NCBI GenBank assembly: GCA_964421125.1
Contig: CAYQVD010000006.1
Span: 1 to 63,005, forward strand
Direction: 5' to 3'
Origin: an uncultured Bdellovibrionales bacterium
Lineage (GTDB): Bacteria; Patescibacteriota; Minisyncoccia; Moranbacterales; DUUL01
Length of the DNA stretch: 63,005 nt
Part shown: positions 1 to 63,005 of the stretch, in pieces
Position numbering within the stretch: position 1 is the stretch's first letter
Layout: each line of letters opens with the position of its first letter
The notes under the pieces: generated by a model
The model's input: the letters and a program-made list of their open reading frames with translations, nothing else
The model's database searches: none
Told to the model about the DNA's origin: nothing
Program-made: the position numbers and the translations under genes

Positions 1-46
1 GTCAGTCAGGGTTCTGTTCAAAAAAGGTTAGAATTTCAACCAAAAG

Positions 47-252
47 GTACCGCCAATTTAGAATTTCAGCGTTTTTGGAAAGATTTGTTTCTTCCCGCGC
101 CTGCGGCGCGGTCGCGCTCCGCGCGAAAAGGGCTGATTTTGCAACGATTTGCCACGCTTTGCGTGGCGAAAAAGAAATGTTTTGGTTTTGGATTTGGAAG
201 TTCGTTTTGGCAAAGCCAAAGCAAAACAAAGTTTTGCAACCAATCTTTTTTT
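47..252 (-). repeat. Left, inverted copy of the recombinase 3'-end element. It looks like a remnant 3' end of a paralogous recombinase gene.
   Basis: The reverse complement of 127-204 is identical to 1711-1788 (78 nt). Flanks are diverged but alignable. The minus-strand ORF 2..352 translates to NFQIQNQNISFSPRKAWQIVAKSAL...KNAEILNWR, which mirrors the C-terminus of the 306..1880 protein. A 33-nt insertion lies at 205-237. Confidence 0.8.
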
Positions 253-305
253 GTTTCGCCTTTGGCGAAACTTGGAAGCGATAATTTTTAATAATATTTT
301 GACTT

Positions 306-1880
306 ATGACAAACTCAAATAATACAAAAGAACAAACCAGAAAGTTTTTCATCTACGCCCGCAAATCTACTGATTCAGAGGATCGGCAAATACGAAGTAT
401 TGGCGACCAGATTTCTGAATTGCAGGAATTGGCGAAAAAAGAGAATTTGGAAATTGTTGATACTATCGTAGAAAAACAAACCGCCAAGAAACCTGGTCGC
501 CTTTTGTTTGCCGAAATGTTGAAAAGACTTGAAGCGGGCGAAGCTGTGGGAATTTTAGCTTGGCACCCTGATAGATTGGCAAGAAATAGCGTTGATGGCG
601 GACAAATCATTTATTTGGTGGATACTGGCGTAATTCAAGAGCTAAAATTTCCAACTTTCTGGTTTGATCCAACTCCGCAAGGAAAATTTATGTTAAGTAT
701 AGCTTTCGGGCAGTCAAAATATTATGTTGATAATCTTTCGGAGAATATAAAAAGAGGTCATCGGCAAAAATTGAAAAATGGCTTATGGCCTCAAATGGCT
801 CCGCTTGGTTATCTCAACAACAAAGAAACAAAAATGATTTATGTTGATAAAGAAAAATCGCCATTTATCAAAAAGGCATTTGAGGCATACGCGACTGGAA
901 CCCATACTTTGAAAAATCTCCGAGAGATTATCAACGGCTTGGGACTTGTCGGCAAGAAAGGCAAAATGCTTTCCGTTTCAAATTTTCAATATTTTTTACA
1001 AAGTCCATTCTACTACGGAGTTCTTCGTTATGGTGGAGAATTTTACGAAGGAAAGCATAAACCGATTATTTCAAAGAAACTTTTTGATGAAGTGCAGGAA
1101 GTAATGAAAAGGAAATCTAAACCGCAAAAAGTGGAAAAGATGAAATTTTTTCTTTATCGTGGATTTTTCCATTGTGGAGAATGTGGATTTACAATCACGG
1201 CAGATAAGAAAATAAAGAAAAGTGGTAAAGAATATATTTACTACTATTGCACAAAGAAAAATCCACATCATAAATGCACGCAAAATGTTTTTACGAGAGA
1301 AGAAAAAATTTCATCTCAAATTAAATCTGAACTTCAAAAAGTTTCTTTGCCTGATGATTGTGCTGATTGGATGATCAAAGAATTAAAAAAAGAAAAAATC
1401 CAATCAAGCACATCATCAGATTTTTTTGTGCAAAAGCTAGAAAAGGAACTTTCAAAACTTGATGAGAAATTGGAAAAACTAATGAATGCTTATTTGGAAA
1501 GTGTTTTGAATATCAAGGAATATCAAAAAGCGAAAAATGTTCTCATCAATCAAAAACAAGTTTTGAAAGACAAATTGAACGCTTTTGAACAAAAAAGCAA
1601 TAATCGGTTCGAACTCGCCGACAAGTTTATAAAAGACAGTAAACAAGCCAAAATTATCGCTTCCAAAGAAAATCCCGAAGGGATTCGGGATTTTCTAAAA
1701 AAGATTGGTTCGAACTTCCAAATCCAAAACCAAAACATTTCTTTTTCGCCACGCAAAGCGTGGCAAATCGTTGCAAAATCAGCCCTTTCAGCCTCGCCCG
1801 CAGGCGAGGCGACCGCACCGCAGGTGCGTAAAACTTCCAAAAACTCTGAAATTGTAAATTGGCGGGCTACATCGGTCTAG
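306..1880 (+). CDS. Large serine recombinase (resolvase catalytic domain, recombinase domain and Zn-ribbon)
   Basis: 524-aa ORF. N-terminal FIYARKSTDSEDRQ...GDQ resolvase-type motif, AWHPDRLARN, a central recombinase region, and the Cys cluster CGECGF...YYYCTKK...HKC followed by a coiled-coil tail. Confidence 0.85.
   Translation: MTNSNNTKEQTRKFFIYARKSTDSEDRQIRSIGDQISELQELAKKENLEIVDTIVEKQTAKKPGRLLFAEMLKRLEAGEAVGILAWHPDRLARNSVDGGQIIYLVDTGVIQELKFPTFWFDPTPQGKFMLSIAFGQSKYYVDNLSENIKRGHRQKLKNGLWPQMAPLGYLNNKETKMIYVDKEKSPFIKKAFEAYATGTHTLKNLREIINGLGLVGKKGKMLSVSNFQYFLQSPFYYGVLRYGGEFYEGKHKPIISKKLFDEVQEVMKRKSKPQKVEKMKFFLYRGFFHCGECGFTITADKKIKKSGKEYIYYYCTKKNPHHKCTQNVFTREEKISSQIKSELQKVSLPDDCADWMIKELKKEKIQSSTSSDFFVQKLEKELSKLDEKLEKLMNAYLESVLNIKEYQKAKNVLINQKQVLKDKLNAFEQKSNNRFELADKFIKDSKQAKIIASKENPEGIRDFLKKIGSNFQIQNQNISFSPRKAWQIVAKSALSASPAGEATAPQVRKTSKNSEIVNWRATSV
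1696..1868 (+). repeat. Right copy of the inverted repeat, overlapping the recombinase 3' end
   Basis: Pairs with 47-252 in inverted orientation. Contains the GC-rich hairpins gccacgc-aaa-gcgtggc, gcctcgcc-cgca-ggcgaggc and gcacc-gca-ggtgc in an otherwise AT-rich context. Confidence 0.8.
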
Positions 1881-1881
1881 A

Positions 1882-1914
1882 ACTTACAACTATAGGGAAT
1901 TGTAAGGGTTTTTT
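1882..1914 (+). terminator. Rho-independent terminator after the recombinase gene
   Basis: Stem cttacaa/ttgtaag followed by ggtttttt. Confidence 0.55.
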
Positions 1915-2044
1915 AGGGTTATGTCCAGAATAGAAACTTGAGGAGGATGGGTCGCGATTTTGAAGACTAAATGAGACAAATGAGACATGAGACAGAATGT
2001 GTCTTGTTTTGGGAAATAAGACAGTATATTGTTTCATTTTGAGC

Positions 2045-2767
2045 TTATACTGATTTGAAATAGGATATTTCACCAGTTTCAGCGTCCTGGACAACATTCT
2101 CAACTCTTCGCTTTTCACCAAGAAACATCGTATCATCTAGGGAATATGACTGAAGACGCCTTAAGCCCCTTCCTCTATATTCGAGGCTACAAAAAAGATA
2201 AGTCATAAATGATCCAGTAAACCGGTAACGACGGATACAAGTTTCCAGTTGATCTTCTAATTCTGATTCATATCCTTTCCATGGAGATAAAACGGGTATC
2301 CATTCAATCCAATAACCAATAGTGTATCCTAAAAGCGAAATAATTTCTCTCTTTGCGGATAAGTTTCCTTTTTGTGCGATTCTAACAAAGGCTATACTAA
2401 TCTCATTTCTTATTTTTCTATCATCTGAATCTTGAGGAGATAAAAAGGTATAAATCTTATTTTGATATTTTTTAAGTACCAAATTAAGCTCTCTTTTTCC
2501 TCTATACCATTTCAGTGCTTTCCATTGTTTTTTAGTGCAGTTATTTCTACCAATCCATCTTTTTTGAAATTCCTTATTCAAGCTACCAACAATTTTATCC
2601 CAATCAATGTCGTCAGTTTCAGTACGGATATTTTTCCAAATAAAGCGATAAATATGGGGAGCATTTTGGTGAATCCAAGAGCGAGTGATTTTAGGAGGCT
2701 GTTTTTTCGAGAACAAATCATTAAGCTCTTTAGTGACAGATGAAAGATCCATTTGATTATAGATCAA
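2045..2767 (-). CDS. Hypothetical protein, last gene of the minus-strand block
   Basis: 240-aa ORF tightly spaced after the helicase gene. Only a weak resemblance to sigma-70 region 2 (YRFTGSFMTYLFCSLEYRGR). No confident family assignment. Confidence 0.5.
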   Translation of the reverse strand: MIYNQMDLSSVTKELNDLFSKKQPPKITRSWIHQNAPHIYRFIWKNIRTETDDIDWDKIVGSLNKEFQKRWIGRNNCTKKQWKALKWYRGKRELNLVLKKYQNKIYTFLSPQDSDDRKIRNEISIAFVRIAQKGNLSAKREIISLLGYTIGYWIEWIPVLSPWKGYESELEDQLETCIRRYRFTGSFMTYLFCSLEYRGRGLRRLQSYSLDDTMFLGEKRRVENVVQDAETGEISYFKSV

Positions 2768-2776
2768 ATTTTGATT

Positions 2777-5461
2777 TTAGTAGATGCACATCTTTATTAT
2801 TAAACTTTTTTCCAAATTATCTAATATTTTTTTCTCTGTCCCTGGTGTCCAGTATATTTTCAATTCTTCTTTTGCGCGAGTAATAGCAGTATAGAATATA
2901 TTGTGTGTAATCATTTCCTCTGTTTCATCAGTAATAACGACTTTAACAGAGTTGTATTCTAGCCCTTGGGCTTTATGTATTGAAACCGCGTAAGCTATCT
3001 GAAAAGGAACTACCGCACGTGAAGAATCATCATCCTCATCTGTACTCTTTAACTTATTAACAGAAAATCTAATTATAGATTTGCCATTATCAGATTCTCC
3101 CAATAGCTCTAATTCAGTTCCAATAATATCTAATTCATTTATAGACTTATCAATTTCAATATCGAATTGTACCTTATCATCAAAAATTTCTATACCGAAT
3201 ATTTCTCCTTTGAGATTATTATGAATTAAAGGTTTGAATCTTTTAGATTCGTTGAATAGAATAGGATCGTTAACTTTGTAAGTATGAACACCCCATTGCT
3301 CAGATTCGTTTTTATTGTTTCCTTGCAAAAATCTATTGATATTATTTATCCCATACAGTCCATCATAGTTTAAACATAAAATTATTTCGTCATCTTTAGA
3401 ATATTCAAATATTGATTCGTTTAATGGTGTATTATAATTATTAGTTGTTATGTGTTCTAGAATATCACCTTCAATATTTCTGACCTTACTCCATAAAGTA
3501 AGTAGCTTTTTGTTTTTAGTGCGATATGGTATCGTCAACTCAAATACTGAAGTTTTTGGAAGGAATGATTCTGCTATTCCAAACCAGTTTCCAAAAAGTA
3601 TTGATTCAATTTGAAAAACATCACCTACTAAAACCAGTAATTCAAAAGACGCCTTTTTTAACACCCTTAGCATATCTGAATTACTAACTGTGCTACATTC
3701 ATCAATAATCAACAAATCGAAGTCAGTGTCAATATCATTTTTATATAAAAAACTAGCTATTGTCTGAAATGTAGAGTTTGTAACACTCACTCTTCTTTTT
3801 AAATTATTAACTGCTGGGTTGGTATTGGCTAAATAAAGTTTTTTTTGATTTTTATGAAAAGTAGAGATGTGGGTTATTAATTTTGTTTTCCCAGTTCCCG
3901 CAGAACCATATATCATCGCCACACGTGAGTTTTCAAATGTCTGCTTCAGAATCTTTTTCTTTTCACCACAATCAACACCATGATCATCAGATTGTAGCCA
4001 TCCATCAACAGAATTTGAATAATTTTTAAAACCTGAAGACGATAATTCTTTTAATTTCTCAATAATGCTAAGGGCATCTTCTTCATACGCCTTTATATAA
4101 ATGTGCTTTTTATAATCAACTAAAGAACACTTGGGTCTGTGCTTGTAATACAATTTGTCATTATATATTTGCATTAACATATCGATGTTTTCACAAGTGG
4201 TGATATCTTTTCTTGGTGTGTATAATTGTCCTTTTTGTTCTGTATTATTTTTTATAAATCTTGCAAACAACTCATGCTCACGATTTATTGGATCTATGCA
4301 ATCCATTAAATCACGAAGCTTAGGATTGTGTTTTATTAGGGAAAAATTTAATGGCATATTATCAAATGGTTTACAGCTCCATTGGAGGTTTAAGTTTGAC
4401 AACAAGCCACAAGTCTCATGATTATATTGCAATTTAAGAATCTTATTATTAAGCATATAAAGCAAATACTTGATAACATTATTACCAGCGCCATTATTTT
4501 TTATTAATTCGCGACTTTTATCTAAAACATTCAGAATGTGGGCTGTTTTTCCCTTTTTCGATACAATTTCCTTAAAGCGTTGGTAATATCTATCAGGGAA
4601 TTGAACAATTTCAAGTAAATTCAAACCCGTTTTAGTCAAAAATGACATCAGCTCGCGAGATTCGGCTGTACTAACTGATATTTTTGAATGCTTACCAAAT
4701 ATATCAGCGAAATGATTGAGTTCACATGGGCGAATTGATACTTCCCAGCTATCAATAATTTGAATCGGCATCTTTCTATCTAAAATCTCTATAACGTCAT
4801 TACTTATAATGAGCTTTACAGCATAGTTTGGCAATATATAAAATTTCGTAAAAGCGATAACTCTATCAAATTTACTTACATTATCAATGGCTGTTGTAAG
4901 GGTTACTTCATAATACACTTCATTATTAACAAAAAATGGTTTCGCTTTTCTAATATAATACCTGTCACTATAAGCGTTCCTTTTTCTTTTTGATATTGAT
5001 TCATTAATTTTTTCAACTATTTTCTCATAATATTCTTGGAGTGCTGGGTCAATCACAATAGGAAATTTATCAATATTTTCTAAAACATCAAAGTTGTATT
5101 TATTCTTTAAAAAAGATTTGATTTTAAGCAAATACTCATAATATTTCAGCATTAGCCTTTCTGAGCTTTCTTCTTCTTGGGTATAATGAGAAGCTGACTT
5201 CTGTAAAAGTTTATGAAACTTACTCAAAAATTTTAAATCTCCTTTAGCTCCTATGTAATTATTTGCTTTTACAATATTTTCATAAGAGTTATCTATATCC
5301 TGTCCCTTGCTATATATTTTTAATGAGATATGCTCAATAAAATTTCTAAGCTGGGATAAGATATTCTGTGACAATAAACCTCTTTCATTAACCTCAAACT
5401 TATCAATATTATTACAAATTGCTTTGTTGACAGCTATAATACGATCGTCTATTTTATTCAT
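2777..5461 (-). CDS. SF1 (RecD/Dda/Pif1-like) helicase domain fused to a ~500-aa N-terminal region of unknown function
   Basis: Walker A MIYGSAGTGKTK, Walker B LLIIDECS, C-terminal VSIHKAQGLEYNSVKVV and YTAITRAK motifs typical of the AAA_30/UvrD_C_2 architecture. I recognise no motif in the N-terminal half. Confidence 0.7.
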   Translation of the reverse strand: MNKIDDRIIAVNKAICNNIDKFEVNERGLLSQNILSQLRNFIEHISLKIYSKGQDIDNSYENIVKANNYIGAKGDLKFLSKFHKLLQKSASHYTQEEESSERLMLKYYEYLLKIKSFLKNKYNFDVLENIDKFPIVIDPALQEYYEKIVEKINESISKRKRNAYSDRYYIRKAKPFFVNNEVYYEVTLTTAIDNVSKFDRVIAFTKFYILPNYAVKLIISNDVIEILDRKMPIQIIDSWEVSIRPCELNHFADIFGKHSKISVSTAESRELMSFLTKTGLNLLEIVQFPDRYYQRFKEIVSKKGKTAHILNVLDKSRELIKNNGAGNNVIKYLLYMLNNKILKLQYNHETCGLLSNLNLQWSCKPFDNMPLNFSLIKHNPKLRDLMDCIDPINREHELFARFIKNNTEQKGQLYTPRKDITTCENIDMLMQIYNDKLYYKHRPKCSLVDYKKHIYIKAYEEDALSIIEKLKELSSSGFKNYSNSVDGWLQSDDHGVDCGEKKKILKQTFENSRVAMIYGSAGTGKTKLITHISTFHKNQKKLYLANTNPAVNNLKRRVSVTNSTFQTIASFLYKNDIDTDFDLLIIDECSTVSNSDMLRVLKKASFELLVLVGDVFQIESILFGNWFGIAESFLPKTSVFELTIPYRTKNKKLLTLWSKVRNIEGDILEHITTNNYNTPLNESIFEYSKDDEIILCLNYDGLYGINNINRFLQGNNKNESEQWGVHTYKVNDPILFNESKRFKPLIHNNLKGEIFGIEIFDDKVQFDIEIDKSINELDIIGTELELLGESDNGKSIIRFSVNKLKSTDEDDDSSRAVVPFQIAYAVSIHKAQGLEYNSVKVVITDETEEMITHNIFYTAITRAKEELKIYWTPGTEKKILDNLEKSLIIKMCIY

Positions 5462-5465
5462 AACG

Positions 5466-6113
5466 TTATTTTAAATCTGTCGTAATTTTTAAATGCTTCT
5501 TTTTGTCATCTTCTTTTATCAATTTAGATGTATTAACTTCTTTATATTCCACATGAACCATATCTTGGTCATCTTTTACTAAATAACTTTCGGGTTTATT
5601 TGGAAGTACGTCTTTATTGTCTTTAATAAGGAATAATTCAAAATGAGTTTTTCCGGTAGCTATGTTTTTAATAACTCTTGGTTTTAGTTTTTCTTGTCTG
5701 ATAAATTTTCTAATAGTTGGGCTTTTGATTTTAAAGTAATAATCAAATTCCCGCTTTGAATACCAAGATTTAGTATCCTTGCAAACACTTTTAGGAATAA
5801 TTTTCTTATCTAGTGCCTTCTGACAATGCAGACATTTTATTCCACTCTCATCCCACCACGTTTGCTCATTAGAAATATTCTCTCTGCAAATTAAACAGCT
5901 ATATGTTTTTTCATCATCCAAATGAAATCCCTTTGGATGATCTTTGAGCTTGTGTTTGCGGATGCAATCTTCTTTACACGAGTCATAAATAATCTGAACA
6001 AACCCCAAAAGACTACGAGCTTCTTCCATTGCTTCTTTTCGAGGTAATTCTTTTCCATGCTTTTTCTTGTATATCTCTTGGAATTCTTTGATGTATTTGT
6101 CAGATGGTTCCAT
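5466..6113 (-). CDS. Hypothetical Zn-ribbon protein with a possible excisionase/MerR-like HTH
   Basis: 215-aa ORF with CLICREN...CLHCQKA (CxxC...CxxC), then WYSKREFDYYFKIKSPTIRKFI. A 4-nt gap separates it from the helicase gene. Confidence 0.45.
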   Translation of the reverse strand: MEPSDKYIKEFQEIYKKKHGKELPRKEAMEEARSLLGFVQIIYDSCKEDCIRKHKLKDHPKGFHLDDEKTYSCLICRENISNEQTWWDESGIKCLHCQKALDKKIIPKSVCKDTKSWYSKREFDYYFKIKSPTIRKFIRQEKLKPRVIKNIATGKTHFELFLIKDNKDVLPNKPESYLVKDDQDMVHVEYKEVNTSKLIKEDDKKKHLKITTDLK

Positions 6114-6122
6114 TTGCTTTTG

Positions 6123-6821
6123 TTACGAAAGTCTCATCTCCAATTTCTCCTTAATCTTTTCCCATCTTGGATATTTGGACTTTAATAATTTATAAAATCG
6201 CTTATCGTGATTCTTGTATTTAATATGGCAAAGTTCGTGAGTGATTACATAATCAATACAATCTTTTGAAGCATGTATGAGCAACGGATTGAGAACAATA
6301 CTTTTGCCACGAGTGCAACTGCCCCAACGCTTCTGCATTTTTCTTATCTCCATTTTTAGCTTATGATCATAATCAAATTTTTTGAATATTTCTATGTACC
6401 TATCCTCAAATACTTTTCTGGATCTCCGATTATACCAAGCATTTAAATATATTCTTGTATGCAATCCATCGCTTACTAATTTTGTAGTAAAAAAGACGAG
6501 TTTCCCGTTTTGCAAAACAACGCGGTCTTCTTTTGATTTTTTAACAATCAGCTGATACTGCCTACCAAGATACAAAAAGCTTTCACCAGATATATATTCT
6601 TTTTCATAAATCTTTTTCTGAAACTTTTTGAAAAAATTCAATTGTTTCTGTAACCAAAACCATTTCTTCTTTAAGAATTTTTCGATACGCTCTGCATCCG
6701 CTTGAGGGGGACATTTTACAAAAATACTCATATCAGGCATCACCGTTAAACCTAGAGTTTTCCGATTTTCCCGTATAAGTTCATATTCATATGCGAACGA
6801 TCCATAAACAAACTTGTTCAT
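6123..6821 (-). CDS. DUF45/YgjP-like (M48/WLM-type) metal-dependent hydrolase
   Basis: HELCHIKYKNH zinc motif near the C-terminus. About 230 aa, located directly downstream of hsdR, which is the usual position for this family. Confidence 0.75.
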   Translation of the reverse strand: MNKFVYGSFAYEYELIRENRKTLGLTVMPDMSIFVKCPPQADAERIEKFLKKKWFWLQKQLNFFKKFQKKIYEKEYISGESFLYLGRQYQLIVKKSKEDRVVLQNGKLVFFTTKLVSDGLHTRIYLNAWYNRRSRKVFEDRYIEIFKKFDYDHKLKMEIRKMQKRWGSCTRGKSIVLNPLLIHASKDCIDYVITHELCHIKYKNHDKRFYKLLKSKYPRWEKIKEKLEMRLS

Positions 6822-6830
6822 ATTTTTATT

Positions 6831-9800
6831 TTAAGCAATGACTTCGTTATTGTTTTCCGCAAGTTGCATTGCGACATTAATAATTGCTTTCATTTCTTCA
6901 TTAGAAAGCTCAATATTTTTCTGACCCTTGACGACATCATACAAATAGTCATCAATAACATTTATCATCTTGCGCTTTACATCTCCATTCTTATACCAAT
7001 CAACAATCGCTTCGCCTTTGATAATGTTTAAAATATCCAATACAACATCGATATAGACTTGTTCATCTGTAATATGTTTATCAAAAGATTCCCGCAAATT
7101 ACGATAGAAAACATCAGCTCCCTTATGCGAAGTTATTTGTGATGGTAAGGCTTCATCTTTCTTGCTTACTACATCATCGCGAATAAGCTTCATTTGTTTT
7201 AATGTTTCAACGTCAGCTAATTTGCCGATCCTCATTTCATTAAGTATTTCTGAAATCTTTTTTGAAAATCGGTTATAAAACTCTGGATCCATATCCATTT
7301 TTTCAGTAATAGTTTTTTGAGTTTGAGCGGCAATCGCCTCAGCCTTTGATTTATCAGAACCAAGATTTTCAACAGCCTCTTCAAATTGTTTACGGTCAGT
7401 AATGTTAACTTGCTTTGTTAAAAGCTCAACGCCTTTTGCATCAACATACTTATCTAGAATATTCACTAGAGACTGCTTGTATTGCGCTAAATCAATTCTA
7501 TCGGCATATTTCAAACTCGCAGATTTTCGCAATTCCATAAACTTCTTAAGATCCTTTTTATAAGTTTCGAGATGCTTGAAATCATGTACAAAATCTTGCA
7601 ATACAAAACATTCATTTAAATTTTTGATAAAGTCATTAAGGGTTTTGTAAAAAGTTTCTCTTCTTGGACCATCTTCAAGAAATTGCAGATACATCTCATC
7701 ATCAGAAGATGTTTTCAACTCTTTAAATAAATCGCTTAAAAGACCGTAGCTTTGTTCCAGTTCTTTAATTTTTTCGTTAACATCTATCAGCGTATCCTTA
7801 ACATCCAGCTCATCATAATTTCCAAAAAGTTTCATTGCAGTGTTGATGTTTTTAGCATTTTCTGAATAGTCAATAATGTAGCCGGCTGTTTTTGGAAGTT
7901 TCTTATTTTCATGCAAACGATTAACTCGAGCAATGGCTTGAAGTAAATTATGATCCCTGAGATCTTTTGTTAGATATAAAACCGTATTTCTTGGAGCATC
8001 AAAACCAGTTAGAAGCTTATCCACAACAATAATTATTTCTACGCCTGCATCATTATGCTTAAAGCTTTCTATTACATCTCTTTCATACTTTGAAACACTG
8101 CTATGATTTTTTCTAACATCATTAAGATAGGACACAACTTCTTTTTTGTGAGTATTTTCTTCGTTACCGTCTTCATGTTCATCAGAGATTACAACAGCCG
8201 TTCTTATTCTTCCACTAGCTTCAAAGAATTTCTGAAACAAAACAGCCGAAAACTTAGAAGGAGCAACGATTTGAGCTTTTAACCCAGTATCTTGAAAATT
8301 TTCACAATAATGTTTTTCAATATCATAGGAAATCTCAAGAATTCTTTGTGGGTTATCTTTGATAATCTTAGTTCCAACAAATCTTTGCAAGTCTTTTTTT
8401 TGCTTATCACTTAGTCCTTCTGTGATTCTTTCCATCTGTCTATCAATTTGCTCAGCATTTTGAACTAAATCTACATAGCGACCCTCATAGATTAGAGGTA
8501 GAATAATCTTATCCGCCAAAGCATCGTCTATTGTATATTTATCAATATACCCTCCAAATTTTCGCCAACTTTCTTTTTCCTTGCTCATGAGGGGAGTACC
8601 AGTAAATCCAATATAACAGGCATTAGGAATAATTCGATTCATCTCAATATTTGCGACACCATTCTGACTACGATGAGCTTCATCAATCAAAACAAAAATA
8701 TTCTTATCCCTATCAACAAGCCCGATATTTTTTTTATGAGCAGATTCAAATTTATGTACTAAGGTAGTGATAACTGAAAGATTTTTTTCTTTGATTAAGT
8801 CAATTAAATGTTGTCCACTAGTCGCCTGAGTGACTTCTTTTTTTAAATTACAATTCCTAAAAGTGTCTTTGATTTGTTTGTCTAAATCTTTTCGATCAGT
8901 GACTATGATCACACGAGGGTTGCTGATATGTGGATTTTCAATCAAGGCTTTCACAAACATCACCATCGTTAAAGACTTTCCAGATCCTTGAGTGTGCCAC
9001 ACTAAGCCTCCTTTTCTGCGAGTATCTCCTTTTTTGGTGGTTTCTTCCTCAAAAGTTCTTTTGAGTATTTTATGAATAGCAAAATATTGTTGATAACGAG
9101 AAAGTTTTTTAATACCCGCATCAAAAAGAATATAGTTTTTAGTTAAATCCAAAAGTCTTTTTGGGTTAAAAAGAGAAATAACCCCTCTGTCTTGCTCAGT
9201 AGGCAATCGATCTGTTTTTTGTAAATGTCCAAAAGTTGCTCCATTCAAGTCAGTCAGAATTTGCTCATAGATTTCAACGGGAATTTCCTTATTGATAAGT
9301 TCTGTTATTTGCGAATCAAGATCTTCCTTGGAAGTTTCTTTTTCTTTCCAAACCGCATAAAATTTATTAGGAGTTCCTGTAGTCCCGTATTTTAGTTCTT
9401 TGCCATTAGTACTAACAAGGAGTTGCGCATAGGTAAAAAGCTTTGGACAAAATTCTGGTCCCTGATTGCGATTCATTTGATTGATTGCATCTGAGACAGC
9501 CACACTCGATTTTTTGTTTTCAATCACTGCTAAAGGAATTCCATTCACAAAACAAACGATGTCAGGACGGATGTTTTGTTTTCCAGTTGCTTCAAATTCA
9601 ACCGTCACATGAAAGTCATTATTTTCGGGATTTTCAAAATCAATAAACCTAAAATTCTTGGAGCTTGTTTTTCCTCTATGATTAACCTTGATTGTTTTGC
9701 CCCCACTAGTTGGCATGATAGTGTTGTATATTTTTTGAGAAGTATCAATCAGTCCTTCATATTGAATGTTCTCCAACTCATCAATCACGTCCCTGACATC

Positions 9801-10022
9801 TTTTTCACTAAATTTATATTCTTTGCCATTAATTTCATAGTTGTTTATCTCCATCAGTTTTTTGGAAGCGATATCTGAAAGGATGAAATTGGTGGAGTCT
9901 TCACCTCTTTGTTTCAAAGCTTCTTTGACAGGAATATATTGATATCCCATATTCAAAAGCATTTCCACAAAAGGGAGTTGGGACTGTCTTGATTCATCAA
10001 AATGTAAATTTTTTAGAGACAT
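6831..10022 (-). CDS. hsdR: Type I restriction enzyme R subunit
   Basis: 1063 aa. Motif I VWHTQGSGKSLTM, DEAH box VLIDEAHRSQ, FTGTP, and a C-terminal helical domain. Lies in an operon with hsdM and hsdS. Confidence 0.9.
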   Translation of the reverse strand: MSLKNLHFDESRQSQLPFVEMLLNMGYQYIPVKEALKQRGEDSTNFILSDIASKKLMEINNYEINGKEYKFSEKDVRDVIDELENIQYEGLIDTSQKIYNTIMPTSGGKTIKVNHRGKTSSKNFRFIDFENPENNDFHVTVEFEATGKQNIRPDIVCFVNGIPLAVIENKKSSVAVSDAINQMNRNQGPEFCPKLFTYAQLLVSTNGKELKYGTTGTPNKFYAVWKEKETSKEDLDSQITELINKEIPVEIYEQILTDLNGATFGHLQKTDRLPTEQDRGVISLFNPKRLLDLTKNYILFDAGIKKLSRYQQYFAIHKILKRTFEEETTKKGDTRRKGGLVWHTQGSGKSLTMVMFVKALIENPHISNPRVIIVTDRKDLDKQIKDTFRNCNLKKEVTQATSGQHLIDLIKEKNLSVITTLVHKFESAHKKNIGLVDRDKNIFVLIDEAHRSQNGVANIEMNRIIPNACYIGFTGTPLMSKEKESWRKFGGYIDKYTIDDALADKIILPLIYEGRYVDLVQNAEQIDRQMERITEGLSDKQKKDLQRFVGTKIIKDNPQRILEISYDIEKHYCENFQDTGLKAQIVAPSKFSAVLFQKFFEASGRIRTAVVISDEHEDGNEENTHKKEVVSYLNDVRKNHSSVSKYERDVIESFKHNDAGVEIIIVVDKLLTGFDAPRNTVLYLTKDLRDHNLLQAIARVNRLHENKKLPKTAGYIIDYSENAKNINTAMKLFGNYDELDVKDTLIDVNEKIKELEQSYGLLSDLFKELKTSSDDEMYLQFLEDGPRRETFYKTLNDFIKNLNECFVLQDFVHDFKHLETYKKDLKKFMELRKSASLKYADRIDLAQYKQSLVNILDKYVDAKGVELLTKQVNITDRKQFEEAVENLGSDKSKAEAIAAQTQKTITEKMDMDPEFYNRFSKKISEILNEMRIGKLADVETLKQMKLIRDDVVSKKDEALPSQITSHKGADVFYRNLRESFDKHITDEQVYIDVVLDILNIIKGEAIVDWYKNGDVKRKMINVIDDYLYDVVKGQKNIELSNEEMKAIINVAMQLAENNNEVIA

Positions 10023-10026
10023 ATGA

Positions 10027-11256
10027 TTATTGCTTAATTCTTATTTTTCCAGTAATTAAATTATTTAATAAATATTTTTTCTGATCTTTAAGAATTGAAA
10101 GTTTCTTTTTTATCACTTTTATTTCTTCATCAGAAATATTTAAAATATTTACAATAGCTGACTGCTCTTTAATATTTGGAAGATTAATTTTAAAATCCTT
10201 CACCATACCAGCATTCAAATTCGATTGTGCTCCTTGTTGTCCCTGCAATTTTATTTTATCTCTCAGGTGAGTTAAATAAAAATATAAAAACATTCCGTCT
10301 AGTTCTTTTTTATTTGAGATAATGCCAAGAATTGCTTGACTTGATGACATTTCTGTTCCAGCTATACCACAGGCACCAATAGATGCATACATTGCATACA
10401 AAATAGTTCCTTTTGGGTATATTTTCACTGAACAATTTTCTAATCCAGACTGAGTAAGTTTTTTCTCTGTTTTGAATATATATTTTCCATTTTTTGTCAT
10501 ATCAGAAATTGAAACCCATGGCATATCTCCACCGTAATACTCAGGAACGGTAGATTTAGGTGTTCCACCACTGGACATTTTTGCAATATCTCCAAGTATC
10601 CTAACCTTCCATTTATCATTAAACCCCGAAAGTCGAATTTTCCCAGTCAAAAGATTTTGCATCAAACCTTTTTTAATATTTTTCTTGATTTTAATTTTCT
10701 TTGATAATTTTTCAATCATCTGATCCCAAGTTTCCAAAACACCCACGATGCGATTCTGCTCAGAGAGAGATGGGAGATTAAATTTTATCGCTTTTAATTC
10801 ATTTTGCTGAATACCATCCACAGTACTACCTATTCCAAGTCTTTTTATAAAACCTTTTTTATCCTCAAACCAATAAAAAAGAAATTTCTTTTGTAATTCC
10901 TTTTTTGGATATAATGCTTTTAAGTCCTGATTGATTGCGACATCAACATTAAAAAATACAGCATGACCAAGAGCCATTCTTGTAGGAACAATTAAAGTGC
11001 CTTTTAAGACAAGACGACTTGAACTGTTTTTTAAGCCTACTTCGGAGATATGATCTTGTGTATCGTTTGAACTATGTGTAACCACATCTTTAACGCTCGC
11101 CCAAGGAATCGAACCATTCCAAAAATCAAGCCTAAGCTTTGATGGCGTCCCGCCACCCTCAATCTTATTCAAAAAATCTCCAAGCTTTCCATCCTGCCAT
11201 CCATCAGGAATATTTTTTTGTGATTTATTATTTTTCATCTTTTTTGGGAGTAACAA
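10027..11256 (-). CDS. hsdS: Type I R-M specificity subunit with two target recognition domains
   Basis: 409 aa. Duplicated organisation with conserved spacers (LPSLSEQNRIVGVLE and LPNIKEQSAIVNIL) and a C-terminal LLTGKIRL/LITGKIRI repeat. Confidence 0.85.
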   Translation of the reverse strand: MLLPKKMKNNKSQKNIPDGWQDGKLGDFLNKIEGGGTPSKLRLDFWNGSIPWASVKDVVTHSSNDTQDHISEVGLKNSSSRLVLKGTLIVPTRMALGHAVFFNVDVAINQDLKALYPKKELQKKFLFYWFEDKKGFIKRLGIGSTVDGIQQNELKAIKFNLPSLSEQNRIVGVLETWDQMIEKLSKKIKIKKNIKKGLMQNLLTGKIRLSGFNDKWKVRILGDIAKMSSGGTPKSTVPEYYGGDMPWVSISDMTKNGKYIFKTEKKLTQSGLENCSVKIYPKGTILYAMYASIGACGIAGTEMSSSQAILGIISNKKELDGMFLYFYLTHLRDKIKLQGQQGAQSNLNAGMVKDFKINLPNIKEQSAIVNILNISDEEIKVIKKKLSILKDQKKYLLNNLITGKIRIKQ

Positions 11257-12853
11257 TACTAATAAATTGCTCGGGTAAATACTTTAATACAGATTGCCTT
11301 ATTTCTGTTAAAAATTTATTATCTTTTGACAACCTAACAATATAGGATGGCAGTTCTTCCTTTTTTAGTCCAAATAAATCACCTATGCGAGAAGCAATTG
11401 TCTTTCTATTATAAAAATTGAGAAGTTTTGAATAATCCTTTTTCTTTAATATTTCATTAAATTCGGCATCTATTTTAGAATGAATTTCTTTTTCGTTTAT
11501 GTTTAAACTAATAAATTCTGGAAGCGAAATAGTTTTTTTACTCAGATCAAGACTACTTAGTAAAAATTTTATTTCATCATTTTCCCGTTCAGAAATTTGT
11601 TTTTGAATCTCAGCTTCGAGCTCAGAAAATACAAACTTTTCAACCTTATCTTGTTGCGTTTTTGGTTCCAGTGCCAATTGTTTAGAAATAATACTTAAAA
11701 TTTCAGGAGTTGCAAAAATATTTTCAATTTCAGCTACTTTTAAAACATAGACCCCCTTAGTTTCAAGAGATGTAATCTCCTCTACTGTTCTGCGATCCCT
11801 ATCAATTAAACCAAAGACTTCAAAGGAATGGAAACCTTTATTTCTTCGGAATGATTTTGTATACTCTATTACATTCTTACAATTTCCACATGGCTTTACC
11901 AAAAAGTCTTCAAAAATGTTCTGATAGAACTGAACGTCCTCTTTTCCATTTTCTCCTTCAACAAGCAATACCTTTCTTCGACTACCATATACTTCAATAG
12001 ACAGCTCCTCGGGAATATCTGCAATATCTTCTAATTTAGACCAATCCCAGTTTGTGCCATCAAAATTCTTCAGCCAAATTTTTTCAAACCCATTTCTAGA
12101 TACTGCAAATTCTATATCATGAGAAAGATAAATAAAAAGACAATCACTTCTTTCTTTTTCAATTTTATTCCAAAGCGTATATTGAATTGATTTGTGCAAA
12201 TGTAACTCTGGCTCATCCACAATAATAATACCTTTTGTAGATGCGGAAAGGCACTGACCAATCAAATAAAATATTACTCGTTCACCATCACTCATTTCAG
12301 AAGCATGATACGATTGTGCATCCGTACCATCGGTCTTTGTCTTTATTGTACCCCCTTCGAAAATTAACTTTCTGTGAGGCAGTATTTCTTCCCATATTTT
12401 TTTAACTTTATCTAGTTTGGTTTCTATGTTTGGAATTTTTGATTCACTTTTACTTGAATCTTCACGATACTTTCTAGACACCTCGTTTTCTTCTGAAAAA
12501 AGATAAGTGAGCAGTTTTGTATAATCATTTTGAAGAGTTATTGCTGGTTTATTTCCCCATTTATGTCCCATTTTATAATCTCCGAACTGCTCTGATGTTG
12601 CATTTTGATGACCACAGAGCAAATCACTTAACGATTTATCTAGATCCATTGGGCGAATATCGTCAGGAATGCTTAATGTTTTTTGTGCTGATATTCTAAG
12701 AACTAAGTTTTTTTCAGGAGAATTATTGTCAATCCATGCTCCTAATCTAGTTTTTCCAGAACCATTAGCACCAACAAGAACAAGCCCTTGTTCTATTTCT
12801 ACTTTTTGATTTGGTGGTAAGGTTATTTCTCGCATATATTTATTTAATCCCAA
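11228..12853 (-). CDS. ABC/AAA-type ATPase fused to a TOPRIM-like (DUF4435/RloB/OLD-like) C-terminal region
   Basis: Walker A GANGSGKT, signature-like MSDGER, Walker B IIIVDEPELHLH, then LLVEGENGKED ... GLIDRDRR ... EIEN resembling a TOPRIM Glu / DxD arrangement. Overlaps hsdM (14 nt) and hsdS (29 nt), so it is embedded in the operon. Confidence 0.65.
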   Translation of the reverse strand: MGLNKYMREITLPPNQKVEIEQGLVLVGANGSGKTRLGAWIDNNSPEKNLVLRISAQKTLSIPDDIRPMDLDKSLSDLLCGHQNATSEQFGDYKMGHKWGNKPAITLQNDYTKLLTYLFSEENEVSRKYREDSSKSESKIPNIETKLDKVKKIWEEILPHRKLIFEGGTIKTKTDGTDAQSYHASEMSDGERVIFYLIGQCLSASTKGIIIVDEPELHLHKSIQYTLWNKIEKERSDCLFIYLSHDIEFAVSRNGFEKIWLKNFDGTNWDWSKLEDIADIPEELSIEVYGSRRKVLLVEGENGKEDVQFYQNIFEDFLVKPCGNCKNVIEYTKSFRRNKGFHSFEVFGLIDRDRRTVEEITSLETKGVYVLKVAEIENIFATPEILSIISKQLALEPKTQQDKVEKFVFSELEAEIQKQISERENDEIKFLLSSLDLSKKTISLPEFISLNINEKEIHSKIDAEFNEILKKKDYSKLLNFYNRKTIASRIGDLFGLKKEELPSYIVRLSKDNKFLTEIRQSVLKYLPEQFISIVTPKKDEK

Positions 12854-14354
12854 GATCTTTTAAATAATTATCCATCTGCTTTTCCAATTTCTCAATCTCC
12901 GGCTCAAGCTCAGCCAACTCTTTTAAATTAGCCTTAATATCAATTGGAGCTTCTTCTATAAATGTATCCACGTAACGAGTAATATTTAGATTGAAATCAT
13001 TTTCTTCAATTTCTTTGAAATTCACTTTACGAGAAAATTTTTCAATTTCTTTGCGCTTAGCATAGGTATTATAAATTTTTTCAATATTCTCTTCAGTAAG
13101 AGTATTCTGGGCTTTGCCAGATTTGAATTCCTTTGAAGCTTCAATGAAAAGCACGTCTTTCTTTTTTTCATTGACTCCACCTTTCTCTCGTGAACGATCA
13201 ATAATAAGAATCGCCACTGGGATGCCAGTTGTCTGAAAAAGTCCCGCGGGAAGTCCAATTACAGCATCAATAATATTCTCTTTTAGTAATTGTTTACGGA
13301 TTTTTCCTTCTGCTCCACCTCGAAACAAAACACCATGGGGTGCAATTGCCGCCACACGTCCAGTCTTGGGTTTAGCAGTTTCAATCATATGAGTAATAAA
13401 AGCGAAATCTCCCTTGTCTTTCGGTGGCACCCCACGCCAAAATCTTTTATACTTATCCGCCTCAGCATTTTCTGCACCCCACCTCTTCAAACTGAAAGGC
13501 ATATTGCAAACCTGCGTGTCAAATTTCATCAATTGATCATTTTCCACCAAAAGTGGATTATTTAAGGTGTCGCCCCACTCAAGACGAGCTGAATCTCTTT
13601 CATTTAGATACATATTCATTCGAGCCAGTTGGAACGTAGAACCTGTTGACTCTTGACCATAAAGCGCATAATTCTTTGATCCATTTTTTTCTACTTCTTC
13701 ACCCGCCAATAAGAGAAGTCCTCCACTACCACATGCTGGATCAGAAATTCTATCTCCGTCTTTTGGCTGAGCCAGCTTCGCTAAAAGCTTAGCTACATTT
13801 CGTACTGTGAAAAACTCACCAGCTTTCTTTCCTGCATCTGCTCCAAAGCGTTCAATCATATACATATAGGAATTTCCGATAATATCATCGCCAGCTTCTG
13901 AAAGATCTATTTTGTAAAAATCGTGAATCAAATTGCGAAGCATTTTATTCCTTTGTTCAAGCTTTCCAAGGATTGATTCAGAATTGAAATCAACACTGAA
14001 AACTCCTTCCAGTTTTTCCTTGTTTGAATCTTCAATTTTGTGCAAAGCCTTGTTTATTTCCTCGCCAATATTGTCCTGCTCCATTATTTTGTAGATATAA
14101 TCAAAAGAAGCCTTTGGTGGCAAGTAAAAACGATCTAATTTCATTTTTTCTTCAATTCGTTTTTTGTCATCGCCAAATCTTTTTTCATAAACCTCAAGTT
14201 TTTTCTTTGAAACATCACTCAGATACTTAAAGAAGAGCATTACCAAGGCATAGTCCTTATAAATCCCACCATCAACACTACTCCTTGATGAATCAGCCGC
14301 TGACCAGAGTGTTTTGTTAAGTTCTTCTTGAGTGTATTTTTTTATTGCATTCAT
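12840..14354 (-). CDS. hsdM: Type I R-M N6-adenine DNA methyltransferase subunit
   Basis: 504 aa. AdoMet motif DPACGSGGLL, catalytic NMPFS (NPPF-type), and an N-terminal HsdM_N-like region. Confidence 0.9.
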   Translation of the reverse strand: MNAIKKYTQEELNKTLWSAADSSRSSVDGGIYKDYALVMLFFKYLSDVSKKKLEVYEKRFGDDKKRIEEKMKLDRFYLPPKASFDYIYKIMEQDNIGEEINKALHKIEDSNKEKLEGVFSVDFNSESILGKLEQRNKMLRNLIHDFYKIDLSEAGDDIIGNSYMYMIERFGADAGKKAGEFFTVRNVAKLLAKLAQPKDGDRISDPACGSGGLLLLAGEEVEKNGSKNYALYGQESTGSTFQLARMNMYLNERDSARLEWGDTLNNPLLVENDQLMKFDTQVCNMPFSLKRWGAENAEADKYKRFWRGVPPKDKGDFAFITHMIETAKPKTGRVAAIAPHGVLFRGGAEGKIRKQLLKENIIDAVIGLPAGLFQTTGIPVAILIIDRSREKGGVNEKKKDVLFIEASKEFKSGKAQNTLTEENIEKIYNTYAKRKEIEKFSRKVNFKEIEENDFNLNITRYVDTFIEEAPIDIKANLKELAELEPEIEKLEKQMDNYLKDLGIK

Positions 14355-14363
14355 AGTTTTATT

Positions 14364-14936
14364 TTACTTTAATAATTTATTTATAGCTACTTCGTTTATA
14401 TCACTTATTAAGTTTATTTTATTAGTTAGCTTTTTTTGTAACTTCTTGTTAGTATCATATATTTTAATTATTTTTTCTTGCACTTCCAGGTCTGGCAAAG
14501 TAATCTTTATATTTTCTAGATCGTTTTTTCGAATTGATTTTATAGTCACTCCAGTCGAACTTTCAACAAGTTGTTTTTGTCCTTCAGTTGAATTCAGATA
14601 AATCGCCAGATATTCTGGTTTGATGTTTTTATTTTTCAATCGAATAATGTAAACAGAAGAAGAAGCAATTATATTTTTATTTTCTAATTTAACTAGTCCG
14701 GCGCGGAAACTTCCGCGAGAAGAAACAACGACATCATTTTTTTTCACAATTGCTTTTGAGCGATAATTTTCAAAATCTATTCCATCCAAATTATATTCGC
14801 CTACCACTCCATCATCGAAAATATTCTTTGCTTGAAGCACAAATAACAAGGCATCCTTTTTGCCTTGTAGGGCAGTTCTGAAAGAATAACCCGCAATAAC
14901 TTCTGCAATGACTTTTAAGTCTTTTTTAGTTTCCAT
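14364..14936 (-). CDS. Half-size HsdS-like specificity protein (single TRD plus conserved helix)
   Basis: 190 aa. LPDLEVQEKIIKIYD conserved-region motif and a TRD-like N-terminal part. First gene of the R-M operon. Confidence 0.6.
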   Translation of the reverse strand: METKKDLKVIAEVIAGYSFRTALQGKKDALLFVLQAKNIFDDGVVGEYNLDGIDFENYRSKAIVKKNDVVVSSRGSFRAGLVKLENKNIIASSSVYIIRLKNKNIKPEYLAIYLNSTEGQKQLVESSTGVTIKSIRKNDLENIKITLPDLEVQEKIIKIYDTNKKLQKKLTNKINLISDINEVAINKLLK

Positions 14937-14942
14937 AAAGAC

Positions 14943-14971
14943 AGTCTATCGCAGAAGCTAATTCTTGTCAA
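14943..14971 (-). promoter_or_regulatory. Candidate sigma-70 promoter for the R-M operon (near-leaderless)
   Basis: The minus strand reads TTGACA-17 nt-TAGACT, with the ATG of 14364..14936 a few nt downstream. Confidence 0.35.
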
Positions 14972-15079
14972 GTTTTTTATTACAGACAGACTCCTACTGC
15001 ATTTTAGCTGTTTGATATTGTTCTTCTTATTTCAATGTATAAGCAAAATTATCCTTTATTTTAGCTTATTAACAAAGAC

Positions 15080-16522
15080 CTAATGATTTGTTATTAAAAC
15101 TCCTGCCGTAGAAAAGCGATTTTTCTCGATGGTTTGCATAACTAACATTGAAAAAGCATCTACCAAGTCATCATGTTTTTCCTTGCCAAACCCGACCAGT
15201 TGATTAGTCAAAGCATCAGCTCCTTGTCTAGGGAAAATAATTCTTCCTGTTTGGATAAGATTTGTTGTCAAAGCTAATCGCGACCTTTTGTCTTGTCCAT
15301 GAGGTTTAACGCCTTCTGCTTTAATGCCTACTGTTTTTAGCTGTTGGACTACAACTCCTTGATAGCCAACTTCTTCCACATAGACACGAGAGGATAATCC
15401 AGATGCTAAGAATGTCTTATGAATTGATTGTATGTTTTCTATGGTTTTTGAAAAATCAATTCTTTTATTCAATGGATTTGGAAGAATATAAATCTTAAAA
15501 TCGCTACCAGAGCCAAAAATATAAGCTGAGACCATAGCCGTATAGTCAGCCGTATCTTTTAGTGATATAGCTAGATCAACGGCTGTGACTACATACCTTG
15601 GAAGTTCTTTAGGCAAGCTATCATAGTAGTGAAGCTGTTCGGAGAAAATCAACTGATCATCTTCCGGAACAATATTTAGTAGATATTCTCGTTGCCAAGC
15701 ATTTTCATATGGAACTGTACGTTTAAATTTATCAATATCCTCCAAGTTTTTAAATTTACCTGGCCATAGAATTATGCCATTATCCACTAATGGATATTTT
15801 CGAAATATCCCGTCTAGTTTTTTGTTTTCAATACTTTCTTTTAACCGCATAAGCAAAGAGTCTTCATGAAGTAGATTACCCACAACGATAATTTTTGTAT
15901 CGTTATCACCAACAGGGATAACTTCACTAGTAAACCAATCATAGGTCTTATTTCTTCCTTCTCTCGTTTTTACTGAATTTAGATCTTCTACATCGTCACA
16001 AATAATTAAATCAGGACGATGCGAACCATGACGTATTCCTCTAATACTTTGTTCGCTGGAAGCAACAGTAATTCTGGCATCAAATTTTGGAATAACAATT
16101 GAAGTCGAACCCCACTCACCACTTTTTTCTTCGAAGGGACCCATCTCTTGTTTGAGAAGATGATTTCCTTCTAATTCTTTACGAATATTAGAAAGATGTA
16201 ATTTTGCTTGAGGTTGAGTTTGGCTCAAAATTAAAACAAATTTCCTTTGTTGTTTTCCAAGTATTGCCCAAAGAGGGTACGACAAAGTCACAATTGTTGA
16301 CTTTGCCGAACCTCTGAAGGCCACTATCACTGCCATCTTGTTGTTAGTATCTTCTGTAATACCAAACATTTCTTTTTGAAAGTTGGCAGTCTCATATTTT
16401 ACATAGTCAGCAAGATATACAGAAGAAAACCAAAGATGACTTTTTCTCGTAACTTCCGTGCGAACATTCCTATCGTTAATTATTTTTTGAAGTAATTGAT
16501 CTTGTCTATTGAGTTTTATCAT
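15080..16522 (-). CDS. Phage terminase large subunit-like protein
   Basis: 480 aa. Walker A-like AFRGSAKST, Walker B LIICDDVED, and a C-terminal RNaseH-like nuclease region (VTAVDLAIS...DYTA, HDDLVDAF). Confidence 0.7.
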   Translation of the reverse strand: MIKLNRQDQLLQKIINDRNVRTEVTRKSHLWFSSVYLADYVKYETANFQKEMFGITEDTNNKMAVIVAFRGSAKSTIVTLSYPLWAILGKQQRKFVLILSQTQPQAKLHLSNIRKELEGNHLLKQEMGPFEEKSGEWGSTSIVIPKFDARITVASSEQSIRGIRHGSHRPDLIICDDVEDLNSVKTREGRNKTYDWFTSEVIPVGDNDTKIIVVGNLLHEDSLLMRLKESIENKKLDGIFRKYPLVDNGIILWPGKFKNLEDIDKFKRTVPYENAWQREYLLNIVPEDDQLIFSEQLHYYDSLPKELPRYVVTAVDLAISLKDTADYTAMVSAYIFGSGSDFKIYILPNPLNKRIDFSKTIENIQSIHKTFLASGLSSRVYVEEVGYQGVVVQQLKTVGIKAEGVKPHGQDKRSRLALTTNLIQTGRIIFPRQGADALTNQLVGFGKEKHDDLVDAFSMLVMQTIEKNRFSTAGVLITNH

Positions 16523-16931
16523 TTTCTTTTGTTTGAGAAGAAGCTAACCGTAAAGCTTCCTTTACGATTTTCTTCTGTTCTTTAGTTAGGTTCTGATTAT
16601 CACTCATTCCTCTGTCTAAAACTTCAACTTTGTTAGCATATGATTTGTGACGATTCTGAAGCCAAAAACGAATGGCGGAAAAATTCTGATTCTTGATCGC
16701 TGTTATAAGTTGCGATTCAGAGAGATCATTTACAATTTCAACTCCTTCGCTAATTGCTTCATCTGCCTCTTTGGCAAATTTCTTGCTTTTATTTCTCCAG
16801 CGATAATATGTAGCGCGACTAATGCCTGCTTTTTGACAAGCTACTTGAACAATAGGAAGTCTTTGAAGTTGCTCCAAAACATCTTTCTTTTTTTCGGCAA
16901 TTCTTTTGACGATTATATTTTTACTAGTCAT
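16506..16931 (-). CDS. HTH DNA-binding protein, terminase small subunit-like
   Basis: 141 aa with CQKAGISRATYYRWRNKS HTH. Overlaps the TerL start by 17 nt. Confidence 0.45.
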   Translation of the reverse strand: MTSKNIIVKRIAEKKKDVLEQLQRLPIVQVACQKAGISRATYYRWRNKSKKFAKEADEAISEGVEIVNDLSESQLITAIKNQNFSAIRFWLQNRHKSYANKVEVLDRGMSDNQNLTKEQKKIVKEALRLASSQTKENDKTQ

Positions 16932-17703
16932 TTTTTTGTTTCTTACTGATTGCTTCAGTTACTTTGATTTTTGTTATTTTTTCAAAACGATCAATAATTG
17001 TCTGACAATATTCGGGATCGAGTTCAATCATAATGCATTTTCTTTTTGTTTGTTCGCAGGCTATCCCAGTGCTTCCTGATCCCGCACAGGGATCATAAAC
17101 AACATCTCCAATTGAAGTGCTGTTGAGAATGAGTCTTCGCATTAAACTCAAAGGTTTTTGAGTTGGGTGTAGCGGACTTCTATTTGGTTTTGGACAAAAT
17201 ATAACAGATTTGTCTTTAGCCTTTTTAAACTCGTGAGTTCCATACCAGCCGAATGCAATTAATTCGTGCATTGGCAGATAATCTTTTCTTCCAATCACTG
17301 GGTGGTTTTTGACCCAAATTAGAAGTTGCGAGAAACGAATGCCTGCCAGCTTCATTCCTTCACGAAGTGCAAATAATTGTTTGTCGCAGTTAAATATATA
17401 GAAGGAATTTTTTCTGGAAAGATTTGGAATTATCGGCAAAATTAAATCTCTTATAAACTTGGCATATTTTTCTTCTGAAACAAAACCGTCATTGGCTATG
17501 TCTTTGTCAACTTTGACCTTAGCAAAACCTTTTTTGCTAGCAGTGTAATCAACGCCATAAGGGACATCCGAAATTAAAGCGGAGACCTCACTTTTTCCAA
17601 CTGCCTTTTTGACAATCTTTGAGTCTAGCGCGTCCCCACATACTAAAACGTGATCACCTAAAACAAACTTATCTCCGTATTGAATTGAATTTTTCTTAAT
17701 CAT
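16924..17703 (-). CDS. DNA N6/N4 methyltransferase (beta class)
   Basis: DPPY-like ISDVPYG motif precedes the AdoMet motif VYDPCAGSGSTGIAC. Confidence 0.75.
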   Translation of the reverse strand: MIKKNSIQYGDKFVLGDHVLVCGDALDSKIVKKAVGKSEVSALISDVPYGVDYTASKKGFAKVKVDKDIANDGFVSEEKYAKFIRDLILPIIPNLSRKNSFYIFNCDKQLFALREGMKLAGIRFSQLLIWVKNHPVIGRKDYLPMHELIAFGWYGTHEFKKAKDKSVIFCPKPNRSPLHPTQKPLSLMRRLILNSTSIGDVVYDPCAGSGSTGIACEQTKRKCIMIELDPEYCQTIIDRFEKITKIKVTEAISKKQKND

Positions 17704-18988
17704 TGTCTTTTGTGTTACTAATTAATCGTGCTTTATTCTTTGTAAGTTCCTCGTATCTATTGATGATGACCTCGCAAAACACCGGATCAATTTCAGCTAA
17801 ATAACAAACTCGCTTCATTTGATCGCAAGCGATCATCGTTGAACCACTTCCACCGAACAAGTCTAAAACAACATCGCCAGGCTTGGTGCATCGGCGAAGG
17901 GGTTTTTCATGAAGTGTCGGTGGCTTCTGAGTTGGATGCTGATATTCGCTTGAAGATAATCTTTTTACTAGCCAAATATCGAATAGATCCATTATGTCAT
18001 CAGGGAGTCTGTTTCCAGTGCTCGTTTCTTTGTTGAGGATTTCATTCAGATTGGTTACTCGGGGAGAAAGGTATGGTTTTCCGTGAGTAGCATAAACACA
18101 AGGCTCATAGGCTTTATTAAAGGCTGTTTGCGGAGTAACGTTTTGATTGTTTTTGATCCACATACAAACTCGCTTAGAATCTAACTCAAGCTCTTTGTAG
18201 ATATCTTGAATAAGACCAATATTTCTTTGATCACACCAATAAAAGACATGACAATCTTTTTTGGAAACATTCAATGCATTCTCCATCGTTGATTTGAGAA
18301 ATTTTCGATATTCTTCATCAGGCATCTTGTCTTTTATTTTTCCTCCATACTTTCCCTTAGTGCCAACGCCTTTATTGTAATCTAGGGAAATGTTATAAAT
18401 TGGGTCACAATAAATCATTGATATCCTATTTTTCCCAACGAGTTCTGTGACGACTTTGGAGTCAGTAGAATCTCCACAAATAAGTTTGTGTTTTCCAAGT
18501 TGGTAAACATCACCGAGCTTTACCTTCGGATTTTTTATTTTTGAAAGCTCTTTTTCAAGATCAAAGTTATCATCTTCAGTTTCCAGGCTATCATCCCAAA
18601 TATCAGATAAGTCCTCTTCATCGAATCCCACATTCAAAAGAAGCTCCAAATCAAATTCTTTGAGGAGATCCATATCCCATTCGCCAGTATTTTTGTTAAG
18701 ACGAAGATTGAGTTCTTTTTCTTTTTTAATATCGGGAATGTGCACGAAAACCACTGGGACTTTTTTGTATCCCAGCTCTTTAGCGACTTTTAATCTGAAG
18801 TGACCGCCAATCAGAATATTTTTTCTTTTTGAAGCAGAATTTACGATAAGCGGATCAACTAACCCGAACCGCTTAACGCTTTCTTTTAGTTTTTCTTTTT
18901 TAGTGTCATCCCATTTTCGGGGATTATACGTAGCCACCTTTAAATAAGTCACGTTTATAAAGGTGATTTTAAGTTCTTCTTTTCTCAT
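17696..18988 (-). CDS. ParB-like nuclease domain fused to a DNA methyltransferase
   Basis: N-terminal ParB-N-like region (NPRKW...LVDPLIVN...IGGHFRLKVAKELG). MTase motifs YCDPIYN and VLDLFGGSGSTMIAC. Confidence 0.75.
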   Translation of the reverse strand: MRKEELKITFINVTYLKVATYNPRKWDDTKKEKLKESVKRFGLVDPLIVNSASKRKNILIGGHFRLKVAKELGYKKVPVVFVHIPDIKKEKELNLRLNKNTGEWDMDLLKEFDLELLLNVGFDEEDLSDIWDDSLETEDDNFDLEKELSKIKNPKVKLGDVYQLGKHKLICGDSTDSKVVTELVGKNRISMIYCDPIYNISLDYNKGVGTKGKYGGKIKDKMPDEEYRKFLKSTMENALNVSKKDCHVFYWCDQRNIGLIQDIYKELELDSKRVCMWIKNNQNVTPQTAFNKAYEPCVYATHGKPYLSPRVTNLNEILNKETSTGNRLPDDIMDLFDIWLVKRLSSSEYQHPTQKPPTLHEKPLRRCTKPGDVVLDLFGGSGSTMIACDQMKRVCYLAEIDPVFCEVIINRYEELTKNKARLISNTKDND

Positions 18989-19338
18989 TATTTTTAGTTG
19001 AGAAAAGATCTAAGACACTTTAGTTGAAGAGGTTTATCTTTTTAGGTAAATAAAAAGACCCTTTCATTGTAACCTTTAGCCCTAAGTCCTTTCTCAAGAA
19101 TTAATTTCTTAAGGCTCTTTACTACTTCCTCGTTGACTCGTAACTACTTACTAAGGTTATTTTAATTTTGGATCTGATATGATATTTTATTCTATTTTTT
19201 GATATTCTATTCTTTTATTTTATAACGATTCTGAAAATTGTCAAGGCAACGATGGATTTTGGCAATTTTTAGGGCATAAAAGTTATCAACAGCTTGGGTC
19301 TGGACTAGTTTCGGGTATTGCGTCATTCATTGGTTAGT

Positions 19339-20694
19339 ATGAATATAGCAAATCCAACAATTGAAAAAGGGGCGGATCAGACAACAGAAGTTGTGCCATT
19401 GAAATATTGCCTTTATGCGCGAAAAAGCACAGAGAGCGAAGAGCGCCAAGTGCTTTCAATTGATTCTCAAGTAAAGGAAATGCTTCAAATTGCAGAACGA
19501 GAGAAACTTGAAATTGTCGATATTCGTCGGGAAAGTCACAGTGCAAAAGACTCAGGTCAACGCCCAGTGTTCAAGGAACTTCTAGAAGATATCAAGAGAG
19601 GTCGATTTAATGGAATACTGACTTGGGCTCCAGATAGACTGAGTAGAAATGGTGGCGACCTTGGATCTGTTGTCGATCTTATGGATCAAAAACTCTTATT
19701 AGAAATTCGTACATATGGGCAAGTGTTCACTAACTCTCCCAATGAAAAATTTCTACTAATGATTCTTGGATCTCAAGCAAAACTTGAAAACGACAATAGA
19801 GGTGTAAATGTAAAAAGAGGATTAAGAATGAAATGCGAGATGGGGCTATGGCCGACATGCGCGCCAACTGGATATATTAATATTCGCAATAGCGATAGAA
19901 AGTGCATCGTGATTCCTGATCCTGAGCGTGCCTCTATGCTTAAGAAGATGTTTGAAAAAGTAGCCCATGAAAAATGGAGCGGAAGAAAACTATATCACTG
20001 GCTTAAATTTGAATTGAATTTTAAGAGCAAAGGAAATAAGAATTTGTCACTTAGCAATATCTACCGAATTCTTCAAACACATTTTTATTACGGACCATTT
20101 GAATATCCTCGGGGAAGCGGAAATTGGTATCAGGGAAAACACGAGCCAATTATTACAAAGGAACTTTTTGATCTCACTCAGGAACAATTAAAAAGAGATA
20201 GGATCGTGAGAGATAGCAAAGAGTTTGCCTTCACTAAATTAATCACTTGTGGAATTTGTGGATCGGGAATAACCGCTGATGAGAAATACAAAAAACTTAA
20301 AAATGGAAGTACCGTTTCGTATATTTATTATGGATGTACTCGATCAAGAGATCTTTCTTGTAAACTTGGATATATGCGAGAGGAAAAATTAATCCAACAA
20401 ATGACTCATCTTATTGATGATATGGATATAAATGAAATTGGATTAAAGAAACAATTTGAAGAGGAGGTGTCACGTTATAATAATTTTCAAAATACAGTTT
20501 TGAAAATGAATGGTGGGGAAGATAAAATTGATAAAAAACAAGAATTTGATATTAAAACTTATGCTAAATATATTCTCAAGGAAGGTAAAATAAATGAAAA
20601 GAGAGAGTTATTAGCAAGTTTCAAAAGTAGAATTATTTTAAATAAGGATAAAAAAATAATACTTAAAAAACATGATGCCACCCTGAAAAATTAA
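19339..20694 (+). CDS. Large serine recombinase, second copy and paralogous to 306..1880
   Basis: YARKSTESEERQ, TWAPDRLSRNG and the Zn-ribbon CGICGSG...YYGCTRS...C. The track ORF starts at TTG 19318; the first ATG is at 19339. Confidence 0.85.
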   Translation: MNIANPTIEKGADQTTEVVPLKYCLYARKSTESEERQVLSIDSQVKEMLQIAEREKLEIVDIRRESHSAKDSGQRPVFKELLEDIKRGRFNGILTWAPDRLSRNGGDLGSVVDLMDQKLLLEIRTYGQVFTNSPNEKFLLMILGSQAKLENDNRGVNVKRGLRMKCEMGLWPTCAPTGYINIRNSDRKCIVIPDPERASMLKKMFEKVAHEKWSGRKLYHWLKFELNFKSKGNKNLSLSNIYRILQTHFYYGPFEYPRGSGNWYQGKHEPIITKELFDLTQEQLKRDRIVRDSKEFAFTKLITCGICGSGITADEKYKKLKNGSTVSYIYYGCTRSRDLSCKLGYMREEKLIQQMTHLIDDMDINEIGLKKQFEEEVSRYNNFQNTVLKMNGGEDKIDKKQEFDIKTYAKYILKEGKINEKRELLASFKSRIILNKDKKIILKKHDATLKN

Positions 20695-20700
20695 ATATAG

Positions 20701-20728
20701 TTGATTTATGTTCTTTAAAATGTATAAT
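20701..20728 (+). promoter_or_regulatory. Candidate sigma-70 promoter
   Basis: TTGATT-16 nt-TATAAT. Confidence 0.4.
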
Positions 20729-20734
20729 TAAAAT

Positions 20735-20942
20735 ACAATATCGCCTAAACTCACATCTTTTATGTGAGCATGGTGTAATAAATAACCTAGCTAATAGAGA
20801 CGGCCTCATGGTCGACACTTATTAGCTAGGTCAGTATTCCGAAAGGATGCTGGGCAATTCGAAAGGATTGTCGTCGATTCGTGAGGCCTTTTGTGTACTC
20901 ATGATCGATATTAAATCCTAGCTAATTAATTAGTTCAAAAAA
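20735..20942 (+). ncRNA. Candidate structured 5' leader or ncRNA upstream of 20943..21500
   Basis: The region is locally GC-enriched and holds several helices. There is a hairpin ctcacat/atgtgag and an 11-bp helix acctagctaat/attagctaggt. Two tandem GAAA-tetraloop hairpins follow (cagtattcc-gaaa-ggatgctg and ggcaattc-gaaa-ggattgtc). A long-range pair ggcctca/tgaggcc is possible, and a third cctagctaat copy sits next to the start codon. Confidence 0.35.
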
Positions 20943-21500
20943 ATGAACGAACAAAATCAGTCTCAGGGACAGACTCAAAATATCCCAAAAAAGAAAGTGT
21001 GGTATAAGAAGTGGTGGGTAATAGTCATTGGAGTTGTATTACTCTTCGTAATTATTGGAAGTTTTGGTTCAGATGATAAATCAAAAGAGAATCAATCTCA
21101 ACAAGCATCTCAAGGTGATGATGTTACACAAAAAGTAGATACTAAAAAAGAAGAAAAGCCAGTAGAAGTTAAAGAGGTTGTCCCTCAAGTCACTGTGACA
21201 AGCGCAGTTATCGCAAAAGATTACTCAGAAAATGAAGTGGCAGCCGATGAAAAATATAAAGGGAAGATAATAGAAGTGTCAGGAAAGGTAGCTAGCGTCG
21301 ATAATGGGATACTAGATAATGAGATGATTGTTAAATTATCAGATGGCGAATATGATTTTAGCGGACCAATGTGTTATATGGAAAAGAGTGAGCGTGAAAA
21401 AGTATTAGCCTTTAAGAAAGGAGACAAAGTAACTCTAATCGGCGAAGGCAATAGTGCTACAATCGGATCACCGATGTTGAAAGATTGTACGGTTAAGTAA
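20943..21500 (+). CDS. Membrane-anchored protein with a C-terminal OB-fold (tRNA_anti-like) domain
   Basis: N-terminal TM WWVIVIGVVLLFVIIGSF, a low-complexity linker, and a C-terminal segment KDYSENEVAADEKYKGKIIEVSGKV typical of this small secreted OB family. Confidence 0.5.
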   Translation: MNEQNQSQGQTQNIPKKKVWYKKWWVIVIGVVLLFVIIGSFGSDDKSKENQSQQASQGDDVTQKVDTKKEEKPVEVKEVVPQVTVTSAVIAKDYSENEVAADEKYKGKIIEVSGKVASVDNGILDNEMIVKLSDGEYDFSGPMCYMEKSEREKVLAFKKGDKVTLIGEGNSATIGSPMLKDCTVK

Positions 21501-21518
21501 AAATAGACCACAAACAAA

Positions 21519-21549
21519 AAACAGCATTTATGAAAATGCTGTTTTTTTG
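21519..21549 (+). terminator. Rho-independent terminator
   Basis: Stem aacagcatt / aatgctgtt followed by a T-run. Confidence 0.75.
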
Positions 21550-21647
21550 TTGCTTAGTTCGAATCCCATTATCTACTCCAAATCCTATTTTTCAAAAGGG
21601 GCTTAAAATGGGAAGAGACTGGGTCTCTCGATACTACAAGCTTGATG

Positions 21648-21734
21648 CGGAGAGACAGGGATTCGAACCCTGGGAACCGGTGAAGGTTCAACACCTTAGC
21701 AGGGTGCTGCTTTCAACCACTCAGCCATCTCTCC
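21648..21734 (-). tRNA. tRNA-Ser(GCU)
   Basis: The minus strand reads GGAGAGA...CACC-CTGCTAA-GGTG...long variable arm...GGTTCGAATCCC...TCTCTCCG. Cloverleaf with a long extra arm and anticodon GCT. No encoded CCA. Confidence 0.9.
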
Positions 21735-21843
21735 AAATAACTATTAACTTTTGATAATTAACAATTTACAGTTTTCAATTTAATAGAAAAATATATTAAT
21801 CAGCTTATTTTAAATTTATCTAAAAAATAATGCTTTCTGATTA

Positions 21844-21871
21844 ATGGATTCCTGCCTACGCAGGAATGACA
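21844..21871. repeat. Palindromic repeat family copy (atGGATTCCTGC-ctac-GCAGGAATgaca)
   Basis: 8-9 bp stem, 4-nt loop and a conserved ...atgaca flank. Same family as the other copies listed below. Confidence 0.85.
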
Positions 21872-21914
21872 TACTAATGTGATTTAACTACAATCTACAT
21901 ACTACACACTAAGA

Positions 21915-22670
21915 CTAGCTTTGTCTAGCGATTACGATGGCGGAAATTGATCGGGGATTGAGTTTTTGGAGGACTTTTGCGCATTCGATTAAGGTTGATC
22001 CGGTGGTGCAAATGTCATCGACTAACAATATTTTTTTGCCTTGGATTTTGTTTTTATGTTCCTGATTTATTTGAAATGCTCCGGAGATATTTTCTTGTCG
22101 CTCTGAATATTTCTTGATTTTCATTTGGGGCGGGGCGTATTTTATTCTTTTTATAATGTTATCATTAGTTTCTATATCGATTCCAGGAAGTAAATTTTCT
22201 CCGATATGTTTTGCCAGAAGTTCTGATTGATTGAATCCTCGCCAGCGAAGTCGAAAGGGATGGAGGGGGATGGGAATTATGATATCGGGAGTTTTCATTT
22301 CATGTTTTGCAAGAGATTTTAATAGAATTTCACCTAGACCTAGATGGATATCTTCTATGAATCGATATTTGTAGAGATGGACTAGCTTGGGGAGCAGGGG
22401 GTCTTTGTAGTCGCCGGCTATTAATAGTTTTTTGAGGGGGTAGTCGGTTTGTTTGCATGCTGAACAAAGTTTCCCTGAATCAGTAATCGATTTTTCGCAA
22501 CATGGACATTTTTGAACGTTAAGCGTTTTGATCGACTTGAGACAGTCATCACAAATTACTAGGCCTCTTTTTTCGCAACAAACACATTGAGAAGGAAAAA
22601 TCAGCTCAAGGGCAACGTTTTCGATAGATTTTATTATTTTAATTGGGTTGGGTTTTGTTTTTGTGTTCAT
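21915..22670 (-). CDS. comFC: ComF family protein (ComFC-type phosphoribosyltransferase with N-terminal Zn fingers)
   Basis: Cys-rich N-terminus (CVCCEK...CDDC...CPCCEK...CSAC) and the PRTase motif ILLVDDICTTGSTL. Confidence 0.8.
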   Translation of the reverse strand: MNTKTKPNPIKIIKSIENVALELIFPSQCVCCEKRGLVICDDCLKSIKTLNVQKCPCCEKSITDSGKLCSACKQTDYPLKKLLIAGDYKDPLLPKLVHLYKYRFIEDIHLGLGEILLKSLAKHEMKTPDIIIPIPLHPFRLRWRGFNQSELLAKHIGENLLPGIDIETNDNIIKRIKYAPPQMKIKKYSERQENISGAFQINQEHKNKIQGKKILLVDDICTTGSTLIECAKVLQKLNPRSISAIVIARQS

Positions 22671-22680
22671 GGGTTGTGGG

Positions 22681-22920
22681 CAATTGAGATATAGCTAATA
22701 TATTTTCTCGCAACGCCATCGGAATGGCGAGATCCTCGAAAATACATCAGCTATATCTCAATTGCATAAGTGGATAGTATAACTTCTCCTAACGTCATCG
22801 GAATGGCGAGATCCTCGAAAAAATATTATTCCTACCTTGATTAGATATGGATCAAGACGAGGATAGTATAACTTCTCCTAACGCTATCGGAATGGCGAGA
22901 TCCTCGAAAATACATCAGCT
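22681..22920. repeat. Three dispersed direct copies of a 35-60 nt motif. The first copy is enclosed by a 16-bp inverted repeat.
   Basis: The core atcggaatggcgagatcctcgaaaa is identical at about 22718, 22797 and 22885. Copies 2 and 3 also share ggatagtataacttctcctaacg. The inverted repeat is caattgagatatagct (22681-22696) and agctatatctcaattg (22749-22764). Confidence 0.8.
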
Positions 22921-22975
22921 GTCTTCCAAGATCTAAACTAATTTTCTATTTATCTATTTGTGTAGTTTTTAAAAT

Positions 22976-25441
22976 CTATTTTTCATTTAAGACAAGTTTG
23001 TTTTTTGCGATGGAAAGATGAATATTTTTGTTATTTTTCTTTAGGAGATGTTTGGCCAGGGCTGGCTCGATGAATTCTTCAATTCTTCTTCTGACAAGTC
23101 TTGCGCCTTCTTTTGGATTATGACTTTTTTTGGCAATGAATTTAATAAGTTGCGGAGTCACAGTTAATTGAATATTTTTTTCTTTGAGTCTTTCGGAAAG
23201 TTTTTGAAGTTCTTTTTTGGTTATTTTTTCAAGATCCTTTTTGTTAAGGAAGTCGAAAATGACAATATGGTCAAGACGATTGATTAATTCTAGAGGAAGA
23301 ATGTCTTCAATTTGATCTTTGATTTCTTTGATTGCATTTTCTTTTTTCTTTTCTAGTTGTTGGGTTTTAGTGTTTTTTTCAAACCCAATTTCTGAGACTT
23401 GATTGAGCTCGTTAGTTCCAACGTTTGAGGTGAGAATTATGATACAATTTTTGAAATCAATATTTCGTCCTTTGGCATCAGTAATTTTCCCTTCTTCAAG
23501 AATTTGAAGGAGAATGTTTAGAATTGCTGGATCAGCTTTTTCGATTTCGTCAAACAATACAACACTGTATGGGTTGCGTCGAATCTTATCTGCAAATCCA
23601 CTAGCTTCTTCATAGCCGACATAACCAGCTGGTGCTCCAAGGAGTTTTGATACAGAGTGTTTTTCCATGAATTCACTCATGTTAATTTGAATTAAGTTTC
23701 GTTTTCCGGTTGGTGAGATTGCTTCAGCAAGGAGTTTGGCTGTTATGGTTTTTCCTGTGCCGGATGATCCAATGAAAAGAAAAGATCCAATTGGTCGGTT
23801 GGGATGACCAATCCCAGCGAATTGTCGAAGAAGGGTTTTGTGAATTTTGTCGATGGTTTTATTTTGACCAACGAGATTATTTTGAAGAAGCTTTTTAGCT
23901 TTATTTGGTACATCTTGAGTTTCTTGAGAGAGAAGGGAAATTGGAACTTGAGCTGAATGAGCGGCGGTTTCTTTTATGTTTATTTCTTTTAAATGTACAG
24001 TATTATTGCCTTCGTGTTTACGGAGTTTACTTTTAAGGGTTTTAATTTCTTTTTCAAGTTCTTTTTCTAAATCTCTTAGACCAATTGCTTCTTCGTAGTG
24101 GTCGGTGATTACTAGATGTTCCTTTTCTTCAATAATTTCATTAAGTTCTTGTTTTTTTCTGGAGAGTTCACTATAAATTTTTGGATCAGTGTTTTGTGAT
24201 TTTATTCTTGATGCGGTTTCATCGAGAAGATCAATAGCGCTATCAGGAAGAAATCTATCAGGAAAAAGTCGTTTTGCCAGAGAGACGGAAACAGGAAGGG
24301 CATCTTCAGAGATTTTAACGTTGTGATATTTTTCATAACCTTTTTTAATTCCTTTGAGAATGGCAGTAGCTTCTTTTTGTGAAGGTTCGTCAATAAGAAT
24401 TGGCTGAAATCTTCTTTCAAGGGCAGCGTCTTTCTCGATGTGTTTTCGGTATTCATCTACAGTGGTGGCTCCAATAACTTGAATTTCTCCTCGAGAAAGA
24501 GCAGGCTTCAGTATGTTTGCTGCGTCCATTCCTCCTACAGCATTTCCAGCGCCAACTAGGTTATGGATTTCGTCGATAAAAAGAATCACTTCTTCATTTT
24601 CCTTGGCTTCACTGATCACCTCTTTGAGGCGCGCTTCAAATTCTCCTCGAAAATTTGTTCCGGCTACGAGAAGTCCAAGATCAAGGTTGTATATTTTTTT
24701 ATTGGCAAGGTAAAAAGGAGCTTTATTTTCAGAAATTTTCTGAGCAAGTCCTTCGATAATGGCGGTTTTTCCAACACCTGGTTCTCCGATTAATACGGGA
24801 TTGTTTTTGTTTTTTCTTCCTAGTATATTTGAAATTCTTTCGAGTTCATTGTTTCTTCCGATTAGAACGAGATCTTGTTTTTTAATTTCTTCATTTAAAT
24901 CAATGGCAAAATCATTAAGAAAGGATTGTTTTTTATTTTTTTTCCCTTGTGGAGAAAGAAAGCTATCCATTATTGAATTCATGTCTTGAAAAAATTCAGG
25001 ATTAGGAATTTTATTCGTTGGTTTTTTTGGTACTGATTTTTTATTGAAAGTAATTTTTTTCGAATTTTTTTCGAAATAAGTCTTAAATGAGTCTTGATCT
25101 TTTTCTGCTAATAATAGTAATAGGGCATGAAAGAGATGTTCAGTTCCAACAAAGGAGCTGTTAGATGAAGATGCGATTTGAAATGATTTCATTAAAACTT
25201 CTGCAACCGAAACTTTGGTATTAGAAAGATTTTTTTTGCTAAGCATTTCATCGATATCAGATACAAGTGTTTTCATTAAAATGTTTCCCAAACTACCTTT
25301 TTGTTCAGAAAGAGGCTTTATGAGAAAAAGAGAATTGACTTCATTTAGATCATTTCGTTTACTGGATTGTTGAACTTTCTCGAGTACAGTTTGAGCATTT
25401 TTGGTGAGACGATTTTCAATTTTTCTTATCATAAATTTCAA
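22976..25441 (-). CDS. Clp/Hsp100 family AAA+ ATPase with two nucleotide-binding domains (ClpC/ClpB-like)
   Basis: 821 aa. Walker A motifs GEPGVGKTAI and GSSGTGKT, Walker B motifs ILFIDEIH and VVLFDEIEKA, and a coiled-coil middle segment. Confidence 0.85.
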   Translation of the reverse strand: MKFMIRKIENRLTKNAQTVLEKVQQSSKRNDLNEVNSLFLIKPLSEQKGSLGNILMKTLVSDIDEMLSKKNLSNTKVSVAEVLMKSFQIASSSNSSFVGTEHLFHALLLLLAEKDQDSFKTYFEKNSKKITFNKKSVPKKPTNKIPNPEFFQDMNSIMDSFLSPQGKKNKKQSFLNDFAIDLNEEIKKQDLVLIGRNNELERISNILGRKNKNNPVLIGEPGVGKTAIIEGLAQKISENKAPFYLANKKIYNLDLGLLVAGTNFRGEFEARLKEVISEAKENEEVILFIDEIHNLVGAGNAVGGMDAANILKPALSRGEIQVIGATTVDEYRKHIEKDAALERRFQPILIDEPSQKEATAILKGIKKGYEKYHNVKISEDALPVSVSLAKRLFPDRFLPDSAIDLLDETASRIKSQNTDPKIYSELSRKKQELNEIIEEKEHLVITDHYEEAIGLRDLEKELEKEIKTLKSKLRKHEGNNTVHLKEINIKETAAHSAQVPISLLSQETQDVPNKAKKLLQNNLVGQNKTIDKIHKTLLRQFAGIGHPNRPIGSFLFIGSSGTGKTITAKLLAEAISPTGKRNLIQINMSEFMEKHSVSKLLGAPAGYVGYEEASGFADKIRRNPYSVVLFDEIEKADPAILNILLQILEEGKITDAKGRNIDFKNCIIILTSNVGTNELNQVSEIGFEKNTKTQQLEKKKENAIKEIKDQIEDILPLELINRLDHIVIFDFLNKKDLEKITKKELQKLSERLKEKNIQLTVTPQLIKFIAKKSHNPKEGARLVRRRIEEFIEPALAKHLLKKNNKNIHLSIAKNKLVLNEK

Positions 25442-25566
25442 TATTTGTTAAAAGTTGTTATTTGATGTATTATTACATCATAGAATGAATAAAAATTTTA
25501 TCTTTTAATTTATAAAACCTTTAAGTCAGCATAGCAGAAGGAGGAAATATTTCAAGGAAAAGCTAT

Positions 25567-25595
25567 TTGACAAAAAGTGGAAAAGTTTCTAAAAT
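25567..25595 (+). promoter_or_regulatory. Candidate sigma-70 promoter of the pilus operon
   Basis: TTGACA-17 nt-TAAAAT, about 50 nt upstream of the pilM ATG. Confidence 0.5.
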
Positions 25596-25647
25596 TAAAG
25601 AAAGAAAACATTCGAAAAAAAATAAATGAAAATAAAGTAAAAATAAA

Positions 25648-26781
25648 ATGTTCGATGATGTAACTGGGAAGATTCCAGGAAGGTTTTCTGACCTGTTTAA
25701 AAAAAAGAAAAAAAGATGTGTGGGCGTTGACGTTGGAAATTCTAGCATCAAGATTGTTGAATTAGAAAAAAAAGGAGATAAAATTGTTTTAAAGAACTAT
25801 TCAATAACAAGAACTAATAAAAAAGGATTAGTCAAGCCTGGATCTTCAAAAATAATTGATACTGAAGTGGGGGACATAGTTAAAAAAATTCTTGATGAAA
25901 TTGAAGTAAAAACAAAAAATATTAATGTGGCAATTCCAAGTTTTGCTTCGTTGGTTACGACAATCGAATTGCCTCCAGCTTCTGAGAAAGAAATCGAGCA
26001 AATTATTCAAGTTGAAGCACCTAAGTATATTCCTGTTCCCTTAGAAGAAATAGTTTATGGTTGGGAGATTATAAATGATAAAGCAGAGTCGGATGAACAG
26101 AAAAATGAATCTAAAATTACAAAGGCTTCGGATAAATCAATGATAAAGGTAGTTTTAGTTTCAGTTATGAAAAGTATTAGCCAGGAGTACGAAAAAGTTT
26201 TTCAAAAAAGTGGTTATAATATTGATTCATTAGAGATTGATGCGTTTGCTCTTAAGAGAGCTATGGTTGGGGATGATCAGAAGAGCTATTTAATGGTTGA
26301 TATCGGAGGTACTATTACAAATATTTCGGTAATTGTTAATGGAAGTGTTGTTGCTAATAGGAGTATTGATGTGGGAGGAGAAAGGATGACAGAACTTCTT
26401 TCAAAGGCATTAGGAGTTAACGAAGAACGGGCTGAAAAGATTAAGGTCAGCCAGGGATTTGAGATTGAATCTAGAGAAATTAAAACTCAAGTGTTAGAAC
26501 CTTTTTTTAAGAATATTTCTGATGAAATTGTTAAATCCATTGAGGTTTTTGATGAGAATTATCCTAATTTAGAGATAGATTCTTTAGTTTTAACAGGAGG
26601 ACTTTCTCAGATGAAGGGAGTTATTAATTTTTTAGAAAATAAAATTAAAATAAAAATTGTCGAAGGGAATCCTTGGCTAAAAATAGTTTATCCAAAGAAA
26701 ATTGAAAATAGTCTTTTTTCTTTAAATCCTTACTTTGGAGTAGCGATTGGGCTAGCACTAAAGGGTTTAATGGAAGAATAG
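25648..26781 (+). CDS. pilM: Type IV pilus assembly ATPase-fold protein PilM
   Basis: Actin/FtsA-like fold signatures (VGVDVGNSSIKIV, MVDIGGTITN, LTGG). First gene of the pilMNO-pilB cluster. Confidence 0.75.
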   Translation: MFDDVTGKIPGRFSDLFKKKKKRCVGVDVGNSSIKIVELEKKGDKIVLKNYSITRTNKKGLVKPGSSKIIDTEVGDIVKKILDEIEVKTKNINVAIPSFASLVTTIELPPASEKEIEQIIQVEAPKYIPVPLEEIVYGWEIINDKAESDEQKNESKITKASDKSMIKVVLVSVMKSISQEYEKVFQKSGYNIDSLEIDAFALKRAMVGDDQKSYLMVDIGGTITNISVIVNGSVVANRSIDVGGERMTELLSKALGVNEERAEKIKVSQGFEIESREIKTQVLEPFFKNISDEIVKSIEVFDENYPNLEIDSLVLTGGLSQMKGVINFLENKIKIKIVEGNPWLKIVYPKKIENSLFSLNPYFGVAIGLALKGLMEE

Positions 26782-26817
26782 TAATTTAATTTAATAAATT
26801 TTAATTAAAAATAAAAA

Positions 26818-27348
26818 ATGAGACAAATTAATCTAAAGTCTGATAATGGTAATATCAAAAAAAGAAAAAACATTAGTCTTTCATTAATTCTTGGTTTGTT
26901 GTTATTGGTTGTTGCTGGAGCAATCTCTGGTGGACTTTTTCTTTATGAGATGCAGTTAGAAAAAAGAGTGACATTAGTAGCCGATGAAATCAGTAAAAAA
27001 GAACAAGATATTGATTCTCAAAAATTTAAAGAGGTTTATGACTTACAGGGTCGAATTATTGATATTGATAAATATTTATCAGAAGCAAATAACCAAACTG
27101 AGTTTCTTGGTGTAGTTTCTTCAAGAACTTTTGGTAATACGATTTTTAAAAGTATTGATCTGAGTCAATCTTCTCCTGCTAGTTCTGTTGTTGAGGCTAT
27201 TATCCTCGTTTCAAATTTTGATGATTTAGCTTCTCAACTTAATGCCTATAAACAGTCTGATCAAATAGAAGATCTTAAGCTTAATAGTAGTTCGTTAGAA
27301 GATAATGGATTGTTGGCCTCTATTACTTTTAATGTAAAATCTTTGTAA
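26818..27348 (+). CDS. pilN: PilN-like bitopic pilus alignment protein
   Basis: 176 aa with a single N-terminal TM followed by a coiled coil. The call rests on position after pilM. Confidence 0.5.
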   Translation: MRQINLKSDNGNIKKRKNISLSLILGLLLLVVAGAISGGLFLYEMQLEKRVTLVADEISKKEQDIDSQKFKEVYDLQGRIIDIDKYLSEANNQTEFLGVVSSRTFGNTIFKSIDLSQSSPASSVVEAIILVSNFDDLASQLNAYKQSDQIEDLKLNSSSLEDNGLLASITFNVKSL

Positions 27349-27399
27349 GATTTATAAAAATAAAAACATTTTAAATAAATAAAAATTTACTAAATAAAA

Positions 27400-28254
27400 A
27401 TGAGTTTAAAAACATTCTTTTTCCCACTCGCATTAATCATTACGTTTTTTTCGATTGTTTGGTTTATCTTTCCTCGATGGGGAGTTGTTCAGGAAAAGAG
27501 AGCTGAGCTTAATAAAAAAATGGAGACAAGTGCTTCGTTGGAGACAAAGAGATTGAAAATAAATAAAAGTATAGATGTTTATGAGGAAAATATACGAGAT
27601 ACTGCGGTGATTTATGATGCTTTGCCTGTTGAGATTAATAATGATAGTTTTGTAGATGAACTTTTCAAGGGAGCGCAGAATAAAGGGGCTTTGATTATAA
27701 AAATAGAAGTTGGCGATGTTAAATTAGCTGAAAAAGCAAAAAGTTCTAATAAAATAGTGGTTTTTGATGAAGATGAGGGTGATACATTGGTATCTCCGGA
27801 AGTTTTTAAAATTCCTTTTACTTTAGATTTAGTCGGTAATTATGTCGAAGTGAGGAATTTTATTAGTTTTATGGAAACCGCTCATAGGTTGTTCGTAGTG
27901 GAAAATGTTGCAATGAATCAAGAAGAGATAGGAACTGGTAGTGTAAATGCTTCTATTTCTGGAGTTTCTTTTTATAAAAAAGATGATCCGAGCTTGAAAA
28001 TTAGTTCTGTCGTGTATAGGAATGAACCAGTTTTGAAAAGTATTGTAGATTCTGGATTAGATGTTGATTTTATTAAAAATTATAAAAACAGATTTTCAAG
28101 TAGTAATTATGTGTTTAGTCCTATTCTGACAGGAATAGGTAAGGACGATTTATTTTTAGGTCAATCCAATGCGAGTATTGTTGAGGAAAATTTAGATTCA
28201 TTGGAAGCGGAAGTGGTTGCTGGTGATAATTTAAATGGTCTAGTAAATGATTAA
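27400..28254 (+). CDS. pilO: PilO-like bitopic pilus alignment protein
   Basis: 284 aa with an N-terminal TM plus coiled coil. The call rests on position between pilN and pilB. Confidence 0.45.
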   Translation: MSLKTFFFPLALIITFFSIVWFIFPRWGVVQEKRAELNKKMETSASLETKRLKINKSIDVYEENIRDTAVIYDALPVEINNDSFVDELFKGAQNKGALIIKIEVGDVKLAEKAKSSNKIVVFDEDEGDTLVSPEVFKIPFTLDLVGNYVEVRNFISFMETAHRLFVVENVAMNQEEIGTGSVNASISGVSFYKKDDPSLKISSVVYRNEPVLKSIVDSGLDVDFIKNYKNRFSSSNYVFSPILTGIGKDDLFLGQSNASIVEENLDSLEAEVVAGDNLNGLVND

Positions 28255-28279
28255 AAAAATAGTTTAATTCAATTTTGTT

Positions 28280-29932
28280 ATGCTTGATGATTCTATAGTG
28301 CAAAAAAGTGGTTCCGAAGTGGACTGGGATAATATTGTGATATCGAAAGAAGTTATTTCTTCAATTCCTTTAGAGTCAGTTGAAAAATATGGATTTATTC
28401 CTTTTCGGTTAAAGGGTAATTTTGTTGATGTAGCCATTTTAGATTTTGAAGATATTAATGCTCAGAATGCAATTCAATTTTATTCTAGGAAAAATGAAAA
28501 GAAGATAAGAGTTTTTAATGTGACTGAAGATGTATTCAATAATCTTCTTAAGAAAGTTAAGAATCCTGAGGTTGAGATTGGGAAGGCTCTTCGTGATCTA
28601 GAAGAAAGTGCTAAGGAGGAAAAGGAAGGGGGAAAAATTACAGCAACTCTAAGAAAGAAACAGGACTTAAATACAATAATTCAAGATGCTCCAGTGGCAA
28701 AGATGGTGGAAGTTATTTTAAAAAATGCTATTGATGGGAAAGCTTCTGATATTCATATAGAACCAGTTGAAGATAATGTTAGGGTTCGTTATCGAGTTGA
28801 CGGGGTTTTGCATAGTAGTATTTTTTTACCTCAAAAAGTTGGTCCGGCTATTGTTTCAAGAATAAAAATTTTAGCTAATCTTAAGATTGATGAAAAAAGA
28901 AAACCACAGGATGGCCGTTTCCGAATAAATGATTTAGATGAAATGATTGATTTTCGTGTTTCTACTTTCCCGGTTGCTCATGGAGAAAAAGTGGTTATGC
29001 GTATTTTGGATAAAAATGAAGGATTAGTCAGTTTAGATGATCTTGGTTTGCGTGGCGATGAACTCGAGAAAGTTAAAAGAATTATTCAGGAGCCATTTGG
29101 GATCGTTCTTGTAACTGGACCAACTGGTTCAGGTAAATCAACAACTCTTTATTCAATTTTAAATATTTTAAATAAGGAGGGTGTTAACATAGTAACACTG
29201 GAGGATCCAGTTGAGTACATGGTGGATGGAGTAAGTCAATCTCAAATTAAACCTGAAATTGATTACACTTTTGCTTCTGGGCTTCGAAGTGTTCTTCGTC
29301 AGGATCCAGATGTTATTATGGTCGGGGAGATACGTGATTCAGAAACAGCCGAACTTGCTATTCATGCGGCATTGACTGGCCATTTAGTGCTTTCTACTCT
29401 TCATACCAATGATTCAATTGGAGCAATTCCAAGATTGATTGATATGGGAATTCAACCATTTTTACTTTCTTCTGCGCTTAAACTTGTTGTTGGTCAAAGA
29501 TTGGTAAGAAAGATTTGTGAAGAATGTCGAACAGAAAAAGAGGCTGTTCCATCGGAAATTAAGAAAATCATAAGTCATGAACTTAAGGGTTTGTCACTGG
29601 AAGAACTCAAGAAATTTGGAGTAAGTTCATTAAATGATAACGAGGATTACAAGCTTTATTATGGAAAAGGATGTAATAAGTGCTTGAAGAGTGGAATGAA
29701 AGGAAGGATTGGAATTTTTGAAACTTTAGAGATTGATCATGTTTTAGCTAGAGCAATCGATCAAGATATTGCAAGGGGGGACATTGAAACGATTGGTAGA
29801 AAAAATGGTTTTACAACAATGAAGCAAGATGGTATAATTAAATCATTACAGGGATTGACTACTTTTGAAGAAATACAAAGAGTTACAGAAGATGATAGTG
29901 GTGATGAAGTAATTCAAGCTAAGGGGGCTTAA
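28280..29932 (+). CDS. pilB: Type IV pilus extension ATPase (GspE/PilB family)
   Basis: Walker A GPTGSGKST, Asp box, Walker B/His box LSTLHTND, and the tetracysteine CEEC...CNKC motif. Confidence 0.9.
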   Translation: MLDDSIVQKSGSEVDWDNIVISKEVISSIPLESVEKYGFIPFRLKGNFVDVAILDFEDINAQNAIQFYSRKNEKKIRVFNVTEDVFNNLLKKVKNPEVEIGKALRDLEESAKEEKEGGKITATLRKKQDLNTIIQDAPVAKMVEVILKNAIDGKASDIHIEPVEDNVRVRYRVDGVLHSSIFLPQKVGPAIVSRIKILANLKIDEKRKPQDGRFRINDLDEMIDFRVSTFPVAHGEKVVMRILDKNEGLVSLDDLGLRGDELEKVKRIIQEPFGIVLVTGPTGSGKSTTLYSILNILNKEGVNIVTLEDPVEYMVDGVSQSQIKPEIDYTFASGLRSVLRQDPDVIMVGEIRDSETAELAIHAALTGHLVLSTLHTNDSIGAIPRLIDMGIQPFLLSSALKLVVGQRLVRKICEECRTEKEAVPSEIKKIISHELKGLSLEELKKFGVSSLNDNEDYKLYYGKGCNKCLKSGMKGRIGIFETLEIDHVLARAIDQDIARGDIETIGRKNGFTTMKQDGIIKSLQGLTTFEEIQRVTEDDSGDEVIQAKGA

Positions 29933-29952
29933 AATTGATAATATAAATTTCA

Positions 29953-30339
29953 ATGGATAAAAAACAGAAAAAAATATTAATTGTAGAAGATGACCTTTTT
30001 ATATCAGAGGTTTATTTTACTAAACTTTCTTCTGAGGGATTTGACGTGATACTTGCCGATAATGGAGAAGAAGCATTAATGAGATTTGATCAAGTGAGTC
30101 CAGATGTTGTTTTGTTGGATATTTTGATGCCAAAAATGGATGGATGGGAAGTTTTAAAAAAGATTTATCAAAAAAAGCGAGGAAAAAAAGCAATTATTAT
30201 CATGCTAACTAATGTTGGGGATAAGGATTCAATTGAGAAGGCCTTGAAGGTTGGCGCGGATGATTATTTTATAAAATCATTTTTTACTCCAGAAGAAGTG
30301 GTAGTCAAAATTAGAAAACTTCTTGAAAAAAATAAATAG
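29953..30339 (+). CDS. Stand-alone response regulator receiver domain
   Basis: ILIVEDD, phospho-acceptor context VVLLDILMPKMDG, and a conserved K near FIKSF. Confidence 0.85.
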   Translation: MDKKQKKILIVEDDLFISEVYFTKLSSEGFDVILADNGEEALMRFDQVSPDVVLLDILMPKMDGWEVLKKIYQKKRGKKAIIIMLTNVGDKDSIEKALKVGADDYFIKSFFTPEEVVVKIRKLLEKNK

Positions 30340-30368
30340 AAATATAAATACATAGAAAAGCAAAAATA

Positions 30369-31448
30369 ATGAAAGAAAGTCAGTTTATTCAGAAAGTGAA
30401 AAAATATTTAAATTTAGTTGTAAGTCAGGATGGTTCGGATTTGCATCTTTCTGCAGGAAATTATCCTGCTATTCGAATTGACAGTAAGCTAAAGCAATTA
30501 AAAGAGGAGGACGTGATTGCTAAAAGTGATATGGAGATATTAGCTCAAGATTTTTTAAATGAAGAAAGACTTAAGAAACTTGATAATAACAGACAAGTTG
30601 ATTTTTCAATTGAAATTGGTGATAATGTCCGTTTTCGGGTGAATATGTTTTATCAAAAAGGAGCCCTTAGTTTTTGTGCTCGATTAATTCCATGTGAAGT
30701 TAAAAGTCTTAAGGAATTAGGGGTTTCTGAAAATGTCTATGAGTTTGCAGATTGTCATCAAGGATTATTTTTAGTGGTTGGTCCGAATGGTCATGGAAAA
30801 ACTACGACAATTGCTTCATTAATAGACTATGTTAATCAACGAAAGGAACGGCACATTATTACAATTGAAGATCCTATAGAATATATTTTTAATTCTCAAC
30901 AAAGCTTGGTTGAGCAAAGAGAGATTTATGAAGATGCAGTTGATTTTCCAACTGCGTTAAAAGCTAGTTTTCGTGAAGATGTTGATATTGTTTTTGTTGG
31001 AGAAATGAGAGATCTTGAAACAATTTCAACTGCAATTACTGCTGCGGAAACTGGACATTTAATTTTTGGAACTCTTCATACTAATAATGCGACCCAAACT
31101 ATTGATCGAATTATTGATGTTTTCCCTGCTTATCAGCAAAATCAAATTAGATATCAACTTTCAACTGTTTTAACGGGTGTTGTTTCTCAACGTTTATTGC
31201 CGAAGGTTGGAGGAGGAAGAATTCCTGCGATTGAAATAATGAAATGTAATAATGCAATTGCAAATTTAATAAGACAAAATCAAACTCATCAAATCGGTGT
31301 CGTAATGGAGACATCGTTGGATGATGGCATGATTAGTATTAATAGGTCCTTGGCTAATCTTGTTAGCGAGGGACAAGTTTCACTTGAAGATGCAGAAGGA
31401 TTTGCTACTGACAGTAATGCTTTTAAAATGTTTCTAGAATCAACGTAA
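30369..31448 (+). CDS. pilT: Type IV pilus retraction ATPase
   Basis: GPNGHGKTTT, IITIEDPIEY, GTLHTN and AIANLIR (PilT AIRNLIRE-like motif). Confidence 0.85.
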   Translation: MKESQFIQKVKKYLNLVVSQDGSDLHLSAGNYPAIRIDSKLKQLKEEDVIAKSDMEILAQDFLNEERLKKLDNNRQVDFSIEIGDNVRFRVNMFYQKGALSFCARLIPCEVKSLKELGVSENVYEFADCHQGLFLVVGPNGHGKTTTIASLIDYVNQRKERHIITIEDPIEYIFNSQQSLVEQREIYEDAVDFPTALKASFREDVDIVFVGEMRDLETISTAITAAETGHLIFGTLHTNNATQTIDRIIDVFPAYQQNQIRYQLSTVLTGVVSQRLLPKVGGGRIPAIEIMKCNNAIANLIRQNQTHQIGVVMETSLDDGMISINRSLANLVSEGQVSLEDAEGFATDSNAFKMFLEST

Positions 31449-31462
31449 TTTAATATAAAAAT

Positions 31463-32671
31463 ATGAGATTTAACTACAAAGCGAAAACTCCATCTGGGGA
31501 AATACAACAAGGTATGATAGACGCTAGCAGTAATAGAGCTGCTTTAGAACTTTTATTAAAAAAAGGACTTCATGTTTTGGAGTTGAAAAAGGCTCGAGAT
31601 AATGAACTTATTAACAGTTTACGAAAAATTTGGGAAGGCGTGAAACCGAAAGAATTTGTGCTTTTTTCTCGTCAGTTAGCTATTTTGATTGATGCTAAAG
31701 TTCCACTTTTAACGGCTCTTCAGACAATTGGAGATCAAACGTCGAATAGTTTTTTAGCTGCTAAAGTTCATGCAATAATGCATGATATTGACGGAGGATC
31801 TTCTCTTTCGGAGGCGCTTGCAAAACATCCAGATGTTTTTTCAAATTTTTACGTAAATATGGTAAAGGCAGGGGAGGCGTCAGGAACTTTACAGAAGATT
31901 CTGAATGATTTAGCTGATAATATTGAGAAAAACTATGAATTGACTGCTCGATTGAAAAGTGCAATGTATTATCCAGGGTTTATTCTTCTTACTATGGTTG
32001 TTACAGGTTTTATTGTGATGACTTTTGTGATGCCAAAACTTCTCACTTTGCTTGATGGAGCTGATGCAGCAACACTTCCAATTCAAACTAGAATAATTAT
32101 TTGGACAAGTGGATTTTTATCTAACTATTGGTGGGCTGTTTTAGTGATTTTTATCGCAGGTGGTGGGGCGTTGATTTATTATTCTAATACGGAAGATGGA
32201 AGAGCTGAATTTGATAGGATTGTATTGAAAATTCCTATTATTAATAAGATTTTGAATGATATATATGTGGCTCGTTTTTCAGAAAATCTTTCAACTCTTC
32301 TTCAGAGTGGACTTCCAATTACGACTTCTTTGATGATAACTTCTGATATTATTGGAAATGAAGTTTATCGAGAAGTGATTCGTGAGGCTGCGGAACATGT
32401 TAAGCGAGGAGAAAGCGTTGGAGATACTTTTGCTCGTTACGAGGTAATTCCTCCAATTGTGGTTCAAATAATTCAAGTAGGTGAAGCGTCGGGTAGAATT
32501 GATGCTGCTCTTGGAAAAATTACGGATTTTTATGTAAGAGAGGCTGATGTTATGGTAAAAAACTTTTCTGCTTTAATTGAGCCAATAATCATGATAATAC
32601 TAGCAGTAGGAGTGGGGATTCTTGTTTCAGCGGTGATGCTTCCGATTTATCAGGTTGCAACTTCAATGTAG
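31463..32671 (+). CDS. pilC: Type IV pilus platform protein (GspF/PilC family)
   Basis: 402 aa. Duplicated T2SSF domain organisation with three TM segments. Confidence 0.85.
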   Translation: MRFNYKAKTPSGEIQQGMIDASSNRAALELLLKKGLHVLELKKARDNELINSLRKIWEGVKPKEFVLFSRQLAILIDAKVPLLTALQTIGDQTSNSFLAAKVHAIMHDIDGGSSLSEALAKHPDVFSNFYVNMVKAGEASGTLQKILNDLADNIEKNYELTARLKSAMYYPGFILLTMVVTGFIVMTFVMPKLLTLLDGADAATLPIQTRIIIWTSGFLSNYWWAVLVIFIAGGGALIYYSNTEDGRAEFDRIVLKIPIINKILNDIYVARFSENLSTLLQSGLPITTSLMITSDIIGNEVYREVIREAAEHVKRGESVGDTFARYEVIPPIVVQIIQVGEASGRIDAALGKITDFYVREADVMVKNFSALIEPIIMIILAVGVGILVSAVMLPIYQVATSM

Positions 32672-32742
32672 ATTTTATTGGATATGTATAATTGGGATAT
32701 GATTTAGAGAAATTTATTAATAATGGGTTAAATTATATAAAA

Positions 32743-33237
32743 ATGATTAATAATAAAAATAGAAAAGCTGGGCGAAATGTTGTAGGCCTAGTTGGGCAGG
32801 GTTTTTCTCTTGTGGAGCTTATGTTGGTGGTGGCTGTAATTGGAATTTTGGCGGGGATTGTGACGGTTTCATTGAGTGGTCAACGAAACAGAGCGAATGA
32901 TACAAAAATTCTTGCAGAACTTTCAGCAACAATTCAGCCAATGTTAACTTGTTGGTCTGACGGGGAAAGTGTTTGGTTTCCTAGCCACAATGGATCTGCA
33001 GATATTTGCATTGGAGGAAATCCAGAGTATGGTCAGTGGCCTGTTATGGATAGTAATTATTTGTATGCTGATGGACTTCTTAGTGGTAATACTTATACTG
33101 GAGCTGATGATGTAGATTGGTCATTTTGGATTGAGGGGAGTACGGGTAGAATTTGTTGCAATAGAAAATATAAGCAATGCGTTAAGATTCCAACAGCAGA
33201 TAATTGCGATGCGGATACTGACTTAACTACTTATTAA
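32743..33237 (+). CDS. Prepilin-type protein (candidate major pilin)
   Basis: Class III signal G/FSLVELMLVVAVIGILAGI with Glu+5. The track ORF starts at TTG 32692; ATG 32743 gives a more typical leader. Cys-rich C-terminus. Confidence 0.75.
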   Translation: MINNKNRKAGRNVVGLVGQGFSLVELMLVVAVIGILAGIVTVSLSGQRNRANDTKILAELSATIQPMLTCWSDGESVWFPSHNGSADICIGGNPEYGQWPVMDSNYLYADGLLSGNTYTGADDVDWSFWIEGSTGRICCNRKYKQCVKIPTADNCDADTDLTTY

Positions 33238-33255
33238 TTTATTGAAAAGATTTAT

Positions 33256-34062
33256 ATGTGTTTGATGATTTTGCTTTTTTTCTTGATTGGTATTTGTTTT
33301 GGAAGTTTTGCAAATGTGATTGTTGATAGAACAGAAAATGGAAAAAATATAAATGGGAGGTCGAAGTGTGATTTTTGTGGATATCAATTGAAATGGTTTG
33401 ATAATATTCCAATAGTTAGTTTTTTGATATTGAAGGCAAAGTGCAGAAAGTGTCGCAAAAAACTTTCTTGGCAATATCCAGCAGTAGAATTGTTCACGGG
33501 AATTGTTTTCGCGATTTCGGCTTGGCAATTGGGAGTGAGTCAATTTTTTGAAAGCCCGTTGTTTCTTGTTAGCAGTTTATTGTTAATGATAACAGCATTT
33601 TTGTTTGTTTTGGTGATAGTCTGGGATTTGAAGTATATGATTATTCCCAACGAGCTTGTGATTGCAGGAATTGTTGTGACGATATTGATTTTTGGGATTC
33701 GATTTTTCATTGATCCTTGTGAAATTTTTGATTGGAATTGTTTTTGGGTTTCTGGGATTCTTGGTGCAGTAGTCATGACAGGATTCTTTTGGATTCTTTA
33801 TGCAGTTTCAAAGGGAAAGTGGATTGGAGGGGGAGATGTTAAGTTAGCAGTTTGGTTGGGATTATTGATTGGATTGAAGATGGTTTATCCAGCATTGATG
33901 ATTGCTTATATTGTTGGAGTAATTGTTGCAATATTTTTGATAATAAGAGGCAAGAAGGGAATGAAGTCACAATTGCCGTTTGGTCCGTTTTTGATTCTCG
34001 GGGCATATGTAGTAGTTTTTTTTCAAGATCAGCTCCAGGATTTTATTAGTATGTTTTTTTAA
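33256..34062 (+). CDS. pilD: Prepilin peptidase (A24 family)
   Basis: Polytopic membrane protein with an N-terminal CxxC...CxxC Zn motif and a GGGDVKL catalytic Asp context. Confidence 0.85.
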   Translation: MCLMILLFFLIGICFGSFANVIVDRTENGKNINGRSKCDFCGYQLKWFDNIPIVSFLILKAKCRKCRKKLSWQYPAVELFTGIVFAISAWQLGVSQFFESPLFLVSSLLLMITAFLFVLVIVWDLKYMIIPNELVIAGIVVTILIFGIRFFIDPCEIFDWNCFWVSGILGAVVMTGFFWILYAVSKGKWIGGGDVKLAVWLGLLIGLKMVYPALMIAYIVGVIVAIFLIIRGKKGMKSQLPFGPFLILGAYVVVFFQDQLQDFISMFF

Positions 34063-34121
34063 TAGCGTAATTAGTAATTTATAATTGGAGATTTGGGAAA
34101 ATTTATATACTAATTTGATTT

Positions 34122-34149
34122 CTGGATCCCCGCCTCCGCGGGGATGACA
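34122..34149. repeat. Palindromic repeat family copy
   Basis: ctGGATCCCCGC-ctcc-GCGGGGATgaca. Confidence 0.85.
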
Positions 34150-34170
34150 GAATTATCATAAAAGATAATA

Positions 34171-34725
34171 ATGAAAAAAATATTTAATAAAAAAAGGAGT
34201 AATAAAAGCAATCAAGGGTTCTCCTTGGTAGAGTTAATGGTGGCAGTTGCTTTGATTGGAATCTTGACTTCAATTATAATAACCACAGCACGCTTTTCTG
34301 AGACTCAAAAAAATCTAATGTTAGCGAAAAATGAACTTCAATCAGCGATAAGACTTGCTCAAAGTTACTCACTTTCAATTCCAGAGCAAGAGTCGGGGGG
34401 GGCAGTGGTTAATAATATGTGTGGCTTTGGTTTATATGTGATTGATTTGGGACATTATGCGGTTTATTACGTTCATGATAGTGATTTAAATGACCCTAAT
34501 ACTTGCGATGATTTGAAAGACCCATCTCATCTAACGGATTCACTAGAGAAGGTAAATCTTAACTCAACAAAAACAAAAATAACAATAGGTCCAGCTGGTA
34601 GCTATGTGTTTTTCGGAGCTCCTTACGGAAGGGTTTTGCAGGACGGGTCTTTCCAGTTGAATTCTACTGGCGGAAGTGGTTCTTCTGCGCAGATAACAGT
34701 TTCTTCTTCGGGGCAAATAAATTAA
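34171..34725 (+). CDS. Prepilin-type minor pilin
   Basis: QGFSLVELMVAVALIGILT N-terminal methylation motif. Confidence 0.75.
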   Translation: MKKIFNKKRSNKSNQGFSLVELMVAVALIGILTSIIITTARFSETQKNLMLAKNELQSAIRLAQSYSLSIPEQESGGAVVNNMCGFGLYVIDLGHYAVYYVHDSDLNDPNTCDDLKDPSHLTDSLEKVNLNSTKTKITIGPAGSYVFFGAPYGRVLQDGSFQLNSTGGSGSSAQITVSSSGQIN

Positions 34726-34746
34726 ATAATCTTATTTTTTAAAATT

Positions 34747-35310
34747 GTGAAATTTAATAAACAAAAAAAAACGAGAGTTTCTTCGAGTGTGAGCGGGTTT
34801 ACTTTAATTGAAATTCTTCTAGTTCTAGTTCTAGCGGGAGGAGTATTTTTGGCTCTTTATTCAATATTTGGAAAAACAATCTCTAATGACAATGAGAGTA
34901 AAAATGAAGTAATTGCTTCAAGTCTTGCTCAAGAGGGGGTTGAAATTATAAGAAATATTAGAGATGAAAATGAGTTAAATTCAGGTGCTACAAGTATGGC
35001 CGATGGGTTAAATGTTAGTCCTTGTCATCCTTCTGCTGATTTTTCTTCTGCTGATTTTTCTTGTAATACAAGAAGGGATTCTGTTGAAAAAGATGGGATA
35101 ACTGGTTTGTATCAAAATTGTCCTCCACTTGGATGTACGGCTGGTAATGAAACGGGTTTTTCAAGAATTTGTTATATAGACGATGCTAGTGTTGGTGGTG
35201 ATTCAACAGAGGCTTTTGCGGTTTCCTGTGAGGTTATGTGGACTAGTTTATCGGGGATTGAAAGAAAAGCAAGGGCAATGAATATTCTAACTAATTGGCA
35301 AGAGAATTAG
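34747..35310 (+). CDS. Prepilin-type minor pilin
   Basis: GTG start. SGFTLIEILLVLVLAGG motif. Confidence 0.7.
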   Translation: MKFNKQKKTRVSSSVSGFTLIEILLVLVLAGGVFLALYSIFGKTISNDNESKNEVIASSLAQEGVEIIRNIRDENELNSGATSMADGLNVSPCHPSADFSSADFSCNTRRDSVEKDGITGLYQNCPPLGCTAGNETGFSRICYIDDASVGGDSTEAFAVSCEVMWTSLSGIERKARAMNILTNWQEN

Positions 35311-35930
35311 ATTTGAATTTTGTAAATAAATATAAATTTAATAAAAAAGTGGTTAATAATAAAAAAAAGATAAAAAAAGTAAATCAAAACGGGTTTACTT
35401 TAGTAGAGATCTTAGTAGCAATGATGATTTTTGGAGCTATTGTTGGAGGGGTAGTTTTATTTGGAATTCGATCTATAGAGGCTCATACAAAATCACAGGC
35501 GATGCAAAATGCTCTCGAAAATGCTCGTTTTGCTATGGACTCGCTGAGCAGGCAAGCCAGGATAAGTAGTGGAATAAATCCGGCTGGTAAGAGTCAGGAA
35601 GTTTTTTTTATTGACAATGCTTCTGGTAATAGTTATTGCTATTTTTTTGATATGACTAATGGACCGGCTTTGAGAGTTATGATTGGAGATGGAACTGAAG
35701 TGGAATGTTCAGAAATAGTTTCTGCTGCTGAGGATGTAGTTGGAGATCATACTGATCCAAATTCAAAAATAGGAATATCTGGTTCATTTGATGTTAAAGA
35801 AACTGATTTAAACACTAATGAAAGAGGACTCCTTAGGGTAAACATGGAAGTTACCTATAATGGAGCACTCGGAGTTCAAGGAGCTGATTCTAGGACAATT
35901 CAATCAACGGTTTCCTTAAGAGACTACTAG
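35295..35930 (+). CDS. Prepilin-type minor pilin (start uncertain)
   Basis: NGFTLVEILVAMMIFGA motif. The TTG start at 35295 overlaps the upstream gene; an internal GTG at 35349 is an alternative. Confidence 0.65.
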   Translation: MARELDLNFVNKYKFNKKVVNNKKKIKKVNQNGFTLVEILVAMMIFGAIVGGVVLFGIRSIEAHTKSQAMQNALENARFAMDSLSRQARISSGINPAGKSQEVFFIDNASGNSYCYFFDMTNGPALRVMIGDGTEVECSEIVSAAEDVVGDHTDPNSKIGISGSFDVKETDLNTNERGLLRVNMEVTYNGALGVQGADSRTIQSTVSLRDY

Positions 35931-35998
35931 TTAGTTTTTAGTTGGTGGTTATTGGTAAATAGTTTGTGTTTTTTAGTTAGGAGTATTAAGAAATTTTT

Positions 35999-37372
35999 AT
36001 GAAAAATAAGATGCAAGAAAAAATAAATATTTGGAAAAATGAATCAGGTTCTGCTTTGATTTTGACTATGGTTATTTTAATTTCAGGAGTTTTAATCTTT
36101 TCATCAATTATTTCAGTTTCACTTATGCAAAGGTCAGCTAGTTCTAAGACAAGAAGCTCTACTGAGGCTCTTCAAATTGCTGATGGTTGCATTGAGTGGT
36201 CTTTGAAGCAATATTATGAAGCATCAGGTGTTAGAATCGATGAGGTAGGGGGAATCGATACGTCTAATGGGAATGTTTTCACTTGGGGACTTGCAGCAGA
36301 TTCTCTTCCACTTGCTATCAATATTGGAAGTGAAAGCTATGATGTAGATTGTAGTATTTATCTGGTTGATAGTTCGGGAGAGATAATGAATGATGATGCA
36401 AAAGATCTTAGTGAAGTTTCAGAGATCAGGGTTGTTGCTGGTGCTGGATTTGGTGAGGATCGGACAAGAAGAGCGGTACAAGTTGGATTGACGAGATCGG
36501 TTGTTTTTTCTGCTTCTGATGATGGTACCGTAAAGGCGATAAGTTCATCTGGCAATGAACTTTGGAGTTTTGAGGGTCATAGTGGTTCAGTCGGTCCTGT
36601 TGCAGTAGACGCTGATGGGTATGTGTATTCTGGAGGTAGTGATCATACTGTTAGAAAAATAAAGCCAGATGGTAGTGAGGATTGGAGTTTTCTGCTTGGC
36701 GGTAGTGTCTCTGGGGTTGCAGTGGATACTGATGGTAATGTTTATGCATCCACTGGTAGTGGTGATAATAAAGTTGTAAAAATAAGTCAAGATGGCAGTG
36801 TTCAACTTTGGGAGTTTACTCTACATACAGGAACCGTTAGTGATGTTGCCGTCGATGAAAATGGTAATGTTTATTCAAGTAGCTATGATAATACTGTTAG
36901 AAAACTAAGACCAGCTGATGGTAGTCAGGACTGGAGGTTTGATGGTTTTTCTAGTGATGTTAGACAAGTAGCAGTTGATTCCGATGGATATGTTTATGCA
37001 GGAGGAAGCAATAGAACTGTTAAGAAAATAAAGCCAGATGGTAGTGAGGATTGGACTTTTAGTGAACATTCTAGTTATATTTATGGACTTGCAGTAGATG
37101 CTGATGGCTATGTTTATTCTGGAAGTAGGGATGATAGTGTTAAAAAAATAAAACCAGATGGCTCTTCTTCTGATTGGACTTTTTCTCTTACAAACACTAT
37201 TCATGATGTTGTTGTGGATTCTGATGGATATGTTTATTCTGGTAGTGAGGATAATATTCTTAGAAAAATAAAGCCAGATGGTAGTGGTGAGGATTGGAGA
37301 TTTGAGGGTCATACGGGTAACGTTTCTGGAATTGCAGTTTCACCTGGATTAGAGGGAGCTGGATTTTGGTAA
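35999..37372 (+). CDS. PilX-like N-terminal anchor fused to an eight-repeat beta-propeller (PQQ/BamB-like); candidate pilus-associated adhesin
   Basis: N-terminus GSALILTMVILISGVLIF followed by about 8 copies of a ~40-aa unit (VAVDxDGYVYSGxxDxTVxKIKPDGSEDWxF). The DNA also carries near-identical repeats (aaaataaagccagatggtagtgaggattgga, three copies). Confidence 0.6.
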   Translation: MKNKMQEKINIWKNESGSALILTMVILISGVLIFSSIISVSLMQRSASSKTRSSTEALQIADGCIEWSLKQYYEASGVRIDEVGGIDTSNGNVFTWGLAADSLPLAINIGSESYDVDCSIYLVDSSGEIMNDDAKDLSEVSEIRVVAGAGFGEDRTRRAVQVGLTRSVVFSASDDGTVKAISSSGNELWSFEGHSGSVGPVAVDADGYVYSGGSDHTVRKIKPDGSEDWSFLLGGSVSGVAVDTDGNVYASTGSGDNKVVKISQDGSVQLWEFTLHTGTVSDVAVDENGNVYSSSYDNTVRKLRPADGSQDWRFDGFSSDVRQVAVDSDGYVYAGGSNRTVKKIKPDGSEDWTFSEHSSYIYGLAVDADGYVYSGSRDDSVKKIKPDGSSSDWTFSLTNTIHDVVVDSDGYVYSGSEDNILRKIKPDGSGEDWRFEGHTGNVSGIAVSPGLEGAGFW

Positions 37373-37462
37373 AAATTGTTAGTTAATTCAAGAGTTTTAA
37401 TTGCTTGGAAGATCAGAGTGCTTTCTTGCTAAAATATTAGATAAATAGAATTTGTTTATAAG

Positions 37463-37855
37463 ATGAAATATAATAAAAATAAAATAAATAAAAAGGGGTT
37501 CACTCTTGTTGAGATTCTTATGGTTATTGCGATTATTGGAATTTTAATGGGGGTGGTTTTGGTGAGCACATCTTCAGTTCGAGAAAGATCGGAGGTGAAC
37601 TCTTTAATGAAGACCATGGGAACGATTGTTCGTGCTGCAGGAGCTTGTGATGAGGTCGATTATATTAATCCTCCAAGTGGTTCGATTTGTGATTTGCCAG
37701 TGGGAGGAACTATTAATTATCCAGCATTAGATCCTAAATTAAGTAATAAGGGATATTCTTATGGTTGGAGTACTTCTCATATTCTCGTTGGATTGAAAGA
37801 TGGTTCAAATATTATATATTGTTATGTTGGAAGTGGGAGTTGTGAGAAGCTTTAG
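37463..37855 (+). CDS. Prepilin-type pilin
   Basis: KGFTLVEILMVIAIIGILMGV motif. 130 aa. Confidence 0.8.
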   Translation: MKYNKNKINKKGFTLVEILMVIAIIGILMGVVLVSTSSVRERSEVNSLMKTMGTIVRAAGACDEVDYINPPSGSICDLPVGGTINYPALDPKLSNKGYSYGWSTSHILVGLKDGSNIIYCYVGSGSCEKL

Positions 37856-37949
37856 ATTTTGGGGTTTAAGATTTAATTCGGAATTTATCGTTCTGAGTAT
37901 AATTAATTGCTTATTTAAAGTAAGAAAATAAAATAATGTTATTCTCCTA

Positions 37950-37977
37950 ATGGATTCCTGCCTCCGCAGGAATGACA
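37950..37977. repeat. Palindromic repeat family copy
   Basis: atGGATTCCTGC-ctcc-GCAGGAATgaca. Confidence 0.85.
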
Positions 37978-38108
37978 ATTAAAAAAGAAGTTTGTGAAAA
38001 TATGGAAAATTATTTGCTCAAATTTAAGGATTGGTATAGAATTTAGATAATGTTAATTGGATATAGAAATATAAATAATAAAAAAAAACTAGAAAGGTTG
38101 GTGAAAAA

Positions 38109-38510
38109 ATGAAAATAAATAATAAAGGTTTTACATTGATTGAGCTATTGGTAGTTATTGCTATCATTGGTATTTTAGCTGGAATTGTTTTGGTTAGTTT
38201 AGGTTCTGTTAGAGATAGAGCTAATGTTTCTTCTATGAAATCAACAATGGCTTCTGTCACAACAATAGCTAGTTTGTGTGCTAGTGAGGGAGGAACTGTA
38301 GGAACCCCTATTGTTCCAGGAACAACTCAGATTTGTAGTCTTACTGATGTAACTGAAATTTATCCAGTATTACCTACGAGTATAACTGATTATACGGGGT
38401 ATGCTTGGGGTGCTGCTACTGGAGCTGATGGAGGACCTGGGTTCGTTTCTGCTGGAGGAACGCCAGTTATTACGTGTACAATTAATACAGGAAGCTGTAT
38501 TACACCTTAG
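38109..38510 (+). CDS. Prepilin-type pilin
   Basis: KGFTLIELLVVIAIIGILAGIV motif. 133 aa. Confidence 0.8.
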   Translation: MKINNKGFTLIELLVVIAIIGILAGIVLVSLGSVRDRANVSSMKSTMASVTTIASLCASEGGTVGTPIVPGTTQICSLTDVTEIYPVLPTSITDYTGYAWGAATGADGGPGFVSAGGTPVITCTINTGSCITP

Positions 38511-38561
38511 GTTAAAGTTCTCATCCTACTTAAATACGCTATAGCGTATGGGAATTTTTCT

Positions 38562-38588
38562 AAAAATCGGCTGAAAGGCCGATTTTTG
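38562..38588 (+). terminator. Rho-independent terminator closing the pilin block
   Basis: aaaatcggc-tgaaag-gccgatttt with flanking A/T runs, so it could act in both directions. Confidence 0.7.
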
Positions 38589-38657
38589 GTAATTTGTGAA
38601 TTCGTAATTAGTAATTGGGGAGGGGCTTTGTTTTTATTTATAGTAAGGTGAGAAAAA

Positions 38658-39020
38658 CTGGATCCCCGCTTCCGCGGGGATGACAGGGAGCAAGAAAAAC
38701 TGGATCCCCGCCCGTCTTGCCGAGTCGAGGCAGGCATACGCGAGGATGACAAGAAAGGAAACATTTGTAATTTGGGGCGTACGCATTGTCATTCCCGTGA
38801 AAACGGGAATCCAGAAGGAGTCCGAGGACATGAAAACTGGATCCCCGCATACGCGAGGATGACAAGATTAAAGGAAGACTGGACTTGATCTGCTGGAGTT
38901 TATCCGCTTTGGGCGGGCGAGGATGACAGGGAAAACGTATTGTCATTCCCAACTTGATTGGGAATCCAGAAAAAAGTCCGAGGACATGAGGACTGGATCC
39001 CCGCCTCCGCGAGGATGACA
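38658..39020. repeat. Array of 8 palindromic-repeat units in both orientations
   Basis: Units at 38658-38685, 38700-38751 (expanded loop), 38787-38814 (inverted), 38837-38864, 38893-38927 (degenerate), 38941-38969 (inverted) and 38993-39020. A composite ~80-nt unit is duplicated (38787-38866 and 38941-39022). Confidence 0.85.
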
Positions 39021-39096
39021 AGTTACCAATTACGATTTTATTTACAAACCGCAAAAAATCCTCTATTATTAAGATACTAATTATTAAGAAAAAAAA

Positions 39097-39645
39097 ATGA
39101 CATTTATTATTATTCTTGTCGTTGTAGCGTTGATTATTGTTTGGTTGATTGCTATTTATAACGGATTAATTAAACTTCGAAATAGAGTGGATGAAGCTTG
39201 GTCTGATATTGATGTTCAATTGAAGAGACGTTATGACTTGATTCCAAATTTAATTAATACGGTGAAGGGGTATGCTTCTCATGAAAAAGAAACTTTTCAA
39301 AATGTAACAGAGGCACGAGCAAGAGCGATGGGAGCGAAAGATGCTAAGGAACAGGCGCAAGCAGAAAATATGCTTTCAGATACATTGAAAAGTCTTTTTG
39401 CGGTTGCAGAAGCTTATCCAGAATTAAAAGCGAATGAGAATTTCCTTGAACTTCAACGAGAATTGACTGATACTGAAGATAAAATTCAGGCTTCTCGAAG
39501 ATTTTACAATGGGAATGTTAGGGATTTTAATACAAAAATTCAAGTTTTCCCAAACAATATGTTGGTAGGAATGTTTAGTTTCAAAGCATATGAATTCTTT
39601 GAAGCAGATGAGGCGGAGAAAGAAAATGTAAAAGTAGAATTTTAA
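39097..39645 (+). CDS. lemA: LemA family protein
   Basis: N-terminal TM, then YNGLIKLRNRVDEAWSDIDVQLKRRYDLIPNL and RRFYNGNVRDFN motifs. Confidence 0.85.
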   Translation: MTFIIILVVVALIIVWLIAIYNGLIKLRNRVDEAWSDIDVQLKRRYDLIPNLINTVKGYASHEKETFQNVTEARARAMGAKDAKEQAQAENMLSDTLKSLFAVAEAYPELKANENFLELQRELTDTEDKIQASRRFYNGNVRDFNTKIQVFPNNMLVGMFSFKAYEFFEADEAEKENVKVEF

Positions 39646-39650
39646 TATAA

Positions 39651-40550
39651 ATGACGCTTTACAACCAAAAAGACAAAAATGTTCGTTTGACGTGGGTTTA
39701 TCTTATCGGATTTTTGGTTTTTGTAATTGGTATTGGTTGGGTATTTTCTCAAGTAATGGGAAATCCAGGGATTCTTTATGGAGCAATTATTTTTGCGGTT
39801 GGAATGAATTTTGTGAGTTATTGGTGGAGTGATAAGATAGTTTTGAAAATGAGTGGTGCAAAAGAAGTGACGCATGAAAATGCTCGAGAGGTTTATCGGC
39901 TTGTTGAAAATTTGTGTATTACAGCAGGACTTCCGGTTCCTAAGATATATATTATTAATGATTCTGCTCCGAATGCTTTTGCAACGGGACGTGATGCAGA
40001 ACATGGAGTGATTGCTTTGACGACGGGGATTATTGAAAAACTTGAAAAAAGAGAATTAGAAGGAGTGATTGCTCATGAACTTTCGCATATTGGAAATCGA
40101 GACATTCTTTTGGGAACAGTGGTGACAGTTTTAGTGGGATTTGTTGCACTTCTTTCTGATTGGTTTTTGCGGTGGAGTATTTTTGGGAATAGAGGAGGAG
40201 ATAGTGATGACAATAAATCGAAGCTTATTTTTACCGTGATAGCTTTAGTCTTAGCGATTCTTGCTCCAATTGTTGCGATGTTAATGCAGATGGCAATTTC
40301 AAGAAAAAGAGAATATTTGGCAGATGCTGATGGGGCGCTTTTGACTCGTTTTCCAGAGGGATTAGCGAGTGCATTGGAAAAGATTTCAAATGATCCAGAT
40401 GTATTAGAAGTTGCTAATAAGGCTACAGCTCATATGTATATTTCAAATCCATTAAAGGGAAAGAAAGGGAAAGGATTTGTGGCAAAAATGTTTATGACCC
40501 ACCCACCAATTCAAGAAAGAATTGCCAAACTTCGAGGGATGGATATATAA
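39651..40550 (+). CDS. htpX: HtpX-like M48 zinc metalloprotease
   Basis: HELSHIGNRD zinc motif, 4 TM segments and C-terminal MTHPPIQERIAKL. Confidence 0.9.
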   Translation: MTLYNQKDKNVRLTWVYLIGFLVFVIGIGWVFSQVMGNPGILYGAIIFAVGMNFVSYWWSDKIVLKMSGAKEVTHENAREVYRLVENLCITAGLPVPKIYIINDSAPNAFATGRDAEHGVIALTTGIIEKLEKRELEGVIAHELSHIGNRDILLGTVVTVLVGFVALLSDWFLRWSIFGNRGGDSDDNKSKLIFTVIALVLAILAPIVAMLMQMAISRKREYLADADGALLTRFPEGLASALEKISNDPDVLEVANKATAHMYISNPLKGKKGKGFVAKMFMTHPPIQERIAKLRGMDI

Positions 40551-40648
40551 TTAGAATCTTGAATTTAGAATTTTGAATTTGGAATGGGAATTAAGAATGA
40601 AGAATTTTTCAATAGTTCATCATTTTAGTTGGGGTTGGTAGGCGGGCA

Positions 40649-40706
40649 GACCCACCCACCAATTCAAGAAAGAATTGCAAGGCTTTGTGGGATGGATATG
40701 AAGTAA
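40649..40706 (+). pseudogene. Orphan htpX 3'-end fragment (copy 2)
   Basis: gacccacccaccaattcaagaaagaattgc matches 40497-40526 exactly, then diverges. It encodes THPPIQERIARLCGMDMK-stop. Confidence 0.8.
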
Positions 40707-40778
40707 AACAAGTATGCAGTCAATTGCTCTTTTTTCTTTTCTAGTCTAAAATAAATACATAATCAGCTAAATAAAAAT

Positions 40779-41429
40779 ATGAAAAAGATCTTTCCAATTA
40801 TTATTTTCGCGGTAGCTATAACATTGGGTGGCTGTGGGCAAAAAACCGATAATCAAACCAATAAACTAAATAGCCAAGTGAATAAAGCAAAGGAAGTTAC
40901 CGGGCAAGATAATCAACAAAAGAATGTTGAGAAAAATAATAATGTTGAGAAAAATAATGTGGCTAAAGTGGCGAAGACTTCTATAGAAGCAATGCTTCAA
41001 TCAGGTAGTCAAGTAAGTTGTAAGTTTACTACCAGCGATTATGATAATGGGATTATTTTTATTTCTAATGAAGGCAAACAGTTGCTTATAAAAATTGAAA
41101 TAATTAATCCTGGAATTCTTATTTTTTCAAATCTACTTTTTGATTTTGAAAAAAATATCGCTTATTCTTGGATTGAGAATCCAGAAAGTAGAACATCAGG
41201 CCGAAACAGTGTAAGTAAAACGAGCCTTGATAATTTTATGAATAAATACGGTAAAGATAACTCTAGACCAGGGATAAATCTTAAGAAAGAGTTTGATTAT
41301 TATTGCAATTCTTGGGACATGGACCCTAAAGTAATTGATCCATTTAGTCCACCTAAAAATTCTGATTTTATCGATAAAGATGATATGCAAGAAGTAATAG
41401 AAAAGTTGACTTCTAATTTAAGAATGTAA
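40779..41429 (+). CDS. Lipoprotein, function unknown
   Basis: Signal peptide with lipobox ITLGGC. Confidence 0.65.
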   Translation: MKKIFPIIIFAVAITLGGCGQKTDNQTNKLNSQVNKAKEVTGQDNQQKNVEKNNNVEKNNVAKVAKTSIEAMLQSGSQVSCKFTTSDYDNGIIFISNEGKQLLIKIEIINPGILIFSNLLFDFEKNIAYSWIENPESRTSGRNSVSKTSLDNFMNKYGKDNSRPGINLKKEFDYYCNSWDMDPKVIDPFSPPKNSDFIDKDDMQEVIEKLTSNLRM

Positions 41430-41432
41430 TTA

Positions 41433-41546
41433 TTTTCTAATATCAAGCCGGTAACTAGCACAAAGGCAAAAAAAATGATGAAGATGTTTATGACTCATCC
41501 TCTGGTTGAAGATAGAATCGCAAAGCTTCGAAATATGTCTATTTAA
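41433..41546 (+). pseudogene. Orphan htpX 3'-end fragment (copy 3, diverged)
   Basis: Translates to FSNIKPVTSTKAKKMMKMFMTHPLVEDRIAKLRNMSI-stop. This is colinear with the HtpX C-terminus YISNPLKGKKGKGFVAKMFMTHPPIQERIAKLRGMDI. Confidence 0.75.
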
Positions 41547-41585
41547 AATTTTAATAAAAATAAACTAGAAAGGCAGGTGAATATT

Positions 41586-42098
41586 ATGGAAGAACAAAAA
41601 AATATGCAAAGTGAAGATCAGACTGCGTCAGAAGCTTCTCAATCACAGGAGATGCCTCAGGCTCAAGAAAATGTTCAATCTGAGTCACAGCCAGTTGCGT
41701 CTGAAGAGTCGCAAACAGCTCCTCGGGCTGAACAACCAGCTCAGCAAGAAGGAACCGGAGCGACTGATAATGGAAAAATTTGGGGAATTCTTGGATACAT
41801 CATTCCAATTATTTTCTTTATCCCTCTAGTGATGGATGACTTAAAGAGTAATCCTTATTCAAAATTTCATGCTGGTCAACAGCTTAATCTTTTGATTCTT
41901 GGAATTGTAGGATGGGTTATTATGTTGGTTTTAAGTGGAATTCTAGTTTTCACTGTAGTGCTAATCCCTTTGATTCCTATTTTGTGGTTAATTTTTCAGG
42001 TTATTGTTGTTATACTTGCTATTATGGGAATTATTAACGCAGCCAAAGGTGAACAAAAGAAGCTACCACTTATTGGTAAATTTAAACTTATAAAATAA
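41586..42098 (+). CDS. DUF4870-like small membrane protein with a Q/E/S-rich N-terminus
   Basis: GKIWGILGYIIPIIFFIPLV...HAGQQLNL signature and 3 TM segments. ATG 41586 is preferred over GTG 41577. Confidence 0.6.
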   Translation: MEEQKNMQSEDQTASEASQSQEMPQAQENVQSESQPVASEESQTAPRAEQPAQQEGTGATDNGKIWGILGYIIPIIFFIPLVMDDLKSNPYSKFHAGQQLNLLILGIVGWVIMLVLSGILVFTVVLIPLIPILWLIFQVIVVILAIMGIINAAKGEQKKLPLIGKFKLIK

Positions 42099-42186
42099 TT
42101 GTTTAATTGTTTTATAGCTTGATTGCTGAACCATTTTTTGGTTTAGCAATTGGCTGTGTAACAATTAGAATAAAATAAAAAATAAT

Positions 42187-42540
42187 TGTCATTTCCATGA
42201 AAATGGGAATCCAGATTAGAATGAATAGCAAAAACTATTTTGTATATATTCTAGCCAGTAAAAGAAATGGAACTTTGTATATTGGAGTGACCAATGATTT
42301 ATTGAGAAGAGTTTATGAGCATAAATCTGGTGAAGTGAAAGGATTTACGAAAAAATACAAAGTTGATAAATTAGTATGGTATGAAGAAGGAGGAGATATT
42401 AACGCAGCAATTTATAGAGAAAAACAACTAAAGAAATGGAATAGAAAGTGGAAGTTAAAAATAATAGAAGAATTTAATCCTAATTGGGAGGACTTATATT
42501 TTAACCTGATTTCTGGATCCCCGCATACGCGAGGATGACA
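42187..42540. mobile_element. GIY-YIG gene bracketed by two inverted palindromic-repeat copies; candidate mobile unit
   Basis: tgtcatttccatgaaaatgggaatccag (42187-42214) and ctggatccccgcatacgcgaggatgaca (42513-42540) flank the ORF in inverted orientation. Confidence 0.45.
42221..42538 (+). CDS. GIY-YIG nuclease superfamily protein (small stand-alone type)
   Basis: YFVYILASKRNGTLYIGVTNDLLRRVYEHK...GFTKKY...LVWYE...REKQLKKW. The ORF track start at 42197 lies inside the repeat, so ATG 42221 is more likely. The last ~9 codons read through the downstream repeat. Confidence 0.8.
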   Translation: MNSKNYFVYILASKRNGTLYIGVTNDLLRRVYEHKSGEVKGFTKKYKVDKLVWYEEGGDINAAIYREKQLKKWNRKWKLKIIEEFNPNWEDLYFNLISGSPHTRG

Positions 42541-42584
42541 AAGTTAAATATGAATATCTATATTTATTTGAATAAATATAAAAA

Positions 42585-43841
42585 ATGAAAAGAACAAAAA
42601 TCGTTGCTACTATTGGTCCGGCCTCAGAAAGTACTGAAGCATTGAAGGATATGGTTGAAAATGGTATGAATGTTTGCCGGTTGAATTTTTCGCATAATAA
42701 TTATGAATGGCATAAAAAAACAATTGCGAAAATTCGGAGGGTGAGCAAGCAAAAGAGAAGGCATATTGGAATTATGGCTGATATTCAAGGACCAAGAATC
42801 CGAGTGGCAAGTAAAAGAAAAATTGAAATTGAGAAAGGAGGTAAGGTTTTTTTAACTGATGAAAAAAGTCAAACAAAACATCAATATAAAAAAGAATTGA
42901 TGCTTGATTGGGATAATTTTTATTCTTTTGTTCACAAGGGAAATCGAGTTTTTGTTGAAGATGGATTGATGGAGTTGAAGATCTTAAAACGAGTTTCTGG
43001 TGGTTGTGTTGCTGAAGTTTTGACAGGAGGAATCGTAGATCCACGGAAGGGAGTGAATATTCCATCAATTTCAAAACATCTCGGGTTTCTGACGGCTAAG
43101 GATTTGAATGATTTGCAATTCATTATGTCTCAAGATGTTGATTTTGTAGCAGCTTCTTTTGTTAGTCGTGGGAAAGATATAAAAAATCTTCGAAATGTTA
43201 TGAAAGGAATTTTAGAGAGAGATAAGATAAAAAATAAAAAAAGAATGCCTTGGATTGTGTCAAAAATGGAAAATCAAGCAGCTATTGAAAATTTTGATAG
43301 TATTGTAAAAGAAACAGATGTAGTTATGGTGGCTCGAGGTGATTTAGCGATTGAAATGCCACAGGAAAAGGTTGGGATTTTTCAGAAGGGTATTATCAAG
43401 AAATGCATTAGACATAAAAAACCAGTGATTGTGGCAACACAAATGATGGCTTCAATGATGGAAAGTGCTCGACCAACTCGGGCTGAAATTTCTGATGTGA
43501 CCAATGCTGTGGTGGATCAAGCGGATGCAGTAATGCTTTCTGGTGAAACGGCTTCAGGAAAGTATCCTAAGAAAGTAATTGAGACGATGAGTGATATATT
43601 GAAATCAGCAGAGGAATCTCCATATAATGATTTAAAGTTGAAAAAAACAAATCAATTTGCTAGGATGATTTATCGTTTGAGAAATAATAAGAAAAAGGGA
43701 TTGAGAAAAATTATTCAAGCGAAAACTCTCAATGAAGCACTTGGACTTTCATCCTTACGACAAGAAGATGTTAAGATTCACTTATTGACCAGAAAAGCTG
43801 ATCAGAAAAATAAAGCGACTGTTATTTGGGGGGTGGATTGA
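42585..43841 (+). CDS. pyk: Pyruvate kinase (short form)
   Basis: MKRTKIVATIGPAS, NVCRLNFSHN, MVARGDLAIE and ATQMMASM motifs. Confidence 0.9.
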   Translation: MKRTKIVATIGPASESTEALKDMVENGMNVCRLNFSHNNYEWHKKTIAKIRRVSKQKRRHIGIMADIQGPRIRVASKRKIEIEKGGKVFLTDEKSQTKHQYKKELMLDWDNFYSFVHKGNRVFVEDGLMELKILKRVSGGCVAEVLTGGIVDPRKGVNIPSISKHLGFLTAKDLNDLQFIMSQDVDFVAASFVSRGKDIKNLRNVMKGILERDKIKNKKRMPWIVSKMENQAAIENFDSIVKETDVVMVARGDLAIEMPQEKVGIFQKGIIKKCIRHKKPVIVATQMMASMMESARPTRAEISDVTNAVVDQADAVMLSGETASGKYPKKVIETMSDILKSAEESPYNDLKLKKTNQFARMIYRLRNNKKKGLRKIIQAKTLNEALGLSSLRQEDVKIHLLTRKADQKNKATVIWGVD

Positions 43842-43883
43842 TAAGCTAAGACATAATTTTAATAAAAATATAAATTAAAAAAG

Positions 43884-44132
43884 ATGAGTAATAAGGAAAA
43901 TGAAATTATGGACTTTAGTGATGCCCTTGATGATAAAGATGGAATTGATAAAGTTAAAGGGGTTGATGAATTTGATTTAAATAAAAAAAAGAAAGTAATG
44001 TTATTTGTTGTTTTTCTGATCGCTTTTATATTTTTTTTATATTTTTTAAGATTTAATAAGAATTCTTTAACAGAAGAATATAATCCTAGTACTAGGTATG
44101 GCGGTCAGGAGTTGCCAGATAGTTATCGTTAA
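43884..44132 (+). CDS. Small membrane protein, unknown function
   Basis: 82 aa with one TM (VMLFVVFLIAFIFFLYFL). Confidence 0.4.
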   Translation: MSNKENEIMDFSDALDDKDGIDKVKGVDEFDLNKKKKVMLFVVFLIAFIFFLYFLRFNKNSLTEEYNPSTRYGGQELPDSYR

Positions 44133-44143
44133 TTTATTTTGTA

Positions 44144-44716
44144 ATGAATAAAGATTTTAAAAAAAGATATAGCAGAAATACTGGCTTTACTTTAATAGAA
44201 CTTTTGGTTGTTATTGCTATTATTGGAATTTTAGCTGGAGTTGTGCTTATTAGTCTTAATAGTGTTCGTGAGAGAGCAAGAGATTCTAGGAGAATAACTG
44301 AAATAAATAGTTTAATAACTGCTATTGATGCATATATAATTGCTGAGGGAGAGCTTCCGGGAGGTGCTGATAACGCAGGGGTGGAAGTAAGTTCTAGTTG
44401 TTCAAGTGATTTTAAAGATGATCTAATTAATAGGGGTTATATGTCTGATGCTCCTAGTGATCCCAAGGGAGATAGTATTTGTTCGAATTTTGGTGATGAT
44501 GATTTTTTTTATGGGTGGGATTCCAGTCATTGTTGTGAAGGATCGTATTGTATTTCAATAAATAGACTTGAAACTGAATGGGCAATACAGAAGCTTGATG
44601 GTAAGTATCCAGATAATGACGGGGATTTAAGTAATGGTGTCCAATATGCTACTGGTGGAGGGGATGCTAATATCGGAACAGGTGATGATTTTAATTATTG
44701 TTTTGTTAAAAATTAA
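44144..44716 (+). CDS. Prepilin-type (GspG/PulG-like N-terminus) protein outside the main pilus locus
   Basis: TGFTLIELLVVIAIIGILAGVVLISLNSVRERARD. Cys-rich C-terminal domain. Confidence 0.75.
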   Translation: MNKDFKKRYSRNTGFTLIELLVVIAIIGILAGVVLISLNSVRERARDSRRITEINSLITAIDAYIIAEGELPGGADNAGVEVSSSCSSDFKDDLINRGYMSDAPSDPKGDSICSNFGDDDFFYGWDSSHCCEGSYCISINRLETEWAIQKLDGKYPDNDGDLSNGVQYATGGGDANIGTGDDFNYCFVKN

Positions 44717-44842
44717 ATTTAACTTATAGGTCAAAAAAGTAGTTATGTTATTATTTTCTGACTTAAGAAGGAAGAGTTAAAAAGTATGGATAGTAAGAGG
44801 GAATATTATTTGAAAGATTGAGAAAGAAATAATTGATGTTAT

Positions 44843-44928
44843 GGAAGATTCGCCTAGTGGTCTATGGCACTTGCTTGGAAAGCAAGCGGGTTTTAAAGCC
44901 CACGTGGGTTCGAATCCCACATCTTCCG
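44843..44928 (+). tRNA. tRNA-Ser(GGA)
   Basis: GGAAGAT acceptor stem, anticodon stem-loop cttgc-TTGGAAA-gcaag, long variable arm, GGTTCGAATCCC T-arm, ATCTTCCG 3' end. Confidence 0.9.
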
Positions 44929-44949
44929 CAGATTTAAATAAAAAAATAA

Positions 44950-45645
44950 ATGCCAAAAATTAAAAAACAACTTTTAAAAACACATACTTTGATAATTTCA
45001 GATATTCATCTGGGGTCTTCGGTGGCTCAGCCAAAGAAAGTTTTGGAAACTTTGAAGAAATATTCTTTTAAAAAGCTAATTTTATTAGGGGATGTTTTTG
45101 ATAATTTGAATTTTAAGAATCTTTCTCAAGATGGGTGGGAGTTGCTTCAGTATTTTGGAAAACTTTCAAAAACAAAAAAAGTTCGTTGGGTGGAAGGGAA
45201 TCATGACAAGGGGCTATCTGAGATTATAAGTGCGTTGGTTGGGGCAAAAATAAAAAAGGTTTATCATTGGCAATACAAAAAAGAAAAGTACTTAGCAATC
45301 CACGGACATCAATTTGATAGATTCTTAGTTGATAATGTTATAATAAGTTATATGGCAACGGTTTTATATAATCTTCTTCAAAAAATTGACTTCAAGGACA
45401 AGCGAATGAGCCGTTTTGTAAAGAGAAGAAGCAAGGGTTGGTTGAAAATTTCTGAAAAAGTTTTTAAATCAGCTATTTTATTTGGAAAATTAAAAGGAGC
45501 TCAATATGTTTTTTGTGGACATACTCATAGAGCAATGAAGAAAACTCGATATGGGATAAAATATTATAATAGTGGAGGTTGGGTTGATACCCCTTGTTCT
45601 TATATTACGATTGATGATAATGGCATAAAGATTCATAAGGTCTAA
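44950..45645 (+). CDS. Calcineurin-like metallophosphoesterase
   Basis: ISDIHLG, GDVFD, GNHD, HGH and GHTH motif series. Confidence 0.8.
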   Translation: MPKIKKQLLKTHTLIISDIHLGSSVAQPKKVLETLKKYSFKKLILLGDVFDNLNFKNLSQDGWELLQYFGKLSKTKKVRWVEGNHDKGLSEIISALVGAKIKKVYHWQYKKEKYLAIHGHQFDRFLVDNVIISYMATVLYNLLQKIDFKDKRMSRFVKRRSKGWLKISEKVFKSAILFGKLKGAQYVFCGHTHRAMKKTRYGIKYYNSGGWVDTPCSYITIDDNGIKIHKV

Positions 45646-45676
45646 TTTCATATGAATTTTTTTAGAAATATAATTT

Positions 45677-46615
45677 ATGAAAAACAAGAAAGCTATTTTT
45701 GTTAATGTCGTAGTGAGACAAAGAAAATTTAGGACAATCCTTATCCTAATAATATTCTTTTCAGGAATATTTTTTGGGAGTCCAGTTTCAAAAGCCGCTA
45801 TTATTTGGGGTGATAATTTTGATAGTCAGCCGGATTGGGATATGTCACAAAGTGCAGATTTATTAAGTTTTTGGACTGGTAAATTAGGAGAAAATCGAGG
45901 TGGTGATTATGAGGTGGGATATATTAATACAAATGGAGCGCATGGTGTTAGCGGTAAGGGTTTTATTCAGTATTGGGATCAGGTTGATGGTGGATATGCC
46001 CAAGATAGTTGGTTGACTGCGCAGGATGTAATTGATTTTCCAAATGAATGGTATATGGGCTATTGGTTTAAAGTTGATCCTAATTGGGACTTGGGTGATT
46101 TGACTTCTGTCAAAATTATGAAAATTCATTTCAACGATGGGACAACTTGGGATTTATATTGGACGAATTTTATTGCTAGTTGTGGTGACTCTTGGTGTAA
46201 TGCAGACGCATCTTGCGAATTTCAAATATCATCGGACGAGTGGGCGAAGAAAGTCTTTGGTTGCTGGAGCGAGATTGAAGATTCTTTGTCTGGACCAAAT
46301 AATGATGGTTGGAATTATTTCATTTGGCATTTTAATCACTCTGAGAATTTAGTTGAATTAGAGATTGATGGTGTTGACGCTGTGCGGGTCGCACCGAGTG
46401 TTTTATCAGAATTTCCAGGGACTGGTTGGGATGGTTCTTATGGGTTAAGTTTCGGTGGTAATGTGACTAATGGCGGAGGCGGAGTTGATGAAATGTGGCA
46501 GGCTTATGATGATGTTGTAATTACGACGACTAAGGAAGATACGGAAGATTTTTTGGGAATAGCAGAAGCTGACACTACTCCACCATCTTATCCAACAGGA
46601 TTGAGTGTGGAATAG
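45677..46615 (+). CDS. Secreted protein, unknown fold, with the shared C-terminal tail TPPSYPTGLSVE
   Basis: Signal/anchor FRTILILIIFFSGIFFGSPVSKA. W/D/G-rich body. The last 12 aa and the 3' flank are shared with the next two genes. Confidence 0.6.
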   Translation: MKNKKAIFVNVVVRQRKFRTILILIIFFSGIFFGSPVSKAAIIWGDNFDSQPDWDMSQSADLLSFWTGKLGENRGGDYEVGYINTNGAHGVSGKGFIQYWDQVDGGYAQDSWLTAQDVIDFPNEWYMGYWFKVDPNWDLGDLTSVKIMKIHFNDGTTWDLYWTNFIASCGDSWCNADASCEFQISSDEWAKKVFGCWSEIEDSLSGPNNDGWNYFIWHFNHSENLVELEIDGVDAVRVAPSVLSEFPGTGWDGSYGLSFGGNVTNGGGGVDEMWQAYDDVVITTTKEDTEDFLGIAEADTTPPSYPTGLSVE

Positions 46616-46808
46616 GAAAGCAAATTTCCAATTTCCAATTTCCAATTTTCAAACGATTTCCAATTTCCAAATGTCTAAATTTACAAAACACAAAAAAGTT
46701 TATTTACCCTATGGAATAAAAATGATTACATCTTTAATTTTTCAAAGAAAAAATTATTCCACAGGGTAAGTAAAGTTTTCAAAAGAATTAAAATAAATTA
46801 AAAAAATT
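46570..46808 (+). repeat. Conserved cassette junction, copy 1 (C-terminal tail coding sequence plus ~190-nt intergenic module)
   Basis: Near-identical to 48143-48370. Contains the 8-nt tandem repeat (tttccaat)x3 and the hairpin 46705-46768 (taccctatggaataa / ttattccacagggta). Confidence 0.8.
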
Positions 46809-48188
46809 ATGAAAAATCAAAAATTCAAAATTTATCCCGTGAAATTGAATTTTTATTTAACTGGGACAATTCTTACCCTAATAATACTTTTTAGTTTTTT
46901 TGGGTTGGTGGGGAGTTCGGAGGCTAAAGAGTTGTTCGTTTCAACAACAGGCAATGATGATGTTACTTATGCCAACAATGACATTTCTCATTCATGGGCT
47001 ACTCCTGATAAGGCTTGGCATAATGCTCAAGCGGGAGACACTGTTAATTTTCGCTCTGGAATATATTATGTTAGCATTGCCATAGACACTAGATTTAACA
47101 GTTATGACGGAACGGTTGAAAATCCAATTATTTTTCAAAACTATCAGGAGGAATCTGTTACAATAGATTTTACTCAAATTATTGGGGACGACAATAGCGG
47201 ATTGCAAATTCAACGAAATTACAATTATATTGATGGAATAAATTTTGTTGCAGATAATTTTGATACTGCTGATGATTGTATAATTCGGCTTGGAGAAGAC
47301 AGTGCAACTACTGGATTTAAAATAACAAATTGTTCTCTCACATGCACATCTGCAGCAGGCACTGATAATGTCTGCCTGATTCGGACACATCCTGGGGCTG
47401 AGAATATAATTATAGAAGACAATATATTTACTGGGCCGAGTGGGGCATCTAGTTATGGTGTGTCTGGGATTCAAATGTTTAGAACTGGGATAATATCAAT
47501 TAATAGAAATGAAATTTCAAATTGTGCTATGGGTATTTTTCATAAACATTCTAATTACTGCTTGGATCAGGGATTTTATGTAACGAATAATTATATTTAT
47601 GACTGTGGAATTGGAATACGAACAATAACTAATTATGGTCATTACGAGAATAATTTAGTTGTAAACTGTTTACATTATGGTGTAAAATTAGGTGATAATG
47701 GGGGGACAGGATATTGTGGAGTTGGTGGAGACAATAACTTTTTTGATCATAATACTTTTTATAACACTATTCATCCGGTTGATATGGTAGAACAGTCCAA
47801 CACTTGTGACGATAATGAGTTTACAAACAATCTTTATGTGGAAAAACTCACACTATATGAATACAAAACTATTGTAGGAAGCATGACAACTACATCTAAT
47901 TATAATTTATATATGACGGGGAATATCATAAATGAGGCAGGAACTAATTATACTCTAGCAGAATGGCAAATTCAAAATTCTTCTGATACAAATTCGCTTT
48001 CTGGAGCGTCAACTTTTGTTGGTGGGGCTAATCCTTCTTTAATATCAGATTTTGCCTTGACTTCAGAATCATTAGGCTATCAAAGTGCTAGCGATGGAGA
48101 AGATATTGGAGTAGATGTTTCTTTGATAGGGGTAAATGCTGGTGATGAAACTCCACCATCCCATCCAACGGGGTTGAGTGTGGAATAG
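46809..48188 (+). CDS. Secreted right-handed beta-helix (pectate-lyase-fold-like) protein with C-terminal tail TPPSHPTGLSVE
   Basis: Signal FFGLVGSSEA, then repeated short N/G/I-rich ~22-aa turns (ITNCSL.., IEDNIFTG.., INRNEISN.., VTNNYIYD..). Confidence 0.6.
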   Translation: MKNQKFKIYPVKLNFYLTGTILTLIILFSFFGLVGSSEAKELFVSTTGNDDVTYANNDISHSWATPDKAWHNAQAGDTVNFRSGIYYVSIAIDTRFNSYDGTVENPIIFQNYQEESVTIDFTQIIGDDNSGLQIQRNYNYIDGINFVADNFDTADDCIIRLGEDSATTGFKITNCSLTCTSAAGTDNVCLIRTHPGAENIIIEDNIFTGPSGASSYGVSGIQMFRTGIISINRNEISNCAMGIFHKHSNYCLDQGFYVTNNYIYDCGIGIRTITNYGHYENNLVVNCLHYGVKLGDNGGTGYCGVGGDNNFFDHNTFYNTIHPVDMVEQSNTCDDNEFTNNLYVEKLTLYEYKTIVGSMTTTSNYNLYMTGNIINEAGTNYTLAEWQIQNSSDTNSLSGASTFVGGANPSLISDFALTSESLGYQSASDGEDIGVDVSLIGVNAGDETPPSHPTGLSVE

Positions 48189-48370
48189 GAAAGCAAATTT
48201 CCAATTTCCAATTTCTAATTTTAAAACCTTGCCTCTTCAGCAGGCAGGCAATTTCCAATTTCCAAATGTCTAAATTTACAAAATACAAAAAAGTTTATTT
48301 ACCCTATGGAATAAAAATGATTACACAGGGTAAATAAAGTTTTAAAAAGGATTAAAATAAAATTACATTT
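48143..48370 (+). repeat. Conserved cassette junction, copy 2
   Basis: Same module as 46570-46808, with an internal deletion in the hairpin and an extra hairpin ttgcct...aggcaa. Confidence 0.8.
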
Positions 48371-48410
48371 ATTACCATTCGCCTACATATGGTAGTGAGT
48401 GAAAAAAATT

Positions 48411-49784
48411 ATGAAAAATCAAAAATTTAAAACAATCCTCACTCTGATAATATCCTTTGGTTTTTTTGGTTTGGTGGGGAGTTCGGAGGCGGCGGATCAT
48501 TATGTCAGCCCAACTGGCTCAGATACTTGGGAAAATAGTATTAACACTAACACTCCTTGTGATTTTGAAACAGCAATTAGTAATGCTCAGGCGGGTGATG
48601 TTGTATATTTATTAGATGGAACATATATTGATGAAGACCCGTCAGAGCATCATCCCTACAGTGCATTTAATCCTTCTTATTCTGGAACAGCTGGTTCTCC
48701 AATTATCTTTAAATCATTAAATCCACATGAAGCAATTATTAGAGCTAAAAATTTCCCTGGAGAATTTACGGCCATGGGACTTGATAATAGAGATTATATA
48801 ACTCTTGAGGATTTTACAATAATTGGTGGTTTGAAGCTTTATTATTGTGACAATATAATCGTAAGAAACATTGAATTAACCGGGGGTTTTTATTCTCCAA
48901 GTGACCCCAGTCTTAATTGGGGCATTGGCCTTTCAATTGTTAATAATTCACTTGTTGAAAATTGTAAGGTTTCTAATATGGTCGATTCAGGAAATAGCTC
49001 TCATAACACTGCTTGTATTATGCTATTTGGTCCTAGCGATAATAATATCATACAGCGCAATGAAGTAGATGGAAATAATAAAATTATTTATAGCGGTTAT
49101 GGAACAAAAGCGGGGGATATGGATTATAATATTTGGAGATATAATTTTGCAAACAATGTGATATCTGGTTTTTTAGGAATGGGTTCAACTGATGAATTAA
49201 CTGATACAACTAACAATACATATTACGATAATCTTGTAATAAATAGCACAAATGCTTTTGATTTAAATCACGGAGTAATTGATTATATAATTCATGATAA
49301 TACAGCATATAATGTTGATAATTTTTCATCAGCAGGCAAAAATTCAAATATAGATAATGTTCTATGGAACAATGTTTCAGCTGGTCAAAATAGATTCATC
49401 TCTTGGTCTGGATATCCAGATGCATTGCCATTCTCAAGTCTATTGTATTCTTCAAATTATAATTGTATTTATGATTTTTCCGAAATTGCTTTTAGGGAGA
49501 AATCTCCAACACTGCATTATTATGATTTTGCAGAATGGCAAGGTTCAGGAGTTTTAGGCGATGGAAATTATCCTGATTTAAATTCTGTTAATGAAGACCC
49601 GTCATTTGTAGATTTAAGTGGAACAATGTCAGAAATTCAAGATTTTGAATTAGGCGGTAGTTCTCCTTGTAGCGGAGTTGGAAAGTATAGTGATGACATG
49701 GGCGCAGATGTTTCAACTGTTGGTATCCAATCCACTTCCGACACCACCTCACCGTCTCATCCAACGGGGTTGAGTGTGGAGTAG
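48411..49784 (+). CDS. Secreted right-handed beta-helix protein with C-terminal tail TSPSHPTGLSVE
   Basis: MKNQKFK...FFGLVGSSEA has a 5' end identical at the DNA level to 46809..48188. Beta-helix-like repeats follow. ATG 48411 is preferred over GTG 48399. Confidence 0.6.
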   Translation: MKNQKFKTILTLIISFGFFGLVGSSEAADHYVSPTGSDTWENSINTNTPCDFETAISNAQAGDVVYLLDGTYIDEDPSEHHPYSAFNPSYSGTAGSPIIFKSLNPHEAIIRAKNFPGEFTAMGLDNRDYITLEDFTIIGGLKLYYCDNIIVRNIELTGGFYSPSDPSLNWGIGLSIVNNSLVENCKVSNMVDSGNSSHNTACIMLFGPSDNNIIQRNEVDGNNKIIYSGYGTKAGDMDYNIWRYNFANNVISGFLGMGSTDELTDTTNNTYYDNLVINSTNAFDLNHGVIDYIIHDNTAYNVDNFSSAGKNSNIDNVLWNNVSAGQNRFISWSGYPDALPFSSLLYSSNYNCIYDFSEIAFREKSPTLHYYDFAEWQGSGVLGDGNYPDLNSVNEDPSFVDLSGTMSEIQDFELGGSSPCSGVGKYSDDMGADVSTVGIQSTSDTTSPSHPTGLSVE

Positions 49785-49854
49785 ATAGAAAATTTTGTAA
49801 TTTGTTAAGTAACATGTTAAGTAAGTATAATTACTTAACATGGTAATCGGACTA

Positions 49855-49914
49855 ATGGATCCCCGCCTTGCGCCACCGCTAAAGCTAAGGCGACACGCGG
49901 TCGCGGGGATGACA
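49855..49914. repeat. Palindromic repeat family copy with an expanded GC-rich loop
   Basis: atGGATCCCCGC...(gcgccaccgctaaagctaaggcgacacgc)...GCGGGGATgaca. Confidence 0.75.
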
Positions 49915-49954
49915 AAAGAGACAATGACAAAAGTAATGGGAGGTGAAATAATAA

Positions 49955-49990
49955 ACGTAAGGATGGACGTAAGGACGTACGTCCTTACGT
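49955..49990. promoter_or_regulatory. Candidate operator: 24-bp perfect palindrome plus an extra half-site
   Basis: acgtaaggacgt|acgtccttacgt (49967-49990), preceded by acgtaagga (49955-49963), about 25 nt upstream of the ATG at 50016. Confidence 0.35.
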
Positions 49991-50015
49991 AATGAGAAGT
50001 TAAATGTAAAATGAA

Positions 50016-50357
50016 ATGAAAAATTTACCTAAAGAGGAGATTGCAATTAAAATCATTCGCTGGTTATTTCTTTTTAATGGTTTTGTTTTTATTGTGTTTG
50101 GAGGAGTGCATCTTTTTCGAGGTGCATGGGTGTTGGCAATTTTGTTTGTCGTTGATGCGATCGTGTTTCTTTGGTTGAATCGAGTGATTGGGAAGAAGAA
50201 GAGATTGATTTTTTATTTTGCTATTATTTTTATTGGAGTGAATATTATTTTAATAATCATTGATCAGCTTGGGGTGATTGACTTGATTTTTCTTCTTTTG
50301 GAGAGTGTTTTGTTTGTGATGATTTTGGGGAATAAAAAATATCTTGCTTTGAGATAA
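50016..50357 (+). CDS. Small polytopic membrane protein, unknown function
   Basis: 113 aa with 3-4 hydrophobic segments. Confidence 0.5.
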   Translation: MKNLPKEEIAIKIIRWLFLFNGFVFIVFGGVHLFRGAWVLAILFVVDAIVFLWLNRVIGKKKRLIFYFAIIFIGVNIILIIIDQLGVIDLIFLLLESVLFVMILGNKKYLALR

Positions 50358-50662
50358 TATTGTTATGGATTTTGCAGGGTTCAAGGCAGGAGCCATTGAA
50401 CCCACATTGAATATTTTGTTTGTGATAATCTTAGGGAATAAGAAATATCTTGCTCTGAGATAATCTAATTTTTTTTCATAGTATGCTTTTATATTCCTTT
50501 TTAGTTGCAAATGCGTGTGTTTTAGGTAGAATAAGTGTATCAATTTTTTGTAGAAATTGAGGTGTTTTGTAGAAGAAAGGATTATTAATTTTTTCACTGG
50601 TTAAAAATTGATTTATTTATATTTTTTTAGTGTAGTTTCTATAAATTAAAATCTTTCTTTGA

Positions 50663-50690
50663 CTGGATCCCCGCCTACGCGGGGATGACA
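50663..50690. repeat. Palindromic repeat family copy
   Basis: ctGGATCCCCGC-ctac-GCGGGGATgaca, just upstream of dnaG. Confidence 0.85.
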
Positions 50691-50714
50691 AGTGGGAGGA
50701 TGATACTTATATAA

Positions 50715-52508
50715 ATGCCAGAAGTAACTGATCAGATAAAAGAGAGATTGGGAGTCGCTGAGGTGATTGGCGAGTATTTGAAATTGGAGAAGGCTGGTTC
50801 GAATTATAAGGCCTTGTGTCCGTTTCATAATGAGAAGACTCCATCGTTTATGGTGAATACTGAAAAGAATTTTTGGTATTGTTTTGGTTGTCAAAAAGGA
50901 GGGGATATTTTTTCTTTTGTGATGGAAATGGAGGGATTGGAATTTCGAGAAGCATTAGAACGATTGGCTGATAAAGCTCATGTTGAGATTCCACGTTTTC
51001 AGAAAGTTGATAAAAAAGAAAAAGGACGAAAGCAAAGACTTTTTGAAATTCTTGATTGGGCAACAAAATTTTATCAACATCAACTTCATCAAAGCAGTAA
51101 TACTGGTAAGATTGTTGAATATTTGAAGAAACGAGGAATTGATGACAATCAAACTGCAAATTTTAGAATTGGTTATGCACCGGATGGTTGGAGAAATTTA
51201 TTGAGTTTTCTTTTGCAAAAAGGATATAATTTAGGAGATATTAATGCGACGGGATTGTTAGTTCAAAAGGAGAATTCTCCAGAGAGTTCATCGGAAAGTT
51301 TTTATGATCGTTTTCGGGATCGGATTATTTTTCCAGTAATTGATGTTAATGGGAAAATTGTTGGCTATTCTGCGAGAGTAGCACCAGGTGGTGATGAGAA
51401 AAGTGCGAAGTATGTGAACACTCCTCAAACAGAAATTTATGATAAGAGTAAAGTTCTTTATGGTCTTTATCAGGCTAAGACAGAAATTAAAAAACAAAAT
51501 TGTGCAATTGCAGTGGAGGGAAATTTGGATGTGGTAGCTTCTTTTGTGGCCGGAATTGAAAATACAATTGCTATCTCAGGAACTGCGTTGACTGAAGAAC
51601 ATGCAAAAATTATTAAAAGATATGCAGAGAAAGTGAAGTTGTGTTTTGATATGGATGAAGCGGGGCAGAATGCAATGAAAAAAAGTACAAAGACTTGTTT
51701 GGAGGCGGGGCTTGAAGTTGAAATAATAACTATGCCTGATGGCGTAAAAGATGTTAATGACTTGGTGACTGAAAATCGGGGGAAAGAATGGGTTGAATTG
51801 ACTGAGAATTCAAGAGAAGTTTTAGATTATTTTTTTACTTCAATTAGTGAGAAGTATAACAGGGATGAATCATCCGGAAGAAAGAAGATCGCTCATGAGC
51901 TTTTGAATGTTATTAAGGATATTGCAGATCCGATTGAGCAGAGTTATTGGTTAAAAAAACTTTCAAGTTTAGTTGAGGTTGATGAGGAGCGATTGACACA
52001 AGTACTAGAAAAGGTTAAAGTTAAAGAGTCGATTTTAGAAAAAAGAGAAACAAAATCGAATGTTAAAGAATCGAATCCAGATGAGAAGGGGAAAACAAGA
52101 ATAGATGTTCTCCAAGAAAGATTGTTGGGGATTTTTGGTTTATATACAAATGAGCTTTCTAAGGAATCTGATAATATAGGTGATGATTTTTTTGAAGATA
52201 GATATAAGGAAACTTGGAAAGCATTGAAAGATGGAAAAAGAAATTTATTTGAAGAAGAACTGAATAAGTTTGAAACAGCCGTGAAATATAGTTTTGATGA
52301 GAAAGAAGGATTCACGGAAAATGAAATTGATTCACAAAAAGAATGGAAAATATTAGTTGAAGAGGTGGAGAAAGCAAGGAATAAAGAAGCGCTAAAAAAA
52401 ATTGCTTGGGATATTAAGAGGGCTCAGGAAGTAGGAGATGAAGAAACGGAAGATTTGCTTTTACAAGAATTTCAACGTCTTTCTTCTGAGAAGAGTGGTA
52501 ATGAATAA
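50715..52508 (+). CDS. dnaG: DNA primase
   Basis: Zn-finger CPFHNEKTPSFMVNTEKNFWYCFGCQKGGD and the TOPRIM region AVEGNLDV... Confidence 0.9.
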   Translation: MPEVTDQIKERLGVAEVIGEYLKLEKAGSNYKALCPFHNEKTPSFMVNTEKNFWYCFGCQKGGDIFSFVMEMEGLEFREALERLADKAHVEIPRFQKVDKKEKGRKQRLFEILDWATKFYQHQLHQSSNTGKIVEYLKKRGIDDNQTANFRIGYAPDGWRNLLSFLLQKGYNLGDINATGLLVQKENSPESSSESFYDRFRDRIIFPVIDVNGKIVGYSARVAPGGDEKSAKYVNTPQTEIYDKSKVLYGLYQAKTEIKKQNCAIAVEGNLDVVASFVAGIENTIAISGTALTEEHAKIIKRYAEKVKLCFDMDEAGQNAMKKSTKTCLEAGLEVEIITMPDGVKDVNDLVTENRGKEWVELTENSREVLDYFFTSISEKYNRDESSGRKKIAHELLNVIKDIADPIEQSYWLKKLSSLVEVDEERLTQVLEKVKVKESILEKRETKSNVKESNPDEKGKTRIDVLQERLLGIFGLYTNELSKESDNIGDDFFEDRYKETWKALKDGKRNLFEEELNKFETAVKYSFDEKEGFTENEIDSQKEWKILVEEVEKARNKEALKKIAWDIKRAQEVGDEETEDLLLQEFQRLSSEKSGNE

Positions 52509-52552
52509 GCAATGTGGTTTTTGGATAAAAACTTTTAATAAAATTTATATTT

Positions 52553-54013
52553 ATGGCTAATACTAAAAAAACAACTAAAAAGAAGATAGTGAAAAAAGCC
52601 ACTTCGAAAAAGCGAAGAGTTGTTTCTCCAAAAAAAAAGAAAAGTATTATAGCGAAAAAGAAAGCTATAAAAAAAACAACTAAAATTCAACCACGAAAAA
52701 AAGCTTCTCAAAAGAAGGTTGTTTTGAAGACTAGAAAAGTAAAAAAAACTGAGCCTAAAAAAAGGAAGACTGCGGTATCAAAAATTAAAGCTCCTGTTGT
52801 TGAGAAAAAGAAGACAAAGAAAATAGCTCTTTCTCGAAATCAGAAAAAACTTGAGAAGGCTCGAGAAATGACTCGACAGAAAAAGGAAGAGAATTCTAAG
52901 GAGAAAAAGGAACAGAAAAAGGATTCAGAGTCAGAGCTTCTTGTTAAGAGAGGAAAACAAAGAGGTTTTATTACGGAAGATGAAATTCTTCATGCGCTGG
53001 GTGATGTTGAAAAGGATATTGAAACTTTGGAGGAATTTTATGGTCAAGTTGAAAAATTAGGAATTAAGATTATTTCTTCTGATGAGATTCTTAAGAATGA
53101 AATTGAAAAAGAAGCGGAAAATCAAAGAGCTAAAAAGAAAGAGCCTGCTAAGAGCAGGCGGACTATTGGTGGAGACGAAGTGAGTACTACTGATTCAATT
53201 CAGATGTATCTTCGAGAAATTGGGAAAGTCCCACTTTTAACTGGGGAAGAAGAGGTTTCTCTTGCAAAGGGAATTGAAAGAGGTGATCAATCTTCAAAGC
53301 AACAATTGACTGAGGCAAATTTGCGTTTGGTTGTTTCGATTGCCAAGAAATATGTTGGAAGAAGTCATAATCTTTCTTTTCTTGATTTAATTCAAGAGGG
53401 GAATATTGGTTTGTTTCGAGCAGTAGAGAAATTTGATTATAAGAAAGGATATAAGTTTTCAACTTATGCAACTTGGTGGATTCGTCAAGCGATCACTCGA
53501 GCAATTGCTGATCAATCTCGAACGATTAGAATTCCAGTTCATATGGTTGAAACTATTAATAAATATATTCAAGTAACCAGAAGACTTGTTCAGGAGTTGG
53601 GGCGGGAACCATTGCCAGAGGAAGTGGCATCTGAAATGAACTTGGAGGTTGCAAAAGTTCGACATATTATGAAGGTTTCTCAGGAAACTGTTTCTCTGGA
53701 AACTTCAATTGGTGATGATGATAGCGAAAGTGTTTTGAGCGATTTTATTGAGGACACTGAAACTGTTAGGCCAAATCAGGAAGCATCAAGGACTCTTTTG
53801 AAAAATCACATCACTGAAGTTTTGGATAAACTTTCTTTACGAGAGCAGAAGATTTTAAAAATTCGATTTGGACTTGAAGATGGAGTTACTCACACACTTG
53901 AAGAAGTGGGAAATGAGTTTGGTGTGACTCGAGAACGAATTCGACAAATCGAAGCAAAGACTTTGGAAAAAATCCGGGAGATGAAGGGGATGAAGAAGTT
54001 GAAGGATTACTAA
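52553..54013 (+). CDS. rpoD: Primary sigma-70 factor with a ~130-aa lysine-rich N-terminal extension
   Basis: Regions 2-4: [54 protein letters not shown] and the C-terminal [20 protein letters not shown]. Confidence 0.9.
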
Positions 54014-54088
54014 ATCTTGGTAATTAGTATTTGGTATATTGTGATTGGCTTCGTCAGGTCTGGCGAAGTCAGATTTTTAAAGAAATCC

Positions 54089-54895
54089 ATGTATAATAGA
54101 AAAAAAGTGTATACACCACTATTTAATTTATTTTTCAATTTTGAGGAAAGTTTTTATAAAAGAAATAGTTCAGGAGAAGTAATAAATTTGGATGAAATTC
54201 TATCTGGTGACTTAAAGGCTCCTTATAACATATTTAAAGCTATTGATAATTCTTTTTATAATAACTTTAAAATAATAAATGACTTACTTATTGAAAGAAT
54301 ACTTGAAGATCGAGAGGGGCTTGGAAAAGATAAGAAAGCCTTTCTTAAACTTAGAGTTGACTTAATAAACTTTTTTATCTTTTTAAGAATACAAATGGAT
54401 AAGATCGCTGAATTGACAACTTACTTTTATGATGATGAAGAAATAACTGGAAAGAAAAGAGGGTCATTTCATAGGCAGAAGAACTGGTGGCTTAAAGAAG
54501 GAGAACATTTGGATAAAGATTATGCGAATATAATTAAGTCTAAGACAAAATGGTTTGACGAGCTGAATAATGAAATGGGGTTGCGCGATGGGGTAGTTCA
54601 CAAAAATATGAACATTCATATTGATACAAAAAATTATGAGTTGAAAGGAGCAATTATAAAAAAAACAAAAGGTCATTTAACAGTAGGTGAGACAGAAGAG
54701 GTGTTGAGCGAGATGAGGAAGCATCTTGAAGGTTTCTATGATTTTTGTAGAGAGTACGAAGTATATTTTTTGAATAAAATAAAGTCTGAAATTAAATTTA
54801 AAGAGAAAGACTATTGGTATGATAGTGAAAGTGTTGAAACGCTGTTTGAGAATAGTGGTCTAATGGAATCTATTAATTACGATTTTATGCAATAG
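54089..54895 (+). CDS. Hypothetical protein
   Basis: ORF with no motif I recognise. ATG 54089 is preferred over the TTG at 54017. Confidence 0.45.
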   Translation: MYNRKKVYTPLFNLFFNFEESFYKRNSSGEVINLDEILSGDLKAPYNIFKAIDNSFYNNFKIINDLLIERILEDREGLGKDKKAFLKLRVDLINFFIFLRIQMDKIAELTTYFYDDEEITGKKRGSFHRQKNWWLKEGEHLDKDYANIIKSKTKWFDELNNEMGLRDGVVHKNMNIHIDTKNYELKGAIIKKTKGHLTVGETEEVLSEMRKHLEGFYDFCREYEVYFLNKIKSEIKFKEKDYWYDSESVETLFENSGLMESINYDFMQ

Positions 54896-54928
54896 CTTGG
54901 ATAGTAGTGATGTATAAAAGTTATTTTG

Positions 54929-54958
54929 AAACAGGGTTAACAGCCTTGTTTTGTTTTT
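54929..54958 (+). terminator. Candidate rho-independent terminator
   Basis: aacaggg-ttaacag-ccttgtt followed by ttgttttt. Confidence 0.45.
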
Positions 54959-55072
54959 CATTTTAATTTTCCGCTTTGTGAAATGTGTTACTATGAATTC
55001 AGATGAAAAAAATAAGTTTAATTAATGTAAAATAAATGTTAGAATTGATTGTATTATAAGTGGGGAATTATT

Positions 55073-56239
55073 ATGAATTTATTAAAAAAGGAAATTAAAA
55101 TTCAATATGGGTTATTGGTGGTTTTGTTGGCGGCTGTTATCGGCGGTGGTTTTGTTTGGTTATTTTCTGAAAGGATAATAAAAGAAGTTGAAGTTCCTCC
55201 GATTTTGGTGAAAATTGAAAAAAAGGCGCCAAGAATTCCTGATGATTTTGTGCCAGTTGAAAGACCGATTCCAGATTCAGTGAGCATGAAAAAGGTTAAA
55301 GCAAAAGGTTGTGTGACAGATGGATTGCTTTCAGAATATAGTCCAGAAAATGAAGATTTTATTGATTTGATTAATCGATCAGAATGCTATTATATGCATC
55401 GAGCAATTGAGACTTGGTTAAAGCCACCAGATTTTCAAACAATTGATTACGTGATGACTAAAATCGAAAAAGAAAATGTTGTTTATGGAATGTTTATTGC
55501 TGAAGCGATTGACACGAAGGCGGAGTATTTTAATGAATATGAAAAACGATATTTTGATTTTGATGCGATGTGCAGAGAGGGGAGTAAGAACGTTTGGGGA
55601 GAACATTCTTGCAAACCAAATTTTTCAAATAAGGAATATCGAGATTATATTAAATATATAACTAGGAAAGCGATTGATCTTGGAATTCAAAGTTTTACTT
55701 TTGGACAAATTTATATGCAAGAGGGAGGAGAGAAGGATTATGCGCCTCAGATTGTGGATGACATTCGAGATTATGCAGATGAGAAAGGAGTAAATGTGAT
55801 TATTGGTGCTCAGACTGGATCAATAACAGATGAAAAATACTTAGGAATTTTTGATTATATCGAAGGGGGTGTTGGGATTGATGATGATGGAAATATTGAA
55901 GATGGGCCGTGTCTTTCGAGGATGGAAAGTTGCTGGGGACTGCTTTGGCATGAGAACTTTTCTTCTAAGGCGGAAAATGTTTTGTTGCACTTGGATTGGT
56001 CGGGAATCAAGTCAGATGATTTGGATCGATTTGCACGAATGAGTGATGAGAAAAGAGCGGAAACTTTGGGTGAATTATATGGATATTTTACTTCAAAAGA
56101 CATGGGATTTTTAATGCCATTTTTCGGAGTGCTTGATAAGAGAAATGGTGGTTGTTATGGACCGGGAAAACGTTATTATTCGCCCGACAAACAATATTCT
56201 TGTGGGGATGAAAATATGATTAATAAACTGATAGAATAA
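55073..56239 (+). CDS. Membrane-anchored hypothetical protein
   Basis: N-terminal TM LLVVLLAAVIGGGFVWLF. ATG 55073 is preceded by gtgggga. No family recognised. Confidence 0.5.
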   Translation: MNLLKKEIKIQYGLLVVLLAAVIGGGFVWLFSERIIKEVEVPPILVKIEKKAPRIPDDFVPVERPIPDSVSMKKVKAKGCVTDGLLSEYSPENEDFIDLINRSECYYMHRAIETWLKPPDFQTIDYVMTKIEKENVVYGMFIAEAIDTKAEYFNEYEKRYFDFDAMCREGSKNVWGEHSCKPNFSNKEYRDYIKYITRKAIDLGIQSFTFGQIYMQEGGEKDYAPQIVDDIRDYADEKGVNVIIGAQTGSITDEKYLGIFDYIEGGVGIDDDGNIEDGPCLSRMESCWGLLWHENFSSKAENVLLHLDWSGIKSDDLDRFARMSDEKRAETLGELYGYFTSKDMGFLMPFFGVLDKRNGGCYGPGKRYYSPDKQYSCGDENMINKLIE

Positions 56240-56313
56240 TGTTATTTGTAGTTTGGGAAATTTTTTAGATAAAATTAAAAATTACTAATTACGGATTATT
56301 AATTATTGGGATG

Positions 56314-56341
56314 TTGACAAAATGGTTAAAATGTGTATAAT
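56314..56341 (+). promoter_or_regulatory. Candidate sigma-70 promoter of the DGR target gene
   Basis: TTGACA-16 nt-TATAAT. Confidence 0.55.
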
Positions 56342-56450
56342 ATATTGAATGCATGGAATGGTGCATTTGTTCTTAAGAATGGCGAGTCTGGGGCGTTGGC
56401 ATTGAGGCTGATGTGAGGGGTAAGCTAAAAAAATGAAAAGGAGAATTGTC

Positions 56451-57110
56451 ATGGCTCAAAAAGTCGAAGGCAACTTGTATGAAAGTATTACAGGTCAACT
56501 CTTTGAGATTGGCCGACAACTTCGTCAAAAAGGAGGCTATCCTTTTAATCCCGAAATGCTTCAAATATATCTTCAGGGGGCGGTTGAGGGGAAGTTTATT
56601 TTCGGTGATTCAAAATCAATTTCCACCGACAAGCCTTTTAATCCAGCCAAATTTATCGATGAAGGCTGGACAATTTGGAAGGGATCGATCGACGGTGACG
56701 GGTTGTCTGGGGAGGAAGACGTTGACCCTCGTTCGTTGGAACTGGCTGAAGTTGATCTCGCCAAATTTGTTTTCGAGACTTGTCTCGAAAAAAATGAAAC
56801 TTCAATTTCTGGTGAGGAAAAACTTCTCCGACTGAAAGAAAAATCGGAGTTTATTCGATTCGGTGCCAATGTTTTTCTTGGGCTGCGGGAAGACTATCAG
56901 GCCAAAAAAGAAAACAGCGTGTTAGAATGGTTATATCGGAATCATAAAATTACTTTTATGGATTTTCCGGGAACAGTTCTTCGCGATCCGGACGGCGACC
57001 GTCACGTACTCTGTCTTTTTCGGAATGATGGTGGCGAGTGGGACTGGGGCTATGATTGGCTCGGCTGTCAGTGTAATTCCGACAGTCCTTCCGTCGGTTG
57101 CGCAAATTAG
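56451..57110 (+). CDS. DGR target (variable) protein with no signal peptide; the C-terminal ~45 aa are the variable region
   Basis: ATG 56451 is preceded by aaggag at 7 nt (the track start 56433 is also possible). The C-terminus ...[43 protein letters not shown] aligns to the template repeat. Confidence 0.8.
56973..57107 (+). repeat. DGR variable region (VR)
   Basis: 135-nt alignment with 57519-57653. There are 11 mismatches, each at a TR adenine. The 3' ~40 nt are identical (IMH-like) and contain the hairpin ccgac-agtccttcc-gtcgg. Confidence 0.9.
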
Positions 57111-57210
57111 TTCTAAGATCTCGGAACCTTAGTTTTTTGAACTTTAATTCTTTGTCCTTTTTCGCGAAATTTTTTTCGCAACGCTTTCCAAATTGTGCGG
57201 ATACAATTTG

Positions 57211-57244
57211 GAACTTCATATAAAAATATATGAAGTTTTTTTAT
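57211..57244 (+). terminator. Rho-independent terminator between the target gene and TR
   Basis: aacttcatat-aaaaat-atatgaagtt followed by a T-run. Confidence 0.75.
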
Positions 57245-57518
57245 TTTATGTTAAAATAAAAAATGGAAGTAGGTAAATATGCAAGCGACTAAGGTTTTTT
57301 GCTACCGAAACTAGTATCCATATAATCCGGAGTATCCACGATCAAGGTTTTGGATAGTGTGATATATGTAGACCCGCCTGCAAAGTTATGCGTAGCATTG
57401 CGGGCAGGAACTTTCAAAAAATGAAGATACTTGGTGTAAGATATTAGGGTATTTTAGATATCGAATAAAATTCAACCTTGAGAGTATTCGAAAGGTGGTG
57501 GTATGGAAAATATTTTAT

Positions 57519-57653
57519 ACAATTCTTCGCAATCCGAACGGCAACCGTCACGTACTCTATCTTTATCGGAATGATGGTGGCGAGTGGGACTGGAACTATA
57601 ATTGGCTCGACTATCAGTGTAATTCCGACAGTCCTTCCGTCGGTTGCGCAAAT
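57519..57653 (+). repeat. DGR template repeat (TR)
   Basis: Non-coding copy of VR with A at all 11 mismatched positions. AAY codons (AAT/AAC) occupy the variable sites. Confidence 0.9.
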
Positions 57654-57671
57654 CTCTTCATTTCTCTCTCG

Positions 57672-58049
57672 TTATTTTTTATCAGGAGAGTTTTTCTTTA
57701 CAAGACTTCCATGCCAACCTCCCAGATTTCTGCCAATCTCATTCAACTTTTCAGAAAGTTGAATATATTTTTTATTATCTAAGGATTTGGTTTCCCAAAG
57801 AATATTGAGAAATATTTTCAATACATCAGATTTGCGAATAGCTAGTTTGACATATGGTATTTTTTCTTCTGGTTTTAAAAAAGTGGCAATAGCTACTGAT
57901 TCGATAATTTCGGTAAAATATTTATCTATTTTTTGTCCAAGATTGAATCTATGTTCTTTGGGTAAAATCCTATAATACTCATGCCATAGAAGATAAAGAC
58001 TTTTTATTTTTTCAAAAACTGCTGGCAAATTTTGGGTGTGGGTAATCAT
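57672..58049 (-). CDS. avd: DGR accessory variability determinant (Avd; four-helix-bundle, 23S rRNA IVS protein family)
   Basis: 125 aa of helical pattern. LPKEHRFNLGQKI and the C-terminal EIGRNLGGW, which resembles the EVGRILGSW end of the Bordetella phage Avd. Confidence 0.75.
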   Translation of the reverse strand: MITHTQNLPAVFEKIKSLYLLWHEYYRILPKEHRFNLGQKIDKYFTEIIESVAIATFLKPEEKIPYVKLAIRKSDVLKIFLNILWETKSLDNKKYIQLSEKLNEIGRNLGGWHGSLVKKNSPDKK

Positions 58050-58065
58050 ACTTGTAAAATTAAAA

Positions 58066-59088
58066 ATGAAAAAACAGTTTAGTGGAAACTATAATGATAT
58101 TAGTTGTTTAGAAAATCTACTTTTAGCGTGGAAAGAGTTTGTCTGCGGAAAAAAGAATAAAAAAGATGTGCAAGAATTTTCTTTTCGTCTGATGGATAAT
58201 ATTTTTTTGCTTCATAGCGAACTTTCTAATCATACCTACAATCATGGTGGCTATCAAGCTTTTAAAATTAATGATTCAAAACCAAGAGATATTCACAAAG
58301 CGAAAGTCAGAGATAGATTATTACATCATGCGATTTATCGAAAACTATATCCATTTTTTGACAAAACTTTTATTTCTGATTCATATTCTTGTCGAAACAA
58401 CAAAGGCACACATAAAGCGATTAATAAGTTTCAAGAATATTTTTACAAAGTTAGTCAAAACAATACTAATACTTGCTGGGTTTTGAAGGGTGATATCAGA
58501 AAATTCTTTGCTAGCATTGATCAGGAAATTCTAATCAAAATATTACAAGAATATATTCTGGATGAAAATATTTTGAAACTTTTAGAGGATGTTATTGGAA
58601 GTTTTTCATCAAGAAGGAATAAGGGTGTTGGACTGCCACTTGGTAATCTTACTTCTCAGTTATTTGTGAATATTTATATGAATAAATTTGATCAGTTTGT
58701 GAAACACAAACTGAAAGAAAAATATTATATTCGTTATGCGGATGATTTCGTTATTTTGTCAGAAGATAAAAGAGCGTTAGAAGATTTAACGGAGGAAATA
58801 AAAGAGTTTCTTTGGAATAAGCTAAAATTAGAATTGCATCCGAATAAAGTGTCTATCAAAACATTTTCTTCCGGCATTGATTTCTTGGGAATGGTTAATT
58901 TTCCAGATCATAAAATTTTGAGAACAAAAACTAAAAAACGAATGTTTAACAAGGTTTTTAAAAATAAAAAGTTATTGCAAAAAGAAATGATTTTTGAAGA
59001 AAAATTTAATCAAAGTCTGCAGTCATATTTGGGAAATCTGAAGCATTGTAGTGGATATAAGATTGGGAAGGAAATTGATGGTATTTAA
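58066..59088 (+). CDS. DGR reverse transcriptase
   Basis: YADD catalytic box (IRYADDFVIL) and LPLGNLTSQLFVNIY, the [LIV]GxxxSQ motif that distinguishes DGR RTs from group II intron and retron RTs. ATG 58066 is preferred over GTG 58036. Confidence 0.85.
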   Translation: MKKQFSGNYNDISCLENLLLAWKEFVCGKKNKKDVQEFSFRLMDNIFLLHSELSNHTYNHGGYQAFKINDSKPRDIHKAKVRDRLLHHAIYRKLYPFFDKTFISDSYSCRNNKGTHKAINKFQEYFYKVSQNNTNTCWVLKGDIRKFFASIDQEILIKILQEYILDENILKLLEDVIGSFSSRRNKGVGLPLGNLTSQLFVNIYMNKFDQFVKHKLKEKYYIRYADDFVILSEDKRALEDLTEEIKEFLWNKLKLELHPNKVSIKTFSSGIDFLGMVNFPDHKILRTKTKKRMFNKVFKNKKLLQKEMIFEEKFNQSLQSYLGNLKHCSGYKIGKEIDGI

Positions 59089-59184
59089 GGAGTTTTTTTG
59101 TTTAAATATACTTAATAAAATTATGAAGATTTTTAAATTTAAACTTTTAACTAGCAACTAACAACTAGTAACTAATTAAGGCGC

Positions 59185-59212
59185 TTGACAATGTTTTTAG
59201 AAGTGCTATATT
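59185..59212 (+). promoter_or_regulatory. Candidate sigma-70 promoter upstream of the 23S rRNA gene
   Basis: TTGACA-16 nt-TATATT. Confidence 0.5.
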
Positions 59213-61740
59213 TTACATTGAAGTTTGACAAGTGAAAGGGGAATGAGATTTACGTCTCTAACTAAAAACATTTTTCACAATCAAATTAAAGTAACCAATT
59301 AATGGTAAGAGATTACAAAAAATCAAAATCCAAAACATAAGCGATTAACAAAATGTTAAGTGTTAGTTAATATCGCTTTGAAGGCGATTTTTTGTTTCTA
59401 AAATATTAAGAGTCCATTCCAAATTCTATTTTCTACTGCAATTTCCAAATTTAAGTTACAAGAAGTTCACCACTCGTCAACAGATTTCCGATATGCTTCT
59501 TCGTGCTTCATCTCTCTCGCTTTAAATTTGAAAATTTCGTAACGAAATAGAATTCAAAATAAACTCTTTGAAAGAAGTTATCTAATAAGAATTTTATTGA
59601 TTTTCTTTAGATGATTTCTTGGGATTGCTTAACGGCAATTTCTGGAGTCGGGAACTTTGAAAACAGAATATTGATGTAGTAAAAAGTTAATGGCAATTTC
59701 AATTGTATATAGCGCAAATAATTTAGATTTATTAATCTTTGTTATTTGCTAGTCGAAAAAAAATGCGGTAATAAAATACTCAATTAACGCGCATGGTGGA
59801 TGCCTTGACTGAAGCAAGCGAAGAAGGACGTGGAAGTCTGCGATAAGCCTCGGGGAGATGACAAACAATCTTTGATCCGGGGATTTCCGAATGCGGCAAC
59901 GCAATAGAGTGAACCTCTATTACTTTTGTTTTTTATTAAACAAGAGGGCAAACCCGGGGAACTGAAACATCTTAGTACCCGGAGGAAAAGAAATCGAAGA
60001 GATTCCCTCAGTAGTGGCGAGCGAAAGGGGAGAAGCCTAAACCGACACTTCGGTGTCGGGGTTGCGAGGCAATTATTCCTATTTAATTAGGGCGAACAAC
60101 ATTATTTTTAGTTTAACATCCTTGGAAAGGGAGACCATAGAAGGTAATAGTCCTGTAAGCGAAAAAGATAATACTTTGCAGTAATTGTTCTCAAGTAGGG
60201 CGGGGCCGGAGAAACCCTGTCTGAATCCGGGATCACTATAATTCCAAGGCTAAATATTGCTTCAGATCGATAGCGAACTAGTACCGTGAGGGAAAGGTTA
60301 AAAGAACCCCGATAAGGGGAGTGAAATAGATCCTGAAACCATGTGCTTACAAAGAGTCGGAGTCCTGCTTGCAGGATGACGGCGTGCTTTTTGCAGAACG
60401 AGCCAACGAGTTAGTTTTATACGGCTTGCTTAATTCCGTTAAAATGGAAGAAGGCGTAGTGAAAGCGAGGCTTAACCGCCGAATATGTCGTATGAACTAG
60501 ACCCGAATCCGGACGAGCTACACATGAGCAGGGTGAATCTCAAGTAACATTGAGAGGAGGCCCGAACCCACGCGTCGTTCAACTCGCGGGGATGACTTGT
60601 GTGTAGAGGAGAAATTCCAATCGAGTCCGGCAATAGCTGGTTCTTTCCGAAATAGCTTTAGGGCTAGCGTCAAGCAACTATTAATGAGAGGTAGAGCTAC
60701 TGAATGAATAATCGGGCTATGCCTAGATTATTCAACCAAACTCCGAATGCTCATTAAATTATCTTGGCAGTCAGAACTTGGGCTCTAAGGTCCAAGCTCA
60801 AAAGGGAAACAGCCCAGATCACAATCTAAGGTCCCTAAATTCATACTAAGTGGGAAAGGTAGTGAAACTACTAAAACAGCTAGAAGGTTGGCTTAGAAGC
60901 AGCCATCCTTTAAAGAGTGCGTAACAGCTCACTAGTCTAGTGGTTTTGCATCGAAAATGTAACGGGGCTAAGTATGGTACCGAAGATGTGGATTCTTCAC
61001 CTATTTATAGGTGTGGAATGGTAGGAAAGCGTTCTATGCGCACTGAAGCCTAAGGCGTGAGCCAAGGTGGAGTTCATAGAAGTGAGAATGTTGGCATGAG
61101 TAATCGCAATATAAGTGAGATTCTTATACACCGAAAGTCTAAGGTTTCCTGGGCTATGATAATCATCCCAGGGTTAGTCGGTCCTAAGGCAAGTCCCTGT
61201 TTCGATGGGGGGTAGTCGATGGACAATAGGTTAATATTCCTATACTACTATATTATTCGATGGAGTGACGTATTTTAGTAATCTTTGCCGGTTATTGGAT
61301 TCCGGTAGGGGTATTGAGGGTGTTGAATTGGTAAATCCGTCAACATAAGCCCAAGATACCACTGGAATTTCCGTTTCGGCGGAAAAAACAAAGATGAGCA
61401 GAATACCTGGAAAAGCTTCTAAGGTTAATGATATAGTAACCGTACCAAAACCAACACAGGTAGACAGGGCGAGTAGCCCAAGGTGAATGGGAGAACCCTC
61501 GTTAAGGAACTCGGCAAAACAGCGACCGTAACTTAGGGATATGGTCTGCCCATGTTTAAATACATGGGCCGCAGCTAAAGATGCCTGGCGACTGTTTACC
61601 AAAAACACAGCTCTCTGCAAACCCGTAAGGGGAAGTATAGGGGGTGACGCCTGACCAGTGCCGGAACGTTAACGGGAGCGATGCAAGTCAATCCCCGAAG
61701 CGCCGGTGAACGTCAGCGATAACTATAATCGTTCTAAGGT

Positions 61741-62102
61741 TGAGATTATTCGTTTCGAGTAATTTCAAAGACTGGAACGATTATGGTGGGTAAATAGAAT
61801 CCTTACAAACAAGTCTTTAAAAGGAATAGTAACTGTCTATTATGTAATAGTTTACATAATGTCTCAAAATATTCAGCCGTATGCTGGAAAATCTGGAGTA
61901 TCTGCTAGTACTATGGTGTAATTATTTATAATTGCATTTCAAGTTAAAATCTATGCAGTGTTCTAATGTTTAGTGCCAGACAATCAGCAGGAAAGACTAA
62001 GATTTATTTCTTGGAATCCTCAGAGACTGAACGCTGAACTTTGACACAAGGTCGGAGAAGTTACAGTCCGTTCTCTATGGCGACATAGAGCTAACACAAA
62101 AG
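61741..62102 (+). other. 362-nt intron-like insertion in 23S domain IV (E. coli ~1917 site); group I intron candidate without an ORF
   Basis: It interrupts the universal ...ctaaggT | AGCGAAATTCCTTGTCGGGTAA... block. The upstream exon ends in T and the insert ends in G. Confidence 0.6.
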
Positions 62103-62380
62103 AGCGAAATTCCTTGTCGGGTAAATTCCGACCCGCATTAAAGGCGTAACGACTGGGCAACTGTCTCAACGAGGGACCCAATGAAATTGCAGTGGGGGTA
62201 AAGATGCCCCCTACCTACGGCAAGACGAAAAGACCCCGTGGAGCTTTACTACAACTTGGCATTGTGTTTGAGATTATATTGCCGAGCATAGGTGGGAGAC
62301 TTTGAAGTTTCGATTCTGGTCGAGATGGAGTCACCAGTGGAATACCACCCTATATGCTTTTAAACACTAACCTTGGTCTG

Positions 62381-62601
62381 TTATTTGGACTTTTTGGTTG
62401 ACAATTCAAGTTGAGTAGTAGAGATTTTCACTTAAATATACATTAGGTATATTTTGAATATGTGATATGCACATATTTTGTAACAGTGTTTTCAAGAGTT
62501 TGTTTATAAATTTCTCTTTGAGCAAGAGACTATTAGCATAAATAAACTTTAACACTCAATTTGTATTGTTGATCTAAATCAAAAAGAAAGAGTCTAAATA
62601 C
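62381..62601 (+). other. ~220-nt AT-rich helix expansion or intervening sequence in 23S domain V
   Basis: It lies between ccttggtctg and cagaccagg, where E. coli has a short hairpin (GACCCGTAATCCGGGTT). The arms ttatttggact.../...agtctaaata extend the helix. Confidence 0.6.
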
Positions 62602-62905
62602 CAGACCAGGAACAGTGCCTGGTGGGTAGTTTGACTGGGGCGGTCACCTCCCAAACAGTAACGGAGGTGCTCACAAAGGTTGGCTAGTTCCGGATGGAAA
62701 TCGGAACGATAGGACAAAACCATAAGCCAGCTTTACTGCAAGACTTATCAGTCGAGCAGTTGCGAAAGCAGGATTTAGTGAACCGACTGTCACTTATAGG
62801 AGTGCAGAAGATCAACAGATAAAAGTTACCCCGGGGATAACAGGCTAATAGCGCCCAATAGTTCACATAGACGGCGCTGTTTGGCACCTCGATGTCGGCT
62901 CATCT

Positions 62906-62936
<31 letters not shown>

Positions 62937-63005
62937 TGGCTGTTCGCCAATTAAAGAGGTACGCGAGCTGGGTTCAAACCGTCGTAAGACAGGTTGGTCT
63001 CTATC

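Follow-up and report, generated by a model that had tools for sequence, protein, structure and literature searches.

[quoted passage not shown] BPP-1 depends on an essential structured RNA 3' of its TR, the 140-nt spacer Sp, and needs only 20 nt upstream of the template; its target protein is the tip of the phage tail fibre. Typical DGRs have an IMH at the 3' end of the VR and a distinct IMH* in the TR, and they often carry a cruciform-forming, GC-rich inverted repeat just 3' of the VR. Patescibacteria (CPR) are already known to be DGR-rich, and the layout of their elements, TR-(avd)-RT or architecture B3, has been described (the 'CPR set' of Wu et al. 2018, PMC5758913; clade 2 of Roux et al. 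2021, PMC8144416). These elements sit in a cellular rather than a phage context, and their targets are small proteins with no known domains ('UVR' classes). Two candidate RNAs found near RT genes, RT-16 and RT-7 (Weinberg et al. 2017, PMC5737381), are also relevant to what follows.

Here we describe a DGR in a stretch of 63,005 nt of CPR DNA, referred to below as the window. Its order is target gene, TR, avd (on the reverse strand) and RT gene, that is, architecture B3, and the same order is seen in those related loci for which upstream DNA is available. A preliminary description of the sequence had proposed a complete four-part element, and the repeat pair, the RT, Avd and the VR-bearing target each pass independent tests; we consider it highly probable that this is a complete, recently active DGR of the CPR clade with the known target-TR-(avd)-RT layout. 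It shares with BPP-1 the adenine-specific TR/VR differences, an RT with an SQ-type motif 4 and YxDD, the Avd accessory protein and the location of the VR at the C-terminus of the target. With the CPR DGRs it shares host group, gene order and orientation, cellular context and a small target; it differs from them in no essential respect and is a further member of that set.

A search based on an RT alignment retrieved 286 relatives among the GTDB species genomes. The 80 of them whose sequences were taken up (about 59-75% identity) are named almost entirely as Patescibacteria, and on its sequence the DGR probably belongs to a Patescibacteria (CPR)-specific clade. Wherever upstream DNA was present in the related loci, avd lies on the minus strand immediately 5' of the RT gene, with one exception (L015), and the TR ends no more than about 40 nt, usually no more than 25 nt, from the avd stop codon. 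The single target protein searched against the GTDB genomes returned no related loci, and the encoding-contig index contained no entry for the RT of the window.

Repeats, reverse transcriptase and Avd

A repeat search of the window yields one ungapped direct repeat of 135 nt with 92% identity, made up of the VR at 56973-57107 (plus strand), which covers the final 45 codons of the target (codons 175-219), and the non-coding TR at 57519-57653 (plus strand). This programmatic alignment recovers the very pair noted earlier, and a base-by-base comparison confirms exactly 11 mismatches, every one with an adenine in the TR (10 A>G and 1 A>T), a distribution with a hypergeometric P of 4.3e-8 given 33 adenines among 135 TR bases. 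The homology ends sharply at 56973 and 57107, and the 63-kb window contains no further copy of the TR. A third of the TR adenines (11/33) thus differ in the VR, while 26 of the 33 lie 5' of the final adenine with an observed change. The differences alter ten TR codons, namely ATT, AAT, AAC, AAC, TAT, TAT, AAC, AAT, GAC and TAT, encoding I, N, N, N, Y, Y, N, N, D and Y; the series N, N, N, Y, Y, N, Y, N, D, Y given previously was slightly wrong.

The final 40 nt of VR and TR have the same sequence. Within them, the invariant 3' segment of the VR (57071-57107, plus strand) is IMH-like and matches the 3' segment of the TR; its adenines are unchanged both in the window strain and in a sister strain represented by the metagenome contig L006, and IMH and IMH*, identical over their common 37 nt, are here indistinguishable by sequence. 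The identity of this end had been noted correctly, but the small hairpin ascribed to it (57079-57097) is not kept in relatives with the same target family. Folding of 36 loci places a weak imperfect hairpin at 57110-57142, just 3' of the VR and at the position of the inverted repeat of other DGRs; it is weak in the window and stronger in most relatives. Exact-pattern scans for a 30-nt invariant VR/TR segment gave no match in genome or metagenome contigs and hence no additional strain variants.

The RT gene (58066-59088, plus strand) encodes 340 aa and was assigned from its open reading frame and from profile and structure-sequence matches. The DGR-type motifs previously read from the translation were located at 58639-58659 (LGNLTSQ) and 58735-58746 (YADD). 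Among solved structures it best matches bRT, the DGR enzyme of the Bordetella phage (8ub7_A, E 6.8e-42), whereas the best group II RT match, at E 2.9e-16, is some 26 orders of magnitude worse; a further match, at 367 bits, is to phrog_1423, a family of phage RTs. By sequence comparison, the RT is far closer to the Bordetella phage enzyme than to group II or retron RTs.

Between TR and RT gene lies avd (57672-58049), identified as an open reading frame with profile matches and encoding a basic protein of 125 aa (pI 9.6). It matches PF22296 at 40.5 bits, just over the cut-off of 40, phrog_3206 ('Avd protein of DGR') at E 1.3e-13, and NF033474 at 57.8 bits (E 1e-15), which is under the NCBIfam cut-off of 80. 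The earlier assignment of an Avd-like protein at this place is upheld, with the correction that the gene is on the minus strand, convergent with the TR and divergent from the RT gene. In BPP-1, by contrast, avd is neither on the opposite strand nor downstream of the TR.

An alternative in which ordinary duplication or recombination gave rise to the repeat and the RT is that of a group II intron or retron, as the top NCBIfam match of the RT might suggest (a group II RT/maturase model, at 146 bits far under its cut-off of 300), is effectively refuted by the adenine-only mismatches (P 4e-8), by an RT much nearer to bRT with an avd gene adjacent, by the lack of any Rfam family of group II intron or retron RNA in the window, and by the same pattern in 70 related loci, where 1236 of 1317 TR/VR mismatches (93.8%) fall at TR adenines.

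A further question is whether the element still works. L006 aligns to positions 56723-57372 of the window with 98.3% identity (11 differences in 650 positions). Ten of these 11 differences are in the VR, all ten at TR-adenine positions, and outside the VR there is a single mismatch in 515 nt (99.8% identity). The expectation that VR polymorphism would be limited to TR adenines is thus borne out in the strain comparison, which comprises this one contig. Because ten TR-adenine differences have accumulated in the VR between flanks that are 99.8% identical, at least one retrohoming event would have followed a very recent split, and the element has apparently been active recently. The opposite reading is a relic whose parts are still recognisable, in which retrohoming has stopped and the VR/TR differences are fossil. 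An old VR under selection could give the observed picture of 11 out of 33 TR adenines changed, 10 of the 11 from A to G; the post-VR hairpin is weak; and beyond about 57429 the sole sister contig no longer follows the sequence of the window and so affords no view of its own TR, avd and RT. Yet the RT, Avd and leader RNA of the window are intact and score like those of relatives, and a relic sits poorly with VR differences confined to TR adenines between near-identical flanks. We regard it as very improbable.

The proposed template RNA and its leader

The 410 nt that separate VR from TR contain the likely target terminator, then a putative promoter and a conserved leader with RNA structure. This promoter, which would serve the TR RNA, is marked by an extended -10 box, TGtTAAAAT, at 57249-57257 (plus strand), recognised by its conservation: across loci the box TGnTAAAAT recurs at a fixed distance from the TR, near-constant at about 230 nt in 36 loci. 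In the window the distance is 267 nt on account of a 36-nt insertion. A second candidate, TTGCTA-16-TATAAT (57299-57326), was rejected as the TR promoter, as it lies inside the conserved helices H1 and H2.

The leader itself (57264-57520, plus strand, about 255 nt) contains six covarying helices: H1 (57281-57290/57293-57302), H2 (57322-57327/57361-57365), H3 (57333-57342/57347-57356), H4 (57434-57445/57509-57520), which ends at the first bases of the TR, H5 (57449-57452/57458-57461) and H6 (57475-57483/57488-57496). Of 46 pairs, 39 show compensatory changes, and 96.7% of the alignment cells are paired compared with 73.3% in shuffled controls (0/500) and 39-50% when the structure is slid along the alignment. 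A covariance model of the leader 3' domain matches 57411-57526 at 117.6 bits; in 78 of 85 sources it detects a single leader at each locus, invariably with its end at the TR start, abutting the TR and on the same strand. Folded as a single sequence, the 437-nt RNA shows no significant gain in stability over its shuffles (z -1.67), and the case for the structure rests on covariation, not on energy. An optional GC-rich hairpin within the leader (57373-57408, plus strand) is missing in L006 and most relatives, whereas L023 and L025 carry it at that very site.

The leader is also tied to the far side of the template. Its segment AAATGAAGA (57419-57427, plus strand) covaries with the sequence just 3' of the TR and is predicted to pair over 9 bp with the linker strand TCTTCATTT (57655-57663, plus strand), which follows the TR directly; cognate duplexes have a mean energy of -6.96 kcal/mol against -4.60 kcal/mol for non-cognate ones (0/5000 permutations). 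The adjoining leader segment GATACTTGG (57425-57433, plus strand) includes an invariant TTGG (57429-57432, plus strand). Beyond the linker comes a terminator-like end of the TR RNA (57664-57699, plus strand) composed of a hairpin at 57664-57690 and a U-run at 57691-57699, with covarying stems in all 36 loci examined. Its loop contains the avd stop codon, and its 3' arm and U-run encode the C-terminus of Avd on the opposite strand. The RT gene lies 3' of this terminator and antisense to avd. Taken together, -10 box, leader, TR, duplex and terminator hairpin suggest that transcription yields the TR within a separate non-coding RNA some 435 nt long, in which the leader would act as a scaffold.

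Among known RNA families, RT-16 (RF03019) matches 57403-57525 at a score of 26.5 against a gathering threshold of 50, and RT-7 (RF03028) matches 57326-57432 at 26.1 against 116.8; neither the window nor the 36 related loci contain a leader match at gathering level. The RT-16 match spans the 3' domain of the leader (H4-H6) with a conserved AUAAAAUnCA...GGUG core, and the RT-7 match the H2/H3 hairpin with CCnGAGU...CAAGG...AGnGUG; L016 gives an RT-7 match as well. Both sub-threshold matches are on the correct strand, and here the two pieces belong to one longer RNA that ends at the TR. No published description of the leader was found in the literature searched, and it appears to be a conserved structured RNA that is new here.

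Whereas the large structured RNA of BPP-1 is downstream of the TR, that of the window is upstream. A BPP-1-like spacer 3' of the TR and antisense to avd was sought with RNAalifold, which gave no consensus from TR-25 to TR+170, and the terminator hairpin, no more than 11 nt after the TR in another departure from BPP-1, is the only conserved structure found on that side. With a terminator directly 3' of the TR, there is little room for a downstream spacer. The synonymous sites of avd, judged by third-codon-position entropy, carry no extra constraint, and this includes the C-terminal part of the gene. The leader might nevertheless be no part of the retrohoming machinery: it could be regulatory, as an attenuator or riboswitch for TR or RT expression, or a linked but independent small RNA. 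The precedent of BPP-1, where the essential structure is 3' of the TR and hardly any upstream sequence is needed, speaks for this, and the nearest families, RT-7 and RT-16, carry no assigned function. A separate role is hard to reconcile with a leader that occurs exactly once per DGR locus, always against the TR and on its strand, whose helix H4 runs into the template and whose covariation with the sequence 3' of the TR binds it to both template ends much as the avd:Sp duplex does in BPP-1; the crowding of the terminator against the TR and the unconstrained avd synonymous sites point the same way. We thus judge a regulatory or independent RNA improbable, and the leader most likely serves for RT-Avd binding and positioning, as the spacer RNA 3' of the TR does in BPP-1.

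The variable protein

The target gene (56451-57110, plus strand, with an alternative start at 56433) encodes the variable protein of 219 aa. A promoter-like site, TTGACA-16-TATAAT (56314-56341, plus strand), matches the consensus at 12 of 12 positions, a consensus match only; it would leave a 5' UTR of about 105 nt, in which an Rfam search found no match. TTGACA/TATAmT boxes also precede the target genes of relatives. Downstream, two hairpins, the second followed by a T-run (57186-57242, plus strand), are the likely target terminator, and a hairpin with a T-run stands at the equivalent place in relatives.

The protein is acidic (pI 4.7) and has neither a transmembrane segment nor a signal peptide, in agreement with the cytoplasmic character first suggested for it. 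Its family comprises at least 1,590 clusters at 50% identity and is restricted to Patescibacteria. Neither the target nor any of 61 homologues matches Pfam or NCBIfam, nor does the target match PADLOC or PHROGS; nine target proteins that stand for the remaining target families of this RT clade likewise find no Pfam match. An unmatched N-terminal part of about 170 aa had been envisaged in front of the VR region. No recognised domain was indeed found, but in the structural model (residues 56-219: pLDDT 96.4, pTM 0.90; another model has pLDDT 89) the target is one compact predicted domain from residue 56 on, rather than an N-terminal domain with a recognisable lectin module behind it. N-terminal modules are common to different families of VR domain. 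The model begins beta-alpha-alpha and continues into four or five beta-strands, the last of which carry the VR.

This domain may be a scaffold of its own or a very diverged C-type lectin (CLec) fold, which would make it nothing new; we put the lectin fold at slightly better than an even chance. Every structurally characterised DGR variable protein has a C-type lectin fold, annotated VR regions are reported to be systematically CLec (PMC8144416), and the succession of secondary-structure elements, ending in the VR-bearing strands, is compatible with a CLec domain. The search for a CLec-like scaffold by structure prediction, advised at the outset, produced faint matches, none of them significant: the only sensible superpositions in the PDB, and the best, are C-type lectin carbohydrate-recognition domains (TM 0.34-0.46, E 0.3-1.6), namely 3wbr_G (TM 0.37/0.46 over 141 columns, probability 0.41) and 4kzw_A (TM 0.34/0.40), and a viral C-type lectin ranks second in BFVD. 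Against a lectin, Foldseek searches of PDB and BFVD with the target models gave nothing at E 0.001 or better, although the pLDDT is as high as 96, and no solved DGR variable protein is among the 50 structure matches listed. At the sequence level the HMMs for CLec, FGE-sulfatase and DUF1566 match none of the 61 family members, and neither the target nor its family profile finds anything among PDB sequences; several CPR VR classes, 'UVR1-6', were left unassigned for the same reason (PMC5758913). In contrast to that of BPP-1, the target here is small and cytoplasmic-looking and has no detectable Mtd-like or CLec sequence signature.

Proposed mechanism and significance

By analogy with the BPP-1 DGR, the TR would be transcribed, RT-Avd would copy the RNA into cDNA with misincorporation opposite adenines, and the cDNA would replace the VR. 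The 26 adenines, in 19 codons, could give rise to about 2e14 protein variants. In the model the variable residues would take up alternating positions on the C-terminal beta-strands and loops of the compact, cytoplasmic domain, an arrangement suggestive of a face for ligand binding that is being diversified.

A bolder proposal is that the DGR RNA of the CPR clade is circularly permuted relative to that of Bordetella. The scaffold that binds RT and Avd would precede the template, both within a discrete RNA of about 435 nt closed by a terminator. The leader segment next to the TTGG would pair with the TR 3' end and linker, so that the upstream RNA would position, and might also prime, cDNA synthesis with a topology like that of retrons; the scaffold of the target family would in addition be a fold new to DGR targets and not a C-type lectin. 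As a whole this is tentative, and we think it rather less likely to hold than to fail. The resemblance to the msr-msd RNA of retrons is a topological analogy only: both have a structured RNA ahead of the template, and in both a duplex joins the template flanks. The RT here is not of the retron type, and a TR/VR pair and Avd are present.

As a DGR, the element is ordinary. Its value is that of a clean and typical representative of a very large clade (286 species-level relatives) in which both targets and RNA await characterisation. It makes testable the idea that an upstream structured RNA, and not a downstream spacer, organises DGR reverse transcription, which bears on the generality of the BPP-1 cis-priming model, and along with it the function of the orphan Rfam RNAs RT-7 and RT-16. 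The target family, apparently cytoplasmic hypervariable proteins of ultra-small symbiotic bacteria that are small and modelled with confidence yet lack a significant fold match, offers a test of whether DGR diversification is confined to C-type lectin scaffolds.

Template, variable repeat and the cassette proteins

The element is a complete diversity-generating retroelement (DGR). The final 45 codons of a 219-aa ORF (56451-57110, plus strand), the target gene, form the variable repeat (VR, 56973-57107), which recurs as a non-coding template repeat (TR, 57519-57653) in a gap-free direct repeat of 135 nt with 92% identity. This is the sole long direct repeat found near the DGR in a repeat search of the window, and no third copy is present within the 63 kb. 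Compared base by base, VR and TR differ at 11 positions, and the TR base is an adenine at 11 of 11 (10 A>G, 1 A>T), with a probability of 4.3e-8 given 33 adenines among the 135 TR positions. The edges of homology are sharp at both ends, the terminal 37 nt are the same in both copies and the final 40 nt hold no differences. The repeat, its 11 adenine-only mismatches and its identical last ~40 nt had all been claimed in the preliminary description and were reproduced here; its list of variable codons was slightly off, the altered TR codons being ATT, AAT, AAC, AAC, TAT, TAT, AAC, AAT, GAC and TAT. Counting the 26 TR adenines that precede the most distal adenine seen mutated, ~2e14 protein variants are possible.

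The ORF at 58066-59088 (plus strand, 340 aa) encodes a reverse transcriptase (RT; PF00078, E 7e-28) whose closest solved relative is the Bordetella phage DGR RT 8ub7_A (E 6.8e-42), against E 2.9e-16 for the best group II intron RT structure and about 2e-15 for chains deposited as retron-type RTs; it also matches the phage RT family phrog_1423 with 367 bits. The LGNLTSQ (58639-58659) and YADD (58735-58746) motifs that had led to its description as DGR-type are both in place. Between TR and RT lies a 125-aa ORF (57672-58049) whose proposed identity as Avd holds (bAvd PF22296, 40.5 bits, cut-off 40; phrog_3206 'Avd protein of DGR', E 1.3e-13; DivGenRetAVD NF033474, 57.8 bits, under the cut-off of 80). 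The impression that it shares the strand of its neighbours does not: avd lies on the minus strand, where it converges with TR and diverges from the RT gene, the two start codons being 16 nt apart. Avd is basic (pI 9.6), and the order TR-(avd)-RT has already been classed as architecture B3 (Wu et al. 2018, PMC5758913).

VR turnover between strains is seen on a single 1,114-nt JGI contig, L006, which encodes the target homologue P0011. Over window positions 56723-57372 it is 98.3% identical, with 11 mismatches; ten fall in the VR, all ten at adenines of the window's TR, leaving one mismatch in 515 nt outside it. VR heterogeneity at TR adenines had been named beforehand as the test on which the DGR reading could fail, and the outcome, on this one contig, is favourable. 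Certain VR positions carry an identical non-template base in both strains, others have the template base in one and a mutated base in the other, and L006 alone has changes at two more template adenines, which lie in GAG and CAG codons. Such differences between near-identical strains imply that retrohoming took place at least once since their very recent divergence. L006 leaves the homology after about 57429 and enters an unrelated K/E-rich ORF (MKIDLELSIS...), and hence TR, avd and RT are not seen on it. Within its positions 650-1114 the contig (JGI 3300039186, Ga0400660_0135642) passes, after AAAAAATGAAGATA of the leader RNA upstream of TR, into unrelated DNA that stands in place of the leader's 3' domain, TR, avd and RT; in the region compared (window 57373-57430) it also lacks an optional 36-nt hairpin. 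L006 represents either a strain with a deleted or rearranged cassette or an assembly chimera.

The diversified protein

The target is acidic (pI 4.7) and, as previously stated, carries neither signal peptide nor transmembrane segment, since no hydrophobic segment (Kyte-Doolittle maximum 0.65 over 19 residues) and no signal-like N-terminus were found. The remark that its N-terminal part matches nothing recognised is borne out by the databases: the target has no domain match in Pfam, NCBIfam, PHROGS, PADLOC or PDB sequences, none of 61 homologues (0/61) matches Pfam, and the family profile matches no PDB sequence. A word-indexed search returned 277 family proteins at E <= 0.001, of which the few with a named source all bear names of CPR taxa, and an exhaustive search returned 1,590 representatives at 50% identity (E <= 1e-3), almost all of 120-290 aa among the matches listed. 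In the family alignment the N-terminal ~50 residues vary, with two or more forms, the conserved core starts at about residue 56, and variable and conserved positions alternate along the VR pattern GxVLRxPxGxRxVLxLxRxxxGxWxWxxxWLxxxWxAxxPSAGCAS.

AlphaFold2 models the full-length target with pLDDT 89.2 and residues 56-219 with pLDDT 96.4 and pTM 0.90; the core is predicted to be a single compact alpha/beta domain with the VR as its last four or five beta-strands. Foldseek searches with the models against PDB and BFVD gave nothing at E <= 0.001 and no solved DGR variable protein among the 50 matches listed. The sole superpositions above noise are C-type lectin CRDs (3wbr_G, TM 0.37/0.46, probability 0.41; 4kzw_A, TM 0.34/0.40), and the scaffold is thus either a very diverged C-type lectin fold or something else; Wu et al. 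likewise assigned no scaffold to the CPR 'UVR' classes (PMC5758913). The target 5' UTR of ~105 nt (56342-56450) contains a motif, AAyGGCrAGT...GGCA...GGGGTrAGCyAAA, common to the related loci L004 and L019, and other relatives have a long hairpin there (GCCATAGCAGAAAG...CTTTCTGCTATGGC); it is a possible regulatory RNA, with no Rfam match.

Related elements in the Patescibacteria

An alignment of five RTs (identity 63-71%) retrieved 286 RT relatives among GTDB species genomes, of which 80 were kept; these are named Patescibacteria almost throughout, and the handful with other names are probably mis-binned genomes. With one exception (L015), avd is on the minus strand and directly upstream of RT in nearly every locus with upstream DNA. 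The TR measures 99-142 nt and finishes at most about 40 nt, mostly no more than 25, from the avd stop codon; the VR lies about 370-590 nt upstream of TR on the same strand. Over 70 loci, 1,236 of 1,317 TR/VR mismatches (93.8%) are at TR adenines. The uniform layout marks the window element as typical of its clade, a highly stereotyped group of CPR DGRs; this fits DGR clade 2, which is restricted to CPR (Roux et al. 2021, PMC8144416), and agrees with the clustering of Patescibacteria RTs (PMC11661182).

This target family is present in about 20 of the 80 loci; the remainder carry small targets of at least seven other families, again with the VR at the C-terminus, and nine representatives of these gave no Pfam match. 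Across L007-L086 the clade diversifies at least eight small Pfam-orphan families of roughly 160-260 aa, alongside two long targets of 671 aa (L061) and 646 aa (L070). Different VR-domain families have a common N-terminal helical module (MKKDMLGxVVRKIVDLP... in L007 and L012, for example), which suggests modular exchange. The TR 3'-terminal bases, G(C/A)AA(A/C)T (window 57646-57653), are kept in all related loci and across unrelated target families (for example GCGCAAAT, CCGAAACT and CTGAAACT), pointing to a constraint from the retrohoming machinery and not from the encoded protein. One close target homologue of 66% identity (L001 5001-5678, on a 100.8-kb contig of JGI 3300037067) is flanked by NuoF-like (Complex1_51K) and Fe-S cluster genes, with TR, avd and RT all absent within 5 kb; it represents either the remote target of a DGR elsewhere in the genome or a target that lost its DGR.

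Stable-RNA genes adjoin several of these loci: 16S rRNA with insertions (L083), RNase P RNA (L067) and tRNAs (several others). In the window a bacterial 23S rRNA gene (59773-63005, plus strand) starts 685 nt past the RT stop and runs off the end; its 3,233 nt span only model positions 1-2642, which implies insertions totalling about 590 nt (introns or expansion segments); CPR rRNA genes commonly have such insertions. At 59185-59212 there is a near-consensus promoter (TTGACA-16-TATATT, with TG). The protein encoded at 52553-54013 (plus strand), which we take from its conserved region 2-4 sequence to be of the sigma-70 family, has a very lysine-rich N-terminal extension of ~130 residues. A LOOT RNA (RF03000), a candidate structured RNA from the Weinberg 2017 set, is found at 20742-20872 (plus strand; 70.3 bits, gathering 46.4).

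A conserved structured RNA upstream of the template

The VR is followed by a weak hairpin (57110-57142) that is stronger in relatives, by two hairpins with a T-run (57186-57242) that look like a terminator of the target gene, and by a conserved extended -10 box, TGtTAAAAT (57249-57257). The ~255 nt between this box and TR are strongly conserved; the distance is about 230 nt in 36 loci and 267 nt in the window, because of a 36-nt hairpin insertion (57373-57408) that is missing in L006 and most relatives. The leader (57264-57520) has a conserved structure in a fixed position. RNAalifold yields six helices with 46 pairs, 39 of them with compensatory double changes. Standard pairs occupy 96.7% of cells, against 73.3% in shuffled controls (none of 500 as high) and 39-50% with partners displaced by 1-3 columns, and the covariation score is 0.79 versus 0.31. 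Helix H4 (57434-57445/57509-57520) encloses the 3' domain, its 3' strand finishing on the first two bases of TR. A covariance model of this domain, built from 33 loci, matches 78 of 85 sources, once each, on the RT strand only and ending at TR; about 45 of these loci were not in its training set, and the window match (57411-57526) scores 117.6 bits. The sources without a match lack the region (L001 with its orphan target, L006, which is truncated, and loci that are cut at RT), apart from L069, an unexplained exception.

In every locus TR is followed by a hairpin with a covarying stem and a U-run (57664-57690 and 57691-57699), which resembles an intrinsic terminator; the avd stop codon falls in its loop, and read on the opposite strand its 3' arm and U-run code for the conserved C-terminus of Avd. 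The linker between TR and hairpin, TCTTCATTT (57655-57663), is complementary to AAATGAAGA (57419-57427) in the leader. With anchors chosen independently of this duplex, 81.5% of cells pair in register, against 75.4% with partners shuffled among loci (1 of 1000 shuffles as high) and about 60% after sliding the register; the mean energy is -6.96 kcal/mol for cognate and -4.60 for non-cognate partners (0/5000 permutations). For the 437-nt RNA of the window the thermodynamic centroid includes the duplex, and in one subgroup the duplex reaches into the last TR bases (AGUU with AACU), the leader AGUU there standing beside an invariant TTGG. No consensus structure of a BPP-1-like spacer was found farther 3' of TR, and no excess synonymous constraint in avd.

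From DGR biology it is expected that TR would be transcribed, that RT-Avd would reverse-transcribe the TR RNA with adenine mutagenesis, and that the resulting copy would replace the VR. Here the TR RNA may be a discrete transcript of about 435 nt, with the leader as a putative scaffold for RT-Avd and the leader/linker duplex bracketing the template, a part played by the avd:Sp duplex in the Bordetella phage prototype BPP-1. The essential RNA of BPP-1 comprises 20 nt upstream of TR and a 140-nt downstream spacer (Sp), which wraps around bRT, binds Avd, base-pairs with the segment upstream of TR and supplies the priming adenosine (bioRxiv 10.1101/2023.10.23.563531). Unlike BPP-1, with its downstream Sp, this clade has the bulk of its structured RNA upstream of the template.

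No Rfam family reaches its gathering threshold in the leaders of the window and of 36 related loci. Permissive thresholds gave correct-strand, sub-threshold matches to RT-7 (RF03028; 57326-57432, 26.1 bits, E 3e-4, gathering 116.8), also found in L016, and to RT-16 (RF03019; 57403-57525, 26.5 bits, E 0.07, gathering 50). The leader, a member of neither family by Rfam criteria, is from these matches probably a distant relative of both candidate RNAs. The RT motifs were found near RT genes by Weinberg et al. (2017, PMC5737381), who linked RT-10 to the BPP-1 spacer and speculated on a DGR role for other RT motifs. Overall, the repeat is real and the preliminary reading of it as part of a DGR is correct; the DGR is of an already catalogued type, and its points of interest are the target scaffold and the upstream structured RNA, whose probable kinship would put candidate RNAs of the RT-7/RT-16 type immediately upstream of a DGR template.
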